Assembly: GCA_002269645.1 (NCBI GenBank)
Contig: NIVC01002923.1
Location: 7,933-71,932 of the forward strand
Origin: Macrostomum lignano
Lineage: Eukaryota
Direction of reading: 5' to 3'
DNA length: 64,000 nt
In this document: piece after piece, positions 1-64,000 of the stretch
How the letters are laid out: the number at the start of each line of letters is the position of its first letter
Position numbering within the stretch: the first letter of the stretch is position 1
Program-made: the position numbers and the translations under genes
Notes under the pieces: generated by a model
Databases searched by the model: none
What the model was told of the DNA's origin: nothing
Seen by the model: only the letters and a program-made list of their open reading frames with translations

Positions 1-270
1 ATGGGGTACAGACTGAGGGTAGATGGGGTACAGACTGGGGGTAGATGGGGTACAGACTGGGGGTAGATGGGGTACAGACTGGGGGTAGTTGGGGTACAGA
101 CTGGGGGTAGATGGGGTACAGACTGAGGGTAGTTGGGGTACAGACTGGGGGTAGATGGGGTACAGACTGGGGGTAGTTGGGGTACAGACTGGGGGTAGAT
201 GGGGTACAGACAGACTGGGGGTAGATGGGGTACAGATTGGGATAAATGGGGTACAGACTGAGGGTAGATG
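1..270. repeat. 22-bp G-rich minisatellite (GGGGTAGATGGGGTACAGACTG)n, truncated by the window start
   Basis: Direct tandem copies visible from base 1. Confidence 0.95.
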
Positions 271-1050
271 GGGGATGAGAATTGAATGTAATTATAAAAA
301 TAAATAAAAGGCATAAAAAGACGCAGAGCTTTAGTGCAATAGCTATATAGAAGTATAAAAAGTGGCATATCTCTAATTATAAACTTCAGCCCAATGAATA
401 AGACACATTTATTGAGACAGAGCAACAGTGTATCGCAGTGCAATAAAAACCTACTGAAAGGAATCGAGGGGCAAAATAAAAAATAGATAATAATGTTGAA
501 AATACAAATTAGGGTTATTGAAGCCGATTCAAAGTGGGCCTGAAAAATAGGAAAAAATGGTTTCTATAAAAATAGGATACAACAGCATCCATACGATATG
601 ACTATCAAAATTTCGATCATGTTAACACAGCCTTAGTTGCAATGTGACAGAAAAGCTAGTTTTAATCAATTATAAGCCTTTAATAGCATGCATGTAGCCT
701 ATCAAAGATAGAGATTATATTAAATTAAATCGACATAATCCCCGGAGCGCAACAACGAAGTACGAGCGTAATGTACGTTTGCTGTGTCCTGACTAAGGTA
801 AAAAACCAGTGTTTTTACTAATAGTAGAGTATTGAATACATTTTAAGCATTTTTCTTATATTTCTACAATTAGTAGAAAGTCTATGAGAGCTCATTATAT
901 AAATTTCATACGTGTAATATTTGGCTATTTTGCTATTTATACTGTATGTAAAGCGCCACAACGAGAATTTCGCGGCGATTTATCTGTTAGAAGGATTAGT
1001 CTCCTCTAGGCCTAGGCCTTCTCTAGGCACAATTTAGTCACGCGATACTA

Positions 1051-4000
1051 CTAGGAAGCCAAAGCACCGGCCCGGTCGGCCAGCCGGCGCTGCTCTGACT
1101 CGGCCAGCTCAGCGCAGCAAACGGCTCCGTAGCCGTCTCTAAAGTACACCCGACCAGGAAGCGAGTCCGGCTCGCAATAGAAACTGTGCGGACCGGCGCC
1201 AAGGCCAGGCAGGAAGCTGAGCAGCTGGCCGGACCAATTAAACAGGTACAGCACCTCCTGGCGGAGCGGCTGCTCATCCGATGCGGCGTCCGATTCGGCG
1301 TCGGCATTGCCGAACACCTGGGCTAGGGGAGCGGCGCACACTAGCAAGCCGACATTCGGCACGCATCTGGCTTCGCGCGCCTGGCCGGGGACAGCGGCAG
1401 CGCAGACAACTCGAACTCGATGACCTGCCTCATCGTTAGCAGGCGTATCTAACACGTATACGTTGCCTTGAACTGACAGGACGGTGCGGAATCCGCTGCC
1501 ATTGGCTAATGGCTGCTCCTCCAGGGTGCGGTAGCAGCGAATCTCACTCTGGGCCTGCAGGGTCTGGCCAGCCTGCCAGTTCAGTGCGTGTACGTTTGGC
1601 ACCTGGCCATGGCAAGGGTGGGGAATTTCTTATATAAGCTGTGCGATTACTAATTACTTATTAATGAGCACATCGCACTGGAAAAACAGCTCTATAGACC
1701 TCTAGTTAATCTCTATAGGCGACAAGCTAATCTCTATAGGCGACAAGCTAATCTCTATAGGCGACAAGCTAATCTCTATAGGCGATATGCTAATCTCTAT
1801 AAGCGACAAGCTAATCTCCATAGGCGAGAAGCTAATCTCTATAGGCGACAAGCTAATCTCTATAGGCGACGAGCTAATTTCTATAGGCAACGAGCTAATT
1901 TCTATAGGCGAGAAGCTAATATTCATAGGTGACAAGCCAATCTCCATAGGCGACAAGCTAAGAATCACACTGCAATAATCTAAATGTTATATTCATTGTT
2001 AATCTGATTCTATCTTAAGGTAATTGCTACAAATAAAGACTACTCTAGCTCGAGGTCACTCAGCTCCAGACTACTCAAGCTAAACAAAACTAAGACAGCC
2101 GACGCCCACGCACCGAAGGCACTCGAAATCCATAGAGATCATCTCCAACAGCCTGGTTGCCGCACAGTTCAACAAAATTTCGACAGTCGTCAGCTATGGG
2201 CACGGCATCGAATGTGTCGGGATTCAGCAGAGCCAGCCGATCCGGCAAGAACACAGCCAGAAGGCGACCGCAGTCAGTCAGCCACTGGATGCCCAGAATG
2301 ATGCGAGAATAAGCTAGATTATTGCTAGTAGGAATTTCGTCTTCTGAAGCCGCCGCTGCGTCCACTTTAGCGACGTCTGTCTTCGTGTCCTCGTCGCTGC
2401 CATCTTCGTGTCCACTCTCAGGCGACCAGGTGCAGCGAACCAGTCTGGTAATATCCGGCGTACGCAACAGATCCAAGCCTTCAACGGAGAACAATGCGTT
2501 GCCTACAATAGCGTGGCCAAACAGCGCCCAGCAGCCGATGCTCCAAGCCTCATCTAGAGCTTGGCGCCTAGACAAAATTTCAGCCTGCCGTTTTACAACG
2601 GCATCCTCGCCAAGGTAGGGACTGGAGAACAGGCGAAGGCCGTCAGAGCTGCAAGCTGTCACAAAGCAGCGCTGGGATTCGTGATGCCGAACGGCCAAAT
2701 CCGATTTAAGGAATCTGCGCCTGCCAGCTCTGGGCATGAACGATGTCGAAAGGGATATTGAAGCGCCAAAGAAATTACTGAGAGACTGATGCCATGAAGC
2801 GCTGCATAGTGTCGGATTCTCCGGTGTCATCAAAGCGACGTGCTCGCGCTCGGAGCTGGCAACGAACAGGCGCGGCCTGCACCCAGTTGAATCCTCATCG
2901 GTGCACCTGACGTACACGTGACAGGTGGCTAGGATTGAATCCACTTGAGAATTGATATACGCTTTAGACCGGTCACATGGACAGCTGTGATGGTAGTGCA
3001 GAATAAAGCCGCTCTGCACAGTGCTGACATCTAGCAGAACTGTCAGCTCCTGCTGCCCGCTGTACACGTAATCGTCCAGGCGCGGACGGCGACGGCCTCC
3101 GCCGGCTTGCCGACCTTTGGATCCTGGCGAACAGGTGGGATTTATAATCTAAATATCTAATTTATAACAATATAAAACTTGTAACAAGACTGAGAAAAAG
3201 ACATGCATAGGCAAGATAGACATTCTGATACAGGTATGTGCACAAAGGTAAACCTGTGGTTGACAATTCGGCACCTGGCCATTGCAAGACAAAATTAATA
3301 TAAACATATTGATAGAAATATAGACAGAAATATCTGTAGAGTAAGGCACACCTAGACAGACAGGTGGACAAATATAGTTAGACAGACACAAGTTGACAGA
3401 CATAGGTGGACACAGACGTAGTCAGACACAGCGAGACAGACAAACAGCTAGATAGACACAACTAGACGGACACAGCTAGACAGACACAGCTGAACACTGA
3501 ACAGACACACAGCTAGACAGGCACACAGTTAGACAGACACACAGCTAGACAGACACAAAGCTGCATGGACAGGCACACAGCTAGACAGGCACACAGCTAG
3601 ACAGGCACACAGCTAGACAGGCACACAGCTAGACAGGCACACAGCTAGACAGGCACACAGCTAGACAGGCACACAGTTAGACAGACACAGCTGAACACTG
3701 AACAGACACACAGCTAGACAGGCACACAGTTAGACAGACACACAGCTAGACAGACACACAGCTGGACAGACACACAACTGGACAGGCACACAGCTAGACA
3801 GACACACAGCTAGACAGACACAAAGCTGCATGGACAGGCACACAGCTAGACAGACACACAGCTGGACAGGCACACAGCTAGACAGGCACACAGCTAGACA
3901 GGCACACAGCTAGACAGGCACACAGCTGGACAGGCACACAGCTAGACAGACACACAGCTAGACAGGCACACAGCTAGACAGGCACACAGCTAGACAGGCA

Positions 4001-7000
4001 CACAGCTAGACAGGCACACAGCTAGACAGGCACACAGCTGGACAGGCACACAGCTAGACAGGCACACAGCTAGACAGGCACACAGCTGGACAGGCACACA
4101 GCTAGACAGACACACAGCTAGACAGGCACACAGCTAGACAGGCACACAGCTAGACAGGCACACAGCTAGACAGGCACACAGCTGGACAGGCACACTTAGA
4201 CAAGCATCCGATCCCATAGAAAGACAAATTCCAGGCACAGACAGGCAAATTCAGAGACAGACATGCAGGCAGATAAGAGATTCAGACTAGCAATTCGTGT
4301 TCAAAATTGCTCATAAACACAAACGAATTGCACTAACCTTCCTTCTTATGCCGCTGCAGTGCAGCGTGATAATCTCTAATTTTAAGCACCAGCTCACTGG
4401 CAGTTAAAATAGCCTGCCGATGGTACAGAGTGGACAAAGCTTTCTCGGCCGCATCCCACAGGTGCGGATTAGCTGAGAATAGTTCAGCCGCCTTCTTTGA
4501 GCCCTTAAACAGGCGAGGAGACCGTTTGCGAAGCAATTCAAGATTCTCTTTAAACAGGTGACGCCTAATCAGTTTAATAGGCGACTCGCGCCAGACCTCG
4601 CCGCTGTCGCTAACAGAGTAGAGCGTATCGAGCCGGCAGCCGTGCTTTAATCTGGCATAGCCCGAATAGCAGTAGGTGAATTCGCGACCGCAGGGCGCCC
4701 GCAGCACCAGCTGCCTGGGCTCGTCCGATTCCAGACGTTTTGACTGAAAAAAACCGCATTGGATTATATATCTAGGTATTATGTAAGGTAATGCATTAAT
4801 TGCAGTTTCTAGCCTATTCTAGCCTAGCCTATTGGTTGCATATCCCATAGCAATCAAAATCATGAGCCTGTCATATACCATAACAACAAGAATCATTAGC
4901 CCGTCCAGTTCCATAGCAACCAGAACCACCAGTCACTCATATCCCATAGAAACCAGAATCTCTAGCCTGTCCTGTGCCATAGCAACCAGAATCTCTAGCC
5001 TGTCCTGTGCCATAGCAACCAGAAGAAACAGCCAGTCCTGTCCCACAGCAACCAGAATCACCAGCTAGTCCTGTCCTAGGGTGACACTGTTCAGTCCAGC
5101 TCATTACCTTGCTGCAATCAGCGCCCACCGGTGGCTCCAACCAGCATGGCGAATCGCTGCTGCCGCCACCGCCGCCGCCGTAGCCCTTCAACAACAGTCG
5201 GCCAGTCAGGGGTTCCAGACGAATCCTGGGCACCCTGGGGGCCAGCAGTTGCACATCGCCAGTCAGGTAGCCTTCAGAGTCCAGACGCAGATTAAGCGAC
5301 TCGCTGCAATCGTCCCCAACCAGCCAGGCAAACTGCTGAGTCTCCTCTGATTCGCGAACAGCCGTAGGCAGCAGAGGAGCAGACAGACTGCGCCGCCAAG
5401 CCAATCGCATCGGAGACGGCAGGCGGCCGTGGAAGCTAATCTGGTCTAGCAGCGGCTGCCAGAGCTGAGCTGCCAGCTGGCTGACGTCGAGTCCAGGCTG
5501 CGGCTCGTTGAACTGATCATTCTCCTCTCGGCCAATCAGAGGCGCCAGCGATCGCAGCAGCCATATGGCGTCGCGAGCGTAGTCGATGGCGGCCCGGCGC
5601 TCGCCTAGGACTGCGTGCAGCATCGACTGGTAGATGCTGGTGAGGTTGGTGAACTCGTGCAGCCTGTCCAGGTGGACAAGGGTCTCCCGGCACCAGTCAG
5701 TCTGGCAGTTGTGGGTAATAAAGTAATTTTGGTTTTTTTCTCTGTATTGCTTCTCGATTCTAAAAAGCCATTGTGTGACCCAACCTGGCTAGTTTCCTAT
5801 CTAAAGCTATTGCGTGACCCACCCTGGCTAGTTTCCTATCTAAAGCTATTGCGTGACCCACACTGGCTAGTTTCCTATCTAAAGCCATTGTGTGACCCAG
5901 CCTGGCTAGTTTCCTATCTAAAGCCATTGTGTGACCCACCCTGGCTAGTTTCCTATCTAAAGCCATTGTGTGACCCACCCTGGCTAGTTTCCTATCTAAA
6001 AAGTCATTGTGTGACCCACCCTGGCTAGTTCCCAATCTAAAAAGCCATTGTGTGACCCACCCTGGCTAGTTTCCTATCTAAAGCCATTGTGGGACCCCCT
6101 CGACATTCACAATCTCTAAAGCCATTGTAATCCCGGATATTTCCGAATCTCTAAAAGCCACTATTTATGTGAACATTTTAATGCTATAATGCTCTATTTA
6201 AAAACACTCACGCCATCACCGCAGTGAACGAATACAAGCGAAATAAGGGCACGCAGGCCGCACTCTATCGGCGCAGTCGGTTGCTGAGGCGGCCGCTCCT
6301 CGCGTTGCTGTTGCTGCTCCTGCTGGCTGACCCCGGCGCCCGACTGCTCAATCGAAGCGGCGTAGCTATCCGCATCCACCTGGCCGTCGGACAGGTTGCC
6401 GAGCTGAATAGCCGCCTGAATGGCCTCAGTGTCAATAAACGGTGCCCAAGCTGGCTCACTCGGTCCAGGCTCCGGTTTCCAGGCGAATCTCTGTGTAAAT
6501 ACTCGCAGCCAGCGTTGCCTAGCAACGGCCCCACACCCGGTTTTGAATTGGCCTTCGTCGAATACGGTGGCGCACAATGCCAATTGTTGGAAGTGGGCGC
6601 CAATGCGGATTAGGCGATCGTCAGCCGGCTCAAAGCTCAGGGAGTCGGACAGCGCGCCAGCAGCCATGAGTTCGCGAAGGGCCATCAAATAGAAAGATGC
6701 GGCATCCTGCGGCATGTCCACCTGGCGATTTCAGGCATATTTTTATTGGTTAAAATTGCAGATTAACTGCTGTAGAGGGTTCTTTGGCCTAGTGACATCA
6801 TGTCCTTTGGCTACTAACCTGTCACCCAGTCGCTATTGAGATGTCCTCTAGGTCCAGTGACTACTAGCCTGTCTTCTAGTCGCTACTAACCAGTCTTCTA
6901 GTGGCTACTAACCAGTCTTCTAGTGGCTACTAACCAGTCTTCTAGTCGCTACTAACCAGTCTTCTAGTCGCTACTAACCAGTCTTCTAGTCGCTACTAAC

Positions 7001-8746
7001 CAGTCTTCTAGTGGCTACTAACCAGTCTTCTAGTCGCTACTAACCAGTCTTCTAGTCGCTACTAACCAGTCTTCTGGTCGCTACTAGCCAGTCTTCTAGT
7101 CGCTACTAGCCTGTCTTCTAGTGGCTACTAAGCCGTTTCTGGTGGCTACTAACCTGTATTCCACTGATTCCACTGGCTATTAACTTGTCTTCCAGTGGCT
7201 AAAAACTTTTAAAGTGACTACTAACCTGTCTTCCATTAGCTACTAACCTGTCTTCCATTAGCTACTCACCTGTCTTCCATTAGCTACTAACCTGTCTTCC
7301 ATTAGCTACTAACCTGTCTTCCATTAGCTACTCACCTGTCTTCCATTAGCTACTAACCTGTCTTCCATTAGCTACTAACCTGTCTTCCATTAGCTACTAA
7401 AATGTCTTAAAGAGGCTATTAACGTGTCTTCCGGGGGCTACTAACCTGTGGTCCACTAGATACTGTCTTACAGCAGCTACCAATCAGCCCTATTGCACCT
7501 CACATGAGTAACTCACCATAGCATACATTCTAGCAACCTCATTCAGCATAGAGGCTCGATCAATACCAGGCCCTAACAAGTCTGAAGTGGCTAGGAACGC
7601 TGAGCAGGCCTCGTCAACAAGGCCTCTAGCCCATAAACAATAGGGCAAGGCGTGCTTTCCGTAGTGATTCGCCAGCTCGTGACAAACACCTTCTGATCGG
7701 ATGCACCTGCGGCGCCAGTTAAACTCCAGAGCAGCCAGACAGGCCAGCGAGGCTATTGGAAAGCAAGAAAATGCAAGCTTCAACACGTAGTTACTGGTGC
7801 AATAAAACCGCGGCTGATGAAAAATAGGCAGGTAGCGGCAGGTGTCGCCGCGCGAGCTCCAAGCCCGCAGCAGGGCCGGCATACGGTATGCCTCGGCTGC
7901 ATAGGCGCCCTGCGAGTGAACCACTGTTTCATGCTGACAATTGTAATGCGAGGCGCTGTACAGAGAGCGGGACAGGAAAATCTCTTCTGCATTACGACCA
8001 CAGTGACTGCGCAACGCCTGCGCTACGTCAACGTTGCGCATTTGCATCACTTGATTGAGATCCTGGGCCCGTTCGCGCCACCACTGGCGAGTCAGCTCGC
8101 GCAGCCGACGGAGCAGACGCTCTCGTTGAAGTCGGCGAAGCAGCGGCCGCGGCAGCTGAACTGGCCGCTTCTGACCAGGCCGATTGCTAAGCCGCTGCAG
8201 GCAGAGGTCCATCAGAGACAGCGGCGACCACAGGCCGGCCCTGGTCTGCCTGACGTGCAGAAACTTTACAGTCAGGCTTGGCTTCGGCGGCGCCGAGTCG
8301 ACATCGCTGTACGTCACGTGACCAGACCGGACAGAAGCGTCGACGCCATCCGACAATTCGCTGCCAGCCGCCATTCGGCGATGCTTTTTCTGTCGACGGC
8401 TCAGCTTTCTCGGCCGGCCGTCATCTTCGAACAAGTACCAGATGTCGTCGTCATCGGAAATGTCGGTAGCAGGTGGGGCATCACCTGGTTGATTGTCTTC
8501 CTCATCGGCATCGATACAGTCGGCAGCATCCTCCTCTCCTTGGCTGGCATCGCAGTCGTCAGCCTGCGAATCAGCCGCGGACACGGCCGCCTCCGCCTGC
8601 TGCGACAGCACGCGCATCAGCTTGCGCCCGCCGGCGCGATCTAAATTGGCGTAGAATGAAACCAGATATTGCACATCCGCATCTTCCTCATTATCATCAT
8701 TAGCTACTGCGGTGACAGCAGCCAGGGCATCCGGCTGCTGCGACAT
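1051..8746 (-). CDS. Uncharacterised 6-exon protein of about 1433 aa with an acidic N-terminus, a BC-box/SOCS-box-like motif, a helical middle and a possibly beta-rich C-terminus
   Basis: Exons 8746-7517, 6721-6212, 5701-5108, 4743-4338, 3123-2114 and 1602-1051. All introns are GT..AG with matching phases (0,0,0,1,0), giving 4302 nt with no internal stop and TAG at 1051-1053. Exons are GC-rich. An acceptor (TTGCAG|AGAAATG) at 8751-8752 implies a further 5' exon. The exon model is well supported; the function is not recognised. Confidence 0.85.
1700..1965. repeat. 21-bp minisatellite (CTATAGGCGACAAGCTAATCT)n in intron 5
   Basis: About 12 tandem units; explains the repetitive ORFs 1702-1968 and 1787-1978. 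Confidence 0.95.
3335..4200. repeat. 16-bp minisatellite (GACAGGCACACAGCTA)n in intron 4
   Basis: Long tandem array with degenerate ends. Confidence 0.95.
4850..5070. repeat. Degenerate 33-bp repeat (CCATAGCAACCAGAATC...) in intron 3
   Basis: Recurrent CATAGCAACCAGAA motif with two near-exact 33-bp units. Confidence 0.7.
5760..6130. repeat. 39-bp minisatellite in intron 2
   Basis: About 8-9 copies of AAAGCCATTGTGTGACCCACCCTGGCTAGTTTCCTATCT. Confidence 0.95.
6865..7445. repeat. 22-bp minisatellite (CTACTAACCAGTCTTCTAGTCG, switching to CTACTAACCTGTCTTCCATTAG) in intron 1
   Basis: Tandem copies in two homogeneous sub-blocks. Confidence 0.95.
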
Positions 8747-9401
8747 TTCTCTGCAACAGAGAATAGAGTTCTTGATATTGTTGCGTAGGCTTTGTATTTA
8801 TGTTTCGTTGTTAGTTATAGTTGTAGGTCTCATTTTAGTATATCGAAGATATGTACGTCTCCGGGCCCCGCCCCCCATTATCGCTTAGTGTACATGCAAT
8901 CTCAGCCCCACCCCAATCTTTCGTGTGTCATTTAGCAGTTAAATATAAAAGGAACGATGGCTTGAATTTGTTCGTGAGAGTGCGTTGTGGCAATAGTCAA
9001 AAACCTGCCAAGAGTTTGAGCAAAAGTTATTTGTCTTGAGAACAGATATGTGTAACCAAAGCTTAAATGCATGATCTTATATCTGAATAAACAGCTCTTA
9101 TAATAGATTAGAAACAAAAAGTGAATTAAGCTTGACTTTAGCTGGGTCAGACTAATGTCTTGGGCTATCTTAAATTTTCCTAAACTTAGGTCTTTCATAC
9201 CTAAAAATAAATAAACTGCTAAATCCTTTATAGGATTGCTCCACTTTAAACTAATTATTTTCAATTTTGATATCAACAATCTTCAACTATTTTGATGCAC
9301 CAGCATAAAATTTTGAATCCTAAAGTTAATCCTAAATTGCACTGTACACTGTCTACATGATATGATTTACTTTAAACTTGACAATTCTTCATTGACTTAT
9401 T

Positions 9402-9972
9402 TCTCTATCTAAATATAAAGTCTCAACTCTGTAACTCAATCAGGAATGAAACTGTTAGACAGTTTCTAATCTCTCCTTTCTCCTCTTTCATCTCTACTCT
9501 TTTATCTTTTCTTTCTTCTCCCTTCTCTATCTTCTATAATTTATTTTACATTCTCTCTCCTTTTCTCTTTTTCTCTTATCTCTTCTCTTTTATATTTTAT
9601 CTTATCTCCTTTCAACTCTTATCTAGTTTGTAGCCATGAGCTGGATTCTTTATCTGGCCCTTGGAGATAAAAGTCTGCCAGTGCCAACTGCTGCTTCAAA
9701 AGCCAGTTCTGGGACATAGTACTCATGGGCCATTCCAAGGGTCATTAGCTAACTGCTTTGATCACATAATCTTTCTGGCCAATTTTGAATCCTAAGAAGA
9801 ATTTGTATATCTAAAGCTCAATTGTAGCCTATTACTCGAAAAAGCATTTGAATGCCAGATTTGAATGCCAGAAAGATGCAATGTGAGCATTATTCACTTA
9901 CAATTGATGAGTGGACTGCAATTAACAATAGGCGCTTCATGCATATCAATATTCACACAACTGATAAGCAAG
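9402..9972 (+). repeat. Near-identical duplicate of 17332-17901, including a fragment of degenerate hAT transposase
   Basis: Both copies run from TCTCTATCTAAATATAAAG to CTGATAAGCAAG, with about a dozen differences by eye. Confidence 0.9.
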
Positions 9973-10018
9973 CCCAGGCCAGTCTTTTTTCCAGTAAATT
10001 TCGAATTCCTACTACGCT

Positions 10019-13000
10019 ATGAATCCCTACCTAAGTAATCCCTACCTAAGTTATCCCAATCCCTATCTTTATCCATATCCCTATCCCTATCCTTATCCAT
10101 TTGCCAGTCTATTTTATCCCCCACCCCCATCTACTTGGATGCCTTATCCCAACCCGTTACCCACACCCCATGCTCCCACCGGCAACCTGGCCAATGCAGC
10201 AACAGCAGCAACAGCAAGAGGACCCGCCGGCCTTTACAGCCGACCTGGAGAAGCTTCTCCAGCCCCTACTAGGCGCCGCGTCTTCGTCGCGGGGGGGGGG
10301 GGAGGTGTCCCTATGGGATATCAAAGAGCGCCTAAACCTTGGACACCCTGTGTCCCATCGGCTAGAAGAAGTTTGTGTCAACGGAAGCTGCAGCCCGCCG
10401 ATGGCTTCCCGGCGGTCAAGGGTGGCAGTTGGGCCCACCACCTTCCCAAGCTGCGCTTATTCAGGGCCGGCAACATTGAAACCAACCCAGGACCCCCCGT
10501 CACACTATGGCAAGGCCTGCTGCGGCAAGCCGCTCCGTGACAGGGCGCTGGTCTGTCGGCAATGCAACCGCGGTTTTCATCTCCAAAGAATCTGCTCTGG
10601 GTTGAGCCGTTGGGCCTCGGACCGCGCCGTGCGCGAGAACACCTGGACTTGTTCCGACTGCTCACGTGGGCCAGTCTCATCCCCGGAGCCACCGGGACAA
10701 GACACCGAGGCCACTGCTCAGCAAGGCACTCCTGTCCAGGCGGAGTCACCGGCCGAGGATCGGAGACTCACCCTGCTTGCGAGGATCAAAGAAGAAAAGC
10801 CTAACTGCGCCAAGTGCAAGAAGACCATCCTGGTGTCGACGGTGATTGCCTGCTGTAACACCTGTGAGGCCTTTTTCCACAATGCATGCACCGAAGCCAC
10901 CAGAGAACAGATTAAGCAAGAAGTCCGCAGGGGCCGCTGGCGGTGTCGTTTCTGTACCGAAGCCCTCACTACCAGTGGAGCTACGCATTCCTCGCCAGAA
11001 GCCGACCCCACGGCCCACAACGAAACGCACCGCGGACGGAAAGAAGGACCTGCCAATAACAAGGGCCTCAAGGTCCTGCAATGGAATGCGGACGGCATCC
11101 GAAACAAAATGGGAGAACTGGAGGAGCTGGTCCAACGCCTCAAAGTTGATGTTGTCATGATCCAAGAATCTAAGCTTGACTAAGTCTCCCGCACGCCAAA
11201 GATCCCCGGCTTTACCACCGTGAGAAAAGACCGACGAACGCTACGTTCCAGCGAGACGTACAAGGGAGGAGGTCTCCTCACGCTCATCCGCCAAGAAATC
11301 CCCTTCCGGCGGCTCAAAGGCTGGAGTGGAGCATACATGCGCAACAGTCGGCCGATCGGGCCGACCGATTTGGCGGCCAACCAAGGAAGTCGCAAAAATG
11401 CCCACCCGAAAAAACACCAAGTAGTAGTACTAAGTAGCTGACGAGGCATTTTGGCTTTATAAGACTGTTAAGTTACTCCTGCCGTTTACCCAAAGTTGCG
11501 TTAATTTTGCTTTCGGGTTTTTTACATGTAAGTCGCATTTTTGGCCAAAAACTACGTCGCATTTTTGTTAAAACTAAGTCGCACGGCCGACCGAATTTTG
11601 GAGGTTGCGCATGTATGGAGTGGAGGCACGGTGGAAGGCTGCCGCATCGTGATCAACCTTAGTGTCAAAAAGCGTCTCGTGCTCACTAACATTTACCGGC
11701 CGCCCATCAGGCGCAATGCTGGCGCCGACTGCCGGGAGCACCCGGACATCGATCTCTGGCTGAAGCCGCACCAGCGCGAGATTATTGCTGGCGACTTTAA
11801 TCTCCATCACACGACCTGGGGTAGTCTGCCTGGCCAGGGGCCCGAGGGCGCCGAACAAGCCAAAGCCCTGCTGGAGTGGTGTGACAGTAGTGGGTATTGT
11901 GTCCTCAACTCGGGCTCCCTCACCTGTCTCGATCGCCGCGACGGTCTCGATCGCCGCGATGGTGGAGAGAGTGCCCCCGACATCAGCCTCGCTAGCGCCG
12001 GCCTCGACGACCTCTGCTCGTGATAGGCCCTTGACGAACTGGGCTCTGACCACAAACCCATTCTCATCACTGTGGATAGCGACCGCGCTAGCACCGACCA
12101 GAAGATTTGTCTCACCTGGGCCTGGCAGAAAGCTGACTGGAACAGCTACCAGGCCCAGCTCGAAGACGATAGCATTGGGCTCAACAAAGGCACTGTCAAG
12201 CAGCAAATCCAATGCCTCTGCTTTCGTATGAGTAAGGCGGCCAAAGCTTGCATTCTTCAGACTGCAGGCCTTCTTCAGACACCTGCTGGACTCGTGGCTC
12301 ACAGCCTGGCTCACGGTCTTTAATCGGTGCTGGTCCCTAGGGCACTGCCCGGAAGTCTGGAAGAAGGCGGTGATCGTCCCACTTTTGAAAAAGGGCAAAG
12401 ACCCAGCCAACTGCAGCAGCTTCCGGCCTGTTAGTCTCACTTCCATCTGTGTTCAAATCATGGAGCGCATTGTGATGGACCGGCTCATGCACTGGATCGA
12501 ACTCAACAACACGCTGCAACCGTGGCAAGCTGGTTTTCAGAGAGGGCATAGCTGCGAAGAACAAGTGGCGCGTCTGGTCCAGGAAATCCAAGACCTCCTT
12601 GCCCGTATCATGGATGAGGGAGTCCCGGGTCGCATGGTGCACTGGTCTGCCAGCTTCCTGGAGGGGCGCCAGATTGCCGTCCGCGTGGGCGACACGATCG
12701 GCAAATGGAAGCCGCTTAAGGAGGGGGTGCCGCAGGGGGCAGTGTGCTCGCCGGTGCTCTTCCTCCTGTACATTAACGACTGGGCAGACTCCCTGGTCCC
12801 AGATGTCAACTACGCCGGCTTTGCTGACGACCTGGGCGTCTGGGCCTTGGGCAGCAACACCCAGCAGATTGCGGAGCGCCTTCAACTGGCCATCGATCGC
12901 ATCGACGCCTGGGCCACAGATCTCCGTATCGATCTCAATCCCCTCAAAATTGAATGCTGTATCTTCTCGAGAGACCGCAGGGACCGCGACCATACCCTCA

Positions 13001-14570
13001 ACCTGTGCATCCGAGGCCAGCAACTCCCAACCAGGCAGGAGCTGCGCTACCTGGGTGTCTGGATCGACAGCGGCCTGCTCTTCAAGCGGCAGTCCGACGA
13101 AGTTGCCACCAAACTGCGCCGTCGTTGTGCTGTCCTGCGTGCACTGTCGCATCGCGAATGGGGGTGGGACCGCGCCACGCTTAGGACGGTGTATAAAGCC
13201 GTGGTGGAGTCTGTGGTTTGGCATGCGGCTGCAGCCTGGATGCCCTGGCTCTCTCAGACTCGCCTCAATGACCTGGACAAAGCCCAAAAAGTCGCTCTGA
13301 GTCTTGTCTCTGGTCTACCAAGCTCGACTTCTAGCGTGGCCATCTACCGTGAGGCCGATTGTGTGCCCATCAGCCTGGAGGCCAAACGACGAGCGCTGGT
13401 CACCGTCGAAAAGGCGCTCCGGCGGCCCGAGGCGGACCCCTGGAGGTCCAGGTATGAACTCAGGACCCCCACCCGGCTCAAAGCCAACCGTGGCCTCCGC
13501 GAACAAGCCCACTCAGTGCTCAACGAGATCCTCCCACATAGCCGTCTCCCGGGAGCCTGGGTCAGAGCCCCGCCGTGGGACACACTCAGCGGCTCGGACT
13601 GGCTGAGGCTCTATCCGCAACTGGTGAGACCGCTCCGTAAAACCGACAGTCAGCACACCCACGATCCGATCATCGCCGACACCTTCCGAGAACGCCTGCC
13701 CAGTACCTGCTACTTCACGGACGGCTCCGCTTCGGGTGGCACCGCCAACGGCCAACGGTGTCGCCGCCTGGATTCTGTTTGACCAGGAGATGGGCACGAT
13801 CATCCGGGGCGGCCACTCTGCAGCGGGCAGATAGTGCAGCTCCTTCGAAACCGAGCTCCGCGCGCTCCGAGATGCCGTCGTGGATGTCATCCAGCAGGAC
13901 GTTGACACCGCCGCCTTCTCACCGATAGCCAGGCGGCCGTCAGAGCACTGATAGCCGACCGGCCCACCACTAACGCGCTACTCAAAGACCTGAAGGCCCT
14001 TCTTCGGCAAGCAGCTGGCCGTTACGTTCTCACGATCCAGTGGATTCCCGGCCATGCTGGCGTGGCTGGTAACGAGTTCGTCGATCGCGAGGCCAAAGCC
14101 GCAGCTCTTCTGGATCAAGCCCAAGTGGCCATCTCGCTCGAAGCAGCCAAGCGGTTTATCTACCGCCGTCTCGAGTACCTTCCGGACCTGACCGGCCATC
14201 TGAAGGAGACTTACCAAGGACGCATCACGCACCATAACGGCAGCCGGCGTGAGCAAGTCCTCGTTGCGCAGGTGAGAGCTGGACACTGCCCCTCCTCGGC
14301 CTACTACGCTAAGCGCATCGGCAAAGCTCAGCTGGCCGAGTGCAGGCTTTGGGGGCTCGAGGTAGACCAATTCCACCTGGTCCACTGCCCTGCGATCGAT
14401 GTCGCCCGAAGACAGAACAGCATTTGCAATCTGAAAGACCTAGCCGATGGAAACCTGGTGGCGCGGCTCCTGGAGTGGATCGACTGGACCCCGCTCTAGA
14501 CGGCTGCACTCCGCACTCAACAACAACAACAACAACAACAACAGCAAGAGGAGCAACAACAGCAACAGCA
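10019..14570 (+). mobile_element. Decayed APE-type non-LTR retrotransposon (Ingi/I group): leader, 2A-like peptide, 2 PHD fingers, APE endonuclease, RT, RNase H, C-terminal Cys/His motif, (CAA)n tail
   Basis: Motifs: GNIETNPGP; CGKPL..CRQC..FHLQRIC..WTCSDC; CAKCKK..CNTC..FFHNAC..WRCRFC; LKVLQWNADGI..VMIQESK; YRPP; IIAGDFN; SDH; IVPLLKKGK..FRPVSLTS; GVPQGAVCSPVLFLLYIND; FADD; FTDGS; QWIPGHAGVAGNEFVD. It has several stops and frameshifts, a MITE insertion, and a deletion of RT motif A (DxxKAFD is absent). Confidence 0.93.
11332..11617. mobile_element. 286-bp MITE (hAT- or P-like) inserted in the LINE endonuclease region
   Basis: Perfect 14-bp TIR CATACATGCGCAAC/GTTGCGCATGTATG and 8-bp TSD GAGTGGAG (11324-11331 and 11618-11625). 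Removal restores the frame LKGWSGGTVEG. Confidence 0.93.
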
Positions 14571-15460
14571 GAGCGGTTCTCAAAGACGGCAGCGGAGGGG
14601 CTGGCATCATCATAGACAAGGTCACGCCGCCGCTCACTGCTGCGCTCTCTGACAATATCACCACGCTGCGCATTCCAGCGGGGCGGCCCTGCTCATCGAC
14701 CGCTGCCGAGCTAGTCGCCCTGCTGGCGGCTATTGACTGGCTGTGCAAACTGGACGAACCATGGCACCACGCCCGCATAGCCACTGACAGCCGCAGCGCG
14801 CTGCAAGCCATCACAGGCGAATCCCGGTTGCCGGCCGCCATTAACATCCGGCACCTGCTGGCACACCTCGGGGAGTGCGGCCGCAAGGTGGCTATGATCT
14901 GGATACCGGCTCACTGCGGCCTCCCCGGAAACGAAGCAGCTGATAAGGCAGCTGGTGAAGCCGCAACCATGCCACAGGACAACATGCCGGTTGGCGCCAG
15001 CATCACGAGTAGAGTCCTCCGGAGGCAACTACCGAGAAGGTTCACGCACGACCGGAGCCGCAGGTCTACGGCAGGGAAGCCAGGGTGCAGCGAGCGAGCT
15101 TCGGAAATTGTACCGAAGCGCTAAGCCTGCGCCGCTTCCGCTCCGGCCACTCGATCCAACTTCAAGCTTACAACCTGCGCATCGGACGCGCCGACGACGG
15201 GCTGTGTCAGGCCTGCAAACTGGAGCCGGAAACGGTCGACCACCTCTGCGACTGCCCGGCCACCTGGACGCGCAGGCAGCAGCTCGGTATTGGCGACGCC
15301 GCCGACTTGTGGGCCAAGGAGCCAAGCGCGCTTGCTTACTGGAATTGGTTCCTCACCAGATTCGCGGAACGTTAGACTGCACCGGTGGCATATACACACA
15401 CGCACACACAGCAACAGCAACAACAACAACCGCAACAGCAGCAGCATCAACTGCAGCTAC
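14570..15460 (+). mobile_element. Second, 5'-truncated LINE of the same group (RNase H, C-terminal Cys/His motif, CA/CAA/CAG tail)
   Basis: DGSGGAG..AELVAL..TDSRSAL..WIPAHCGLPGNEAAD, then FRSGH..CQACKLEPETVDHLCDCP, stop at 15375 and a microsatellite tail. Confidence 0.88.
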
Positions 15461-17599
15461 ACTCGCGTTCGGCGCGGACTAGATTTGTGAGAGATGAAAT
15501 GCGCGCACGTAAGTTTATTGTATTACGAGTTTGTTTAGAGGGATAGTTTTGACTAAATCAGTTTTTGTTTGACCACTCATTTCGTGTGAAATGAATATAT
15601 GTTACAAAACTATTATGCTTTCTTTTCACAGTTGGACTCTGCCGATTCTGCCTGCGGCGCGGCCACATAGCGGCAGACTGCAGAAATCTCTGTTGCCACC
15701 ACAGCCACAGCCGCAGCCGCAGCTGCAGCACTGTTGTTGACGTTGAAGAATGAAGCATTGAATTAAGAATTTTTTAATTTCTGTGCTGCTTAGCTATTTG
15801 ACTAAGTCTGTTCTCTGTCTGTCATCTATTTAAGATGAAAATTAAAACTATGACTAAAATGCTGAATTAGAAGCACTAGGCAAATTTAAGTAGCTAATCA
15901 TTTTTGCTGCAAAGAGGCTCTTTGCCTTATGATAAATCCATTTTAATACGAGTCTTTTTTGCTTTTTTTGGTTCATCAAACACAAAGGAGCCACAATGTC
16001 ATACATTAAAGAGGCACCATGTAAAACAAAAGAGCTGCCATGTCAAACACTAGAGGCTCCATGTCAAACACTAAAGAGCCACCATGTCAAACACAAAGGA
16101 GCCACCATGTTGTACATAAAACAGCCACCATGTCAAACATAAACATGTCAAAACAGATAATTAAATATAATAAATCACAAAAATAATTAAATGTATATAA
16201 ATTGTGCAATGGGCTATATTGTTGGTAAGCCTTCTGCAAGAACACCATACTCGTACAAGGCATATGTGCAAAGAAATATTGTGCTAAAATATTCAGAGTT
16301 GTTTTATTGGTCAATGTACAAAACTAATTTAACAAAATTCACTCTTTATTTCGGCCTTTGTTCACAAGAATTCTATTTATTTATTGACCAAAAATATACA
16401 TTTACTATATTATATATAAAAAACTGCTAAAATTTACTTTTTTGTTTCTCATGGATTTTTTGTGTTAATAATAAAATATAAAATATAATAAAATACACCA
16501 ATTAATATTTTTTTGCTGCTACACATTTTTGAAATTATAAAACCAATAAAAGATTACAGTCAACAGTGGGAAATAATTGAGGCCCTTTTAAGTCCTTTAT
16601 TGCTGATATCAGATTTTGTATGAGTTGCAGTCACCACTGAATTTAGCTACTAGGTTCATGCATTATTAACCTGACATAAAATGGAGATTTGATGTAAGGT
16701 GAAAGAAACTTTAAAGAGTTTTATGCATATGCATTAAATCAAGATTCAAGAATCAATATCTATTTGTTGTCGCCATTGTAATTTTTCATAAAATCTGTTT
16801 CAAGGACCACTGGAGTACAAAATATTGTTCATTTTAGTACACATCATGCAGTTTATTCTATATGTATAGTTATGGTAGGGCATTAATATATTAAACAACA
16901 ATTTTCAGCGCAAATTAAATTCAATGCAAGTTGTCATTAACCAATGTGTATGTAAAAAAATTGACTAATCTCTAGGTTACTATTTAAAAAATGACTTAAC
17001 TGACCATGTTTTCTCTTTTCATAGATAAACTTTTCTTTCTATGTGGCAAGTCTACTTATCTTTGTTTAAATACTTAACACTGCATTCGTTTGGATGTTAC
17101 ATTGTGTTGTACAAATGTGCATGAAATGTGTAATTTTTATGCTATATAATTCTAATAAAAAAATCTCAAAGAGATTATAGCAACCAAATAACCTTTTGTG
17201 AGTATAGAAAAGATTTGTATATTACATTTTCCTCAACATATTTAATATGTAACAATAAGAAAACTTAATAAAACTGTTTCAATTTGTCTCTTGCTTATTT
17301 GGCACCCCAAAGGGTGGGCATAGATTGCTAGTCTCTATCTAAATATAAAGTCTCAACTCTGTAACTCAATCAGGAATGAAACTGTTAGACAGTTTCTAAT
17401 CTCTCCTTTCTCTTCTTTCATCTCTACTCTTTTATTTTTTCTTTCTTCTCCCTTCTCTATCTTCTATAATTTATTTTACATTCTCTCTCCTTTTCTCTTT
17501 TTCTCTTATCTCTCCTCTTTTATCTTTTATCTTATCTCCTTTCAACTCTTATCTAGTTTGTAGCCATGAGCTGGATTCGTTATCTGGCCCTTGAGATAA

Positions 17600-19377
17600 A
17601 AGTCTGCCAGTGCCAACTGCTGCTTCAAAAGCCAGTTCTGGGACATAGTACTCATGGGCCATTCCAAGGGCCATTTGCTAACTGCTTTGATCATATAATC
17701 TTTCTGGCCAATTTTGAATCCTAAGAAGAATTTGTATATCTAAAGCTCAATTGTAGCCTATTACTCTAAAAAGCATTTGAATGTCAGATTTGAATGCCAG
17801 AAAGATGCAATGTGAGCATTATTCACTTACAATTGATGAGTGGACTGCAATTAACAATAGGCGCTTCATGAATATCAATATTCACACAACTGATAAGCAA
17901 GTTTATCATCTTGTACTAATTTGTATCAAAGGTTTAATGATTGCAGAAATCTGTATGCTACTTGTGCGAACTCGACTTCAGGAATTTGGAAGTGTATAAT
18001 ATAGAGCACGACATAGTTGTTGCCACAACTGATGGCGCTTCTATAATAGTCAAATTTGCTAAGTTGCTTAATGTTGAACATCAGATATGCCATGCTAATG
18101 GTATACATCTGGCTACCTGCAATATCCTTTATGCAAGAAATGCTGCAGATACTAGCAATGATATTTTTTCTGCAAATGAGAATGTTGCTGCAGTTGCAGA
18201 CTTCACCAATGATGATTTTGAGCAAGGTGCTAGTGAAGATGAAGAAACTGACACTGATGAGACTGTCAACCAGAATGTACAAGACAATGGTGATGATGTC
18301 CAATTAGATTATGCCATTGATCAAGTTTTTCAGCAAATAAGAAAGTGCATTTGCATGTTTTAACAAGCCCCAGTCCAAAATGACACCTGCAGATGTTTGT
18401 CCAGGAGGAACTTGGACGGCCACTATGCCTATTACTCAATGTAAAAACACACTAGAATTTGTTATTAATAATAGTTGATTGGTTCGTATTGCTACTAAAG
18501 CCTCTTCAGAGCACTATGTTGCACTTTGGCATTAAAGCATGATTCAACTGAAGTGACATTGAATGATTGAGGCAACTGAGTGCCCACTGAAGCCATTGGA
18601 ACTTGAAGTTCATCAGGGCACTTTCTCAACGAGACTGCACACTCATTCAGGCAGATGCCTCCATCAATTATGCCATCTCAGAGCTATGATAACAGGGAAC
18701 TAGTCTGTCCATTTGTTTGCTGGAAGCATTGCACAATTGTTTTTACAACATCGAAGTAGCACCATGTTGGCTGCACAGTTTCCTCATTGAAATGGCAGAG
18801 TCAGAAGTGTAGCTAAACTGAATGCAGCAAAGTACACACTTGTTTCAATTGCTGAAAGACTTGGTCTGCTTCAGGACAATGTTGAAGCACAATAGGTCGA
18901 GAACTAACCTGATGTAAAATTATATAAAAATTATATAGTTTGTATATTACTATTTTAGTATACTATTATGGACATTTATTCAAGCATACAAACCTTAGAG
19001 ATTTAGTATATTTAGAAGTATAGCAACAGTATAAAAAGTAGGCATTTCTTTTTAACCTTTTTGCATCTACTGACAGAGCCATCTCAATGGAGGAGCAGTT
19101 TGAAGTTGCACTTCGAAATTGCGCAGTGAGTTAAAAGCTGACAATTGTCCCAATACTGATGTCAAGCGCGTGATTGGCTGCAAAATAGATTTTTTGCGTA
19201 CCACTGGCCAGTGTGGCAGTGCTTGACAGGCTTTATACTGCCTTGCGCTCTATTCTACCTACTAGCCTTGACGCCAAATGTGCCTTCTCTGCAAGTGGCA
19301 TGCTACTGACAAAGCTAAGCTCACGCATGGCAGACACAATGCTCTCAAAATTGTGTTTGCTGCAGTTTTACTTTTAA
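17600..19377 (+). pseudogene. Degenerate hAT-superfamily transposase
   Basis: SLTIDEWTAINNRRFMNINIH (first catalytic D), TTDGAS..CHANGIHL (second D and CxxH region) and a C-terminal ILPTSLDAKCAFSASG..LCLL dimerisation-domain-like segment. Many stops and frameshifts. A possible element end GGGATTGGCAAAACTTAG lies near 20520-20540. Confidence 0.85.
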
Positions 19378-20931
19378 AATAACTAACTAACTTTTGACAC
19401 TTTTGACATACTTTTGACATTGACATACTTTTGACATACTTTTGACTTTTGACATTTGACATACTTTTGACTTTTGACATTTGACATGACAGATACTTTT
19501 GACATTATTCAATGTTGTTGCTGGTAGTTTGAGCAATTTGCTTCCAAGACTCTTTACTTACCCACCCCTCTCACAAATGATCCAACTTCTGCACTCTATC
19601 TTATGACATTATGCTTCTATGGCAACAAAGCTTTATGCTATCAAGTATTTTTTGGAACATGACATAAATTGTAGCTGCAATGTGATAGCCCCTATATTGC
19701 ATAACAGTTGCACAATCTTCTTAAAATCCCAAAACCCAAAACATCTTCCCTTATGTACAAGGATCTTCCAATTAGCACTTAGCAAGGCTCCTTTCTACAG
19801 TGGTCAAGGGTCAAGGTTGGGTCAAAGGGTTTTGCCATAATCTATCATGCATATGATCTGTGGATTTGATACTACTTAAAATCTAGATTTCTGAGCCAAA
19901 ATTCAACCATTGGCCACCCAGGTTTACTGACTTTGACATCCCAGCTGCTTGCCATTAAGAAGAAACCTAGGGCAAATCCCTGCCCCTGTCTTTACTCCTA
20001 TTCATTCCCAAAATCTATCTTAAATCCTAAGAGCAGTCTCTGTTTCCCCCAAAGTTGATTCTCTAATCCCTTTTAATTAATTCCAATTCACTTCTACATC
20101 ATCATTAGCATTGTCTTTAAGAAGAATCTAGCTAGAATCTGCTATATGTTAGGCTGCCACTTAACTACATATGAAATTGACAGTTGAAATTCATAACCCA
20201 GTTATCCTGCTTTGATTTGGTAATATTTTATGTATATAGGCTAATGAGTAGACAGCTAGGGCTATAGGGATACAAAATAGAAGCTATTGACAAATCTTAA
20301 AGAGATTTAAGGGGCAAAGGTGCTGATTGCTACATGTATATAGTATTTGCAGACCAATGTATTTGTTATTAATTATTATTAAAATCACATTATATAACTT
20401 CATACCCAAAATTGTACCAACAAAGGAGATTTGAAACTTTTTCAATCCTAGGATCCCGGCCCCAATTTGTTGGGATCCCAAGATTGGCAAAGTCCAAGAT
20501 ATCCTAATCTTGAGAATCCTGGGATTGGCAAAACTTAGGATTTTGTATGCCTTACTAATCAACAATAAAAATCATGACACTTTCTAGCACCACGCTCAAC
20601 TATGCAAAATACTTATTGACCAGGCTAATGTACACTTGTCACTTTAGTAGTACTTTTGATAAAAAATAAGACTTATTTATCTATACGTTTTCTACTAATA
20701 TTACCAAGTTCCATTAGATCAATGAGATATTAGACTATTAAGCATATATATCTCTAGTTAAGTTTTGCCTATTGACAATGGCATATAGTTTTGTTTCTAC
20801 CTTACCATGAAATATACTCCTAAGATAGATCTAACAACTAGTGAAATATAAGGTGGCTAGCTTTAAAAATTAGCTTTTTCTAATTGACATTTGATAGTTA
20901 GTGCATGCCTATATAAGCCCATCTAATAATT

Positions 20932-21344
20932 CTGGGTTTTTTTTGTCCATAACTTGGGTGCAATTTCTCACCCTGTGCTAGATTTCAGGGTGCAATTTTC
21001 AAGACCAGGATGCGCTGCACTGCTGCAGACAAAAACTGGTCTAATACTAATAGTGTTTCTAAGTTTTTGTCCATCCAAACCATCCAATGATGATCCAAAT
21101 TCCAAATTCCAAATGCTTAACTTAATTGCTTTACATTAATTTAAGATTCAAAAAATTACTGGCTAATTCTAAGAATACAAAGTTATGGACTTAAGATGTC
21201 CATAACAGTAAAACACTAAATTGTAAAACCCGCATCACATCCTTGCAAAAATTTGGGTGCGCTTTTTGCACCCTGAGTCAAATTTCAGGGTGCGATTTTT
21301 AAGACTAGGATGCTATTCGCACCCATTCGCATAAAAAAACCCAG
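20932..21344. mobile_element. 413-bp MITE with 8-bp TSD
   Basis: 12-bp TIR CTGGGTTTTTTT/AAAAAAACCCAG, perfect TSD TAATAATT (20924-20931 and 21345-21352), and an internal direct repeat of about 70 bp (TTGGGTGC..CACCCTG..ATTTCAGGGTGC..AAGAC.AGGATGC). Confidence 0.85.
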
Positions 21345-23239
21345 TAATAATTGGTCACCTATTTGCTATTAAAGACACATTGATAATACTATATTGTTAG
21401 TGCCACCCAATAAAAGGCATGTTTAGCATAACTATGGCATGGCATTGGTTTACAATAGGCCTAAGATAATAAGTTGCTAGGGCTTATCCAATTAATTGTC
21501 TTAAGATATAGCTATGATGGCATGCTTGGGTTGGCTACAACTTTACTTAAAAATTCACTTGGCTATTTCTATGGGCTATTAATTATTTGATAGAATAATA
21601 GTCATACATGCCTAATACCCATCCAACCCATCCAGGATAGGTGAAATGGCTGCTGGCCAAGGTAAGTTGCAAAATCAAAAACACAAAAAACGAAAAATTG
21701 GGGGAAGAAAGAAAGGAAAGGAAGAGAAAAGGAAAATAAAGCAAGGAAAAAGAGAGGGGAAAGAGAAAAAAAAGAGAAAAAGGCAAGAAAAGTCATATAC
21801 AAAGTGAAAATTAAGTTGCAATTGGGAGAAACTAAGTTGCAAATCTAGACAAAACAAGTTGCAATGGACAGGTAAATTTTGAGGTTGGGCATGTATGATA
21901 ATAGTCATATGATTGCCAATACTAACTTAGCAGGTCCATTGAGCAATTCGGAAAAGTGGAAAAATTAGAAAATTGGCAAAAAGGGTAATATGTTTGATTA
22001 AGAAAACACAAAAATAGAAGTTTTTATAGAATAAAGATGGAAAGGTTCAAAAGATTATAAAATTTTGCTTCAAATAAATGTTTTTATAAGAGAATTGGTC
22101 AACATTCACAAAAGTTATTTGTTTAAAGTTTTTGGTTTTTTTCTCTAAATTTCACATTTGTGATTTTTTTGTAAGTGTTTTAAATGTTTCTAAAAAGTGG
22201 CAACACATAAAAAAAGAGAAAGGTATAGTAAAACAATGTTGATGATAATAGATAAAAGGCAATTAATTTTTTATGTATTGTAAAATTTCATTTAAAAACT
22301 TTAAACAATTATTTCTATTAATGAATCTAGTGCCCCCAATTGCTGGCACCTGTTTTTTTATATAAATTTTTTCATAGAATTTAATTGTATTATTTTTTTA
22401 CTTTTTGGTCCCCACTTTTACCCATATAGTTATCTAAACATGAACCCCCAACAATATGTATGCATAACCATTTAGTAGCAAATGGACTTTCCTTTTCTTT
22501 TTTCTTCTATTTTATTATCCAAAATGGAATACAAACAAGAAGAAACAATGATCTCATTGCTAGATCTTACCACAACTCCAATAATGGTACCAATGGTTTG
22601 GGTAAATGGCAGGAGTGAATACTTCATCATCTAATTAGTACTCTTTTGCTAATTTGGAGTACTAATTAGATGGGCATTTTTGCAACTTAACTTTGCTAGG
22701 CCCCTTGCCAGATAGCTAGATTGGCTTAGTATTCCTCCTGATGATCTACAGTATATAAGGATAAAAATGGAATAATTATAGTCTAAGGATTAAAATTCCA
22801 TTTACAGCACCTCATTATTTTGAGAATAGAAAAACTATCAATTGTATTTTGCAAAGCACTAATGCAAATTAATCTACAAGAGAAATGCTAAAAAATGACA
22901 TATTAGGCATAAAAATCCATTGGATAATTCAAAAGTTATATTATTTATAACTTGGAATATCAGATATATTGAAGAAAATTGATCACAGTAGGCCCTACCT
23001 TATGGGAAAAATGCATTACAGGAAGTGAAAAAATTTGACACTAAAAATGCTATAACTTTTTTAATACTTGACCAAAATTCAAAAGTAAAGTGTATTTTTA
23101 CTCATACAAACAAAATCTATCATACTACATAATTAGAAATTTAGAATATTCAAAATCTCACTGGACCCCCTAACTGAATTATATGTAGGCCCCTATATGT
23201 TATAAATAAAATGGCCAGGTGATTTCAAAGATGCAAAGG

Positions 23240-23673
23240 GGCGATCCTACAGTTTTCTGCTTTTAATTATTTTTCGAAAAATTACGGCAGGCACAGCAGG
23301 AATAAGAAATGACGATAAACTTATATAATAGTTACTCATGATAATCATAACAGTTAACATGGATAATAATGGCATATCCAATTTAACATGTTCCCGAATT
23401 GGCGCTCTTGAAACAGCCGGCGCCATAAAAACTCTTGGAGATACGTCTCGAACAGGCCATCTGCAATACCATGCATCGCCCGATACTTGGCCTTGCAGTT
23501 GGCCCATGTACCCTCAATGGTATTTGTATAGATGGTAGGATCATTGGGGTCGACAAACCAGATAGAGTGATTAATGGTCACATGATTGGCCAGTTGATTA
23601 TAGGCGGCCCACTGGTCAGTGATCACTCGGAAAAGCCAAAAAATAATTAAAAGCAGAAAACTATAGGATCGCC
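23240..23673 (-). mobile_element. Merlin (IS1595/ISXO2-like) DNA transposon, 434-bp internal-deletion derivative
   Basis: 35-bp TIRs starting GG (1 mismatch) and 8-bp TSD TGCAAAGG/TGTAAAGG. ORF 23354-23626 reads TDQWAAY..H.TINHS..FVDP..TNTIEGTW..YLQEFLWR. Confidence 0.92.
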
Positions 23674-24224
23674 TGTAAAGGTGCTATAGCCTATATATTG
23701 GCGCCTGGCAGAAAAATTATTAATTAGGGCCTACCACAATAATTCATAAGGTGGGGAGACAAAGCATCAATTGGCATTGGCCCTTATAGGCCCCTAGCTT
23801 TTACTGAGGGAAACATGTCCCCCCTGTCTGCCCCCCCCCAATGGCAACATGCCTGCCTTTAGGCCTACTACTAAGTTTGACTGCACCAAGAACTAGGCCC
23901 ATAGGCCTAGGCCTATGAAATTTTTGATTTGTGTAAATAAATAATTTTTAATAGGAAACAAGAAAATTACCTTGCCCCTAACCTAATGAAGTTTTAGTCT
24001 GTTAGCCATCCATCAATTCACTATAACTTCCATTTCCATAGGCCAAGCTATAGCCATAGGTAAATTAATTTGTTGGTACTCAATTCACACATGGCCTGGG
24101 TATAAATGTATAATAGGCTTAAGTAAAAATCTATAGGCCTACAAGGCAAAATCATAACACAAAATTAAAATCACAAAAAACATAATATATCATATATGGC
24201 AAAATAAGTGGACAATTGTTGGAC

Positions 24225-24630
24225 AAAAATCTAGCTAGCCTTATCTGTATTCATCATTTCTCATCTCGTCGTCGTCCTTGTTCTTATCTCACTTTCTACT
24301 AAAGTTAATAGATACGTTTTCAAGTCTAAATCGAAAAAGTCAAGCAGTCAAAGTAATCTACGTTTTCAAATGGATGAAACGATTTAATTTAGAGGAAAGG
24401 AAGTTTAATTTGATTTTCTAGCTCGTTTAAAGTTCAATTCTTGATTTTCTTAGAAACGAGCTCTTTAAGTTTGATTTTTTCCAGATTCAGATAACGTTGA
24501 ACGTTAAAGTGTTCGATTATTTCTAGTCCTTAACTAACAAGTTTCATGAAAATTGGTGGAGCTGTTTCTGCTAAAATCAATCGCATAGGCCTACCTACTT
24601 ACGGACAACTCATCTATTGTATATAAGATT
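24225..24630. mobile_element. Possible non-autonomous Helentron/DINE-1-like interspersed element
   Basis: Moderately GC-richer block ending ...CTATTGTATATAAGAT, which resembles the termini of DINE-1-type elements as I recall them. No decisive hallmark was verified. Confidence 0.25.
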
Positions 24631-24902
24631 AGGCCTAGTTTGTGTTTGTTTAGACTTTAGGCCTAATAAGTTAGAAAACGTAAAAAAATAACAAGAAAAC
24701 TTTAACTCTTGATAAGGATAAGCTACAACCGACGGAGCTCACAGCACAGATGCACTAGCCCTAACATTGAGTTTGACATTTATGCGGCTAATGCGTTAAA
24801 ACTGAGACTATACTATATTCTATAATTACTAGGGGGGGGGGGGGCCTATACTCTGCAGTGGCAATACAAACACAGCAGCATCGCCATCTCTGTCTGTATC
24901 TA

Positions 24903-25648
24903 TTGGTAACAGTCCACTTCGGTAACAGCCACATTGTTAAGAAAAATGACCACTTTGGTAACAGTTGGGCCTAACAGCCATTTCGGTAACAACAGTCACT
25001 TTGGTAACAAGTGAGAATAATATAATATTTATTAATTGATATGCTCCAAAAAGTATGTGCAAACAAACTTTGAAGAAAGAATGACAAAACACATGCATAT
25101 CTGCATGTGCTTAACTTGTTTGAATGTTTTTTAACCAATCTATTTTTATTTCCAGATAAGTCAGATACATGCACCCAAGGTATCCTCTAATTGACCAAAT
25201 ATTGTATACCATATACATTAGAATCTCTAATCTAGTTAGCAAATAGTGACTTAGAATTATAAAATCTCCTTATTTCTTTATTCATTATTTAATTTTTTTC
25301 AATTTCAAATGTGTACAAGCTTAAGCTTTGCTTAATTTTCTTTGCCTTCAAATTTTTTCACAAAGTAATATGCAAGTTTAAACAAATTATAATATAGTTC
25401 AACTAGAAAGTTTAACCATAGGCCTATGTGGCAATAAGATATTTGAGATGTTAGGCCTAATTATTAAACTAATTATTCCTAATGCTAATTATCATAAAAA
25501 CAAAGTATTGACAATTGTAGGCCTAAATCTGTTTTATTACCAAAGACAAAGTGGCTGTTACTAAATCTAAAATGGCCATTACCAAAGTGGTCATTTTTGT
25601 TACTAAAGTGGCTGTTACCAAAATGGCTGTTATTGAAGTGGATTGTAT
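24903..25648. mobile_element. Degenerate foldback element with inverted subterminal repeat arrays
   Basis: Left array of CACTTTGGTAACAG-like units (24903-25012) and an inverted right array of CTGTTACCAAAGTG-like units (25530-25648). TSD not resolved. Confidence 0.5.
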
Positions 25649-27257
25649 TCGTCTCTATCTAGGGTTAGGCCCCTGCCCTATAGGCCTATCATATGGTTAT
25701 ACTATATATAGCTTATATAAATTAGGTTTGTTTTCCAGTCCAGGATTTTTAGTATGAATTTTTGTAATGCCTAATACAAGGCCTAGTAAATTTCTTGATT
25801 TTTTCTTTGATAGACTAGGCCTAACCTATTTTGCTTTATAATATTTATATCATATATCCTGAAGGTTAAAATAGTTTTATGGTAGAATTCCAGCTGTTTT
25901 GGCCTAAACCATTTTGGCCATGGACTTTTGGCCCCAAACCATTTTGCCCATAGACCATTGTGCCCACAACCTAGTTCAACTATAAGCATTTCAGCCACAA
26001 TTAGGCCTAATGATTATAAATATATATTGCTAAGCTAAGAATACTTTTTATACACTTTATTTTTACCTTCTTAGAAAAACACTACATTAAATAATTTGCA
26101 AACAATATAGCTCTAATATTAAATAATTTGCAAACAATATAGGCCTAGAGGCCAAACATTGATGCAAAGTTATCTCAAAATATAAAGAAGTGAAATACTC
26201 AGGATATACTTACAAATTTTAAACTATTGTATAATTTTTATAAAAATTCAACATTTTCTAAAAGCAATAATGAGAATTTTTTAATATTGACTTTTTAGAA
26301 ATTATAATTATAAACTATATGTTAATTGGCTTAGCCTTAGCTTTGGCATATTGCTTCAATAATTTTAGCTAAGCATTTTTAATTATACTTGTATATACTA
26401 TATAATAATCATTGTTGCAAACAGAAGTAAGCAATAGTTTAGGCCCTTATATTTGCTATAAATATAACTTATGTGTACGATATATACAATAGAAATTTCC
26501 ATTATGTATACTTCTTTGGGGTGATAATTATGTTTTATAACATGTTAAAGATTAAAATTAGGCCTAGCATTGAAAAGCTATAATCATAGTCATTTTAATC
26601 AATAAAGGCTTAGAGAGAAACCTTTTTTTGTAAATTGAAATATTATAATGGGGGTCATTTTTTGTATACCTCTAATAGATTAAGTACATAATTCTATAGC
26701 ATTAGCCTAGTCTAGGTATATTTAAACTTATTTAAATAGTCTACTTTCATTGTTTTGGATTAATAGCATAATCATTCTTTGTTTTTATTAACTTATAGTT
26801 ATTTTACTCACTGTTTTGTACTGATGCCTATGATATTAATTTTGTTTTTGATTTGCCTACTTTGTATGATTTAAATAATTTTGTCATAATCATATATTTC
26901 CTTTGTTATTGCAGCTCTAGATGTATTATACATGCCAATCTAACCTAATGCCAAGCAACCCCTTCTTAAGGTGCATCAGTCTTCTTTTCTCTTGTACATT
27001 AAAAAAATAAAAACACAGTATTAAAATTCTAGTAGACTTAATGCATCGTCTTTCTGTCCTCCCACAAAAGTGCTATGTATACTCATACTAGTTGATATTA
27101 TTATAGCCTAGTTCTTTTTTGCACTCCATTAATAATGCTATATGATATGATAACATCTAATAAGCAAATGGAGAATTAGATTTTGTAGCAAAAACCATTG
27201 TCTCTCCCACTGCCCTGAGCAGCTTAATCAATTTGAGTTCTCCACTTTCACAGCCAG

Positions 27258-30200
27258 ATGGGCAACGCCCTCCGCTGCTGGCCATGCCGCTCCAAAGCCA
27301 AGCAGGGCCCGGCAACCCGGCTTATAGTGCCAAACTTCAAGTTCGAAGACTGGCCAGATAGCGACAATCCTAATAAGCGATTCGCCAACAATTGCATTAA
27401 GACTACAAAGTACAGCCTGTTGACTTTTCTGCCATTAAATTTGTGGGAGCAGTTCCACAGGTTCGCCAATATTTACTTTGTATTTATTGTGGTGCTAAAC
27501 TTCATGCCCGAAGTGTCGGCATTCGCCAAAGAGCTGTCGCCCATACCGGTAGTATTCGTGCTGGCTGTCACAGCCGTCAAAGACGCCTTCGAGAACTACA
27601 GGCGCTACCGGTCTGATCAGCGCATCAATCACAGCCGCTGCCAGGTGTACAGGCGCTCTGTGCGCGACTACGTGCCAGACGAGTGGCGCCGCCTCTGGCC
27701 AGGCGATATTGTAAAGCTGAGAGCTAACGATGTCATACCGGCCGATATTTTGTTGCTGCACAGCTCGGATCCGGCTGGCCTGTGCTACATTGAGACCTGC
27801 AATATCGATGGCGAGACCAATTTGAAACAGAGACACGTCATGCGCGGCCTGAAGGTGCGTTGTTGGCCGAGGAGTCGGGAAAGATATGCTTAGTATTGAA
27901 ATCAATTGGGCTCCGGGTTTTTGCGTCACAAGCTCTAATCAGCAAGATGTTAAAATTTGTATAAAAGTTCAATCTTGAGAAGAAATTTTAAGCCTGTAAA
28001 GTTTCGAATCTGACTATAACTTTGTTTACTATTACTATTTTATTGGAAATAGTTTCCAGTTTTCGATCTGTGTGTGTGTGCAGTCTGAATCAAAAGTTCA
28101 AATGCGGATTGGAAAATCTCACAGGAGGGCCCTGGGGCGAAGCAATTCTGCTCATTCCGCTGACTCCTGAGTACATGCAAGCGCGCCAATACTGTACGTA
28201 AGCACACACAGCTCACACAGGGTGTACAGCGGCCCTGGCCATCGCATGTACACTCTGTACTTTAGGGGGGTTGGCCCTCACCCTCATGGGTGTGAAGTGT
28301 ACGACAACCCTTAGTCAATTTTCATGCACAAGCCCCAGTTTATGTCAATGTGGCCGCGCACGGAATCAAACCAAGGACTACTCAAGTAGGAGGACGCACG
28401 GAATCAAACCAAGGACTACTCAAGTAGGAGGATGCACGGAATCAAACCAAGGACTACTCAAGTATGCGTACATTCCCTGTACCTAAAATCATAAAAATGC
28501 GTGGCACAGCTCGACTCTAGTTTCACGAATCTATTTTATCATCTCTTACGCATATTGTTACACAGTCAGTGAGTCAGTTGAGCCATGTTAACGGTTTTTA
28601 GGCACAGGACATGTGCAATTGTACGTAGAATAAAAAATTAGCATAGAACCCTAATTTTCTGAACGAAAAGCTTTATGAATATCAATACAGCTATAAGAAA
28701 GGCACAACATATCAAAAGATGAGCATTGGGTCTGCCTCCTATCGAAAGCAATAACAACTTTTGTGCTGAAAAATGAAAGCTTCCTATCTCCGTAGTGTAT
28801 TTTGCGGCGTAAACCAGCCTGGAGCCTCCTTAACATTTTCTAATAAGCTTAGTTTCTCGTCCTCCGACTTGAGCAGTCCTTGAATCGAATACTGGGGTCT
28901 GGGGCGCGCAAGTCAGAAGCGTTTACCGCTAAACTGGCATGTCCAAATGATTTTGGCAAATAGGTTTGGTTTATTATTTAAAACGCAAGTTATCCGACGG
29001 AATGCTTGGCTCTGTGTGAATTTAGACTTTATTTCAGTTGAATCTTCTAGCACGAACTATTTGCGGTGTTGCAGCGCTTATTTAATACGTTTAATTGGTT
29101 AAGGTGTATTCAATATTGGTGCGTTTTGTAGTTATATCAATTTTATTTCTTTAATTAATAGTCCCAGGCTGTTACTGCGCAATAGTAAATTATTATTATT
29201 TCCTATTTCCAGCCATGTTCACTTGCAACTTTAAGCAATTTAGCTGAATGCAGGTATTGCCGTTGGGTAAATCTTAAACCATAAATAATGCATTAGATGC
29301 CAAATGCATTTTTAACCCTGCAATAATCCACTCTACTAAAATTTAAATTTCTTAACTAAGTAATCTTTTTTCTTAAATTTACTTAGTAAGAACCGAAAAT
29401 TCGTAGGATAATAATCCTAGGAATTTTTAAATTGCTACTAGCCTTAATTTTACTCACATTTTGCTACTTTGTATGAACTTTGCTGTGATTAGCTCAACTT
29501 ATTTGATTTTTAATACATCAGTAGCTTCTACCCTTGCATCGGTGCAACCTGAGGTCATTGAGCAGCTTCTACCCTTGCATCGGTGGTGCAACCTGAGGTC
29601 ATTGAGCAGCTTCTACCCTTGCATCGGTGCAACCTGAGGTCATTGAGCAGCTTCTACCCTTGCATCGGTGCAACCTGAGGTCATTGAGTGGCTTCTACCC
29701 TTGCATTTGTGCAACCTGAGGTCATTGAGCAGCTTCTACCCTTGCATCGGTGGTGCAACCTGAGGTCATTGAGCAGCTTCTACCCTTGCATCGGTGCAAC
29801 CTGAGGTCATTGAGCAGCTTCTACCCTTGCATCGGTGCAACCTGAGGTCATTGAGTCAGTATTCGTGAGACTATTTTTGTATTTTCAGATGCAAGGGTGA
29901 TCTTTAAAAAATCACCAATCAGAAGCTTAGTAGTAGCTTTATATTAAAGCTAATCATTTAATTATAACTTCTGCATTAAAATGAGTTTTTTTCTAGTTGC
30001 TAAAACCAGAGCCTTGTGTTGCTTTGAATCGCTAAAAATGTCGTCCCGGTCCTGTTTTTTTCAGCATTCACTGGCAGGGGTAAAACTGCTATATTGTTTA
30101 TCTTGAAGAGTTCAGTTCATTAATTTGCAGTTTACTTTTTACACTGTTTATTTAACGAGAGTTCAATAATTGGAGTTGCACTATTGATGTTTAAAAACGA

Positions 30201-31801
30201 CGGCATTTTATTCTGCCTAGATATGAAAAGTTAGTAAAATTTTGCATGATCGTACGAGCTATGTATCATCAGTTACTAAGTTTTTATATTTTTATTACTG
30301 ACTAATTTTGTGCTCAAAGTTAACTAACGGATTTTCAGATAGAAAAGTTTTTGCTATCAATCGGAGTGCTATTAGCACCCATAAAGTTCCGCTGTGTTTA
30401 ATAGAAGGACGAGAAGAACTTCGTTTCTTAGAAAGCCTTTTGTTACTGGAACTCTTTTGTGCCAAAAAAACGACAAGTTCCTAAATCCGTGGTGGATTTT
30501 AGCAACCCCAGTCTCCTGATATGTTCTTAGAAACGAGGTTTACCGTCCTTAAACTACTAAAGTCGTCCTTGGACCTGCCTCTAGAGCGTGTTCAGTATTT
30601 ATCTAATAATATACATTTTAAAGGATATAAACAGTACAAATTTCTTAATCCATTTTCAGGAATTCGACCCAGAAACTTTTGTACACGACGTTGAAGTTGA
30701 GGTGCCGAATACCGAGATTTACAAATTTGACGGCACTGTGTACGTTGACTATCTCTATGAATTATGACTGCCAGCTAGTCTTTGTTTCACAGTAGGAATA
30801 CCAATGCCCTTTTTCCGTACGTCCAACTAGGGGAAATCCCCCTGACAATTTTTTTGCTGCGCCTGAACGGAGAAACGCAGGCACACGAAATTCAATACTC
30901 ACTGATGTCATCTGTTGAAGGTTCCGACAGCGTCGGGATGATACTAGCTGAGGATGTCCAGCAGTTGAGGCTTGCCCACTGCCGAGGCTTGATCATCGAT
31001 ACTAGAGAAGTTCGCAACCATAGTCACCTGGTGCTATCTGTTGAAGGTCCAGAAGGCCAGTGACCAACGAAGTCAGAGCTGATGCAGACCCATGTGATCC
31101 ATGTGCTGATGAAATTTGGAGGCTTGGCAAGGCTGCACTGAGGGGTGTACTGAATACACTGGCGCTTATAGGAAAATCCGACCTTCTGGCAGAATCGTCG
31201 AATATCTCGACGGTCCGGAGGGCTGACGACTTGATTCTTCTTAGCCCGTGTTCTTCAATTTCGTGTGCCTGCGTTGCTTCATTCGGCCCCCCGCCCTTGG
31301 TAGTTCTACTGTCAATTAAAAATGTTTCTAAGATTTTTAACCTTCACTTTTACAGGCGCATCCGAGGCGCCGATGATAACGTTGTCGCCATTCATAAGGA
31401 GAATCTCATTCTCAGAGGCTGCACTATTCGCAATACCGATTCCGTTGAGGGCATGGTTATTTATGCTGGTAAGGCCTGGCTCTGCTTTATAACCTGTGGC
31501 TGTTGTGTTTTGCTGACTTTCTGTATGCTAAGTCTTCTGTGTTTTATGTTTTAATAATAAGGTGTAATACTTTATCCTCTGCAGTAAGGTTTTTCAAATT
31601 CAAAACTTTATCCAAGGTTTCTTGTTCAAATTTTTCACCGGGGGAGCACTGCAAAAGTTCCTATTGCACTTGAAGAGGAGCGTTTTCTGCATGTATTTGT
31701 CTGTCTGGATGACTGTATGTCTGTCTGTCTGTCTGTCTGTGTGTCTGTCTGTCTGTGTGTCTGTCTGTCTGTCTGTCCGTCTGTCTGTGTGTCCGTCTGT
31801 A

Positions 31802-31835
<34 letters not shown>

Positions 31836-31898
31836 CCTGCCTGTCTGTCTGTCCGTCTGTCTGTCTGTCTGTCTGTCTGTCGGTCTGTCTGTCTGTCG

Positions 31899-31968
<70 letters not shown>

Positions 31969-34900
31969 CTGTCTGTCTGTCTGTCTGTCTGTATGCCTCT
32001 CCGCTGGTGTAAATTTCATAGCTTGCTATTCAGTTTTAACGTCTGCAGAACATTCAGTGCCAACAGGCATCAATGACAGGTTGGCGAATTTATCATTAAT
32101 AAAAATATTTAATTTAAGTTTCTATTATCTTGCTATTGATAGTGGTAAAATCTGTGATGATTTTGAAGAAGAGTAAAAGCAAAACCAACACAGAGCCTCT
32201 TTAACAAAGGTATTTCTGCTTATTTTTATTGCTCTTTGTCAGTTTCAAGCCCTGTGAGTCTACTAGCCTTTGACTGTCAAAATGCATCCTTTGGCTTCTG
32301 GTCAATTAGTATGCGAAAATTTATTGTATGCAAATTTTCTTTGATGTATTGCAGCAATTTATAGAATAACGTATTTAAAGTGCAATCTTCTGTTTGGAAT
32401 TACGAGTTGATTTAACTATTCTATACTATATATAAGAGCACGTAAAAGTGCAATACGCTAAGTCTGGTCTCTAATCCTCAAAGCTGGGGCGCTGCCGCAT
32501 TCCCGGATCCTCTCAGACTAAACCACCGCCACTTTCCCAGATCCTCAGTTACTGAGCCACCGTCACCCTCACAGATCCTCAGTTGCTGGGCCACTCTCCC
32601 AGATCCTCAGTTGCTGGGCCACCGCTACTCTCACAGATCCTCAGTTGCTGGGCCACCGCCACTCTCCCAGATTCTCAGTTGCTGGGCCACCGTCACCCTC
32701 ACAGATCCTCAGTTACTGAGTCACCCTCACAGATCCTCAGTTACTGAGTCACCCTCACAGATCCTCAGTTGCTGGGTCACCCTCACAGATCCTCAGTTGC
32801 TGGGCCACCGTCACCCTCACAGATCCTCAGTTGCTGGGTCACCCTCACAGATCCTCAGTTGCTGGGCCACTGTCACCCTCACAGATCCTCAGTTGCTGGG
32901 CCACCGTCACCCTCACAGATCCTCAGTTGCTGGGTCACCCTCACAGATCCTCAGTTACTGGGTCACCGCCACTCTCCCAGATCCTCAGTTGCTGGGCCAC
33001 CGTCACCCTCACAGATCCTCAGTTGCTGGGTCACCGCCACTCTCCCAGATCCTCAGTTGCTGGGCCACCGTCACCCTCACAGATCCTCAGTTGCTGGGTC
33101 ACCCTCACAGATCCTCAGTTACTGAGCCACCCTCACAGATCCTCAGTTGCTGGGCCACCCTCACAGATCCTCAGTTACTGAGCCACCCTCACAGATCCTC
33201 AGTTGCTGGGCCACCCTCACAGATCCTCAGTTGCTGAGCCACCCTCACAGATCCTCAGTTACTGAGCCACCCTCACAGATCCTCAGTTGCTGGGCCACCC
33301 TCACAGATCCTCAGTTACTGAGCCACCGTCACCCTCACAGATCCTCAGTTGCTGGGCCACCGCCACTCTCCCAGATCCTCAGTTACTGGGCCACCGCCAC
33401 TCTCCCAGATCCTCAGTTGCTGGGCCACCTTCCCAGATCCTCAGTTGCTGGACCACCTTCCCAGATCCTCAGTTGCTGGACCACCTTCCCAGATCCTCAG
33501 TTGCTGGACCACCTTCCCAGATCCTCAGTTGCTGGGCCACCTTCCCAGATCCTCAGTTGCTGGGCCACCTTCCCAGATCCTCAGTTGCTGGGCCACCTTC
33601 CAAGATCCTCAGTTGCTGGACCACCTTCCCAGATCCTCAGTTGCTGGGCCACTTTCCCAGATCCTCAGTTGCTGGACCACCTTCCCAGATCCTCAGTTGC
33701 TGGGCCACCTTCCAAGATCCTCAGTTGCTGGACCACCTTCCCAGATCCTCAGTTGCTGGGCCACCTTCCCAGATCCTCAGTTGCTGGGCCACCTTCCAAG
33801 ATCCTCAGTTGCTGGACCACCTTCCCAGATCCTCAGTTGCTGGACCACCTTCCCAGATCCTCAGTTGCTGGACCACCTTCCCAGATCCTCAGTTGCTGGA
33901 CCACCTTCCCAGATCCTCAGTTGCTGGACCACCTTCCCAGATCCTCAGTTGCTGGGCCACCTTCCCAGATCCTCAGTTGCTGGGCCACCTTCCCAGATCC
34001 TCAGTTGCTGGGCCACCTTCCCAGATCCTCAGTTGCTGGGCCACCTTCCAAGATCCTCAGTTGCTGGACCACCTTCCCAGATCCTCAGTTGCTGGGCCAC
34101 CCTCCCAGATCCTCAGTTGCTGGGCCACCGCCACTCTCCCAGATCCTCAGTTGCTGGGCCACCTTCCAAGATCCTCAGTTGCTGGGCCACCCTCCCAGAT
34201 CCTCAGTTGCTGGGCCACCGCCACTCTCCCAGATCCTCAGTTGCTGGGCCACCTTCCAAGATCCTCAGTTGCTGGGCCACCCTCCCAGATCCTCAGTTGC
34301 TGGGCCACCGCCACTCTCCCAGATCCTCAGTTGCTGGGCCACCTTCCAAGATCCTCAGGCCGAGCAGCCTCACTCCCAGATCCTCAGGCCGAGCAGCCTC
34401 ACTCCCAGATCCTCAGGCCGAGCAGCCTCACTCCCAGATCCTCAGGCCGAGCAGCCTCACTCCCAGATCCTCAGGCCGAGCAGCCTCACTCCCAGATCCT
34501 CAGGCCGAGCAGCCTCACTCCCAGATCCTCAGGCCGAGCAGCCTCACTCCCAGATCCTCAGGCCGAGCAGCCTCACTCCCAGATCCTCAGGCCGAGCAGC
34601 CTCACTCCCAGATCCTCAGGCCGAGCAGCCTCACTCCCAGATCCTCAGGCCGAGCAGCCTCACTCCCAGATCCTCAGGCCGAGCAGCCTCACTCCCAGAT
34701 CCTCAGGCCGAGCAGCCTCACTCCCAGATCCTCAGGCCGAGCAGCCTCACTCCCAGATCCTCAGGTCGGCACGTCTGCCACCTCATCATGCTCTTCAACA
34801 GTTAAGCTTCCAATTTTGCTAAAGCTCAGTTACAATAAGCTTCAAACAACGCTACCGACCGCAGGCCGCGAGACCAAAGCAATGATGAACAATCGCGGGC

Positions 34901-37900
34901 CAAGATTCAAGCGCAGCAAATTGGAGCGCCAGATTAACAAAGATGTAATCTGGTGCGTTATCATACTGTTCGTGCTGTGCCTGTTTGGCGCTATTGGTGA
35001 GTTTCTTTTGTTCTTTTTTAGTGTTTATGCAAATTCCTTTCCCTTGTAATCTTGGTATTTGAAATCCCGACCGTTACTAGGCAGCGGCATTTGGCTACAC
35101 GGATTCGTAAAGCCGGAGAGCGTTATTTTCTTGTCGCTAGGCAACGACACTCGTTCAACGCCGGTTGTTCAAGCTTTCATTAACTTTTGGACTTATATTA
35201 TTATACTGCAGGTGAGTTGCGGGTGTTGGTATTTTGCTACAGTCGATATTTCGGATTCTGAGACCGTCGCTTTTGAGTTCTGAGAAAAGTTCTGAGCTTT
35301 TTTACTTCTATTAGTCATCGCCTTTGAATTCTAAGATCGCCGCTTTTGTACTTTTATTTGTCGCTTTTAAATCCTAAGATTGCCGCTTTTGTAATTTTGT
35401 ACTTTTCCGCTTGTGATAATTGTGATTGCCTTTTTCTAGACTATCTATCAGACCATCGCCAAATCCCACTATGATTCTGCAGGCCATGATTCCGCTGGCT
35501 CTGTACGTGACAGTTGAATTTGTGAAGCTTGGCCAGACAGTCTACATCAACAGCGACTTGGACATGTACGACCCGGAGCGGGACATGCCGGCCGAGTGTC
35601 GGGCTTTGAACATCACGGAAGACCTCGGCCAGATCGAATACGTGTTCACGGATAAGACTGGCACCCTGACTGAGAATAAAATGGAATTCAAACGGTGCAG
35701 CGTGCTTGGCCACGACTACGAATATTGCCAGACTCCGCCTCGGCCAACCGGTGAGTTTGTGCAGTGATCTATGAACAGTATATACATACATAGTACTGCT
35801 GGCCCAGTGTTTGTATATTCAAGGTCATTTTTTTATTTCACCTGCCCTAATTGGGCCAGATGTGCAACCGACAGCTCAGCCGCAGCTATTTGCGCGGCGC
35901 ATCTGAAGGCTGCGTACGGCTGTTCAGTCCAAGGACTGGGGGGTCGCCACACACAGCCTCAATTACCCCAGCTAATGCTGGCACCCATTTTACAGCTGGG
36001 TGAACTGAAGCAATGCAGAGTTAAGTCTCTTACTTAAGGACACGAATTGTTCCTAGTGGGTCGAGAATCGAACCCCCGACCTTTCAGTCGTGAGTCCGAC
36101 TCTCTTAACCACATAGGCTACAATCCTCACAGCTATCTTCATCAGTCGAAAAAAATAATTTTGCAACTTTGCTTACAGATTACTCAAATTTTTAATTTTA
36201 TAGAAGTCTTGAAATTCCAAGAATCCCTATAATTGTTAGTATTTTACGTTGAATTCAAACAGATCCTGTGGACACGGTCTGCTTGCACTTGTTGGCAGGG
36301 AGAAAATATCGAAACATTCCATCCTTGATGCATGTAGTTGTGAATACCAGTCGCGTTTCAGTAAATAAAAGTACACAATAACTGACTGATCTCCGTGGCA
36401 CCCTGAATCGATTCGACATTTTGTTTTGCTGCTCCCATATACGGTTGGCCAATTAGTTGTTTGATCGACCCACTCACATCTTTGGTTGGATTCTTGGCTA
36501 ATTATGACCAAGGCATTGTTAATGTGTGCTTTTTAGTATTCGCCCAGGGTCTGTTTTGTTTTATTGGTTACCTTTTAAATAACACCGCATATTATTGTGC
36601 AGTGTCTGTACGAGAATCCCTATTGTGTGTACTATTGCAGCTAAAGCGGCGGCGCCCGCTCGTGCAAATTGTAATTCGCATCAGCAAATGCCAGCGGATA
36701 GAAAGTTGACCAAGTTTAATCACTTGTCTCGAAGTATGTTAATAGTCTGGATTGGGTTGTCTTTTATATTTCTTAACCACTATATATTTTGTTTACTTTG
36801 AGTGTTAGAACTGTGCGTTTTATTATCAAATGGTCAAATTATCAAATTTATAACTTATTTCAATATTGTTATATTTTATTATTCTAAATGTGGTGAGGCT
36901 ACGTTTCGGTACCCTTGTGACTTTTTTCAATATTAGAGAGGCCTGGGAAGTAGAGAAGCAGACTCAGGGACTGCTGAGTGAGCAGAGAGGCAGACTCAGG
37001 GACTGAGTGAGCGGATAGGCAGACTCAGGGACTGAGTGAGCGGATAGGCAGACTCAGGGACTGAGTGAGCGGATAGGCAGACTCAGGGACTGAGTGAGCG
37101 GATAGGCAGACTCAGGGACTGAGTGAGCGGATAGGCAGACTCAGGGACTGAGTGAGCGGATAGGCAGACTCAGGGACTGAGTGAGTGGATAGGCAGACTC
37201 AGGGACTGAGTGAGCGGATAGGCAGACTCAGGGACTGAGTGAGCGGATAGGCAGACTCAGGGACTACTGAGTGAGCGGATAGGCAGACTCAGGGACTGAG
37301 TGAGCGGATTGGCAGACTCAGGGACTGAGTGAGCAGAGAGGCAGACTCAGGGACTGAGTGAGCAGAGAGGCAGACTCAGGGACTGAGTGAGCAGAGAGGC
37401 AGACTCAGGGACTGAGTGAGCAGAGAGGCAGACTCAGGGACTGAGTGAGCGGATAGGCAGACTCAGGGACTACTGAGTGAGCGGATAGGCAGACTCAGGG
37501 ACTACTGAGTGAGCGGATAGGCAGACTCAGGGACTACTGAGTGAGCGGAGAGGCAGACTCAGGGACTGAGTGAGCGGAGAGGCAGACTCAGGGACTACTG
37601 AGTGAGCGGATAGGCAAACTCAGGGACTGAGTGAGCGGATAGGCAAACTCAGGGACTACTGAGTGAGCAGAGAGGCAGACTCAGGGACTGAGTGAGCGGA
37701 TAGGCAGACTCAGGGATTGAGTGAGCGAATAGGCAGACTCAGGGACTGAGTGCGCGGATAGGCAGACTCAGGGACTGAGTGAGCGGATAGGCAGATTCAT
37801 AGACAAGTAGTACAAATACTTTAACAGGTGAGAGGAAATCTGCACTCTTGACACCTGCTTCTGAACAGTAAAACTTTATTTACAAACTCAACCCTTCATC

Positions 37901-40900
37901 AGCTCAGTTAATTACGCTCTAGTCTTTTGAAGCGGACAAATAGTTACTTCTATTTTCTAATGTCGGTTTCCTGTGTGGTCATGCGCGCGCACACTTTATG
38001 TTGTTGTCAAACATAAATGTATGCTTTAATTAACAGTAAGCGTTAACAGTAAGCTACCTTCACCTGAGACAGAGAGAGAGCACTGATGCTATCTTTCTCG
38101 TCTGGTATATTTAGAATCGTTAGTATTCTTATGAATTTTTTATTTTGGTATATTTTCTACATTCTGGTTATTTTACTTTTTTGGTTACTCACAGTAGCAG
38201 GAAACGGCGTCGTGCTCCTATATTTTAATATTTACCTTAAAATCAGTGTCTACTTTTATTATTCATCTGTGGCGAGTGTGTGGTTCTGAAATCGTCTTTA
38301 TCTGACTGTGTTGTATTGCTTCCTTGATGCATTTCACTGAAATATAATAGATTATAATTATTATTCTTAATTAGAACTTACATTTTATCGCCAATTATTT
38401 AATTTTTCCAGCCGACAGCCAGGCCAGCATTGAGTGCAGGCAGCCGATTCTGGACGGCGGCAATCAGAAGCGAGACTGTGACTTTGATGTGAGTCATTGT
38501 GGCTTTGTGGCTATGTAGCTAATCCCTGTAACCATAAAGATAATCATGCAGCTGATCCCTGTGACCATAGAGATAATCATGTAGCTAATTCCTGTGACCA
38601 TAGAGATAATCATGTAGCTAATCCCTGTGACCATAGAGATAATCATGCAGCTGATCCCTGTGACCATAGAGATAATCATGCAGCTGATCCCTGTGACCAT
38701 AGAGATAATCATGCAGCTGATCCCTGTGACCATAGAGATAATCATGCAGCTGATCCCTGTGACCATAGAGATAATCATGCAGCTGATCCCTTTGACCATA
38801 GAGATAATCATGTAGCTAATCCCTGTGACCATAGAGATAATCATGTAGCTAATCCCTGTGACCATAGAGATAATCATGTAGCTAATCCCTGTGACCATAG
38901 AGATAATCATGCAGCTAATCCCTGTGATCATAGAGATAATCATGCAGCTAATCCCTGTGATCATAAAAATATATTCCCCCGGACCGCAACACCGCCAGCC
39001 GGAGCCGCAGTGTGCGGACGAGACCTGCCAGTCTCCACCGCCGCCGCCGCCAACAACGCTGACCCGCTCGCCAACCTCCGAGCTCGCCGACGCCCTGGCA
39101 GCCCCGGACGGTCCCAGCCTTCGGCGAGTCACTTCGCTGCGTCAACGTCGCCTGCTCGACTTCTTCCTAGTGATGGCCGTCTGCAACTCTGTGGTTGTGT
39201 CGATTGACCAGCCGGCCTCGGAGTCGGCCGCCGATTCCACGGCCACTTCCGCTACTTCAGTTGACAGCGCCGTCAAACGATGGAAACGCCAGGTTTGGCG
39301 CCGAAAAGCGCCGCCGGCTGCGTCGTCGGAATTGTCGGCCTCGGCTGCGGTGGCGGCGTCTGCAGCGCCGACGCCGTCGTTGACGCCGTCGCCGACCCCG
39401 CCAACACCGCTGGTGCTGGAGACCGATCAGCTGTCAGCTGGCACGCCGGAGCCGTGTCGGTACACGGACGCCGAGCTGACCAAGGCCTACGTGGCCGAGA
39501 GTCCAGACGAAGCCGCCCTGGTCCGGGCCGCGTGCCGCAGCGGCTGCAAGCTGGTGCAGCGGGACGCCGACTCCTGCCTGGTCTGGCTGCCAGCCGACGG
39601 TCACGTCCGCCTGCCGCTGCTCTGCGTTATGCCGTTCGACGCCGACCGGAAGCGGATGTCGGTGCTAGTGAGGGACCCGGCCACCAACCGGCCAATGCTG
39701 CTAACTAAAGGTGCCGATTGCGCTGTGCTGGACCGGCTCCGGCCGTCCGACCCGGCTGATACGGACTCGGACGCTGACCGGGTGCTGCTGCTCACCCGGC
39801 TTCACATGGAACAGTACTCCGTGGCCGGCCTGCGCACCCTGTGTCTGGCTGTCCGCTACCTGGACGAGGCCGAGTACGCCGATTGGCTGGCCGAGTACAC
39901 CCTGGCTCAGCGGCGCATCCAGGGCCGGGAGGCCGCGATGGCACGGGCGTTCGACCGGTTAGAGGCCGGTCTGGAGCTGCTGGGCGCCACCGGCGTCGAG
40001 GACCGGCTGCAGGAGGGCGCTGCGGACACCGTGGCCGCGCTGCGAGAGGCCGGCATCAGCGTCTGGGTGCTCACCGGAGACAAGCAGGAAACTGCCGTGC
40101 AGGTGCGAGACCGTCTGGACAGGCATATTGAGTCTTTTGAGTCTGGACAGGCATATTGAGTCTTTTGAGTCTGGACAGGCATATTGAGTCTTTTGAGCCT
40201 GGACAGGCATATTGAGTCTTTTGAGCCTGGGCGGGCATATTGAGTCTTTTGAGCCTGGGCGGGCATATTGAGTCTTTTGAGCCTGGGCGGGCATGTTGAG
40301 TCTTTGAGTCTAGGCGGGCATTGAGAATTTTGCCCCCCACATAGTCAGCTTAGCCCTGTTTGTACAAGCTGTATACAGCTCTTGGATACGCCTCGCAGCT
40401 GCTGCAGTCAACGGTTTAAATGGTACTGCAGTCAGAGGGGATGTGAATGATACTGCAGTCAGAGGGGATGTGAATGATACTGCAGTCAGAGGGGATGTGA
40501 ATGATACTGCAGTCAGAGGGGATGTGAATGATACTGCAGTCAGAGGGGATGTGAATGATACTGCAGTCAGAGAGGATGTGAATGATACTGCAGTCAAGGG
40601 GATGTGAATGATACTGCAGTCAAGGGGATGTGAATGATACTGCAGTCAGAGGGGATTTGAATGATACTGCAGTCAGAGGGGATGTGAATGATACTGCAGT
40701 CAGAGAGGATGTGAATGATACTGCAGTCAAGGGGATGTGAATGATACTGCAGTCAGAGGGGATGTGAATGATACTGCAGTCAAGGGGATGTGAATGATAC
40801 TGCAGTCAGAGGGGATGTGAATGATACTGCAGTCAAGGGGATGTGAATGATACTGCAGTCAAGGGGATGTGAATGATAGTGCAGTCAGTGGGAATGTGAA

Positions 40901-43900
40901 TTTTGCAATCGATACTGTATTGGTATTGTTAAACTGCAGGTATCGCAGATCACTAGGCAGAATTGTGCCAGCCCAGAGAGCTAGTGATACTAAGAGTTAG
41001 GTCTGCTGTTTGCCTATACTCCGAACAGTAGAGTGACTAAAACTCAACACTCACTCTCAGGTCGGCCATGCCTGCCGCCTGCTCACCGAAGGCCAACAGC
41101 TGTTGACGCTGGTCGCGGATTCTCCCGCCGAGGCTGGCGACCGGGTTCGCCGCTGGCTTCGCGAACTGGACGTGGCCTACAGGCCGGCCTATCAGATCCG
41201 GCAGCGTCGGGCTCGGCCAGCTGTACGCGACGGCGTCGCCCTGGTGCTGGACGGCCGGGCACTGCGCCACTGCCTAGACGAGTTGGTCAGCTGCGATTTC
41301 CTACTGCTAGCTGAGCAGTGCTCAAGCGTGCTCTGCTGCCGGACTACGCCTAGCCAAAAGGCCGCCGTGGTCGGCCTGGTCAAGGAGAGCCTCGGCATGC
41401 AGACTCTGGCCATCGGCGACGGCGCCAACGATGTCAGCATGATCCAGACGGCCGACATTGGCGTCGGCATCTCCGGCCAGGAGGGCATGCAGGCCGTCAT
41501 GGCTGCCGACTTTTCTCTGGCTAGGTTTCGCTTTTTAAAGAAGCTGCTGCTAGTGCACGGGCACTGGTGCTACGACCGGCTGGCTAGGATGTCTCTGTAC
41601 CTGTTCTACAAGAACTGCGTCTATATTATGATGCTGTTCTGGTATCAGCTTTTCAATGGCTTTAGCGGACAGGTAGGTACAATATGGCTGGCTTTATTTG
41701 AGTGTGTGAATTGATTTTTCCGGTTTCGCATAATATTAGTTTGAATAAATATTGAAACGTTTCGAAATATCAGTTAACAAATGTTTAATGAATATCGAAG
41801 TTAACTGCTGCAGAAGCAGAAAAAGCAGTTGTTGCAAGCAGCAATAGAATTCAGATTTTAGCAATGTTGCAGAAGCAGGTATTAACAATGTTGCAGAAGA
41901 ATTCATTAGCATTGTTGCAGAAGAATTCATTAGCATTGTTGCAGAAGAAGACATTAGCATTGTTGCAGAAGAAGTCATTAGCATTGTTGCAGAAGCAGAT
42001 ATCAGCAATCTTGCAGAAAAAGTCATTAGCATTGTTGCAGAAGAAGTCATTAGCATTGTTGCAGAAGAAGACATTAGCAATGTTGCAGAAGACATTAGCA
42101 TTGTTGCAGAAGAAGACATTAGCATTGTTGCAGAAGCAGATATTAGCAATGTTGCAAAAGAAAACCATTAGCAATGTTGCAGAAAAAATCATAAGAATTG
42201 TTGCAGAAGAAGACATTAGCAAGATTTTAAAACCCAACCTGGGTCCCAAAAACAGGTAAACATCGGCCAGGTGTACCAGATCTGTTTCAATCTAACTATG
42301 ACGTCACTGGGCCCGCTAGTTATCGGCATATTGGACAGGCACCTGAGCGCAGAGATTCTCATGGCTAATCCGGTGCTGTACACGGACGCTCAGAATTGCC
42401 GCAGCTATCTGCCCTGGCATTTCTGGCTCAACATACTAGACGCTGTTTGGCAATCTCTTGTCGTCTTCTTTGTTGCCTATCTCGGCGCTATGGATACGGA
42501 CTGCGGCATTTGGAGCTTCGGCGACACCGTGGTCAGCGCCGGGGTCATCACCGCTGTGGCGCACAACGCGCTGGAGGTGCGCGGCTGGACCGGCCTGCAC
42601 TGGTTTGCGCTGCTGGGTGAGTTGGGCTTCGCTTGGCGTAGCTGACAGCTTTCCGGGCTTGTGTATGGGTGCCTAGTTAATACAGGTTATGGTAGGCGTG
42701 CTTCTGCGTTTGTTAGGATTCTAGATTGATGAAGAATCTGCTTTTATGGGGATTATGAGTTGATAAGGATTATGAGTTGATAGGGATTATGAGTTGTTAG
42801 GTAATATGAGTTGATAAGGATTATGAGTTGTTAGGTAATATGAGTTGATAAGGATTATGAGTTGATAAGGATTATGAGTTGATAGCGATTATGAGTTGAT
42901 AAGGATTATGAGTTGATAAGGATTATGAGTTGATAAGGATTATGAGTTGATAGGTATTGAGTTGATAAGGATTGTGAGTTGATAAGGATTATGAGTTGAT
43001 AGAGATTATGAGTTGATAGGGATTTTGAGTTGATAAGGATTATGAGTTGATAGGTATTGAGTTGATAAGGATTGTGAGTTGATAAGGATTATGAGTTGAT
43101 AGAGATTATGAGTTGATAGGGATTTTGAGTTGATAAGGATTATGAGTGGATAAGGATTATGAGTTGATAAGGATTATGAGTAGATAAGGATTATGAGTTG
43201 ATAGGTATTGAGTTGATAGGGATTGTGAGTTGATAGGGATTATGAGTTGATAGGGATTATGAGTTGATAAGGATTATGAGTAGATAAGGATTATGAGTTG
43301 ATAGGTATTGAGTTGATAGGGATTGTGAGTTGATAGGGATTGAGTTGATAAGGATTATGAGTTGATAAGGATTATGAGTAGATAAGGATTATGAGTTGAT
43401 AGGGATTATGAGTTGATAAGGATGAGTTATGAGTTGATACCTATCCTAAGAGTTGATAGGTATTGAGTTGATAGGGATTGTGAGTTGATAGGGATTGTGA
43501 GTTGATAGGAATTATGAGTTGATAAGGATTATGAGTTGATAGGGATTGTGAGTTGATAGGGATTGTGAGTTGATAGGGATTATGAGTTGATAAGGATTAT
43601 GAGTTGATAGGGATTGTGAGTTGATAGGGATTGTGAGTTGATAGGGATTATGAGTTGATAGGCATTATGAATTGATAAGGATTATGAGTTGATAGGGATT
43701 ATGAGTTGATAGGGATTATGAGTTGATAAGGATTATGAGTTGATAGGGATTGTGAGTTGATAGGGATTGTGAGTTGATAGGGATTGTGAGTTGATAGGGA
43801 TTGTGAGTTGATAGGGATTATGAGTTGATAGGCATTATGAATTGATAAGGATTATGAGTTGATAGGGATTGAGTTGATAGGGATTATGAGTTGATAGGGA

Positions 43901-45696
43901 TTATGAGTTGATAAGGATTATGAGTTGATAGGGATTGTGAGTTGATAGGGATTGTGAGTTGATATGGATTTTGAGTTTTATATAGTAGGGACTCTGAGTT
44001 AATACAATTTATTTAATTGATTGAATTTCTCAGCCAATTAAGATTCTGGATTGATGATGAGGAATCTGTTGGATGTTCCGCTGCTCAAGCACCCAAAAAA
44101 TGGCGATCGCTTAAATCCCCATTTCATCTTTTCCTTTTCGTACAACAGGTAGCCCTCTAATCGCCTGGTTCGCCTTCGCCATCGTGCTAAACCTGGTCTG
44201 CACCAACTGCCTGCACCCGGACAACCCCTATTACGTAATTGTGCACGGCCTGACCACCGCCCGGTTCTGGCTGCCCCAGCTGCTGGCCCCGGTGCTGGCG
44301 CTCACGCCCAGGCTGTGCGTGCGCGCCTATCGGAACACTACGCGCTCGAATCTGACTGCCCAGGTCTGGCCCTAAAGGGGGGTGGCGCTAATTAATAGTA
44401 CTTAAGTTAGACACCTAACTGAGCAGTCGATGTAGAGACAGTCATCACAGATACTATAAATAGATGGGTCCGCGACATTTCACTGCCCCAATGTGACTGG
44501 TGATCCTAACCATAATAATAATTTAATAATAATTGATTACACCTGCCCCAATTGGGCCAGATGTGCAACCGACAGCTCAGCCGCAGCCATTGCGCGGCGC
44601 ATCTGAAGGCTGCGTACGGCTGTTCAGTCCAAGGGTCGCCACACACAGCCTCAATTACCCCAGCTAATGCTGGCACCCATTTTACAGCTGGGTGAACTGA
44701 AGCAATGCAGAGTTAAGTCTCTTACTCAAGGACACAAATTGTTCCTAGTGGGTCGAGAATCGAACCCCCGACCTTTCAGTCGTGAGTCCGACTCTCTTAA
44801 CCACATAGGCTGCAACCCCGTCTTTCAGTTCAGTAGAAGCATCTTAATGTACTTTAGGACAAGAATTTCAAGACTTTTCACGCTAAATGAGTGCCGATAC
44901 CTCGAGGCACAGAGGGTGTACACCCCGTGTGAGCGGTGCCTGTGAATGTATATCCGTCTGTATGCTTAGAGTTCAGCAAAAATAGGCAATTATTCCCCGG
45001 CTCTCTCATCAGGCTTTGCGCCATCAGTCATCGGCCGCGTCCACTCGTTCTACCAAGCCCGCCTGGCTTCTATCGCCGTCGGCTGCGACTCGCCGTCGAA
45101 ACGGCGGCGGCAGCAGCGGTGACGCTGTCGAATTGGCCACCGCTGGCAACTTCGACGGAGCGGCGGTGGCCACCGGAGCCGCTGGCATCATCTCTGTTGG
45201 CGGCGAAGTCGGCCTATCGACCAGCAGCGACCCGCACCGACTGCCGCTGCAAACTCGGCCGCGGACTTTTCCGGGCCCGCCGCCTACGGCTGCCGCTCTC
45301 ACAGCGCTGTCGTCTCGCAGTCTGTCGTTTTTAGTCCGCGGCAACGGCAGCGGCGTCGGGGGCGGTCGTCGGGTTCGAACTCGAAGCGCCTCTTCGGCGG
45401 CGGCAACGGCGGCTGCTGGACGCCGGGCCAGCTGGCGTCATCGCAGCAGCGCAGGCGGCAACGGCGCCGACTGGCCGATCGCGCTTGACGGAGCGGCCAC
45501 GGCCCCGCCTCAGCGCCGCAGTAAAAGCGTTTGCTCCCGTCCTGCTGCCGCTGCCTCCGCCACCGCTACTCCGGCCACTGCTGCCGCCCCCGCAGCCGCT
45601 GCAGCCGTTGTCTCCTCGGACGACAGCGCGGCTACCATGTGCGACTCCGGCAGTGACAGCTGCGGCGCCGTTCCCTGCACCACAACCAGATGCTGA
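27258..45696 (+). CDS. ATP10: P4-type phospholipid-transporting ATPase (flippase), ATP10-like, 12 exons, about 1457 aa
   Basis: Exons 27258-27854, 30660-30739, 31356-31468, 34865-34996, 35081-35211, 35483-35750, 38412-38488, 38999-40102, 41061-41672, 42256-42616, 44149-44363 and 45013-45696. All are GT-AG and phase-consistent, 4374 nt in total. Motifs: [109 protein letters not shown]. The start, exon 7 and the last exon are the least certain. Confidence 0.93.
28195..28460 (-). mobile_element. tRNA-derived SINE family B copy, with a 38-bp head segment repeated about 3 times
   Basis: Shares CACACAGGGTGTACAGCGGCCCT..CATGTACAC..GGGGGTTGGCCCTC with 51930-52210 and 63325-63555. B-box GGTTTGATTCC is on the minus strand. 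Confidence 0.7.
29520..29856. repeat. 41-bp minisatellite (44-bp variants) in ATP10 intron 1
   Basis: About 8 copies of CAGCTTCTACCCTTGCATCGGTGCAACCTGAGGTCATTGAG. Confidence 0.95.
31690..31990. repeat. (TCTG)n microsatellite
   Basis: Direct observation; source of the VCLS/RQTD ORFs. Confidence 0.97.
32530..34765. repeat. Compound minisatellite of 28-34 bp units sharing the core CAGATCCTCAG, in ATP10 intron 3
   Basis: Successive unit types; source of the 500-aa repeat ORFs. Confidence 0.97.
35840..36122 (-). mobile_element. tRNA-headed CORE-like SINE family A copy
   Basis: A/B boxes on the minus strand (GTAGCCTATGTGG; GGTTCGATTC). Near-identical to 44540-44815 and the reverse complement of 58580-58875 and 59467-59758. 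Confidence 0.88.
36950..37800. repeat. 29-bp minisatellite (GGCAGACTCAGGGACTGAGTGAGCGGATA)n with 32-bp variants
   Basis: About 28 tandem units. Confidence 0.97.
38510..38965. repeat. 33-bp minisatellite filling ATP10 intron 7
   Basis: (ATCCCTGTGACCATAGAGATAATCATGCAGCTG)n. Confidence 0.97.
40113..40320. repeat. 28-bp minisatellite starting just after the exon 8 donor
   Basis: (TCTGGACAGGCATATTGAGTCTTTTGAG)n. Confidence 0.93.
40425..40885. repeat. 27-bp minisatellite (TACTGCAGTCAGAGGGGATGTGAATGA)n
   Basis: Direct tandem copies. Confidence 0.95.
41865..42225. repeat. 24-bp minisatellite (TTGCAGAAGAAGACATTAGCATTG)n in ATP10 intron 9
   Basis: Direct tandem copies. Confidence 0.93.
42745..43980. 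repeat. 17-bp minisatellite (GGATTATGAGTTGATAA)n in ATP10 intron 10
   Basis: About 70 units. Confidence 0.97.
44520..44815 (-). mobile_element. SINE family A copy with (TAA)-rich tail
   Basis: Near-identical to 35840-36122. Confidence 0.88.
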
Positions 45697-45814
45697 CGGC
45701 TGACTGGCTGATTTGAGAGCTTGATTGATTCATTCATTAACTAAAGTGTTATTAAATCAACCGATACTTTAGCTAAATGGCTTTCACTTCTAAGTAGCTG
45801 CTCGACTGTCTCTT

Positions 45815-46545
45815 GTCCTTCAGCAGCTGCCTCACCGCCTCCATCTTGTCCTTCAACGGCTGCCCCCACCGCCTCCATCTTGTCCCTCAGCGGCTGCCCC
45901 CAACGCCTCCATCTTGTCCCTCAGCGGCTGCCCCCAACGCCTCCATCTTGCCCCTCAGCGGCTGCCCCAACGCCTCCATCTTGTCCCTCAGCGGCTGCCC
46001 CCAACGCCTCCATCTTGTCCCTCAGCGGCTGCCCCCAACGCCTCCATCTTGTCCCTCAGCGGCTGCCCCCAACGCCTCCATCTTGTCCCTCAGCGGCTGC
46101 CCCAACGCCTCCATCTTGTCCCTCAGCGGCTGCCCCACCGCCCCCATCTTGTCCCTCAGCGGCTGCCCTACCGCCCCCATCTTGTCCCTCAGCGGCTGCC
46201 CCAACGCCTCCATCTTGTCCCTCAGCGGCTGCCCTACCGCCCCCATCTTGTCCCTCAGCGGCTGCCCCCAACGCCTCCATCTTGTCCCTCAACGGCTGCC
46301 CCCAACGCCTCTATCTTGTCCCTCAGCGACTGCCCCCAACACCTCCATCTTGTCCCTCAGCAGCTGCCCCCAACGCCTCCATCTTGTCCCTCAGCGGCTG
46401 CCCCCAACGCCTCCATCTCGTCCCTCAGCGGCTGCCCCCAACGCCTCTATCTTGTCCCTCAGCGACTGCCCCCAACACCTCCATCTTGTCCCTCAGCGGC
46501 TGCCCCCAACGCCTCCATCTTGTCCCTCAGCGGCTGCCCCACCGC
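45815..46545. repeat. 34-bp minisatellite (CCATCTTGTCCCTCAGCGGCTGCCCCCAACGCCT)n, array 1
   Basis: Direct tandem copies. Confidence 0.97.
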
Positions 46546-47357
46546 CCCTATATTCCTTGAGATACAGCTCTGTAATTTATTGATTTGCAGACTAACATAA
46601 CGGAAATTTCACAAATACCCAGACTCAATGCTTTCCATACCAAACCGATAAGTTCGCTAACGTATTCATATTGAAATGTTTTATTAGCTCAGACAGTCGC
46701 ACATTTCTGTTAGCGCAATATCCAAGACACTATGGTGCATTCTGTATTATTTATTATTCATTTATTCAATTTGACAATTATATCACACTTTCAACACACT
46801 CTACTCAATATTATTATTACCATTAGGTTTCTATAATCAGCATTTGTGTTTGCATCAGTGCATTCTGTTTATAACCCTGTAATTGTTAGAGTTTATACCT
46901 ATTGTCTTGTCTCGTATGCGTCTTAGCTTATGTATAAATAATATGTACTTCTATTACTCTGTATTACTATTACTATACTAATTAATGCACAATCGCACAG
47001 ACTTAATAATTCCCACAATTATTAATTATTGCTACGGAAACCGCACCTGTTTAGATGTAAATGCATATATGATTGAAGATATTATTTTTATTACCTTTTT
47101 GTTTCTTCTCACAGCCGGAGTTGAGAAGGCTGGAATAGCTGGCGCGGCTGTCTAACCGGATGCTTTGTTAAATTAGCTTTTCTTACCGTGATTACTGCAA
47201 TCATATTGTATTATTATTAACTTCTTTGTGGTACGCTTGTACTATTTTACAAGTATTTTCTATTCTATTCGAGACAGTTGTGTACTTTTAGATAATTGGC
47301 GGTTTGTGTATTGTACTACACATGATGCTTTCTTTGTTCATTGATTTTTAGCATACT

Positions 47358-47680
47358 GTGCCAGCCTGGGGTTGCCAGCTTGGGGGTTGCCAGCTTGAGG
47401 GTTGCCAGCTTGGGGGTTGCCAGCTTGGGGGTTGCCAGCTTGGGGTTGCCAGCTTGAGGGTTGCCAGCTTGAGGGTTGCCAGCTTGGGGGTTGCCAGCTT
47501 GGGGTTGCCAGCTTGGGGTTTGTCAGCTGGAGGGTTGCCAGCTTGGGGGTTGCCAGCTTGAGGGTTCTGCCAGCTTGAGGGTTCTGCCAGCTTGAGGGTT
47601 CTGCCAGCTTGAGGGTTCTGCCAGCTTGAGGGTTGCCAGCTTGAGGGTCCAGCTTTGGGGTTTTGGAGCTGCCAGCTTGA
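47358..47680. repeat. 15-16 bp minisatellite (GGGTTGCCAGCTTGAG)n
   Basis: Direct tandem copies. Confidence 0.93.
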
Positions 47681-48324
47681 AAATGTCTAGTTTAGGACTG
47701 CCAGCCAGAGTATTTCTACTTGTAATTGCCTCAAGCATTATCAGTGCAGCGCAGTCCCTGGCTCAGTGTGTAGGCAATGTGTATCGCATATTAATTTTGC
47801 TCTTTCATTTAGCAAATCTATTCTATCAGTTTTATTCTATACGCAATATTTCTCAGAGCTAAAAAATAGTATTTCCAGAGCTCATTAGCGGCCAGTCAAT
47901 GACATGGGCATCACGCCTGGTAGCAGTCTTTGCGTATTCTATATAATGCCCTTTTGGGGCTTTTTAAAACTTTGTTTCTGATCTTTTTAACACAGAAAGT
48001 AACCGTTTTGTTTACTTTTTATTGACAGTTATTTTTCATCGATAAGTACCCCATGTACTTTTTTTTGGCTTCACCGGCACCAGCTGGTGGAGCTCGGTAG
48101 AGTTTGGTTGGATGATGCTTTTTAGTCTGTCATTCCGGCAGTTTGTGTTTTTACATAAATTTAACTGATGAAAAATACAATTCCGCATATATCTATTATA
48201 CTGTGTTCAGAACTCCTGAAATGCTTTCGATGAGCACTAAGAATGCAACGAATACTGATAAGATCAATTTCTGCGGTTCTTTGCTGCTCGCGCTTCATTT
48301 ATTTGCTACTTCACCACCGCCCAC

Positions 48325-48905
48325 CGCCTCCACGTTGTTCCTCAGCAGCTGCCCCCAACGCCTCCATCTTGATCCTCAGCAGCTGCTCCACCGCCTCCAT
48401 CTTGTCCCTCAGCGGCTGCCCCCAACGCCTCCATCTTGTCCCTCAGCGGCTGCCCCCAACGCCTCCATCTTGTCCCTCAGCGGCTGCCCCCAACACCTCC
48501 ATCTTGTCCCTCAGCGGCTGCCCCCAACGCCTCCATCTTGTCCCTCAGCGGCTGCCCCCAACGCCTCCATCTTGTCCCTCAGCGGCTGCCCCCAACACCT
48601 CCATCTTGTCCCTCAGCGGCTGCCCCCAACGCCTCCATCTTGTCCCTCAGCGGCTGCCCCCAACGCCTCCATCTTGTCCCTCAGCGGCTGCCCCAACGCC
48701 TCCATCTTGTCCCTCAGCGGCTGCCCCCAACGCCTCCATCTTGTCCCTCAGCGGCTGCCCCAACGCCTCCATCTTGTCCCTCAGCGGCTGCCCCCAACGC
48801 CTCCATCTTGTCCCTCAGCGGCTGCCCCCAACACCTCCATCTTGTCCCTCAGCGGCTGCCCCCAACACCTCCATCTTGTCCCTCAGCGGCTGCCCCCAAC
48901 ACCTA
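48325..48905. repeat. 34-bp minisatellite, array 2 (same unit and orientation as 45815-46545)
   Basis: Direct tandem copies. Confidence 0.97.
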
Positions 48906-49241
48906 GTCCTAGTTCAAAAATTTTATGTCGTTAATTGCGCAGCAGAAAATGCCAAGTGTGGTTTTATTTTATTAAAATGAGATTTATCGCTATTTAGCTT
49001 TTACTTTCAGCATTTTTCACACTAATATTAAATTAGCTGCAATTAAATATAAATTATAGCGATTATATGTAGTAAAGCTATACTACCAACTCAGCTGATA
49101 TTTTACTGCGCAATATGTGATGACATTTACTGCACTCTAGTATGTATATATTGTACACAATCGCAGAGCCAAGAAGAGAGCAGTAATCATTATCTGACAA
49201 TCGCCAAGGCTCTTGAGAAAATACGAATCAGCAGCGCAACT

Positions 49242-49454
49242 ATGCGAGTCCTTCAGCTCTGCCTGTTTCTGTGCGTCCTCTGCTCGGCCGTCCTGGCGAG
49301 ACCGCCGCCTATGGAAAGACCGTATTCTGCCGGCACGCAGGGCGCCGGCGACGGCAAGATCATCGTCTGTATGGATTCGCCCCTGCAGACGGTGACAGAT
49401 AGACCTCCACTCACTCCTCCTTCTTGGCCAAGGCCTGGCCGGAGGACTGACTGA
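49242..49454 (+). CDS. Small secreted protein or candidate amidated neuropeptide precursor, 70 aa
   Basis: ATG start, signal-peptide-like MRVLQLCLFLCVLCSAVLA, GC-rich codons in an AT-rich context, C-terminal PPSWPRP-G-RR, and two AATAAA at 49514 and 49523. Confidence 0.6.
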   Translation: MRVLQLCLFLCVLCSAVLARPPPMERPYSAGTQGAGDGKIIVCMDSPLQTVTDRPPLTPPSWPRPGRRTD

Positions 49455-49836
49455 CTGACTTGAGAGTTCGAAACGACTTGTTAAAGACGTCTTGAACAGA
49501 TTAATCGGATATCAATAAATATAATAAAGCATTGAAGATTTTTTTCTACAAGCAAAGGGTATAATAATACATGTACAAAGTATAATACAATTCCAGGTAA
49601 TTAATTTCGCGGCGAATATCAGTTCGAAGTCGACTCGGCGATATGAATTCGAATCAGATTGTAGTATGGTAGTCAGGTACTGCAAAGCAAGCTATTGCGG
49701 TTGATTGTAGGGGCATAGGCACACTGAATCCTGCACAACTGTGCTTATCGCGTGTGGTCCCATCTTCAACTCCCAGACTGCCAATAAAGCTTATCAATCA
49801 GTTCTCAGACTGCCAGCCACCTCCAGTCGGCAGTTC

Positions 49837-52800
49837 TCATCGAAGAGACTCAAGAAACACTAGCTGCTCAACCAGGCCGGCAGCCTCAGCATCCGAGGTG
49901 ATTTCGCGCAGCCTGAGCGCTTTCTGTGCTGCGCTACGGCCGGCGCTGGTCGTCAGGTAGCTGTAGACCGCAGCGAAGTCGAACGCGCCGTCGCTTTCAG
50001 CGGCGCGTCGTTCGCAGCGCCGGCGCAAGTCGCTCAGCGTCCGGTCGAGGCCGGCCTGACCGAAACGCGATCCGGTCGCCTCGTCCGGCGCGTCCTCGAA
50101 GGCGCTGGCCAACCGGCCGCTGCGGGCCAAGGCCGCCTCGAGTTCCTGAGCGAACCGCAGGGTGGTGTCGCAACTGGCGCCGGCAGCCGCGGCTGCTGCG
50201 TCCTCTCGCTCTTCATCTTGAGCTTCCTCATCGAAGTCGGGCGTGTAGTAGGTGTCCGCCAGCTCAGGGTTGACCATTGCGGCTTCTCTGATTGGCTGTT
50301 TTCGGTCTGGGATTTGGAAAGCGGCGTTTATGGGATTTGGGATTCGGAATGCGACGTTTATGGGATTTGAATGATGCATTTATGGGATTTGAATGATGCA
50401 TTTATGGGATTTGAATGATGCATTTATGGGATTTGAATGATGCATTTATGGGATTTGAATGATGCATTTATGGGATTTGAATGATGCATTTATGGGATTT
50501 GAATGATGCATTTATGGGATTTGAATGATGCATTTATGGGATTTAAATGATGCATTTATGTGATTTGGGATTCGGAATGCGACGCTTATGGGATTTGAAT
50601 GATGCATTTATGGGATTTAAATGATGCATTTATGTGATTTGGGATTCGGAATGCGACGCTTATGGGATTTGAATGATGCATTTATGGGATTTAAATGATG
50701 CATTTATGTGATTTGGGATTCGGAATGCGACGCTTATGGGATTTGAATGATGCATTTATGGGATTTAAATGATGCATTTATGTGATTTGGGATTCGGAAT
50801 GCGACGCTTATGGGATTTGAATGATGCATTTATGGGATTTAAATGATGCATTTATGTGATTTGGGATTCGGAATGCGACGCTTATGGGATTTGGGATTCG
50901 AAAAGTGACGTTTATGGGATTTGAATGATGCATTTATGGGATTTAAATGATGCATTTATGTGATTTGGGATTCGGAATGCGACGCTTATGGGATTTGGGA
51001 TTCGAAAAGTGACGTTTATGGGATTTGAATGATGCATTTATGGGATTTAAATGATGCATTTATGGGATTTGGGATTTGGAATGCGACGTTTATGGGATTT
51101 GGGATTCGAAAAGTGACGTTTATGTGATTTGGGATTCGGAATGCTACGTTTAATGCGCCCTCGAATTGGAATCCGGAATGCGGAGTTTATGGGTTGGGAG
51201 CTCGTGCTTCGTTTATTTTATTCATTCGTATAATATTTTGTATTCTATAGTTAATTTTTTAATCGAAAAATCCTTTCATTGCTACTCATAGTAAAAAACC
51301 AGCCCCTGCCACTCCAAACCTCGTCTCCCATCGGCACCCGACGGTACGAGGTCGTCGCACTCCTCGGCGTCGGCTTCATCCTCAGACTGTTGCGGCTCCT
51401 CCTCGGCCAGACCCAGCGCGGTCAGCAGCGCCGCCGCGCGTCGTCGGTCGACTCGGTCGACGCCGTCGCCATCGGCCGTGGACTCCTCGCGAAGCAGCCG
51501 CCTGCCGGCGCCTCCGCCGCCGCCGCAGCTGGCCTCGGCCGCGGCCGCCTCTTCGTGGATCTGCTTCGACCGGCGGCGCAGGTGCGGCTCCCGCAGCAGC
51601 TCCCTGGCGCTGGCCCTCCGCTGAGGCTCCTTCTCCAGCATCCGCTCCAGCACGGCCTGCAGCGCCCTGGGATATCTGTCCGGCAGGGTGGGGCAGGGAT
51701 CTTCGCAGATGCTGAACAGGATCCTCATCAGGCCGTGCCCGGTGTACGCGTGCTCCTGGGCGCACATCTCGTACAGGATGCAGCCGACACTCCAGACGTC
51801 GCTCTTGGCGTTGTAGCCTGGTTACAATAATAACAATAATATTAATAATAGTAATAATAATAATAATAATAAATAATATGATAATTGCAAGAGTGTTCTA
51901 AAGACTTTTTAGTCGAGCACATTACTCATACACACGCTCACACAGGGTGTACAGCAGCCCTGACTTTCTAATCGTCAGGCATGTACACTCTCTCAGGCAT
52001 GTACACTCTCTCAGGCATGTACACTCTCTCAGGCATGTACACTCTCTCAGGCATGTACACATGCATGTGCCTTGGGGGGTTGGCCCTCGTGGGTGAAAAT
52101 TTCATGACAACCCCACGGTCAATTTTCGTGCACAAGGCCCAAATGAATGAGGCCGAATGTGGGATCGAACCTGGGCGCGAGAGTTAGACCCGTTCACTAC
52201 TGAGCTGCTCTGCCCCTGAGGGAGCAGGAGTATAGTGTGTCTACACCCTCACAGACCATTGGTTACGAGGTCTCAGGTTGATGACCTAGCTGTCCTTACC
52301 CGAAAGAAGCATCCTGGGGCATCGGTCTCTCACATCTCTGAAGGGTCGGGACCCGGTAGCAATAATACACATTGATGCAGTCTGTGTTAAAATAAAACTT
52401 TCTCCCGTGCCTCACCCTGATGCTTGAGCAGTTCCGGACTCATAAAGTACGGCGTCCCCAGAAAAGTAGTGGCCATGTCCACCGAATTCATGAGCACCCG
52501 AGCGATGCCAAAGTCGCCAATTTTAACCATGCCGCCCTTTAAAAATACGTTTTTCGTCTTCAGATCCCGGTGTAAAATCCGCTTCCCGTGCAGGTACTCG
52601 ACGCCTAGGAGGATCTGGATCAGCCAGCGCTCAGTGGTGGCCACGGGCAGGTGCAGACCGGCCTTCTTCAGGCGCTGGATGGCCTGGTCCAGGTCGCCTT
52701 CGTCGCAGTACTCGGTGACCATGCAGAACGAGGGCAGGTCTGTCGCGAAATTCGGGGTGCCGGCTGTTAGACTTGAAGACGGTTGTTAGACAGCGGTGTC

Positions 52801-53625
52801 AGCTGTTAGACAGGGATATCAGCTGTTAGACAGGTATATCAGCTGTTAGACAGGGATATCAGCTGTTAATCAGGGATATCAGCTGTTAGACTTGAAGACG
52901 GTTGTTAGACAACGGTGTCAGCTGTTAGACAGGGATATCAGCTGCTAGACAGGTATATCAGCTGTTAGACAGGGATATCAGCTGTTAGACAGGTATATCA
53001 GCTGTTAGACAGGGATATCAGCTGTTAATCAGGGATATCAGCTGTTAGACAGGGATATCAGCTGTTAGACAGGGATGTCAGCTGTTAGACAGGGATGTCA
53101 GCTGTTAGACAGGAATGTCAGCTGTTAAACAGGAATATCAGCTGTTAGACAGGTGTCATGTGTTAGACAGAGATGTTAGCTGTTAACAGGAATGTCAGCT
53201 GTTAGACAGGGATGTCAGCTGTTAGAAAGGAATGTCAGCTGTTAAACAGGAATGTCAGCTGTTTGACAGGGATGCCGGATGTTAGATTTCATCTGTTAGA
53301 TAGTGTCAAACAACCGTCTGTTAGACAAGAAGAGTGGTCAACGTGTCATTACGCTGTAAGAAAACTCACTGACAAAGCAGTTAAAGAATTTTAAAATAGC
53401 AGAGTGGCTGAGCTTTCCCAGCAGTTTTGCCTCGTGAATGGCTTCAACAGTTTCCTCGGGGTCCAGTTCGCCGATGTGCACCTCCTTTAACACTTTGAAC
53501 TTCTCCGCGCTTCGTAAATCTTCCACTAAGTAGGCGGTGCCATAGGCGCCCTTTCCAATCTTTTTCAGTAATTTGTAGCGATTGCTGAGAATCCGAGGTT
53601 TTGAAAGCTGCCTCCCTGAGGCCAT
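49837..53625 (-). CDS. NEK11: NIMA-related serine/threonine kinase NEK11-like, 4 exons, about 502 aa
   Basis: Exons 53625-53370, 52739-52416, 51817-~51348 and ~50295-49837 (the exon 3/4 junction is ambiguous). Motifs: IGKGAYG, KVLKEVHIGELDPEETVEA..EAKLLGKL, HRDLKTKNVFLK, IGDFG, GTPYFMSPELLKHQGYNAKSDVWS. The C-terminal AVYSYL..LVEQLVFLE resembles the NEK11 tail. Confidence 0.92.
50320..51150. repeat. Compound 22-bp minisatellite with a 74-bp higher-order repeat, in NEK11 intron 3
   Basis: (TTTATGGGATTTGAATGATGCA)n followed by GACGCTT recurring at 50581, 50655, 50729, 50803 and 50877. Confidence 0.93.
51930..52210 (-). mobile_element. tRNA-derived SINE family B copy with an internal 18-bp tandem expansion
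   Basis: Minus-strand AGCTCAGTAGTG..GGTTCGATCCC; (CAGGCATGTACACTCTCT)x4-5. Confidence 0.75.
52765..53320. repeat. 20-bp minisatellite (CAGCTGTTAGACAGGGATAT)n in NEK11 intron 1
   Basis: Direct tandem copies. Confidence 0.95.
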
Positions 53626-55639
53626 TCTTTAACCTGGAGATATGTTAGCGGCAATCTCTAATGCACGCACTTGAATATTTCTTTCTTTTTCTACATTTCT
53701 TTTATAAAGCTATAAATATTTTTTTAATATCATAAAATTAATATCATTTTATTATTTTATCATTCTCGATAATTTTAGCGTAAAGAAAACCTTAAGTACC
53801 ACCAGGAATGTATATAAAAATAAATATAATATGAAATATAGTATGCTACATATTTATTGCCCATCAATTGTTGAAATTTGTAAAATGCAAAAGCCTAAAA
53901 TGCAACAGCAAACATCAAGTACATTTCTTGTCATAAATATTTAAGGCAAGTTCATATAATACGAGCGTAATACTATACAACATAATGTATGCACTAACAA
54001 CCAATACTGCATTTCTTTTATTTTAGATGCAAAACCTAAATTCTGATATTCTCTTTTAATAGGCTGGGATAAATTATTTTTTTGTAATGAATCATGTTAG
54101 TTTAAAATAACATCAACTAAAAATTAGCCACAAACATATTGAAAAATAGCTTTTTTCTTGTTAAATTAATGCTGAATATAAAACTTCTTAGCTGGCAAAG
54201 CCACAAAGTGGCAATTTTTTATGGTATGCATGCTTACACAGTGGACCTTCTCTATTTACCTAGTAGTCACTTGCCCAATTTTTTTGTAAGTAATTATTAG
54301 CTTGTTAGTTTCTGTAGAAAGGCAACTGATAAATTATATATTTATTAATATATATATATATATATATATGTATAATGTATGACATGAACGTGTAGTCGTG
54401 TATGGCTAGCCTATAGTTCAATAGCTGACATATCTGAAAATCTCATCAGTGGTAGTGGAAGCTTGTGGAAGCTTTGCTTCTTGAATATATAATTCTTCTA
54501 AGGACTAAATTCGGATCGTTGGACTCTAAATCTTATTCGACTAAAAAGTTCCCCCGAATCTAATTCGAACTGCGATACGACGCTGTAAACTAGCTATAAC
54601 AAAAAGTTTTTAATGATTAAAAACAACAGCTTCTGACGCTTTCTTGTAGCTTTTTATAAAAAAATTGTTGAGTTTAGATTAGAACAAGATTTGACACTGC
54701 ATAAATCGGGTAACTATAATATGCAACTATTTTGCATGGCAGTACAGTACTGCTTTGATAAATTAAGACATTACAGAAACAAAAAAATACGGGGATATCC
54801 GCTGCCCTTTCCGAATGCAGCGGATATGCAGTGTATAAAAATAGCTTACAGAGTTTCCAAGTAAAGCAATTTGTGAAATATAGGAATTGAATTTTGTCTA
54901 AACTGTCTTGAAATGGAATTCATGTTAAATCTAATATACTAAATCTAAATGTATTAAATCCATATACTAAATTTGCACTAAAAACCGTGAAGCAGGGAGC
55001 GCCGCCAAGGCACGGCTTGCCCTCGAAGGTGAAGTTCTTCGTCTGAGCGAACGGGCACGGAGAGTCGCCGTCGCCCACAGGCGGTTCGGTCACGCTTGCT
55101 GGGCCGCCTCGCAGCTCGGCCGGTGGGGCCAGAGAGAAAATCTGCTGGCCCGATGCCAGCTTGTCCTACGACAGGCCCGGCACCGAGGCGCTGCACGACC
55201 TGAAGAGGTCGAGAGGTCGCCGGCTCCGAGGGGCGCTGCGAGAATGGGAGCGGGGTCCAGAGGGCCAGCAGAGGGGAGATTAAGCAGAAAAACTGCTTAA
55301 AATTAATTCTAAACCTTAAAAAACTAAATTTTGAGAAAAATTGATAACGACTCCCCAAACCTAAATAGAATTTATGCGATTCCAACCGAATGATCCGTGG
55401 AAAAACGCACTTATTCATCTTTTTTCGTCAATGAAATAAGCCAAGTTCACGGATTCCATCCATATGATAGCGCACTGACTTGTATCGCCTGATAGCATGG
55501 GGATTCCCTTTGGCAGTTGTTACAGGGAGCTGGCTATTGCGCTAAAAACAGCTCTGCCAAGTCAACACATCAGCCATGAGTCATGCGATGCGACAGTAAG
55601 CGCGCGTCATGATACGGTAATCCTAAGTGCATGTACGTT

Positions 55640-56775
55640 TTTCCTCTGATCATTTCTGCCCTCTCTTGTCTACCCAATTACTGCCCTCTCTTGTCCACCC
55701 AATCACTGCCCTCTCTTGTCTACCCAATTACTGCCCTCTCTTGTCCACCCAATCACTGCCCTCTCTTGTCTACCCAATCACTGCCCTCTCTTGTCCACCC
55801 AATCACTGCCCTCTCTTGTCTACCCAATCACTGCCCTCTCTTGTCTACCCAATCACTGCCCTCTCTTGTCTACCCAATCACTGCCCTCTCTTGTCTACCC
55901 AATCACTGCCCTCTCTTGTCTACCCAATCACTGCCCTCTCTTGTCTACCCAATCACTGCCCTCTCTTGTCTACCCAATCACTGCCCTCTCTTGTCTACCC
56001 AATCACTGCCCTCTCTTGTCTACCCAATCACTGCCCTCTCTTGTCTACCCAATCACTGCCCTCTCTTGTCTACCCAATCACTGCCCTCTCTTGTCTACCC
56101 AATCACTGCCCTCTCTTGTCTACCCAATCACTGCCCTCTCTTGTCTACCCAATCACTGCCCTCTCTTGTCTACCCAATCACTGCCCTCTCTTGTCTACCC
56201 AATCACTGCCCTCTCTTGTCTACCCAATCACTGCCCTCTCTTGTCTACCCAATCACTGCCCTCTCTTGTCTACCCAATCACTGCCCTCTCTTGTCTACCC
56301 AATGACTACTCTCTACTATCTACCCAATGGCTACTCCAGCTCTCCGATCTACTCAATGACTACTCAAGCTCTCCGATCTACTCAATGACTACTCTAGCTC
56401 TCCGATCTACTCAATGACTACTCTAGCTCTCCGATCTACTCAATGACTACTCTAGCTCTCCTATCCACTCAATGACTACTCTAGCTCTCCAATTTAGCCA
56501 ACCGAATAACTACTCTCTCTTATTTACCCAATGGCTACTCTAGCTCTCCTATCTACCAATGACTACCCTCTCCTATCTACCCAATAACTACCCTCTCCTA
56601 TCTACCCAATGACTACCCTCTCCTATCTACCCAATGACTACCCTCTCCTATCTACCCAATGACTACCCTCTCCTAGCTACCCAATGACTACCCTCTCCTA
56701 GCTACCCAATGACTACCCTCTCCTAGCTACCAATGACTACCCACTCCTATCTACCCAATGACTACCCTCTCTAAT
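55640..56775. repeat. 25-bp minisatellite (CTGCCCTCTCTTGTCTACCCAATCA)n grading into (CTCTCCTATCTACCCAATGACTACC)n
   Basis: Direct tandem copies. Confidence 0.97.
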
Positions 56776-57409
56776 CACCCCAAATAAGAGTCCTCTTGTC
56801 TTTTACGAGTGGACAATTTCCATTGACAACTTAACGGGTAATTAAAAACAAAGCCCTGTAATACGCAGTGTGTACTTGTACAGACGCCATTCAAAGTATC
56901 AAATACAATGTCTCGAAAAAAATAATAATCACAAGCCAATAAAGTGATGAGTTCAGTGACTGCAGCAGCCTGACATGAAGTGAGACAGACCATGCGCCAC
57001 GGGAATATCCAGCAATTACGCAACAGTAGGAAAAATGATTGACAAAGGCACAGGTTAGCAATCAACAGAGCATAGACAAGATGTTGACCATTGTCGACCA
57101 GAAAAGCTCGAAAATATGACAACTAGTAGCTATTAATAATTATAATATTTCGATTCGAATGCTGCGACTTTCGTTCTCCGCAGGCGAGATGAGATCGGTT
57201 GAAACGAAGCCGCAAAAATGAAATGAAATTCAGACTAAAGCATGGAGCAAGGAGCGTCACTACACAGGTATCGAATGCACAGACTGTATAAGGCTCTGGC
57301 TCCGGTCGAAATTTTTGCAAATCTACGCGACTTCAGCAATTCAGCAATTTAGCTCGTAGTTATTTATTAGCCGAATTTTTGTCGAAAGTAGTGGAAGTCG
57401 TGTCCTCTC

Positions 57410-58050
57410 TCCTGTCCTCTACCGGTAATCTTGTCCGCTCACCTGTCCTCTAATCTTGTCGCTCACCTGTCCTCTAATCTTGTCCGCTCACCTGTCCTCT
57501 AATCTTGTCCGCTTTCCTGTCCTCTAATCTTGTCCGCTCACCTGTCCTCTAATCTTGTCCGATTTCCTGTCCTCTAATCTTGTCCGCTCACCTGTCCTCT
57601 ACCGGTAATCTTGTCCGCTCACCTGTCCTCTAATCTTGTCCGCTCACCTGTCCTCTAATCTTGTCCGCTCACCTGTCCTCTAATCTTGTCCGCTTTCCTG
57701 TCCTCTAATCTTGTCCGCTCACCTGTCCTCTAATCTTGTCCGATTTCCTGTCCTCTAATCTTGTCCGCTCACCTGTCCTCTAATCTTGTCCGCTCACCTG
57801 TCCTCTAATCTTGTCCGCTTTCTTGTCCTCTAGTCTTGTGCGCTCTCAATCCTGTCCTCTAATCTTGTCCGCTTTCTTGTCCTCTAGTCTTGTGCGCTCT
57901 CAATCCTGTCCTCTAATCTTGTCCGATTTCCTGTCCTCTAATCTTGTCCGATTTCCTGTCCTCTAATCTTGTCCTCTCTCCTGTCCTCTAATCTTGTCCG
58001 CTCACCTGTCCTCTAATCTTGTCCCCCTACCTCCCTCTGTCATCTAATCC
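57410..58050. repeat. 25-bp minisatellite (CCTGTCCTCTAATCTTGTCCGCTCA)n
   Basis: Direct tandem copies. Confidence 0.95.
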
Positions 58051-58220
58051 TGTCTACACCTCGACCACCTGAATTAACAGCACAGGCGAACGGATTAACC
58101 GATCCGATTATTAAACAGTCAGCAGATTAGGACACTGGAAAAGTGCACTGGTCGGAAGAAGCCGAATCAACGGAGTCGGTCTTAGAAAGCAATAAATCTG
58201 ATCTCGCATTCCAACGCACA

Positions 58221-58422
58221 TCAGGAGTATTTCTCATTAGCCTGGATAGCATCCAGAATCTGCTGAATAGTCTTTGTCTGCTTAGCCAGCAAGCTCTTCA
58301 TCATGTCCCTGTAGTGCTCCATGCTGATGCGCTGCTCCTTGACGAGGCTGAGACAGTCGAGCTGCTTCCTCACCGTGTTCAGCATGGCGTCTATCAGGGC
58401 TGCGTGCGTATCAACAAGGCCG
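58221..58422 (-). CDS. Terminal coding exon (66 aa), helical, tentatively a kinesin-13-like C-terminal domain
   Basis: Acceptor CCTTGCAG| followed in phase 2 by GLVDTHAALIDAMLNTVRKQLDCLSLVKEQRISMEHYRDMMKSLLAKQTKTIQQILDAIQANEKYS*. It is absent from the ORF track. The family call rests on recalled similarity only. Confidence 0.55.
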
Positions 58423-58579
58423 CTGCAAGGTGTAGGGGGGGGCGAGATTCATCCGCATGCGCTAGATTGCCTACTGATTAGCAAGCAGTAGAGTAGCGAG
58501 TTTTTTGCAATAAAAAATTATCTTGATATACAACCGCTTCGAGAAACTTTTAACGAAAATTTCATGCTAAAAATTTCCT

Positions 58580-58875
58580 GGCGGCCTAGTAGTTGGAGCG
58601 ACGGATTCACGGCTTAATTGAAGGTCGGGGGTTCGATTCCCGATCCCACTCGGAAAATTTGTGTCCTTGAGCAAGACCCACTTAACTCAGCATTGCTTCA
58701 GTCCACCCAGCTGTAAAATTGGTGCCAGCATTAGCTGGGGGGTAATTGAGGGTGTGTGACGACCCCCCAGTCCTTGGACTGAACAGCCGTACGCAGCCTT
58801 ATGTGCCGCGCAATAGCTGCGGGGCTGAGCTGTCGGTTGCACATCTGCCCATTAGGAAGGTGTAATGAAATTATT
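58580..58875 (+). mobile_element. SINE family A copy (more diverged)
   Basis: tRNA-like head with GGTTCGATTCCC and core GTGTCCTTGAGCAAGAC..CTTCAGTCCACCCAGCTGTAAAAT. Confidence 0.85.
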
Positions 58876-59077
58876 ATTTTTTATAGACTCAAAGAAGACC
58901 ATGGATGCACAATGAGCTAAAAAACCTGGACTGGAACCCGGCAAGAAGAAAATCAGGAAAACTCAAATTTTATACAGTCAGCAATCAAACGGTGTTATTT
59001 TTCATACTTCCTACTGAATACAGTAGAGTGTAAAGTATTTTTGTTGCTAATCAATGCACAACGGTAAAAAGTCTGAC

Positions 59078-59454
59078 CTGTCTCGCTGATGCGGCTGTCT
59101 GCCGCCTGCCCTCCTTCCGCCTTGCCGTGCTGGTGATGATGCGACGACCGTCGCCTGCGTTGGTCGTCGACTCTTCTTTCTCGAAGGTGTTCACCTCGTG
59201 GTTCAGGTTGAAAGACACGGCCTTCGGCGGGCTGCTGCCGAGGCCTGCTGGCCGGCTGGCAGCGCCAGGAGGGGCGGCGTCCGCCTTCGGCTGCTGCTGC
59301 TGTTGCTGCTGATGGTCGGCCTTCACCTGCCTGGCGCTCGGCTGACGGATTTGCGGGGCTGTGCGCGACTGCGCGTCCTGCGAGATCGGGTTGTTGCAGG
59401 TGACAGCTGAGACTGACAACTGGGAGCCTCGATTTGCGAGTGTGAGTTCAGTCA
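59078..59454 (-). CDS. Internal coding exon, low complexity (polyQ, Pro/Ala/Ser-rich)
   Basis: GC3-rich open frame between an acceptor (CATCAG|) and a donor (CAG|GTCAGA). It probably belongs to the same gene as 58221-58422, but the phases do not join directly. Confidence 0.6.
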
Positions 59455-59466
59455 CTGATGATGATG

Positions 59467-59758
59467 GGAGGGTTTTAGCCTAGTGGTTGAAGCGTCGGAC
59501 TCACGACTTGTAAGTCGGAGGTTCGATTCCCAATCCCACTGGAACAATTTGTGTCCTTAAGCAAGACGCTTAACTCTGCATTGCTTCAGTTCACCCAGCT
59601 GTAAAATGGGTGCCAGCATTAGCTGGGGTATTTGAGGGCGTGTGCGGAGACCCCCAGTCCTTGGACTGAACAGCCGTACGCAGCCTTCAGATGCGCCGCG
59701 CAATCTGCCCATTAGGGCCATTAGTGTAATCAATTATTAATATTAATTGTTGTTATTA
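59467..59758 (+). mobile_element. SINE family A copy
   Basis: TAGCCTAGTGGTT A box, GGTTCGATTCCC B box, the same core and an AT-rich tail. Confidence 0.88.
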
Positions 59759-60749
59759 CACCTATTCAACTTCGGATTCGTCAAAAGTGAGTTCAAATTC
59801 GTCAGCGTATGCAAAACTATATGGCGCTCAATGGGGAGAGAATGAGTGTCTGTGGTAAATTTTTAGAGAAAGTGACTTCGATTTCGTCTAAGTAAGTGAT
59901 ATTCGTCAGTGCAAATACAGCCTGATCAGAAAAAGTGTCTGCTTTGTCCATGGTAAGAAAAGAAGGTGTCTATGGTAAATTTAAGTAAGAAAGTGAGTGA
60001 ATTTCGTCTGTGGAAAAGTAGCCCAATTTCCTGAAATCTTCATTTGATGCTTTGATTGTTGTCAGAGATGCCCTACATGACAACAAACATCCAATGTAAC
60101 GCACAAAGTCCCGTCAAGCCGACGACTGATTGCCTGCGTTGTCACAGCAGGAGCAGCAGGAAAATCTGCAACAAGCTTTTGCTGCATTTCTTTGGGGGTC
60201 ACAGTCGGCTTCCCTTCCACATACCTCGTCAACGCCCGAGCATCTCCTCAGAAAACTTTGGTCTCACTGCAACTCCACGCGCGTTAAGATCAATCCTACC
60301 CTCATCAACATATCTCCTGATGATGTCACTGCCAGTTGTCCTCTTGATATCCAGTTCAATTGCGAGTTGTCTCCAGTCTCGTCCTTGTTGAAAACATCGC
60401 ACGAGTCTAGAGCGATGCACAGACGAAATTCTTATGTAGGGCATCCCCAAAAACAATCAAAGGATGAAATGAAGATTTCAGGAAATTGGGCTACTTTTCC
60501 ACAGACGAAATTCACTCACTTACTTAAATTTACCATAGACACCTTCTTTTCTTACCATGGACAAAGCAGACACTTTTTCTGATCAGGCTGTATTTGCACT
60601 GACGAATATCACTTACTTAGACGAAATCGAAGTCACTTTCTCTAAAAAATTACCATAGACACTCATTCTCTCCCCCTTGAGCGCCACATAGTTTTGCATA
60701 CGCTGACGAATTTGAACTCACTTTTGACGAATCTGAAATTGAAAAGGTA
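59759..60749 (-). mobile_element. Non-autonomous Tc1/mariner-like element (991 bp) with TIRs of about 300-320 bp and an N-terminal transposase remnant
   Basis: 59759-60060 is the reverse complement of 60452-60749, with TA on both flanks. The minus strand encodes MPYIRISSVHRSRLVRCFQQGRDWRQLAIELDIKRTTGSDIIRRY..RG and, after a frameshift, YVEGKPTVTPKEMQQKL..TQAISRRLDG (paired-like double HTH). There is no DDE domain. Confidence 0.88.
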
Positions 60750-60789
60750 TATTAATATTATTAGGTAGGTGAAATGTGAACATATTGAA

Positions 60790-61780
60790 TATATTCTTAC
60801 CGAATTGGGATTCTATTCTTACTGAATTGGGATTCTAATCTTACTGAATTGGGATTTTAATCTTTCTGAATTCGGATTCTAATCTTACTGAATTCGGATT
60901 CTAATCTTACTGAATTGGGATTCTAATCTTACTGAATTGGGATTCTAATCTTACTGAATTGGGATTTTAATCTTACTGAATTCGGATTCTAATCTTACTG
61001 AATTGGGATTTTAATCTTACTGAATTGGGATTATAATCTTACTGAATTGGATTCTAAACTTACTGAATTGGGATTCTAATCTTACTGAATTGGGATTCTA
61101 ATCTTACTGAATTGGGATTCTAATCTTACTGAATTCGGATTCTAATCTTACTGAATTGGGATTCTAATCTTACTGAATTGGGATTCTAAACTTACTGAAT
61201 TGGGATTCTAATCTTACTGAATTCGGATTCTAATCTTACTGAATTGGGATTCTAATCTTACTGAATTGGGATTCTAATCTTACTGAATTGGGATTTTAAT
61301 CTTACTGAATTCGGATTATAATCTTACTGAATTGGGATTTTAATCTTACTGAATTGGGATTATAATCTTACTGAATTGGGATTCTAAACTTACTGAATTG
61401 GGATTCTAATCTTACTGAATTGGGATTCTAATCTTACTGAATTGGGATTCTAATCTTACTGAATTCGGATTCTAATCTTACTGAATTGGGATTCTAATCT
61501 TACTGAATTGGGATTCTAAACTTACTGAATTGGGATTCTAATCTTACTGAATTCGGATTCTAATCTTACTGAATTGAGATTCTAAACTTACTGAATTGGG
61601 ATTCTAATCTTACTGAATTGGGATTCTAATCTTACTGAATTGGGATTCTAATCTTACTGAATTGGGATTCTAATCTTACTGAATTGGGATTCTAATCTTA
61701 CTGAATTGGGATTCTAATCTTACTGAATTGGGATTCTAATCTTACTGAATTGGGATTCTAATCTTACTGAATTGGGATTC
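60790..61780. repeat. 22-bp minisatellite (CTTACTGAATTGGGATTCTAAT)n
   Basis: About 45 units. Confidence 0.97.
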
Positions 61781-62084
61781 AGTGGTTTAGAAGCCGCACT
61801 GCTTCAAGTATTCTCAGAAATGTTCAGCTACATAAGGCGAGAACTTTTTAGGCGCGTAAAATTTCACTGGCTGGAAGGAAATATCTTTTAGCTTCTGTAT
61901 TCCCACCCAGCAACAGGTGCAGTTTGGCACAGGGGTAAAACTGGCAGCCCACCGGGGCTCCAACACAATTCAACAATAGGCAGCAGGCATTAGGCGGGCA
62001 CCGCTGTCCCATCAATCAATCATTCCAATTTCCTATTGTTACACCAATTTGCATTATTTTGCATTAGGGGAGGGGGAAGTCTGG

Positions 62085-62310
<226 letters not shown>

Positions 62311-63324
62311 CGGAAAGCTGGACTGGCCTGAGCTACGTTCAGGGATTCCATAAAATTCTCATGGACTGGAAGGAAGAGCAAAAGATGTTTTAAAAGTTAT
62401 AAGCCTCACTTTCGGTCGTTAGGATATCTAATTGTTCGAGCTATTTAGCACTATAAGCGACACTGTTCTGGTCATTCTGTCTCAGACTGAGTTTCTAAAC
62501 CAGAAGAACGTGTTAAACAGCTAGCTTGTAGTCCTGGTCGTGCAGATCCGCAACACTTGTTGAAGGCGCTGCAGGCCTGCATTATTTAATTCCATTAGTT
62601 AGCAACAGGAAACGAAATTTCCCCCTGTCCCCCAGACTAGCGCTCGCCATTCCCAGCACCATCTCCCCAAAAAACTCATTTTTGCAACCCACGCCAGCTC
62701 CAAAAATCTTCCACTCCAACACTGGGGAGGCCAAAGCGAGTGAAAGCCTGAGCCACTGCACCTGTGTGGGATTTTCTCCTCACATCTCTCTTTCTCCCCG
62801 CTTCCCTACCCCCTCGGCAAGTGCAGATATTATAAATATTTTGTATCCAGGTGAGCCATGAGAGGGGCAGGGCATCTCAGGCAGACGGGTGTACCAGAAG
62901 AGGAAACAAATATTTTGCGCCAACAGTGCGCGAGCAGTTTCATTATGAAGCCCTCTGTAATTTAACATCTGTAATACTGTAAATCTGTTTCGTAAACTGA
63001 TGCTACAGACTAGACTAGAGCATCCATATCTACATAGTTATCACATAGAAATCTGATGGTTTAAACTACGTAGCAGGGGCGTCGGCACCGGCGGGGACAG
63101 GGGGGGGGCATGTCCCCCCCAGTAAAATCTATGGGGGGACATGCCAATGCTTTGTCCCCCAAACCCCTTTTTTATTAGAGGCAGGGGGGTTGTGTGCACC
63201 CTGGCGCACTTTAAGCGACACAGGCACACAACCGGCGAGAGGCATTACTGCCCATTCCGCCGACTCCCCTGAGCAGGCACACAGGCGCGCGGATACGTAC
63301 GCAGGCACACAGGCGCGCGGATAC

Positions 63325-63555
63325 GTACGCAGGCACACACTCACACAGGAGTGTACAGCGGCCCTAACTTTATATTATCGTTAGGCATGTACACTTCACT
63401 GTGCCTTGTGGGGGGGTTGGCTCTCAAGGCCGTAAATTGCACGAGCAGAGCCAAGCCGAGATTCCAATTCAGCCCCAAATTAATGTGACTGCACTTGGAA
63501 TCGAGCCTGGGTCGCTGGCACACCAGAGCAGCTGCGCTACCGCTGGGCTACGGCC
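63325..63555 (-). mobile_element. tRNA-derived SINE family B copy
   Basis: Minus-strand GTAGCCCAGCGGTAG..GGCTCGATTCC; shared 3' body CACACAGGAGTGTACAGCGGCCCT. Confidence 0.75.
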
Positions 63556-63644
63556 CCCCACCTTTGTGGTCCTTGTGGTCCCACGAAACCCACCTTGTGG
63601 TCCGTTATCGAAATCAATCAGATTGCTTCAGGGCGACAAAATAT

Positions 63645-64000
63645 AGCGCCTGCGGCACCAAAATGAGTGCCTGCGGCGCTAAAAAATATGTGGCCTGCGG
63701 CGCTAAAATGAGTGCCTGCGGCGCTAAAATGAGTGCCTGCGGCGCTAAAATGAGTGCCTGCGGCGCTAAAATGAGTGCCTGCGGCGCTAAAATGAGTGCC
63801 TGCGGCGCTAAAATGAGTGCTGCGGCGCTAAAATGAGTGCCTGCGGCGCTAAAATGAGTGCCTGCGGCACTAAAATGAGTGTCTGCGGCGCTAAGAGTAC
63901 CTGCGGCGCTAAAATGAGTGTCTGCGGCGCTAAGAGTACCTGCGGCGCTGAAATGAGTGCCTGCGGCGCTAAATGAGTGCCTGCGGCGCTAAAATGAAAT
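63645..64000. repeat. 21-bp minisatellite (GCCTGCGGCGCTAAAATGAGT)n, truncated by the window end
   Basis: Direct tandem copies. Confidence 0.95.

Follow-up and report, generated by a model that had tools for sequence, protein, structure and literature searches.

A LINE of Macrostomum lignano with an N-terminal 2A motif, a predicted split-P1 HDV-like ribozyme at its 5′ end and a reading frame phased with its CAG/CAA target

N-terminal 2A sequences are known from single-ORF APE LINEs, namely: Ingi-1_AC, CR1, Crack, L2 and Rex1 (Odon 2013; PMC3708506). According to that study, Ingi-1_AC, an Ingi element of animals, has high 2A activity, the D of the motif is an important determinant, and CR1, Crack and sea-urchin elements have a PHD placed after the 2A and before the APE; a 2A ahead of PHD-APE-RT is thus already published (PMC3708506). 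L1Tc combines a 2A with a 5′ HDV-like ribozyme (PMC3185411, PMC3383444, PMC4035085), and Ingi is counted among the clades with 5′ ribozymes (PMC5786205). Where translation of single-ORF LINEs starts and what the N-terminal 2A does in them are described as open questions (PMC3894237).

The window analysed here is a stretch of 64,000 nucleotides of M. lignano DNA (contig NIVC01002923.1); a named protein of this species agrees with the genome at 98%. It carries one copy of a 2A-bearing LINE within a host gene, and the features of this locus are as follows:

10019..10222, + strand: 5′ part of the first coding exon of the host gene (Pro/Tyr-rich, then polyQ), from the empty paralogs L147 and L148
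10211..10222, + strand: 5′ copy of the 12-bp target-site duplication; the same 12-mer is at 14541-14552
10223..10334, + strand: predicted HDV-like ribozyme at the element 5′ end (covariation, core descriptor)
10226..10262, + strand: two abutting hairpins in the 5′ strand of P1, a predicted four-way junction (covariation, folding)
10335..10441, + strand: rest of the open leader
10442..10495, + strand: 2A/StopGo-like peptide with a D-to-N change (pattern match, translation, sister comparison)
10493..10498, + strand: C run at which the frame from 2A to PHD1 is lost (6 C in this copy; sisters have 10 or 11)
10503..10958, + strand: two PHD fingers (PF00628, E 2.1e-6, 2 stretches)
11073..12060, + strand: APE endonuclease, broken by stops and a MITE (PF14529, E 6.6e-9)
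11332..11617, + strand: high-copy MITE (14-bp terminal inverted repeats, 8-bp duplication), missing from L037-L039
12388..13065, + strand: reverse transcriptase (PF00078, E 4.7e-21)
13700..14499, + strand: RNase H, C-terminal Cys/His finger and stop (PF00075, E 7.6e-7)
14518..14552, + strand: (CAA)n tail; target-site duplication, 3′ copy
14571..15407, + strand: second LINE within this polyQ tract, 5′-truncated and reaching from RNase H to the tail (PF00075, E 4.5e-9)
15408..15753, + strand: remainder of the host gene, i.e. polyQ end, predicted intron 15509-15631 and zinc-knuckle exon (paralogs)

The element starts at 10223, the position from which sister copies share sequence, and the second LINE has its own 12-bp duplication (14559-14570 and 15408-15419). 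Alignment with L037-L039 places one deletion of about 0.5 kb upstream of the RT and another of about 80 nt inside it; the first Cys of PHD1 is changed to Tyr, where the sister contigs differ at 10507. With its stops, the MITE, two deletions and the lost PHD Cys, the window copy is dead. The MITE, which is probably of hAT type, has very deep coverage in public runs. A direct repeat of about 560 nt (9402-9958 and 17332-17887, 97-98% identical) flanks the host gene and both LINEs. At 17941-18363 there is an open frame which by eye resembles part of a hAT-type transposase and has no Pfam match.

The initial annotation had seen in this LINE a 2A-like motif, and the motif is confirmed. The translation of 10442-10498 is LPKLRLFRAGNIETNPGPP; a degenerate 2A pattern has a single match in the 64-kb window and none in 100 shuffles, and its D form has 122 exact matches in the genome vs. 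none for a reversed control. Upstream of the motif is a hydrophobic, leucine-rich helix, LPKLRLF/IRA (compared by eye with the pattern given in 10.64898/2026.06.17.732966). The window copy deviates from the C-terminal GD(V/I)ExNPG/P in having N for D, while the 122 genome matches and both assembled sisters, L003 and L004, conform to it, the latter with GDIETNPGP. Two places in the genome match the N form, namely the window copy and its near-duplicate (L002/L037), and the earlier proposal that D is ancestral and N derived is supported. A DNA search gives six matches; apart from the window itself and the near-duplicate, these comprise two independent sisters, one fragment and one distant relative.

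The frameshift said to separate the 2A from the PHD-APE frame just after NPGP is also present, and can be located in the C run at 10493-10498. The number of C is 6 in the window, 10 in L003 and L004 as assembled and 11 in D-bearing contigs of public runs X1 and X7; by manual frame assignment, 11 C puts the 2A and PHD1 in one frame. In both runs the D-bearing contig occurs beside a contig identical to the window. Since the form with N and 6 C is found in public runs X1, X6 and X7, it is not an assembly error. The N and the frame shift are real DNA, private to the dead window copy and its near-duplicate, and the N is a late private mutation.

The survey covered 95 loci, i.e. 92 of the 122 D-pattern matches plus 3 variants (of 100 matches listed, 8 were skipped as further copies), which fall into 32 clusters. 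A D-bearing 2A in frame with the PHDs, as anticipated by the initial annotation, occurs in the sister contigs of X1 and X7, and a PHD follows the 2A in frame at 69 of the 95 loci and in 27 of the 32 clusters. An open frame of 1398-1616 codons after the motif is retained at 10 of the 95 loci, from 6 clusters; three copies of family 4 keep 1474 open codons after a canonical 2A, and L039 has an APE-RT-RNase H frame of 1243 aa. There is no ORF1, only about 240 nt separating the 5′ end from the 2A. The proposed ancestral single ORF, 2A-PHD-PHD-APE-RT-RNase H, is supported; the leader as a protein of its own is not, since its sequence and its frame through the ribozyme are unconserved. In other organisms, 11 of 16 further protein matches show the 2A-PHD start.

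These elements fit the Ingi clade in having a single APE-RT-RNase H ORF without ORF1, an N-terminal 2A and a predicted 5′ HDV-like ribozyme. In an RT tree of 34 rows most of the 2A families group together; its one trypanosome RT (P0015) has a long branch that arises from an open fork, and the tree holds no I, Nimb or Vingi references. Because neither this tree nor three protein searches can fix the clade, we call the element Ingi-like. In the search for relatives elsewhere, a metagenome scan with the RT found none. A scan with the 2A pattern gave at least 121 loci, mostly unrelated 2A carriers among the matches listed, and at least two of them pass the ribozyme core descriptor described below, one being a true relative. 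Contigs of public runs cover the family, and one begins 36 nt upstream of +1 (the run type is guessed to be RNA and may be DNA). A large metagenome group (L160, L165, L171, L172, L176 and others) shows a conserved domain that ends in RWLRxLLLLxGDVERNPGP and is followed by a non-PHD protein.

The elements found here resemble those of PMC3708506: their single ORF has GD(V/I)ExNPGP close to its N-terminus and PHD between 2A and APE. They differ in having one to four PHDs together with RNase H, a frame tied to the CAG/CAA target, and full-length 5′ ends without AUG, where PMC3708506 attributes missing starts to 5′ truncation; flatworms are absent from the hosts named in the main text of that study. 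With L1Tc/ingi (PMC3185411, PMC3383444, PMC4035085) they share a ribozyme in the first bases with cleavage, known in L1Tc and predicted here, before C1, a 2A that shares the frame of APE-RT, target-site duplications with a length of 11-12 nt and, here as a likely reading, short derivatives with internal deletions, whereas the two hairpins that interrupt P1 in many families, the PHD fingers after the 2A, the (CAA)n tail and the CAG/CAA repeat target are different. New here are a predicted split-P1 ribozyme, an unconserved, sometimes AUG-less leader in phase with CAG/CAA, and two in-frame insertions in polyQ exons. A literature search that covered most papers by their listings found no description of a hairpin-split P1, of these flatworm elements or of polyQ read-in. 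Work by Ruminski and by Kojima, both of 2011 and known here as cited by others, may have described ribozymes of animal Ingi elements before.

Several variants were seen in the course of the survey. L009/L104 and L023/L112 (families 18 and 19) have a putative PWWP-like stretch between the PHD fingers after the 2A. In L041:4528-4920 the 5′ 140 nt of the family are inverted beside its 3′ 230 nt, with the inverted piece ending at the predicted +1, as expected from twin priming. Upstream of the 2A in L025/L114, L065 and L021/L111 are short ribozyme-bearing pieces with a CAA tail directly before another element; these are probably non-autonomous forms, comparable to NARTc or RIME, that arose by internal deletion.

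The element's 5′ end, 10223-10334, is predicted to fold as an HDV-like ribozyme with a split P1. The nested double pseudoknot of HDV can be fitted to it with P2 (10270-10276 with 10328-10334), P3/L3 (10278-10290, with a 7-nt L3), P1′ in the G run 10291-10302, P1.1, P4 (10305-10321), a candidate catalytic C at 10322 and a C-x-A-A J4/2. Among 11 related 5′ ends, 94.5% of the cells assigned to pairs are paired and 15 of 28 pairs show two-sided changes; none of 500 shuffles reaches this, and slid controls pair at 41-53%. It should be noted that the structure was hand-drawn from the same sequences, which are related, and that P4 was not counted, so that the covariation is support and no proof. The catalytic C and the AA downstream of it are invariant in alignment A2.

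A core descriptor of the fold matches 47 of the 95 loci and 17 of the 32 clusters, and includes all 4 copies of the window family; among the controls it matches 5 of 1900 shuffles and a single one of 1132 coding windows. The 15 clusters that it misses include five (2, 12, 14, 28 and 31) that look HDV-like by eye, and a first descriptor, which required a well-folded P1 insert, missed the window family. Rfam gives no match up to E 10 in 10100-10600, and minimum-energy folding, a method that does not extend to pseudoknots, is no better than for shuffles (z -0.2, -0.7 and -1.4).

The window family lacks the continuous 6-7 bp P1 of HDV-like ribozymes. Instead, the predicted P1 is split 3+4: its 7-nt 3′ strand pairs with the 4 bases before P2 and with the first three bases of the element, and the two hairpins listed above lie between. 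In hairpin 1 all 7 pairs show two-sided changes, and the P1 inserts of L044, L063, L070 and L114 fold end to end into two hairpins. An insert of 34-49 nt is present in the window cluster and in at least 10 others; P1 is continuous in families 3, 11, 18, 19, 25 and M (7 bp in related families). The three proximal pairs of P1 are invariant in A2, while across clusters the triplet changes along with its partner (CCC, CCG, AGG). The hairpin 1 loop, TYTAC (10233-10237 in the window; also L070, L099 and L063), is conserved while the stem covaries, and might serve for a tertiary contact or for protein binding. L140 (family S) has a 21-nt insert in L3 of the ribozyme and a 2A with S for G before D.

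The predicted +1 agrees with the insertion junctions. Target-site duplications of at least 8 bp end there in 45 of 64 copies, most of them in repeats, where the position is little informative; seven are in non-repetitive targets and agree. As in R2 and other large HDV-like ribozymes (PMC3774820, PMC4908430), a P1 of 7 bp would set the 5′ end, the element would be released from a host co-transcript, and peripheral insertions appear to be tolerated. In those ribozymes, as described in the same sources, the insertions lie in J1/2 and P1 mismatches are uncommon and harmful, whereas here a two-hairpin insert would sit inside a P1 strand; the host RNA of R2 is also untranslated, in contrast to the polyQ exons found here. 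If active, a split-P1 ribozyme would extend the range of the HDV fold, and descriptors that require a continuous P1 would overlook it.

The leader, measured from the target repeat to the 2A, is 124-270 nt long in undamaged copies; leaders of 138-270 nt hold the 2A in the Q frame of the CAG/CAA upstream. Its peptide is unconserved, and its sequence, and even the frame in which the ribozyme is traversed, differ between close families. In 37 of the 53 copies that have an adjacent CA[AG] run (the other 42 loci have none) the 2A frame reads this run as Q, with the two other frames accounting for 10 and 6. When a single least-damaged copy is hand-picked per family, 18 of 22 are in phase, and of the remaining four all but one have a leader interrupted by a stop; two families obtained with a different query are in phase in 3 of 5 copies, the other two having ribozyme indels. 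Between them, the segments from repeat to P1′, from P1′ to the catalytic C and from C to 2A show five length patterns modulo 3, all of which sum to zero. A segment shuffle gives p = 2e-5, and the 5′-most segment against the rest p = 1.4e-4, values that are too optimistic because the families are related and the representatives are the least damaged and often in-phase copies. On the simplest reading, ribosomes traverse the ribozyme, coming either from its 5′ end or from upstream.

Two host genes carry such an insertion in their polyQ. In the empty paralogs L147 and L148 a single frame runs from the equivalent of ATG 10019 through the polyQ, which indicates that the element was inserted in a coding polyQ tract. 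The frame starting at 10019 had been taken as the leader of the element; this is rejected, as ATG 10019 lies outside the element and is the start of a multi-copy host polyQ gene. The window copy has a 1-nt shift between ATG 10019 and the polyQ frame. Furthermore, the run of 12 G at 10291-10302 in the assembly has 7 G in contigs of all six public runs examined, so that the open frame from 10019 to the 2A in the assembly is probably accidental; a further X1 contig, from a sister copy, has 6 G. With 7 G the window copy is open from the host polyQ to the 2A, as is L037 as assembled. At L134 (G000:C221:573000-580600) an intact 2A-PHD-APE-RT-RNase H element, with 1407 codons from the motif and M for G before the D of its 2A, is inserted in frame in the exon 2 polyQ of a COMPASS-Shg1-domain gene, of which L130 and L131 are empty copies; this locus illustrates the form that entry of ribosomes from upstream would take. 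The public gene model P0002 annotates this fusion as one protein. Thus, there are two in-frame insertions in host polyQ exons. Elements with a CAG/CAA target also deserve attention, both as tools for insertion and as polyQ-gene mutagens.

The reading that we favour, at a little under an even chance, is that ribosomes enter from the upstream polyQ and that the 2A frees the element protein from the host or leader part. The element would be co-transcribed from a host promoter, and translation of uncut, capped co-transcripts would begin at the host start and continue across the repeat and the stop-free ribozyme sequence. Skipping at the 2A would then yield a protein starting at Pro-PHD regardless of what lies upstream, while the ribozyme, perhaps slowed by the split P1, would subsequently free element RNA with an exact 5′ end. 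Source copies would be only the few that land in coding polyQ. The broader proposal of a LINE lineage without a start codon of its own, which parasitises polyQ exons by a combination of CAG/CAA targeting, a ribozyme open in the Q frame, a 2A and a four-way-junction ribozyme, is more tentative still. That the 2A is a device giving the element protein a fixed N-terminus is likely. The roughly 30 sequence clusters in one genome, with their unconserved leaders, conserved frame, AUG-less families and intact exon copies, form a natural series in which this role is directly testable.

Several points weigh against entry from the upstream polyQ and keep our confidence in it below even. Firstly, the flanks are unbiased: beyond the repeat, at 43 distinct sites, the longest open frame is Q in 10 cases and the others in 15 and 14, with 4 ties; counts for at least 60 open codons are 12 for Q and 15 and 12 for the others, and with an ATG present 8, 11 and 8. 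The test is itself biased against Q by C-to-T decay of CAA/CAG, and six long Q-frame flanks have no Pfam match at the cut-off. Secondly, two metagenome relatives (L215 and L237) with a ribozyme-like 5′ end read the adjacent repeat as Asn/Ser, not Gln. Thirdly, cleavage would have to be slow enough, since a fast co-transcriptional cut would remove the host cap and start. The leader ATGs of ten of the in-phase families, described below, and the M for G in the 2A of L134 count against it as well.

The nearest alternative, which we consider possible and less probable than entry from the polyQ, is an AUG-less, cap-free start on the cleaved RNA near an IRES-like 5′ ribozyme, with the 2A trimming the resulting peptide and the phase following from the fixed junction. 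It would account for the AUG-less families, the unbiased flanks and both metagenome cases, and most families have GD at a distance from +1 that equals 1 mod 3. Cap-independent translation has been proposed for L1Tc (PMC3185411, PMC3383444), and a potential role in translation initiation is ascribed to HDV-like ribozymes (PMC4908430). However, families 4 and 15 have a junction displaced by one base (family 4 with 11-bp duplications), and the frame is displaced with it so that Q is kept. In addition, length changes in the 5′-most segment are compensated downstream, which would confine such a start to the first tens of bases, themselves paired in P1 and the hairpins.

An ordinary leader is unlikely. 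In this model, which follows Odon 2013 and the leader of the initial annotation, an AUG 40-60 codons upstream would serve as start, the 2A would release the leader and mainly lower output, and the phase would be inherited and functionless. The window element does have a sole in-frame ATG at 10313, in the P4 loop and 52 codons before GD/GN, among the 18 in-phase families ten have an in-frame ATG at a distance of 25-60 codons upstream and a further two at 12-21, and published 2As lie 40-80 residues from the N-terminus (PMC3708506). These ATGs, however, are in unrelated places, and length changes upstream of them keep the frame. Six families have no usable AUG: families 4, 13 and 21 have none in frame, and in families 7, 10 and 19 the only one is 2-6 codons before GD, inside the 2A peptide.

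That the N variant and the C run are functional, with a weakened 2A and slippage tuning the expression of this copy, is highly improbable given 2 places with N vs. 122 with D and the stops, MITE, two deletions and lost PHD Cys of the same copy, even though the N + 6 C form is real in three public runs and L037 and L039 have a frame that bypasses the 2A and runs without a stop from the ribozyme into their PHDs. Read-through from the ORF of an upstream sister was considered as a general route and rejected, as the phase of the 3′ tail relative to the stop codon varies among families.

The host gene in the window (10019-10222 and 15408-15753; further copies L143 and L145-L154) is multi-copy and spliced, and encodes a Pro/Tyr-rich part, polyQ and a zinc knuckle. 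The zinc-knuckle exon matches PF00098 with E 0.004, which is under the curated cut-off, and the intron at 15509-15631 is deduced from GT/AG signals and frame. The polyQ of this gene has received two LINE insertions in the window and an independent one in L153. The multi-copy gene may itself be part of a larger mobile unit.

Follow-up and report, generated by a model that had tools for sequence, protein, structure and literature searches.

A candidate gene for a small secreted, possibly amidated peptide beside NEK11 in the flatworm Macrostomum lignano

Introduction

Does a 70-codon open reading frame (ORF) in the gap between two larger genes of Macrostomum lignano encode the precursor of a secreted, C-terminally amidated peptide, or does it only resemble one? 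M. lignano is a transgenic, regenerating, hermaphrodite flatworm model, and its genome is GC-patchy and repeat-rich. Orphan prohormones restricted to one species are routinely missed by homology-based annotation, and a literature search found no dedicated study of M. lignano peptide hormones. An initial annotation, made from the letters of the DNA, read the ORF as a compact gene for a neuropeptide or hormone precursor whose product would end in WPRP-amide. This proposal was followed up here in the window, the whole stretch of 64,000 nucleotides at positions 7,933 to 71,932 (forward strand) of contig NIVC01002923.1 in assembly GCA_002269645.1; coordinates are those of the window unless another locus is named. 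Our tentative reading is that the ORF may be a genuine gene, restricted to this lineage, for a small secreted peptide that is probably amidated at its C-terminus.

Results and Discussion

The locus and its transcript model

The ORF (49242-49454, plus strand) starts with ATG, runs for 70 codons and is closed by TGA. Its product consists of the leader MRVLQLCLFLCVLCSAVLA followed by RPPPMERPYSAGTQGAGDGKIIVCMDSPLQTVTDRPPLTPPSWPRP-G-RR-TD. The length of 70 residues, the 19-residue leader ending in AVLA and the G-RR-TD terminus are all as first described, with coordinate refinements of 1-2 nt. Upstream, also on the plus strand, lies the gene of a P4-type phospholipid ATPase, with its CDS ending at 45696. 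The downstream neighbour, on the minus strand, had been named NEK11 and placed tail-to-tail about 380 bp away; the gene (49837-53604; PAA54370.1, BOX15_Mlig023502g2) is indeed a NEK11-like kinase, its best non-flatworm matches being named Nek11, and its stop codon (49837-49839) lies 382 bp from the end of the ORF. The features of the locus are collected in Table 1.

Table 1. Coordinates of the features of the candidate peptide gene, as positions in the window.
Feature	Position	Strand	Basis
TATATAT, a TATA-like element some 40-45 nt before the modelled start of the transcript	49145-49151	+	seen in sequence
5' leader of the annotated transcript, without ATG, read as part of the CDS (YLTIAKALEKIRISSAT) in the gene call	49191-49241	+	gene call
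CDS of the 70-residue candidate prepropeptide, including TGA	49242-49454	+	ORF, GC content, codon usage, frame intact in second copy
Signal-peptide-like leader M1-A19 (MRVLQLCLFLCVLCSAVLA), V at -3 and A at -1	49242-49298	+	hydrophobicity and -3/-1 rule, AlphaFold2
Pro-region or mature peptide of 46 residues (R20-P65), proline-rich and predicted to be disordered, ending ...PPSWPRP	49299-49436	+	sequence, AlphaFold2
Candidate peptide PPLTPPSWPRP (P55-P65) of the initial annotation	49404-49436	+	sequence
Gly66-Arg67-Arg68, putative amide donor and dibasic convertase site, followed by Thr-Asp and stop	49437-49445	+	sequence
Two AATAAA, putative poly(A) signals (49514-49519 and 49523-49528), followed by a T-run	49514-49528	+	sequence

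The gene had been thought to be probably unannotated, which is wrong. GCA_002269645.1 carries an 87-residue, 5'-partial CDS call at 49191-49454, labelled at best 'hypothetical protein, partial' and lacking a functional name. The product of this call is YLTIAKALEKIRISSAT joined to MRVLQ..., its first codon is not Met, and the nearest upstream in-frame stop is at 49050-49052. As the call is neither stop-to-stop nor ATG-started, it would be 5'-partial and derive from a transcript beginning at about 49189-49191. The annotation of this assembly was built from RNA-seq only, with StringTie/TACO, a mapped de novo transcriptome, TBONE, and TransDecoder for coding potential; TBONE boundaries derive from trans-splicing and poly(A) reads (PMC5730564). 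Since RNA-seq is its only source, a transcript almost certainly covers the 49242-49454 ORF.

The ATG at 49242 is the first and sole ATG in 49151-49245 and stands in the context GCAACTATGC, with A at -3. The annotated CDS has no intron, leaving the ACG/GTGACA donor unused in the gene model. The sequence TCATT occurs at the modelled transcript start and, together with TATATAT, would fit a promoter. The twin AATAAA reported about 60 nt past the stop codon was confirmed (the first begins 59 nt after it), and the pair is plausibly the poly(A) signal. An exact look-up of the ATG-started 70-residue product found no record.

A second genomic copy

The NEK11 protein cluster contains a second M. lignano copy (PAA62851.1, BOX15_Mlig023502g1) on contig NIVC01001894.1. 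At this locus (L002) the order of ATPase, gap and NEK11 matches the window; the gap holds no gene call, and the ORF frame is intact at L002 14546-14755 on the minus strand. Window positions 48900-49900 align ungapped to L002 15097-14097 with 99.1% identity. The leader and WPRPGRR are kept in the second copy, with one replacement, S61A, beside the Trp, so that the product there ends ...PPAWPRPGRRTD and PPLTPPSWPRP reads PPLTPPAWPRP. The first AATAAA has become AATATA (49518 A>T); the second is unchanged.

Between the two copies there are nine clear substitutions in 48900-50320, plus a tenth mismatch at the alignment edge. Four of the nine fall within the 213-nt ORF, namely synonymous third-position changes in codons 35, 57 and 70 and the replacement S61A. 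None creates a stop, and there is no indel. The chance of at least three of four being synonymous is about 0.06, a count which the antisense frame also gives. In these thin data the lack of stops and indels is a hint of coding constraint on the frame. An AT-rich ORF with a signal-like start elsewhere in the window (47683-47862) differs from its second-copy counterpart by two replacements, without any synonymous change, and has the look of a chance ORF. Within the 1.4 kb compared, the ORF is also the part with the highest divergence (P about 0.03 for at least four of nine substitutions falling within it), and the last exon of NEK11, about 450 nt, has no substitution at all. These few differences hint that the ORF stretch changes faster than its surroundings, and its divergence does not look like strong constraint. 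The loci of the older NEK11 paralogues (L003 and L004; 68% identity, kinesin neighbours) contain neither a similar ORF nor WPRPGRR.

Searches for relatives

A word-index protein search with the 70-residue product matched only the window's own 87-residue gene call. HMMER against 1.84 billion representative proteins found no homologue outside M. lignano and four matches in all: the protein itself, A0A1I8F4J5 (P0002 in our list), P0003 and P0004. The last two were rejected as homologues, being repeat-driven matches of 27-43% identity. Searches of Pfam with the product and of Rfam gave no family match. A full-length NEK11 query retrieved no other Macrostomum species from the protein collection, its next matches being molluscs at about 50% identity. 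Because other Macrostomum species are missing from the results even for NEK11, the lack of matches to the small ORF is uninformative on its conservation within the genus.

An origin of the ORF end from the adjacent 34-bp satellite (RLPPTPPSCP against RPPLTPPSWP) was considered and rejected as unproven; the tblastn E-value of about 0.005 came from a tiny database and was not corrected for composition, and at the DNA level blastn found no match.

Predicted precursor processing and the nature of the secreted product

The leader has a 16-residue uncharged hydrophobic core and passes both the heuristic hydrophobicity test and the -3/-1 rule. AlphaFold2, run without an alignment, models residues 2-18 as a helix (pLDDT 83-92) and the rest as coil (pLDDT about 50-56), a prediction which agrees with a signal peptide ahead of an unfolded propeptide. 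The mature part (R20-P65) is rich in proline and in Thr/Ser, with a single cysteine (Cys42) and four Arg-Pro dipeptides. Its net charge is about +1 (four Arg and one Lys against three Asp and one Glu).

The sequence of prohormone convertase, carboxypeptidase E and PAM is the established route to amidated peptides. The proposed Gly plus dibasic amidation signal is present in canonical form (P65-G66-R67-R68), two residues from the C-terminus, and the second copy retains it. The Arg-Arg site has Thr at P1', which is not ideal for a convertase. The further proposal, a monobasic cut after R54 to release PPLTPPSWPRP, fared less well. Cleavage is disfavoured where Pro follows the Arg and no basic residue stands at P4, P6 or P8; this is the situation at R54, and a cut there is therefore unlikely. 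As all four Arg of the mature part precede Pro, canonical internal cleavage is unlikely throughout, and the product would be either the 46-mer or a shorter, non-canonical fragment.

In the reading that we tentatively favour, the ORF would be opened by the first AUG of an mRNA of about 350 nt, with its CDS in a single exon. Residues 1-19 would act as a signal peptide, cut after Ala19, and the remaining proline-rich chain, unfolded according to AlphaFold2, would enter the regulated secretory pathway. A prohormone convertase would then cut after Arg67-Arg68, a carboxypeptidase would trim both Arg, and the amidating enzymes would use Gly66, giving a product ending ...Ser-Trp-Pro-Arg-Pro-NH2. This could be the whole 46-residue amide (20-65; computed monoisotopic mass 4967.50), with one free Cys and possibly as a disulfide dimer, or a shorter C-terminal fragment released by a non-canonical protease (PPLTPPSWPRP-NH2 would have a mass of 1242.687, its Ala61 variant 1226.692 and WPRP-NH2 553.313). 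Flatworms are equipped for such processing: in planarians, RNAi of pc2 alters peptide profiles, and many amidated peptides have been sequenced by mass spectrometry (PMC2953531). Points against an amidated signal are, besides that Thr at P1', the position of S61A within the presumed active end, the presence of just one peptide copy, and the lack of a clean N-terminal cleavage site.

In the most serious alternative, the product is secreted and real but is not an amidated signal: one of the many fast-evolving, lineage-specific small secreted proteins of Macrostomum, such as a constituent of glands, adhesive, mucus or seminal fluid, with an incidental G-RR. We regard this as unlikely, though deserving of attention. 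A protein of this kind would account for the absence of homologues outside the species in the collection searched, for a higher rate of change between the copies in the ORF than in its flanks, for a proline- and Thr/Ser-rich, predicted disordered chain, and for a single motif copy with no N-terminal cleavage site. It would also agree with the rapid evolution of reproduction-related Macrostomum genes (PMC7336406). Against it stands the position of Gly-Arg-Arg, two residues from the C-terminus, which is where single-peptide prohormones carry their amidation signal; a comparable motif lies in the last 15 residues of just four of the 178 ORFs in the window that were surveyed (see below), and in this ORF it is kept in the second copy.

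Is the frame coding?

The ORF has a GC content of 62%, against 34-39% in its flanks. At a resolution of 100 nt, GC rises from 25-36% to 56-67% over 49200-49450 and falls to 24-31% afterwards. Exons of the neighbouring genes are likewise GC-rich islands amid AT-rich non-coding DNA. In a codon-usage model trained on 1087 codons from the two neighbouring genes, the frame of the ORF outscores the other five (-8.9 against -18.9 to -37.8 log2 units). Its log-odds are nevertheless negative and rank only 73rd among the 132 ATG-started ORFs of the window, so that codon usage supports the ORF weakly at best and is not decisive. A weak score is expected, because the peptide is Pro-rich.

The length of the ORF alone is not more than chance would give. 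By our arithmetic an open frame of 70 codons at 62% GC arises with a chance of roughly 13% per frame, and two other frames across the same stretch are also open for 53-60 codons. The combination of precursor features was assessed with crude rules applied to all ATG-started ORFs of at least 40 residues in the window (n = 178). A signal-like N-terminus was found in seven, most of them in repeats, and G[KR][KR] within the last 15 residues in four; the 49242-49454 ORF was the only one with both. The expectation by chance is about 0.16 such ORFs per 64-kb window, or about one in six windows, and the sequence features alone would therefore recur by chance across the genome. What lifts the case above chance is independent evidence, namely the transcript-derived gene call, the GC island coincident with the ORF and the intact second copy.

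The same evidence bears on a second alternative, a non-coding transcript or transcriptional noise in which a chance open frame in a GC-rich patch was accepted by TransDecoder. It could claim for itself that frames of this length are common at 62% GC, with two others open here, that the codon log-odds are negative, that the feature combination is expected 0.16 times per window, that HMMER found no homologues, and that the 99%-identical second copy is unannotated. On the other side, the bounds of the GC island match those of the ORF almost exactly, the start codon is the first AUG of the transcript and lies in good context, and the coding frame leads the other five by 10-29 log2 units. Three of the four substitutions are synonymous and none is a stop, a clean signal-peptide helix is predicted, and Rfam gave no match. 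Weighing these points, we consider a chance frame improbable.

Comparison with known peptide systems

The initial annotation had pointed to Pro-rich RP-amides of cnidarians. Cnidarian RP-amide and PRX-amide peptides do exist, and the likeness is closer than was suggested, in that WPRP-amide is the exact tetrapeptide of the Clytia oocyte maturation-inducing hormone (MIH). In Clytia, WPRP-amide is active at 10^-8 to 10^-7 M (bioRxiv 10.1101/140160), and MIH acts via a G protein-coupled receptor (GPCR) that groups with bilaterian neuropeptide receptor families (PMC7053711). The likeness to the Clytia precursors Che-pp1/Che-pp4 (WPRPamide, WPRAamide, RPRGamide) lies in the WPRP-G end, W62-P63-R64-P65-G66. 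The Clytia and other cnidarian PRX-amide precursors hold tandem copies of peptides of 3-6 residues, whereas here a single copy ends a 46-residue chain; apart from the one in the 70-residue product, no PRPG beside a basic pair occurs in the window in any frame. The cnidarian peptides belong to another phylum, and HMMER found no homology of their precursors to the M. lignano gene.

Antho-RPamide has the sequence LPPGPLPRPamide. It shares with the candidate peptide a proline-rich composition and a Pro-Arg-Pro-NH2 end, and LPPGPLPRP agrees with LTPPSWPRP at five of nine positions; this likeness is short and of low complexity, and it is a comparison of peptides alone. The RPamides of Nematostella come from HRPamide and FRPamide precursors (PMC11087051).

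Kinship with the cnidarian family was weighed as a third alternative, in which the gene would be a bilaterian PRX-amide member, processed to a short ...WPRP-NH2 that acts on a related GPCR, perhaps in reproduction. The predicted WPRP-NH2 end equals the most potent MIH tetrapeptide of Clytia, proline-rich N-terminal extensions like that of Antho-RPamide exist in cnidarians, and the MIH receptor grouping noted above (PMC7053711) would allow for it. The match is nonetheless of just four residues in a proline-rich context, the cnidarian precursors carry many tandem copies against one here, and precursor similarity was not detected by HMMER. A large receptor study detected no direct orthology linking the peptidergic systems of cnidarians to those of bilaterians and argues for independent expansions (PMC11087051), and RPG[KR], PRPG and WPRP are absent from the planarian and schistosome prohormone sequences in the supplements of PMC2953531. 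Such kinship is very improbable.

Among flatworms, the gene is most readily set beside the single-peptide prohormones of Schmidtea mediterranea (npp/spp and Smed-grh-1), which share a length of about 60-100 residues, a signal peptide and a Gly plus basic site. Planarian Pro-amide ends are known, as in QVPG-KR and DWLPG-KR (Collins et al. 2010, PMC2953531). A literature search found no flatworm RP-amide or PRP-amide. No sequence similarity was found between the described flatworm prohormones and the M. lignano product, which also differs in having no clean basic site N-terminal to the peptide.

Several other families were examined and rejected. The nematode RPamides (NLP-2/22/23/46) offer a protostome Arg-Pro-NH2 end made from ...RPG plus a basic site; they are characterised by FRPG, a G[F/W]XPG motif with conserved Ala3, Gly5 and Arg6, and GnRH-like receptors (PMC7303124), and by inspection the PPSWPRPG end misfits this motif. 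Peptides of the GnRH/AKH/corazonin type follow directly after the leader, begin with Gln (pyroGlu) and run for about 8-12 residues to G-K/R-R, whereas in the M. lignano product Arg20 follows the leader and G-RR comes 46 residues further on. Smed-grh-1 likewise has its peptide, QSYHFSNDWLPGKR, directly after the leader, unlike the peptide considered here. Proline-rich antimicrobial peptides (apidaecin, drosocin, Bac5/7) are also secreted, Pro-rich and disordered, with repeated Arg-Pro/PRP motifs, but they are strongly cationic; the M. lignano chain has four RP motifs and a net charge of about +1, and was not placed among them. By analogy, then, the gene would behave like a single-peptide amidated prohormone, and it appears to be a member of no named family.

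A larger gene model from an older assembly

UniProt A0A1I8F4J5 (1579 residues, from an older M. lignano assembly) joins the P4-ATPase, satellite repeats, residues 1-36 of the ORF, then a frameshift, and the antisense of NEK11 exons; it contains ...SQEESSNHYLTIAKALEKIRISSATMRVLQ...GTQGAG, with splice sites at 49165-49166 (AG acceptor) and 49369 (GT donor). That the ORF is an internal exon of such a larger gene, with an internal Met and no signal peptide, is scarcely credible: the model is judged an artefact because in it conserved ATPase exons are read in the wrong frame, satellite DNA is translated and the chain runs into the antisense of NEK11 exons. Neither copy in the newer assembly has the frameshift after codon 36, and in the transcript-based annotation the ATPase stops at 45696 and the small gene begins at 49191. 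An exact look-up of A0A1I8F4J5 on the contigs found no record.

Implications

If the gene for a secreted peptide is real, its most likely role would be that of a lineage-specific secreted signalling peptide, a neuropeptide or hormone, with the neuropeptide identity only a reasonable guess. Should the product not be made, the locus would be a reminder that a signal-like leader and G-RR arise together by chance about once per six 64-kb windows. Should it be made, the amidated peptide would be a new ligand for the flatworm peptidome. A still broader possibility, that a WPRP-NH2-ended peptide of M. lignano represents a GPCR-acting system of the PRX-amide type in a bilaterian, whether ancestral or convergent and possibly reproductive, seems a long shot. 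If the WPRP-amide end is made, it would bear on the presence in Bilateria of PRX-amide signalling, until now a hallmark of cnidarians.

Second copy of the locus

The whole region comprising the P4-type phospholipid ATPase, the small ORF (a candidate amidated-peptide precursor) and NEK11 is duplicated on a second contig of the same assembly. The two copies are 99.1% identical around the small gene and 95-98% identical, with numerous indels, in the repeat-rich parts. The second copy preserves an unbroken reading frame for the small ORF, although no annotation covers it there. Across window positions 48900-50320, nine substitutions separate the copies in 1.4 kb; four of these fall inside the small ORF and none in the adjoining last exon of NEK11 (~450 nt).

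Features of the small-gene neighbourhood (window positions unless a contig is named)
Feature	Position	Strand	Description
34-bp satellite, array 1	45811-46540		~22 copies; 93-96% matches across the two arrays
34-bp satellite, array 2	48320-48904		~17 copies; matches as for array 1
15-bp-unit tandem array	47359-47662		between the two 34-bp satellite blocks
22/74/104/148-bp and 20-bp-unit tandem arrays	50357-51131; 52784-53273		inside NEK11 introns
Second ORF with signal-like start	47683-47862	+	59 aa, MSSLGLPARVFLLVIASSIISAAQS...
P0002 (UniProt A0A1I8F4J5)	~39000-51800	+	1579-aa chimeric model, older M. lignano assembly
Second copy (L002)	NIVC01001894.1:153875-178034, reversed		collinear duplicate, same assembly; small-gene part 14097-15097

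NEK11 gene model

Like the gene call over the small ORF, the annotated NEK11 CDS is 5'-partial, its first residue being Ser8 at 53604 on the minus strand. The same frame contains an ATG at 53625, which is 21 nt upstream of this start (MASGRQL-SKPRIL...). The 134-residue NEK11 C-terminus (49837-50240, minus strand), used as a protein query, gave no matches at E <= 0.001; the full-length query recovered the 508-aa NEK11 protein P0005 from the same collection.

Repeats and reading frames around the small gene

Two arrays of one 34-bp satellite occupy parts of the gap that separates the ATPase from the small gene. This satellite is open in all three frames and generates long fake ORFs (PPTPPSCPSAAAPNASILSLSGC...). 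One satellite frame weakly resembles the C-terminus of the small ORF (RLPPTPPSCP versus RPPLTPPSWP), and no match between the two was found at the DNA level. The chimeric model P0002, whose database name is PhoLip_ATPase_C domain protein, takes in satellite repeats together with out-of-frame ATPase exons, the small ORF's codons 1-36 and NEK11 exons read from the antisense strand. The second ORF with a signal-like start is AT-rich (38% GC), carries no gene call and differs between the two genomic copies by two replacement and no synonymous changes; it is probably a chance ORF.

Tandem-array lengths are unequal between the two genomic copies. The presence of these arrays fits the 15% tandem-repeat content reported for the M. 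lignano genome (PMC5730564).
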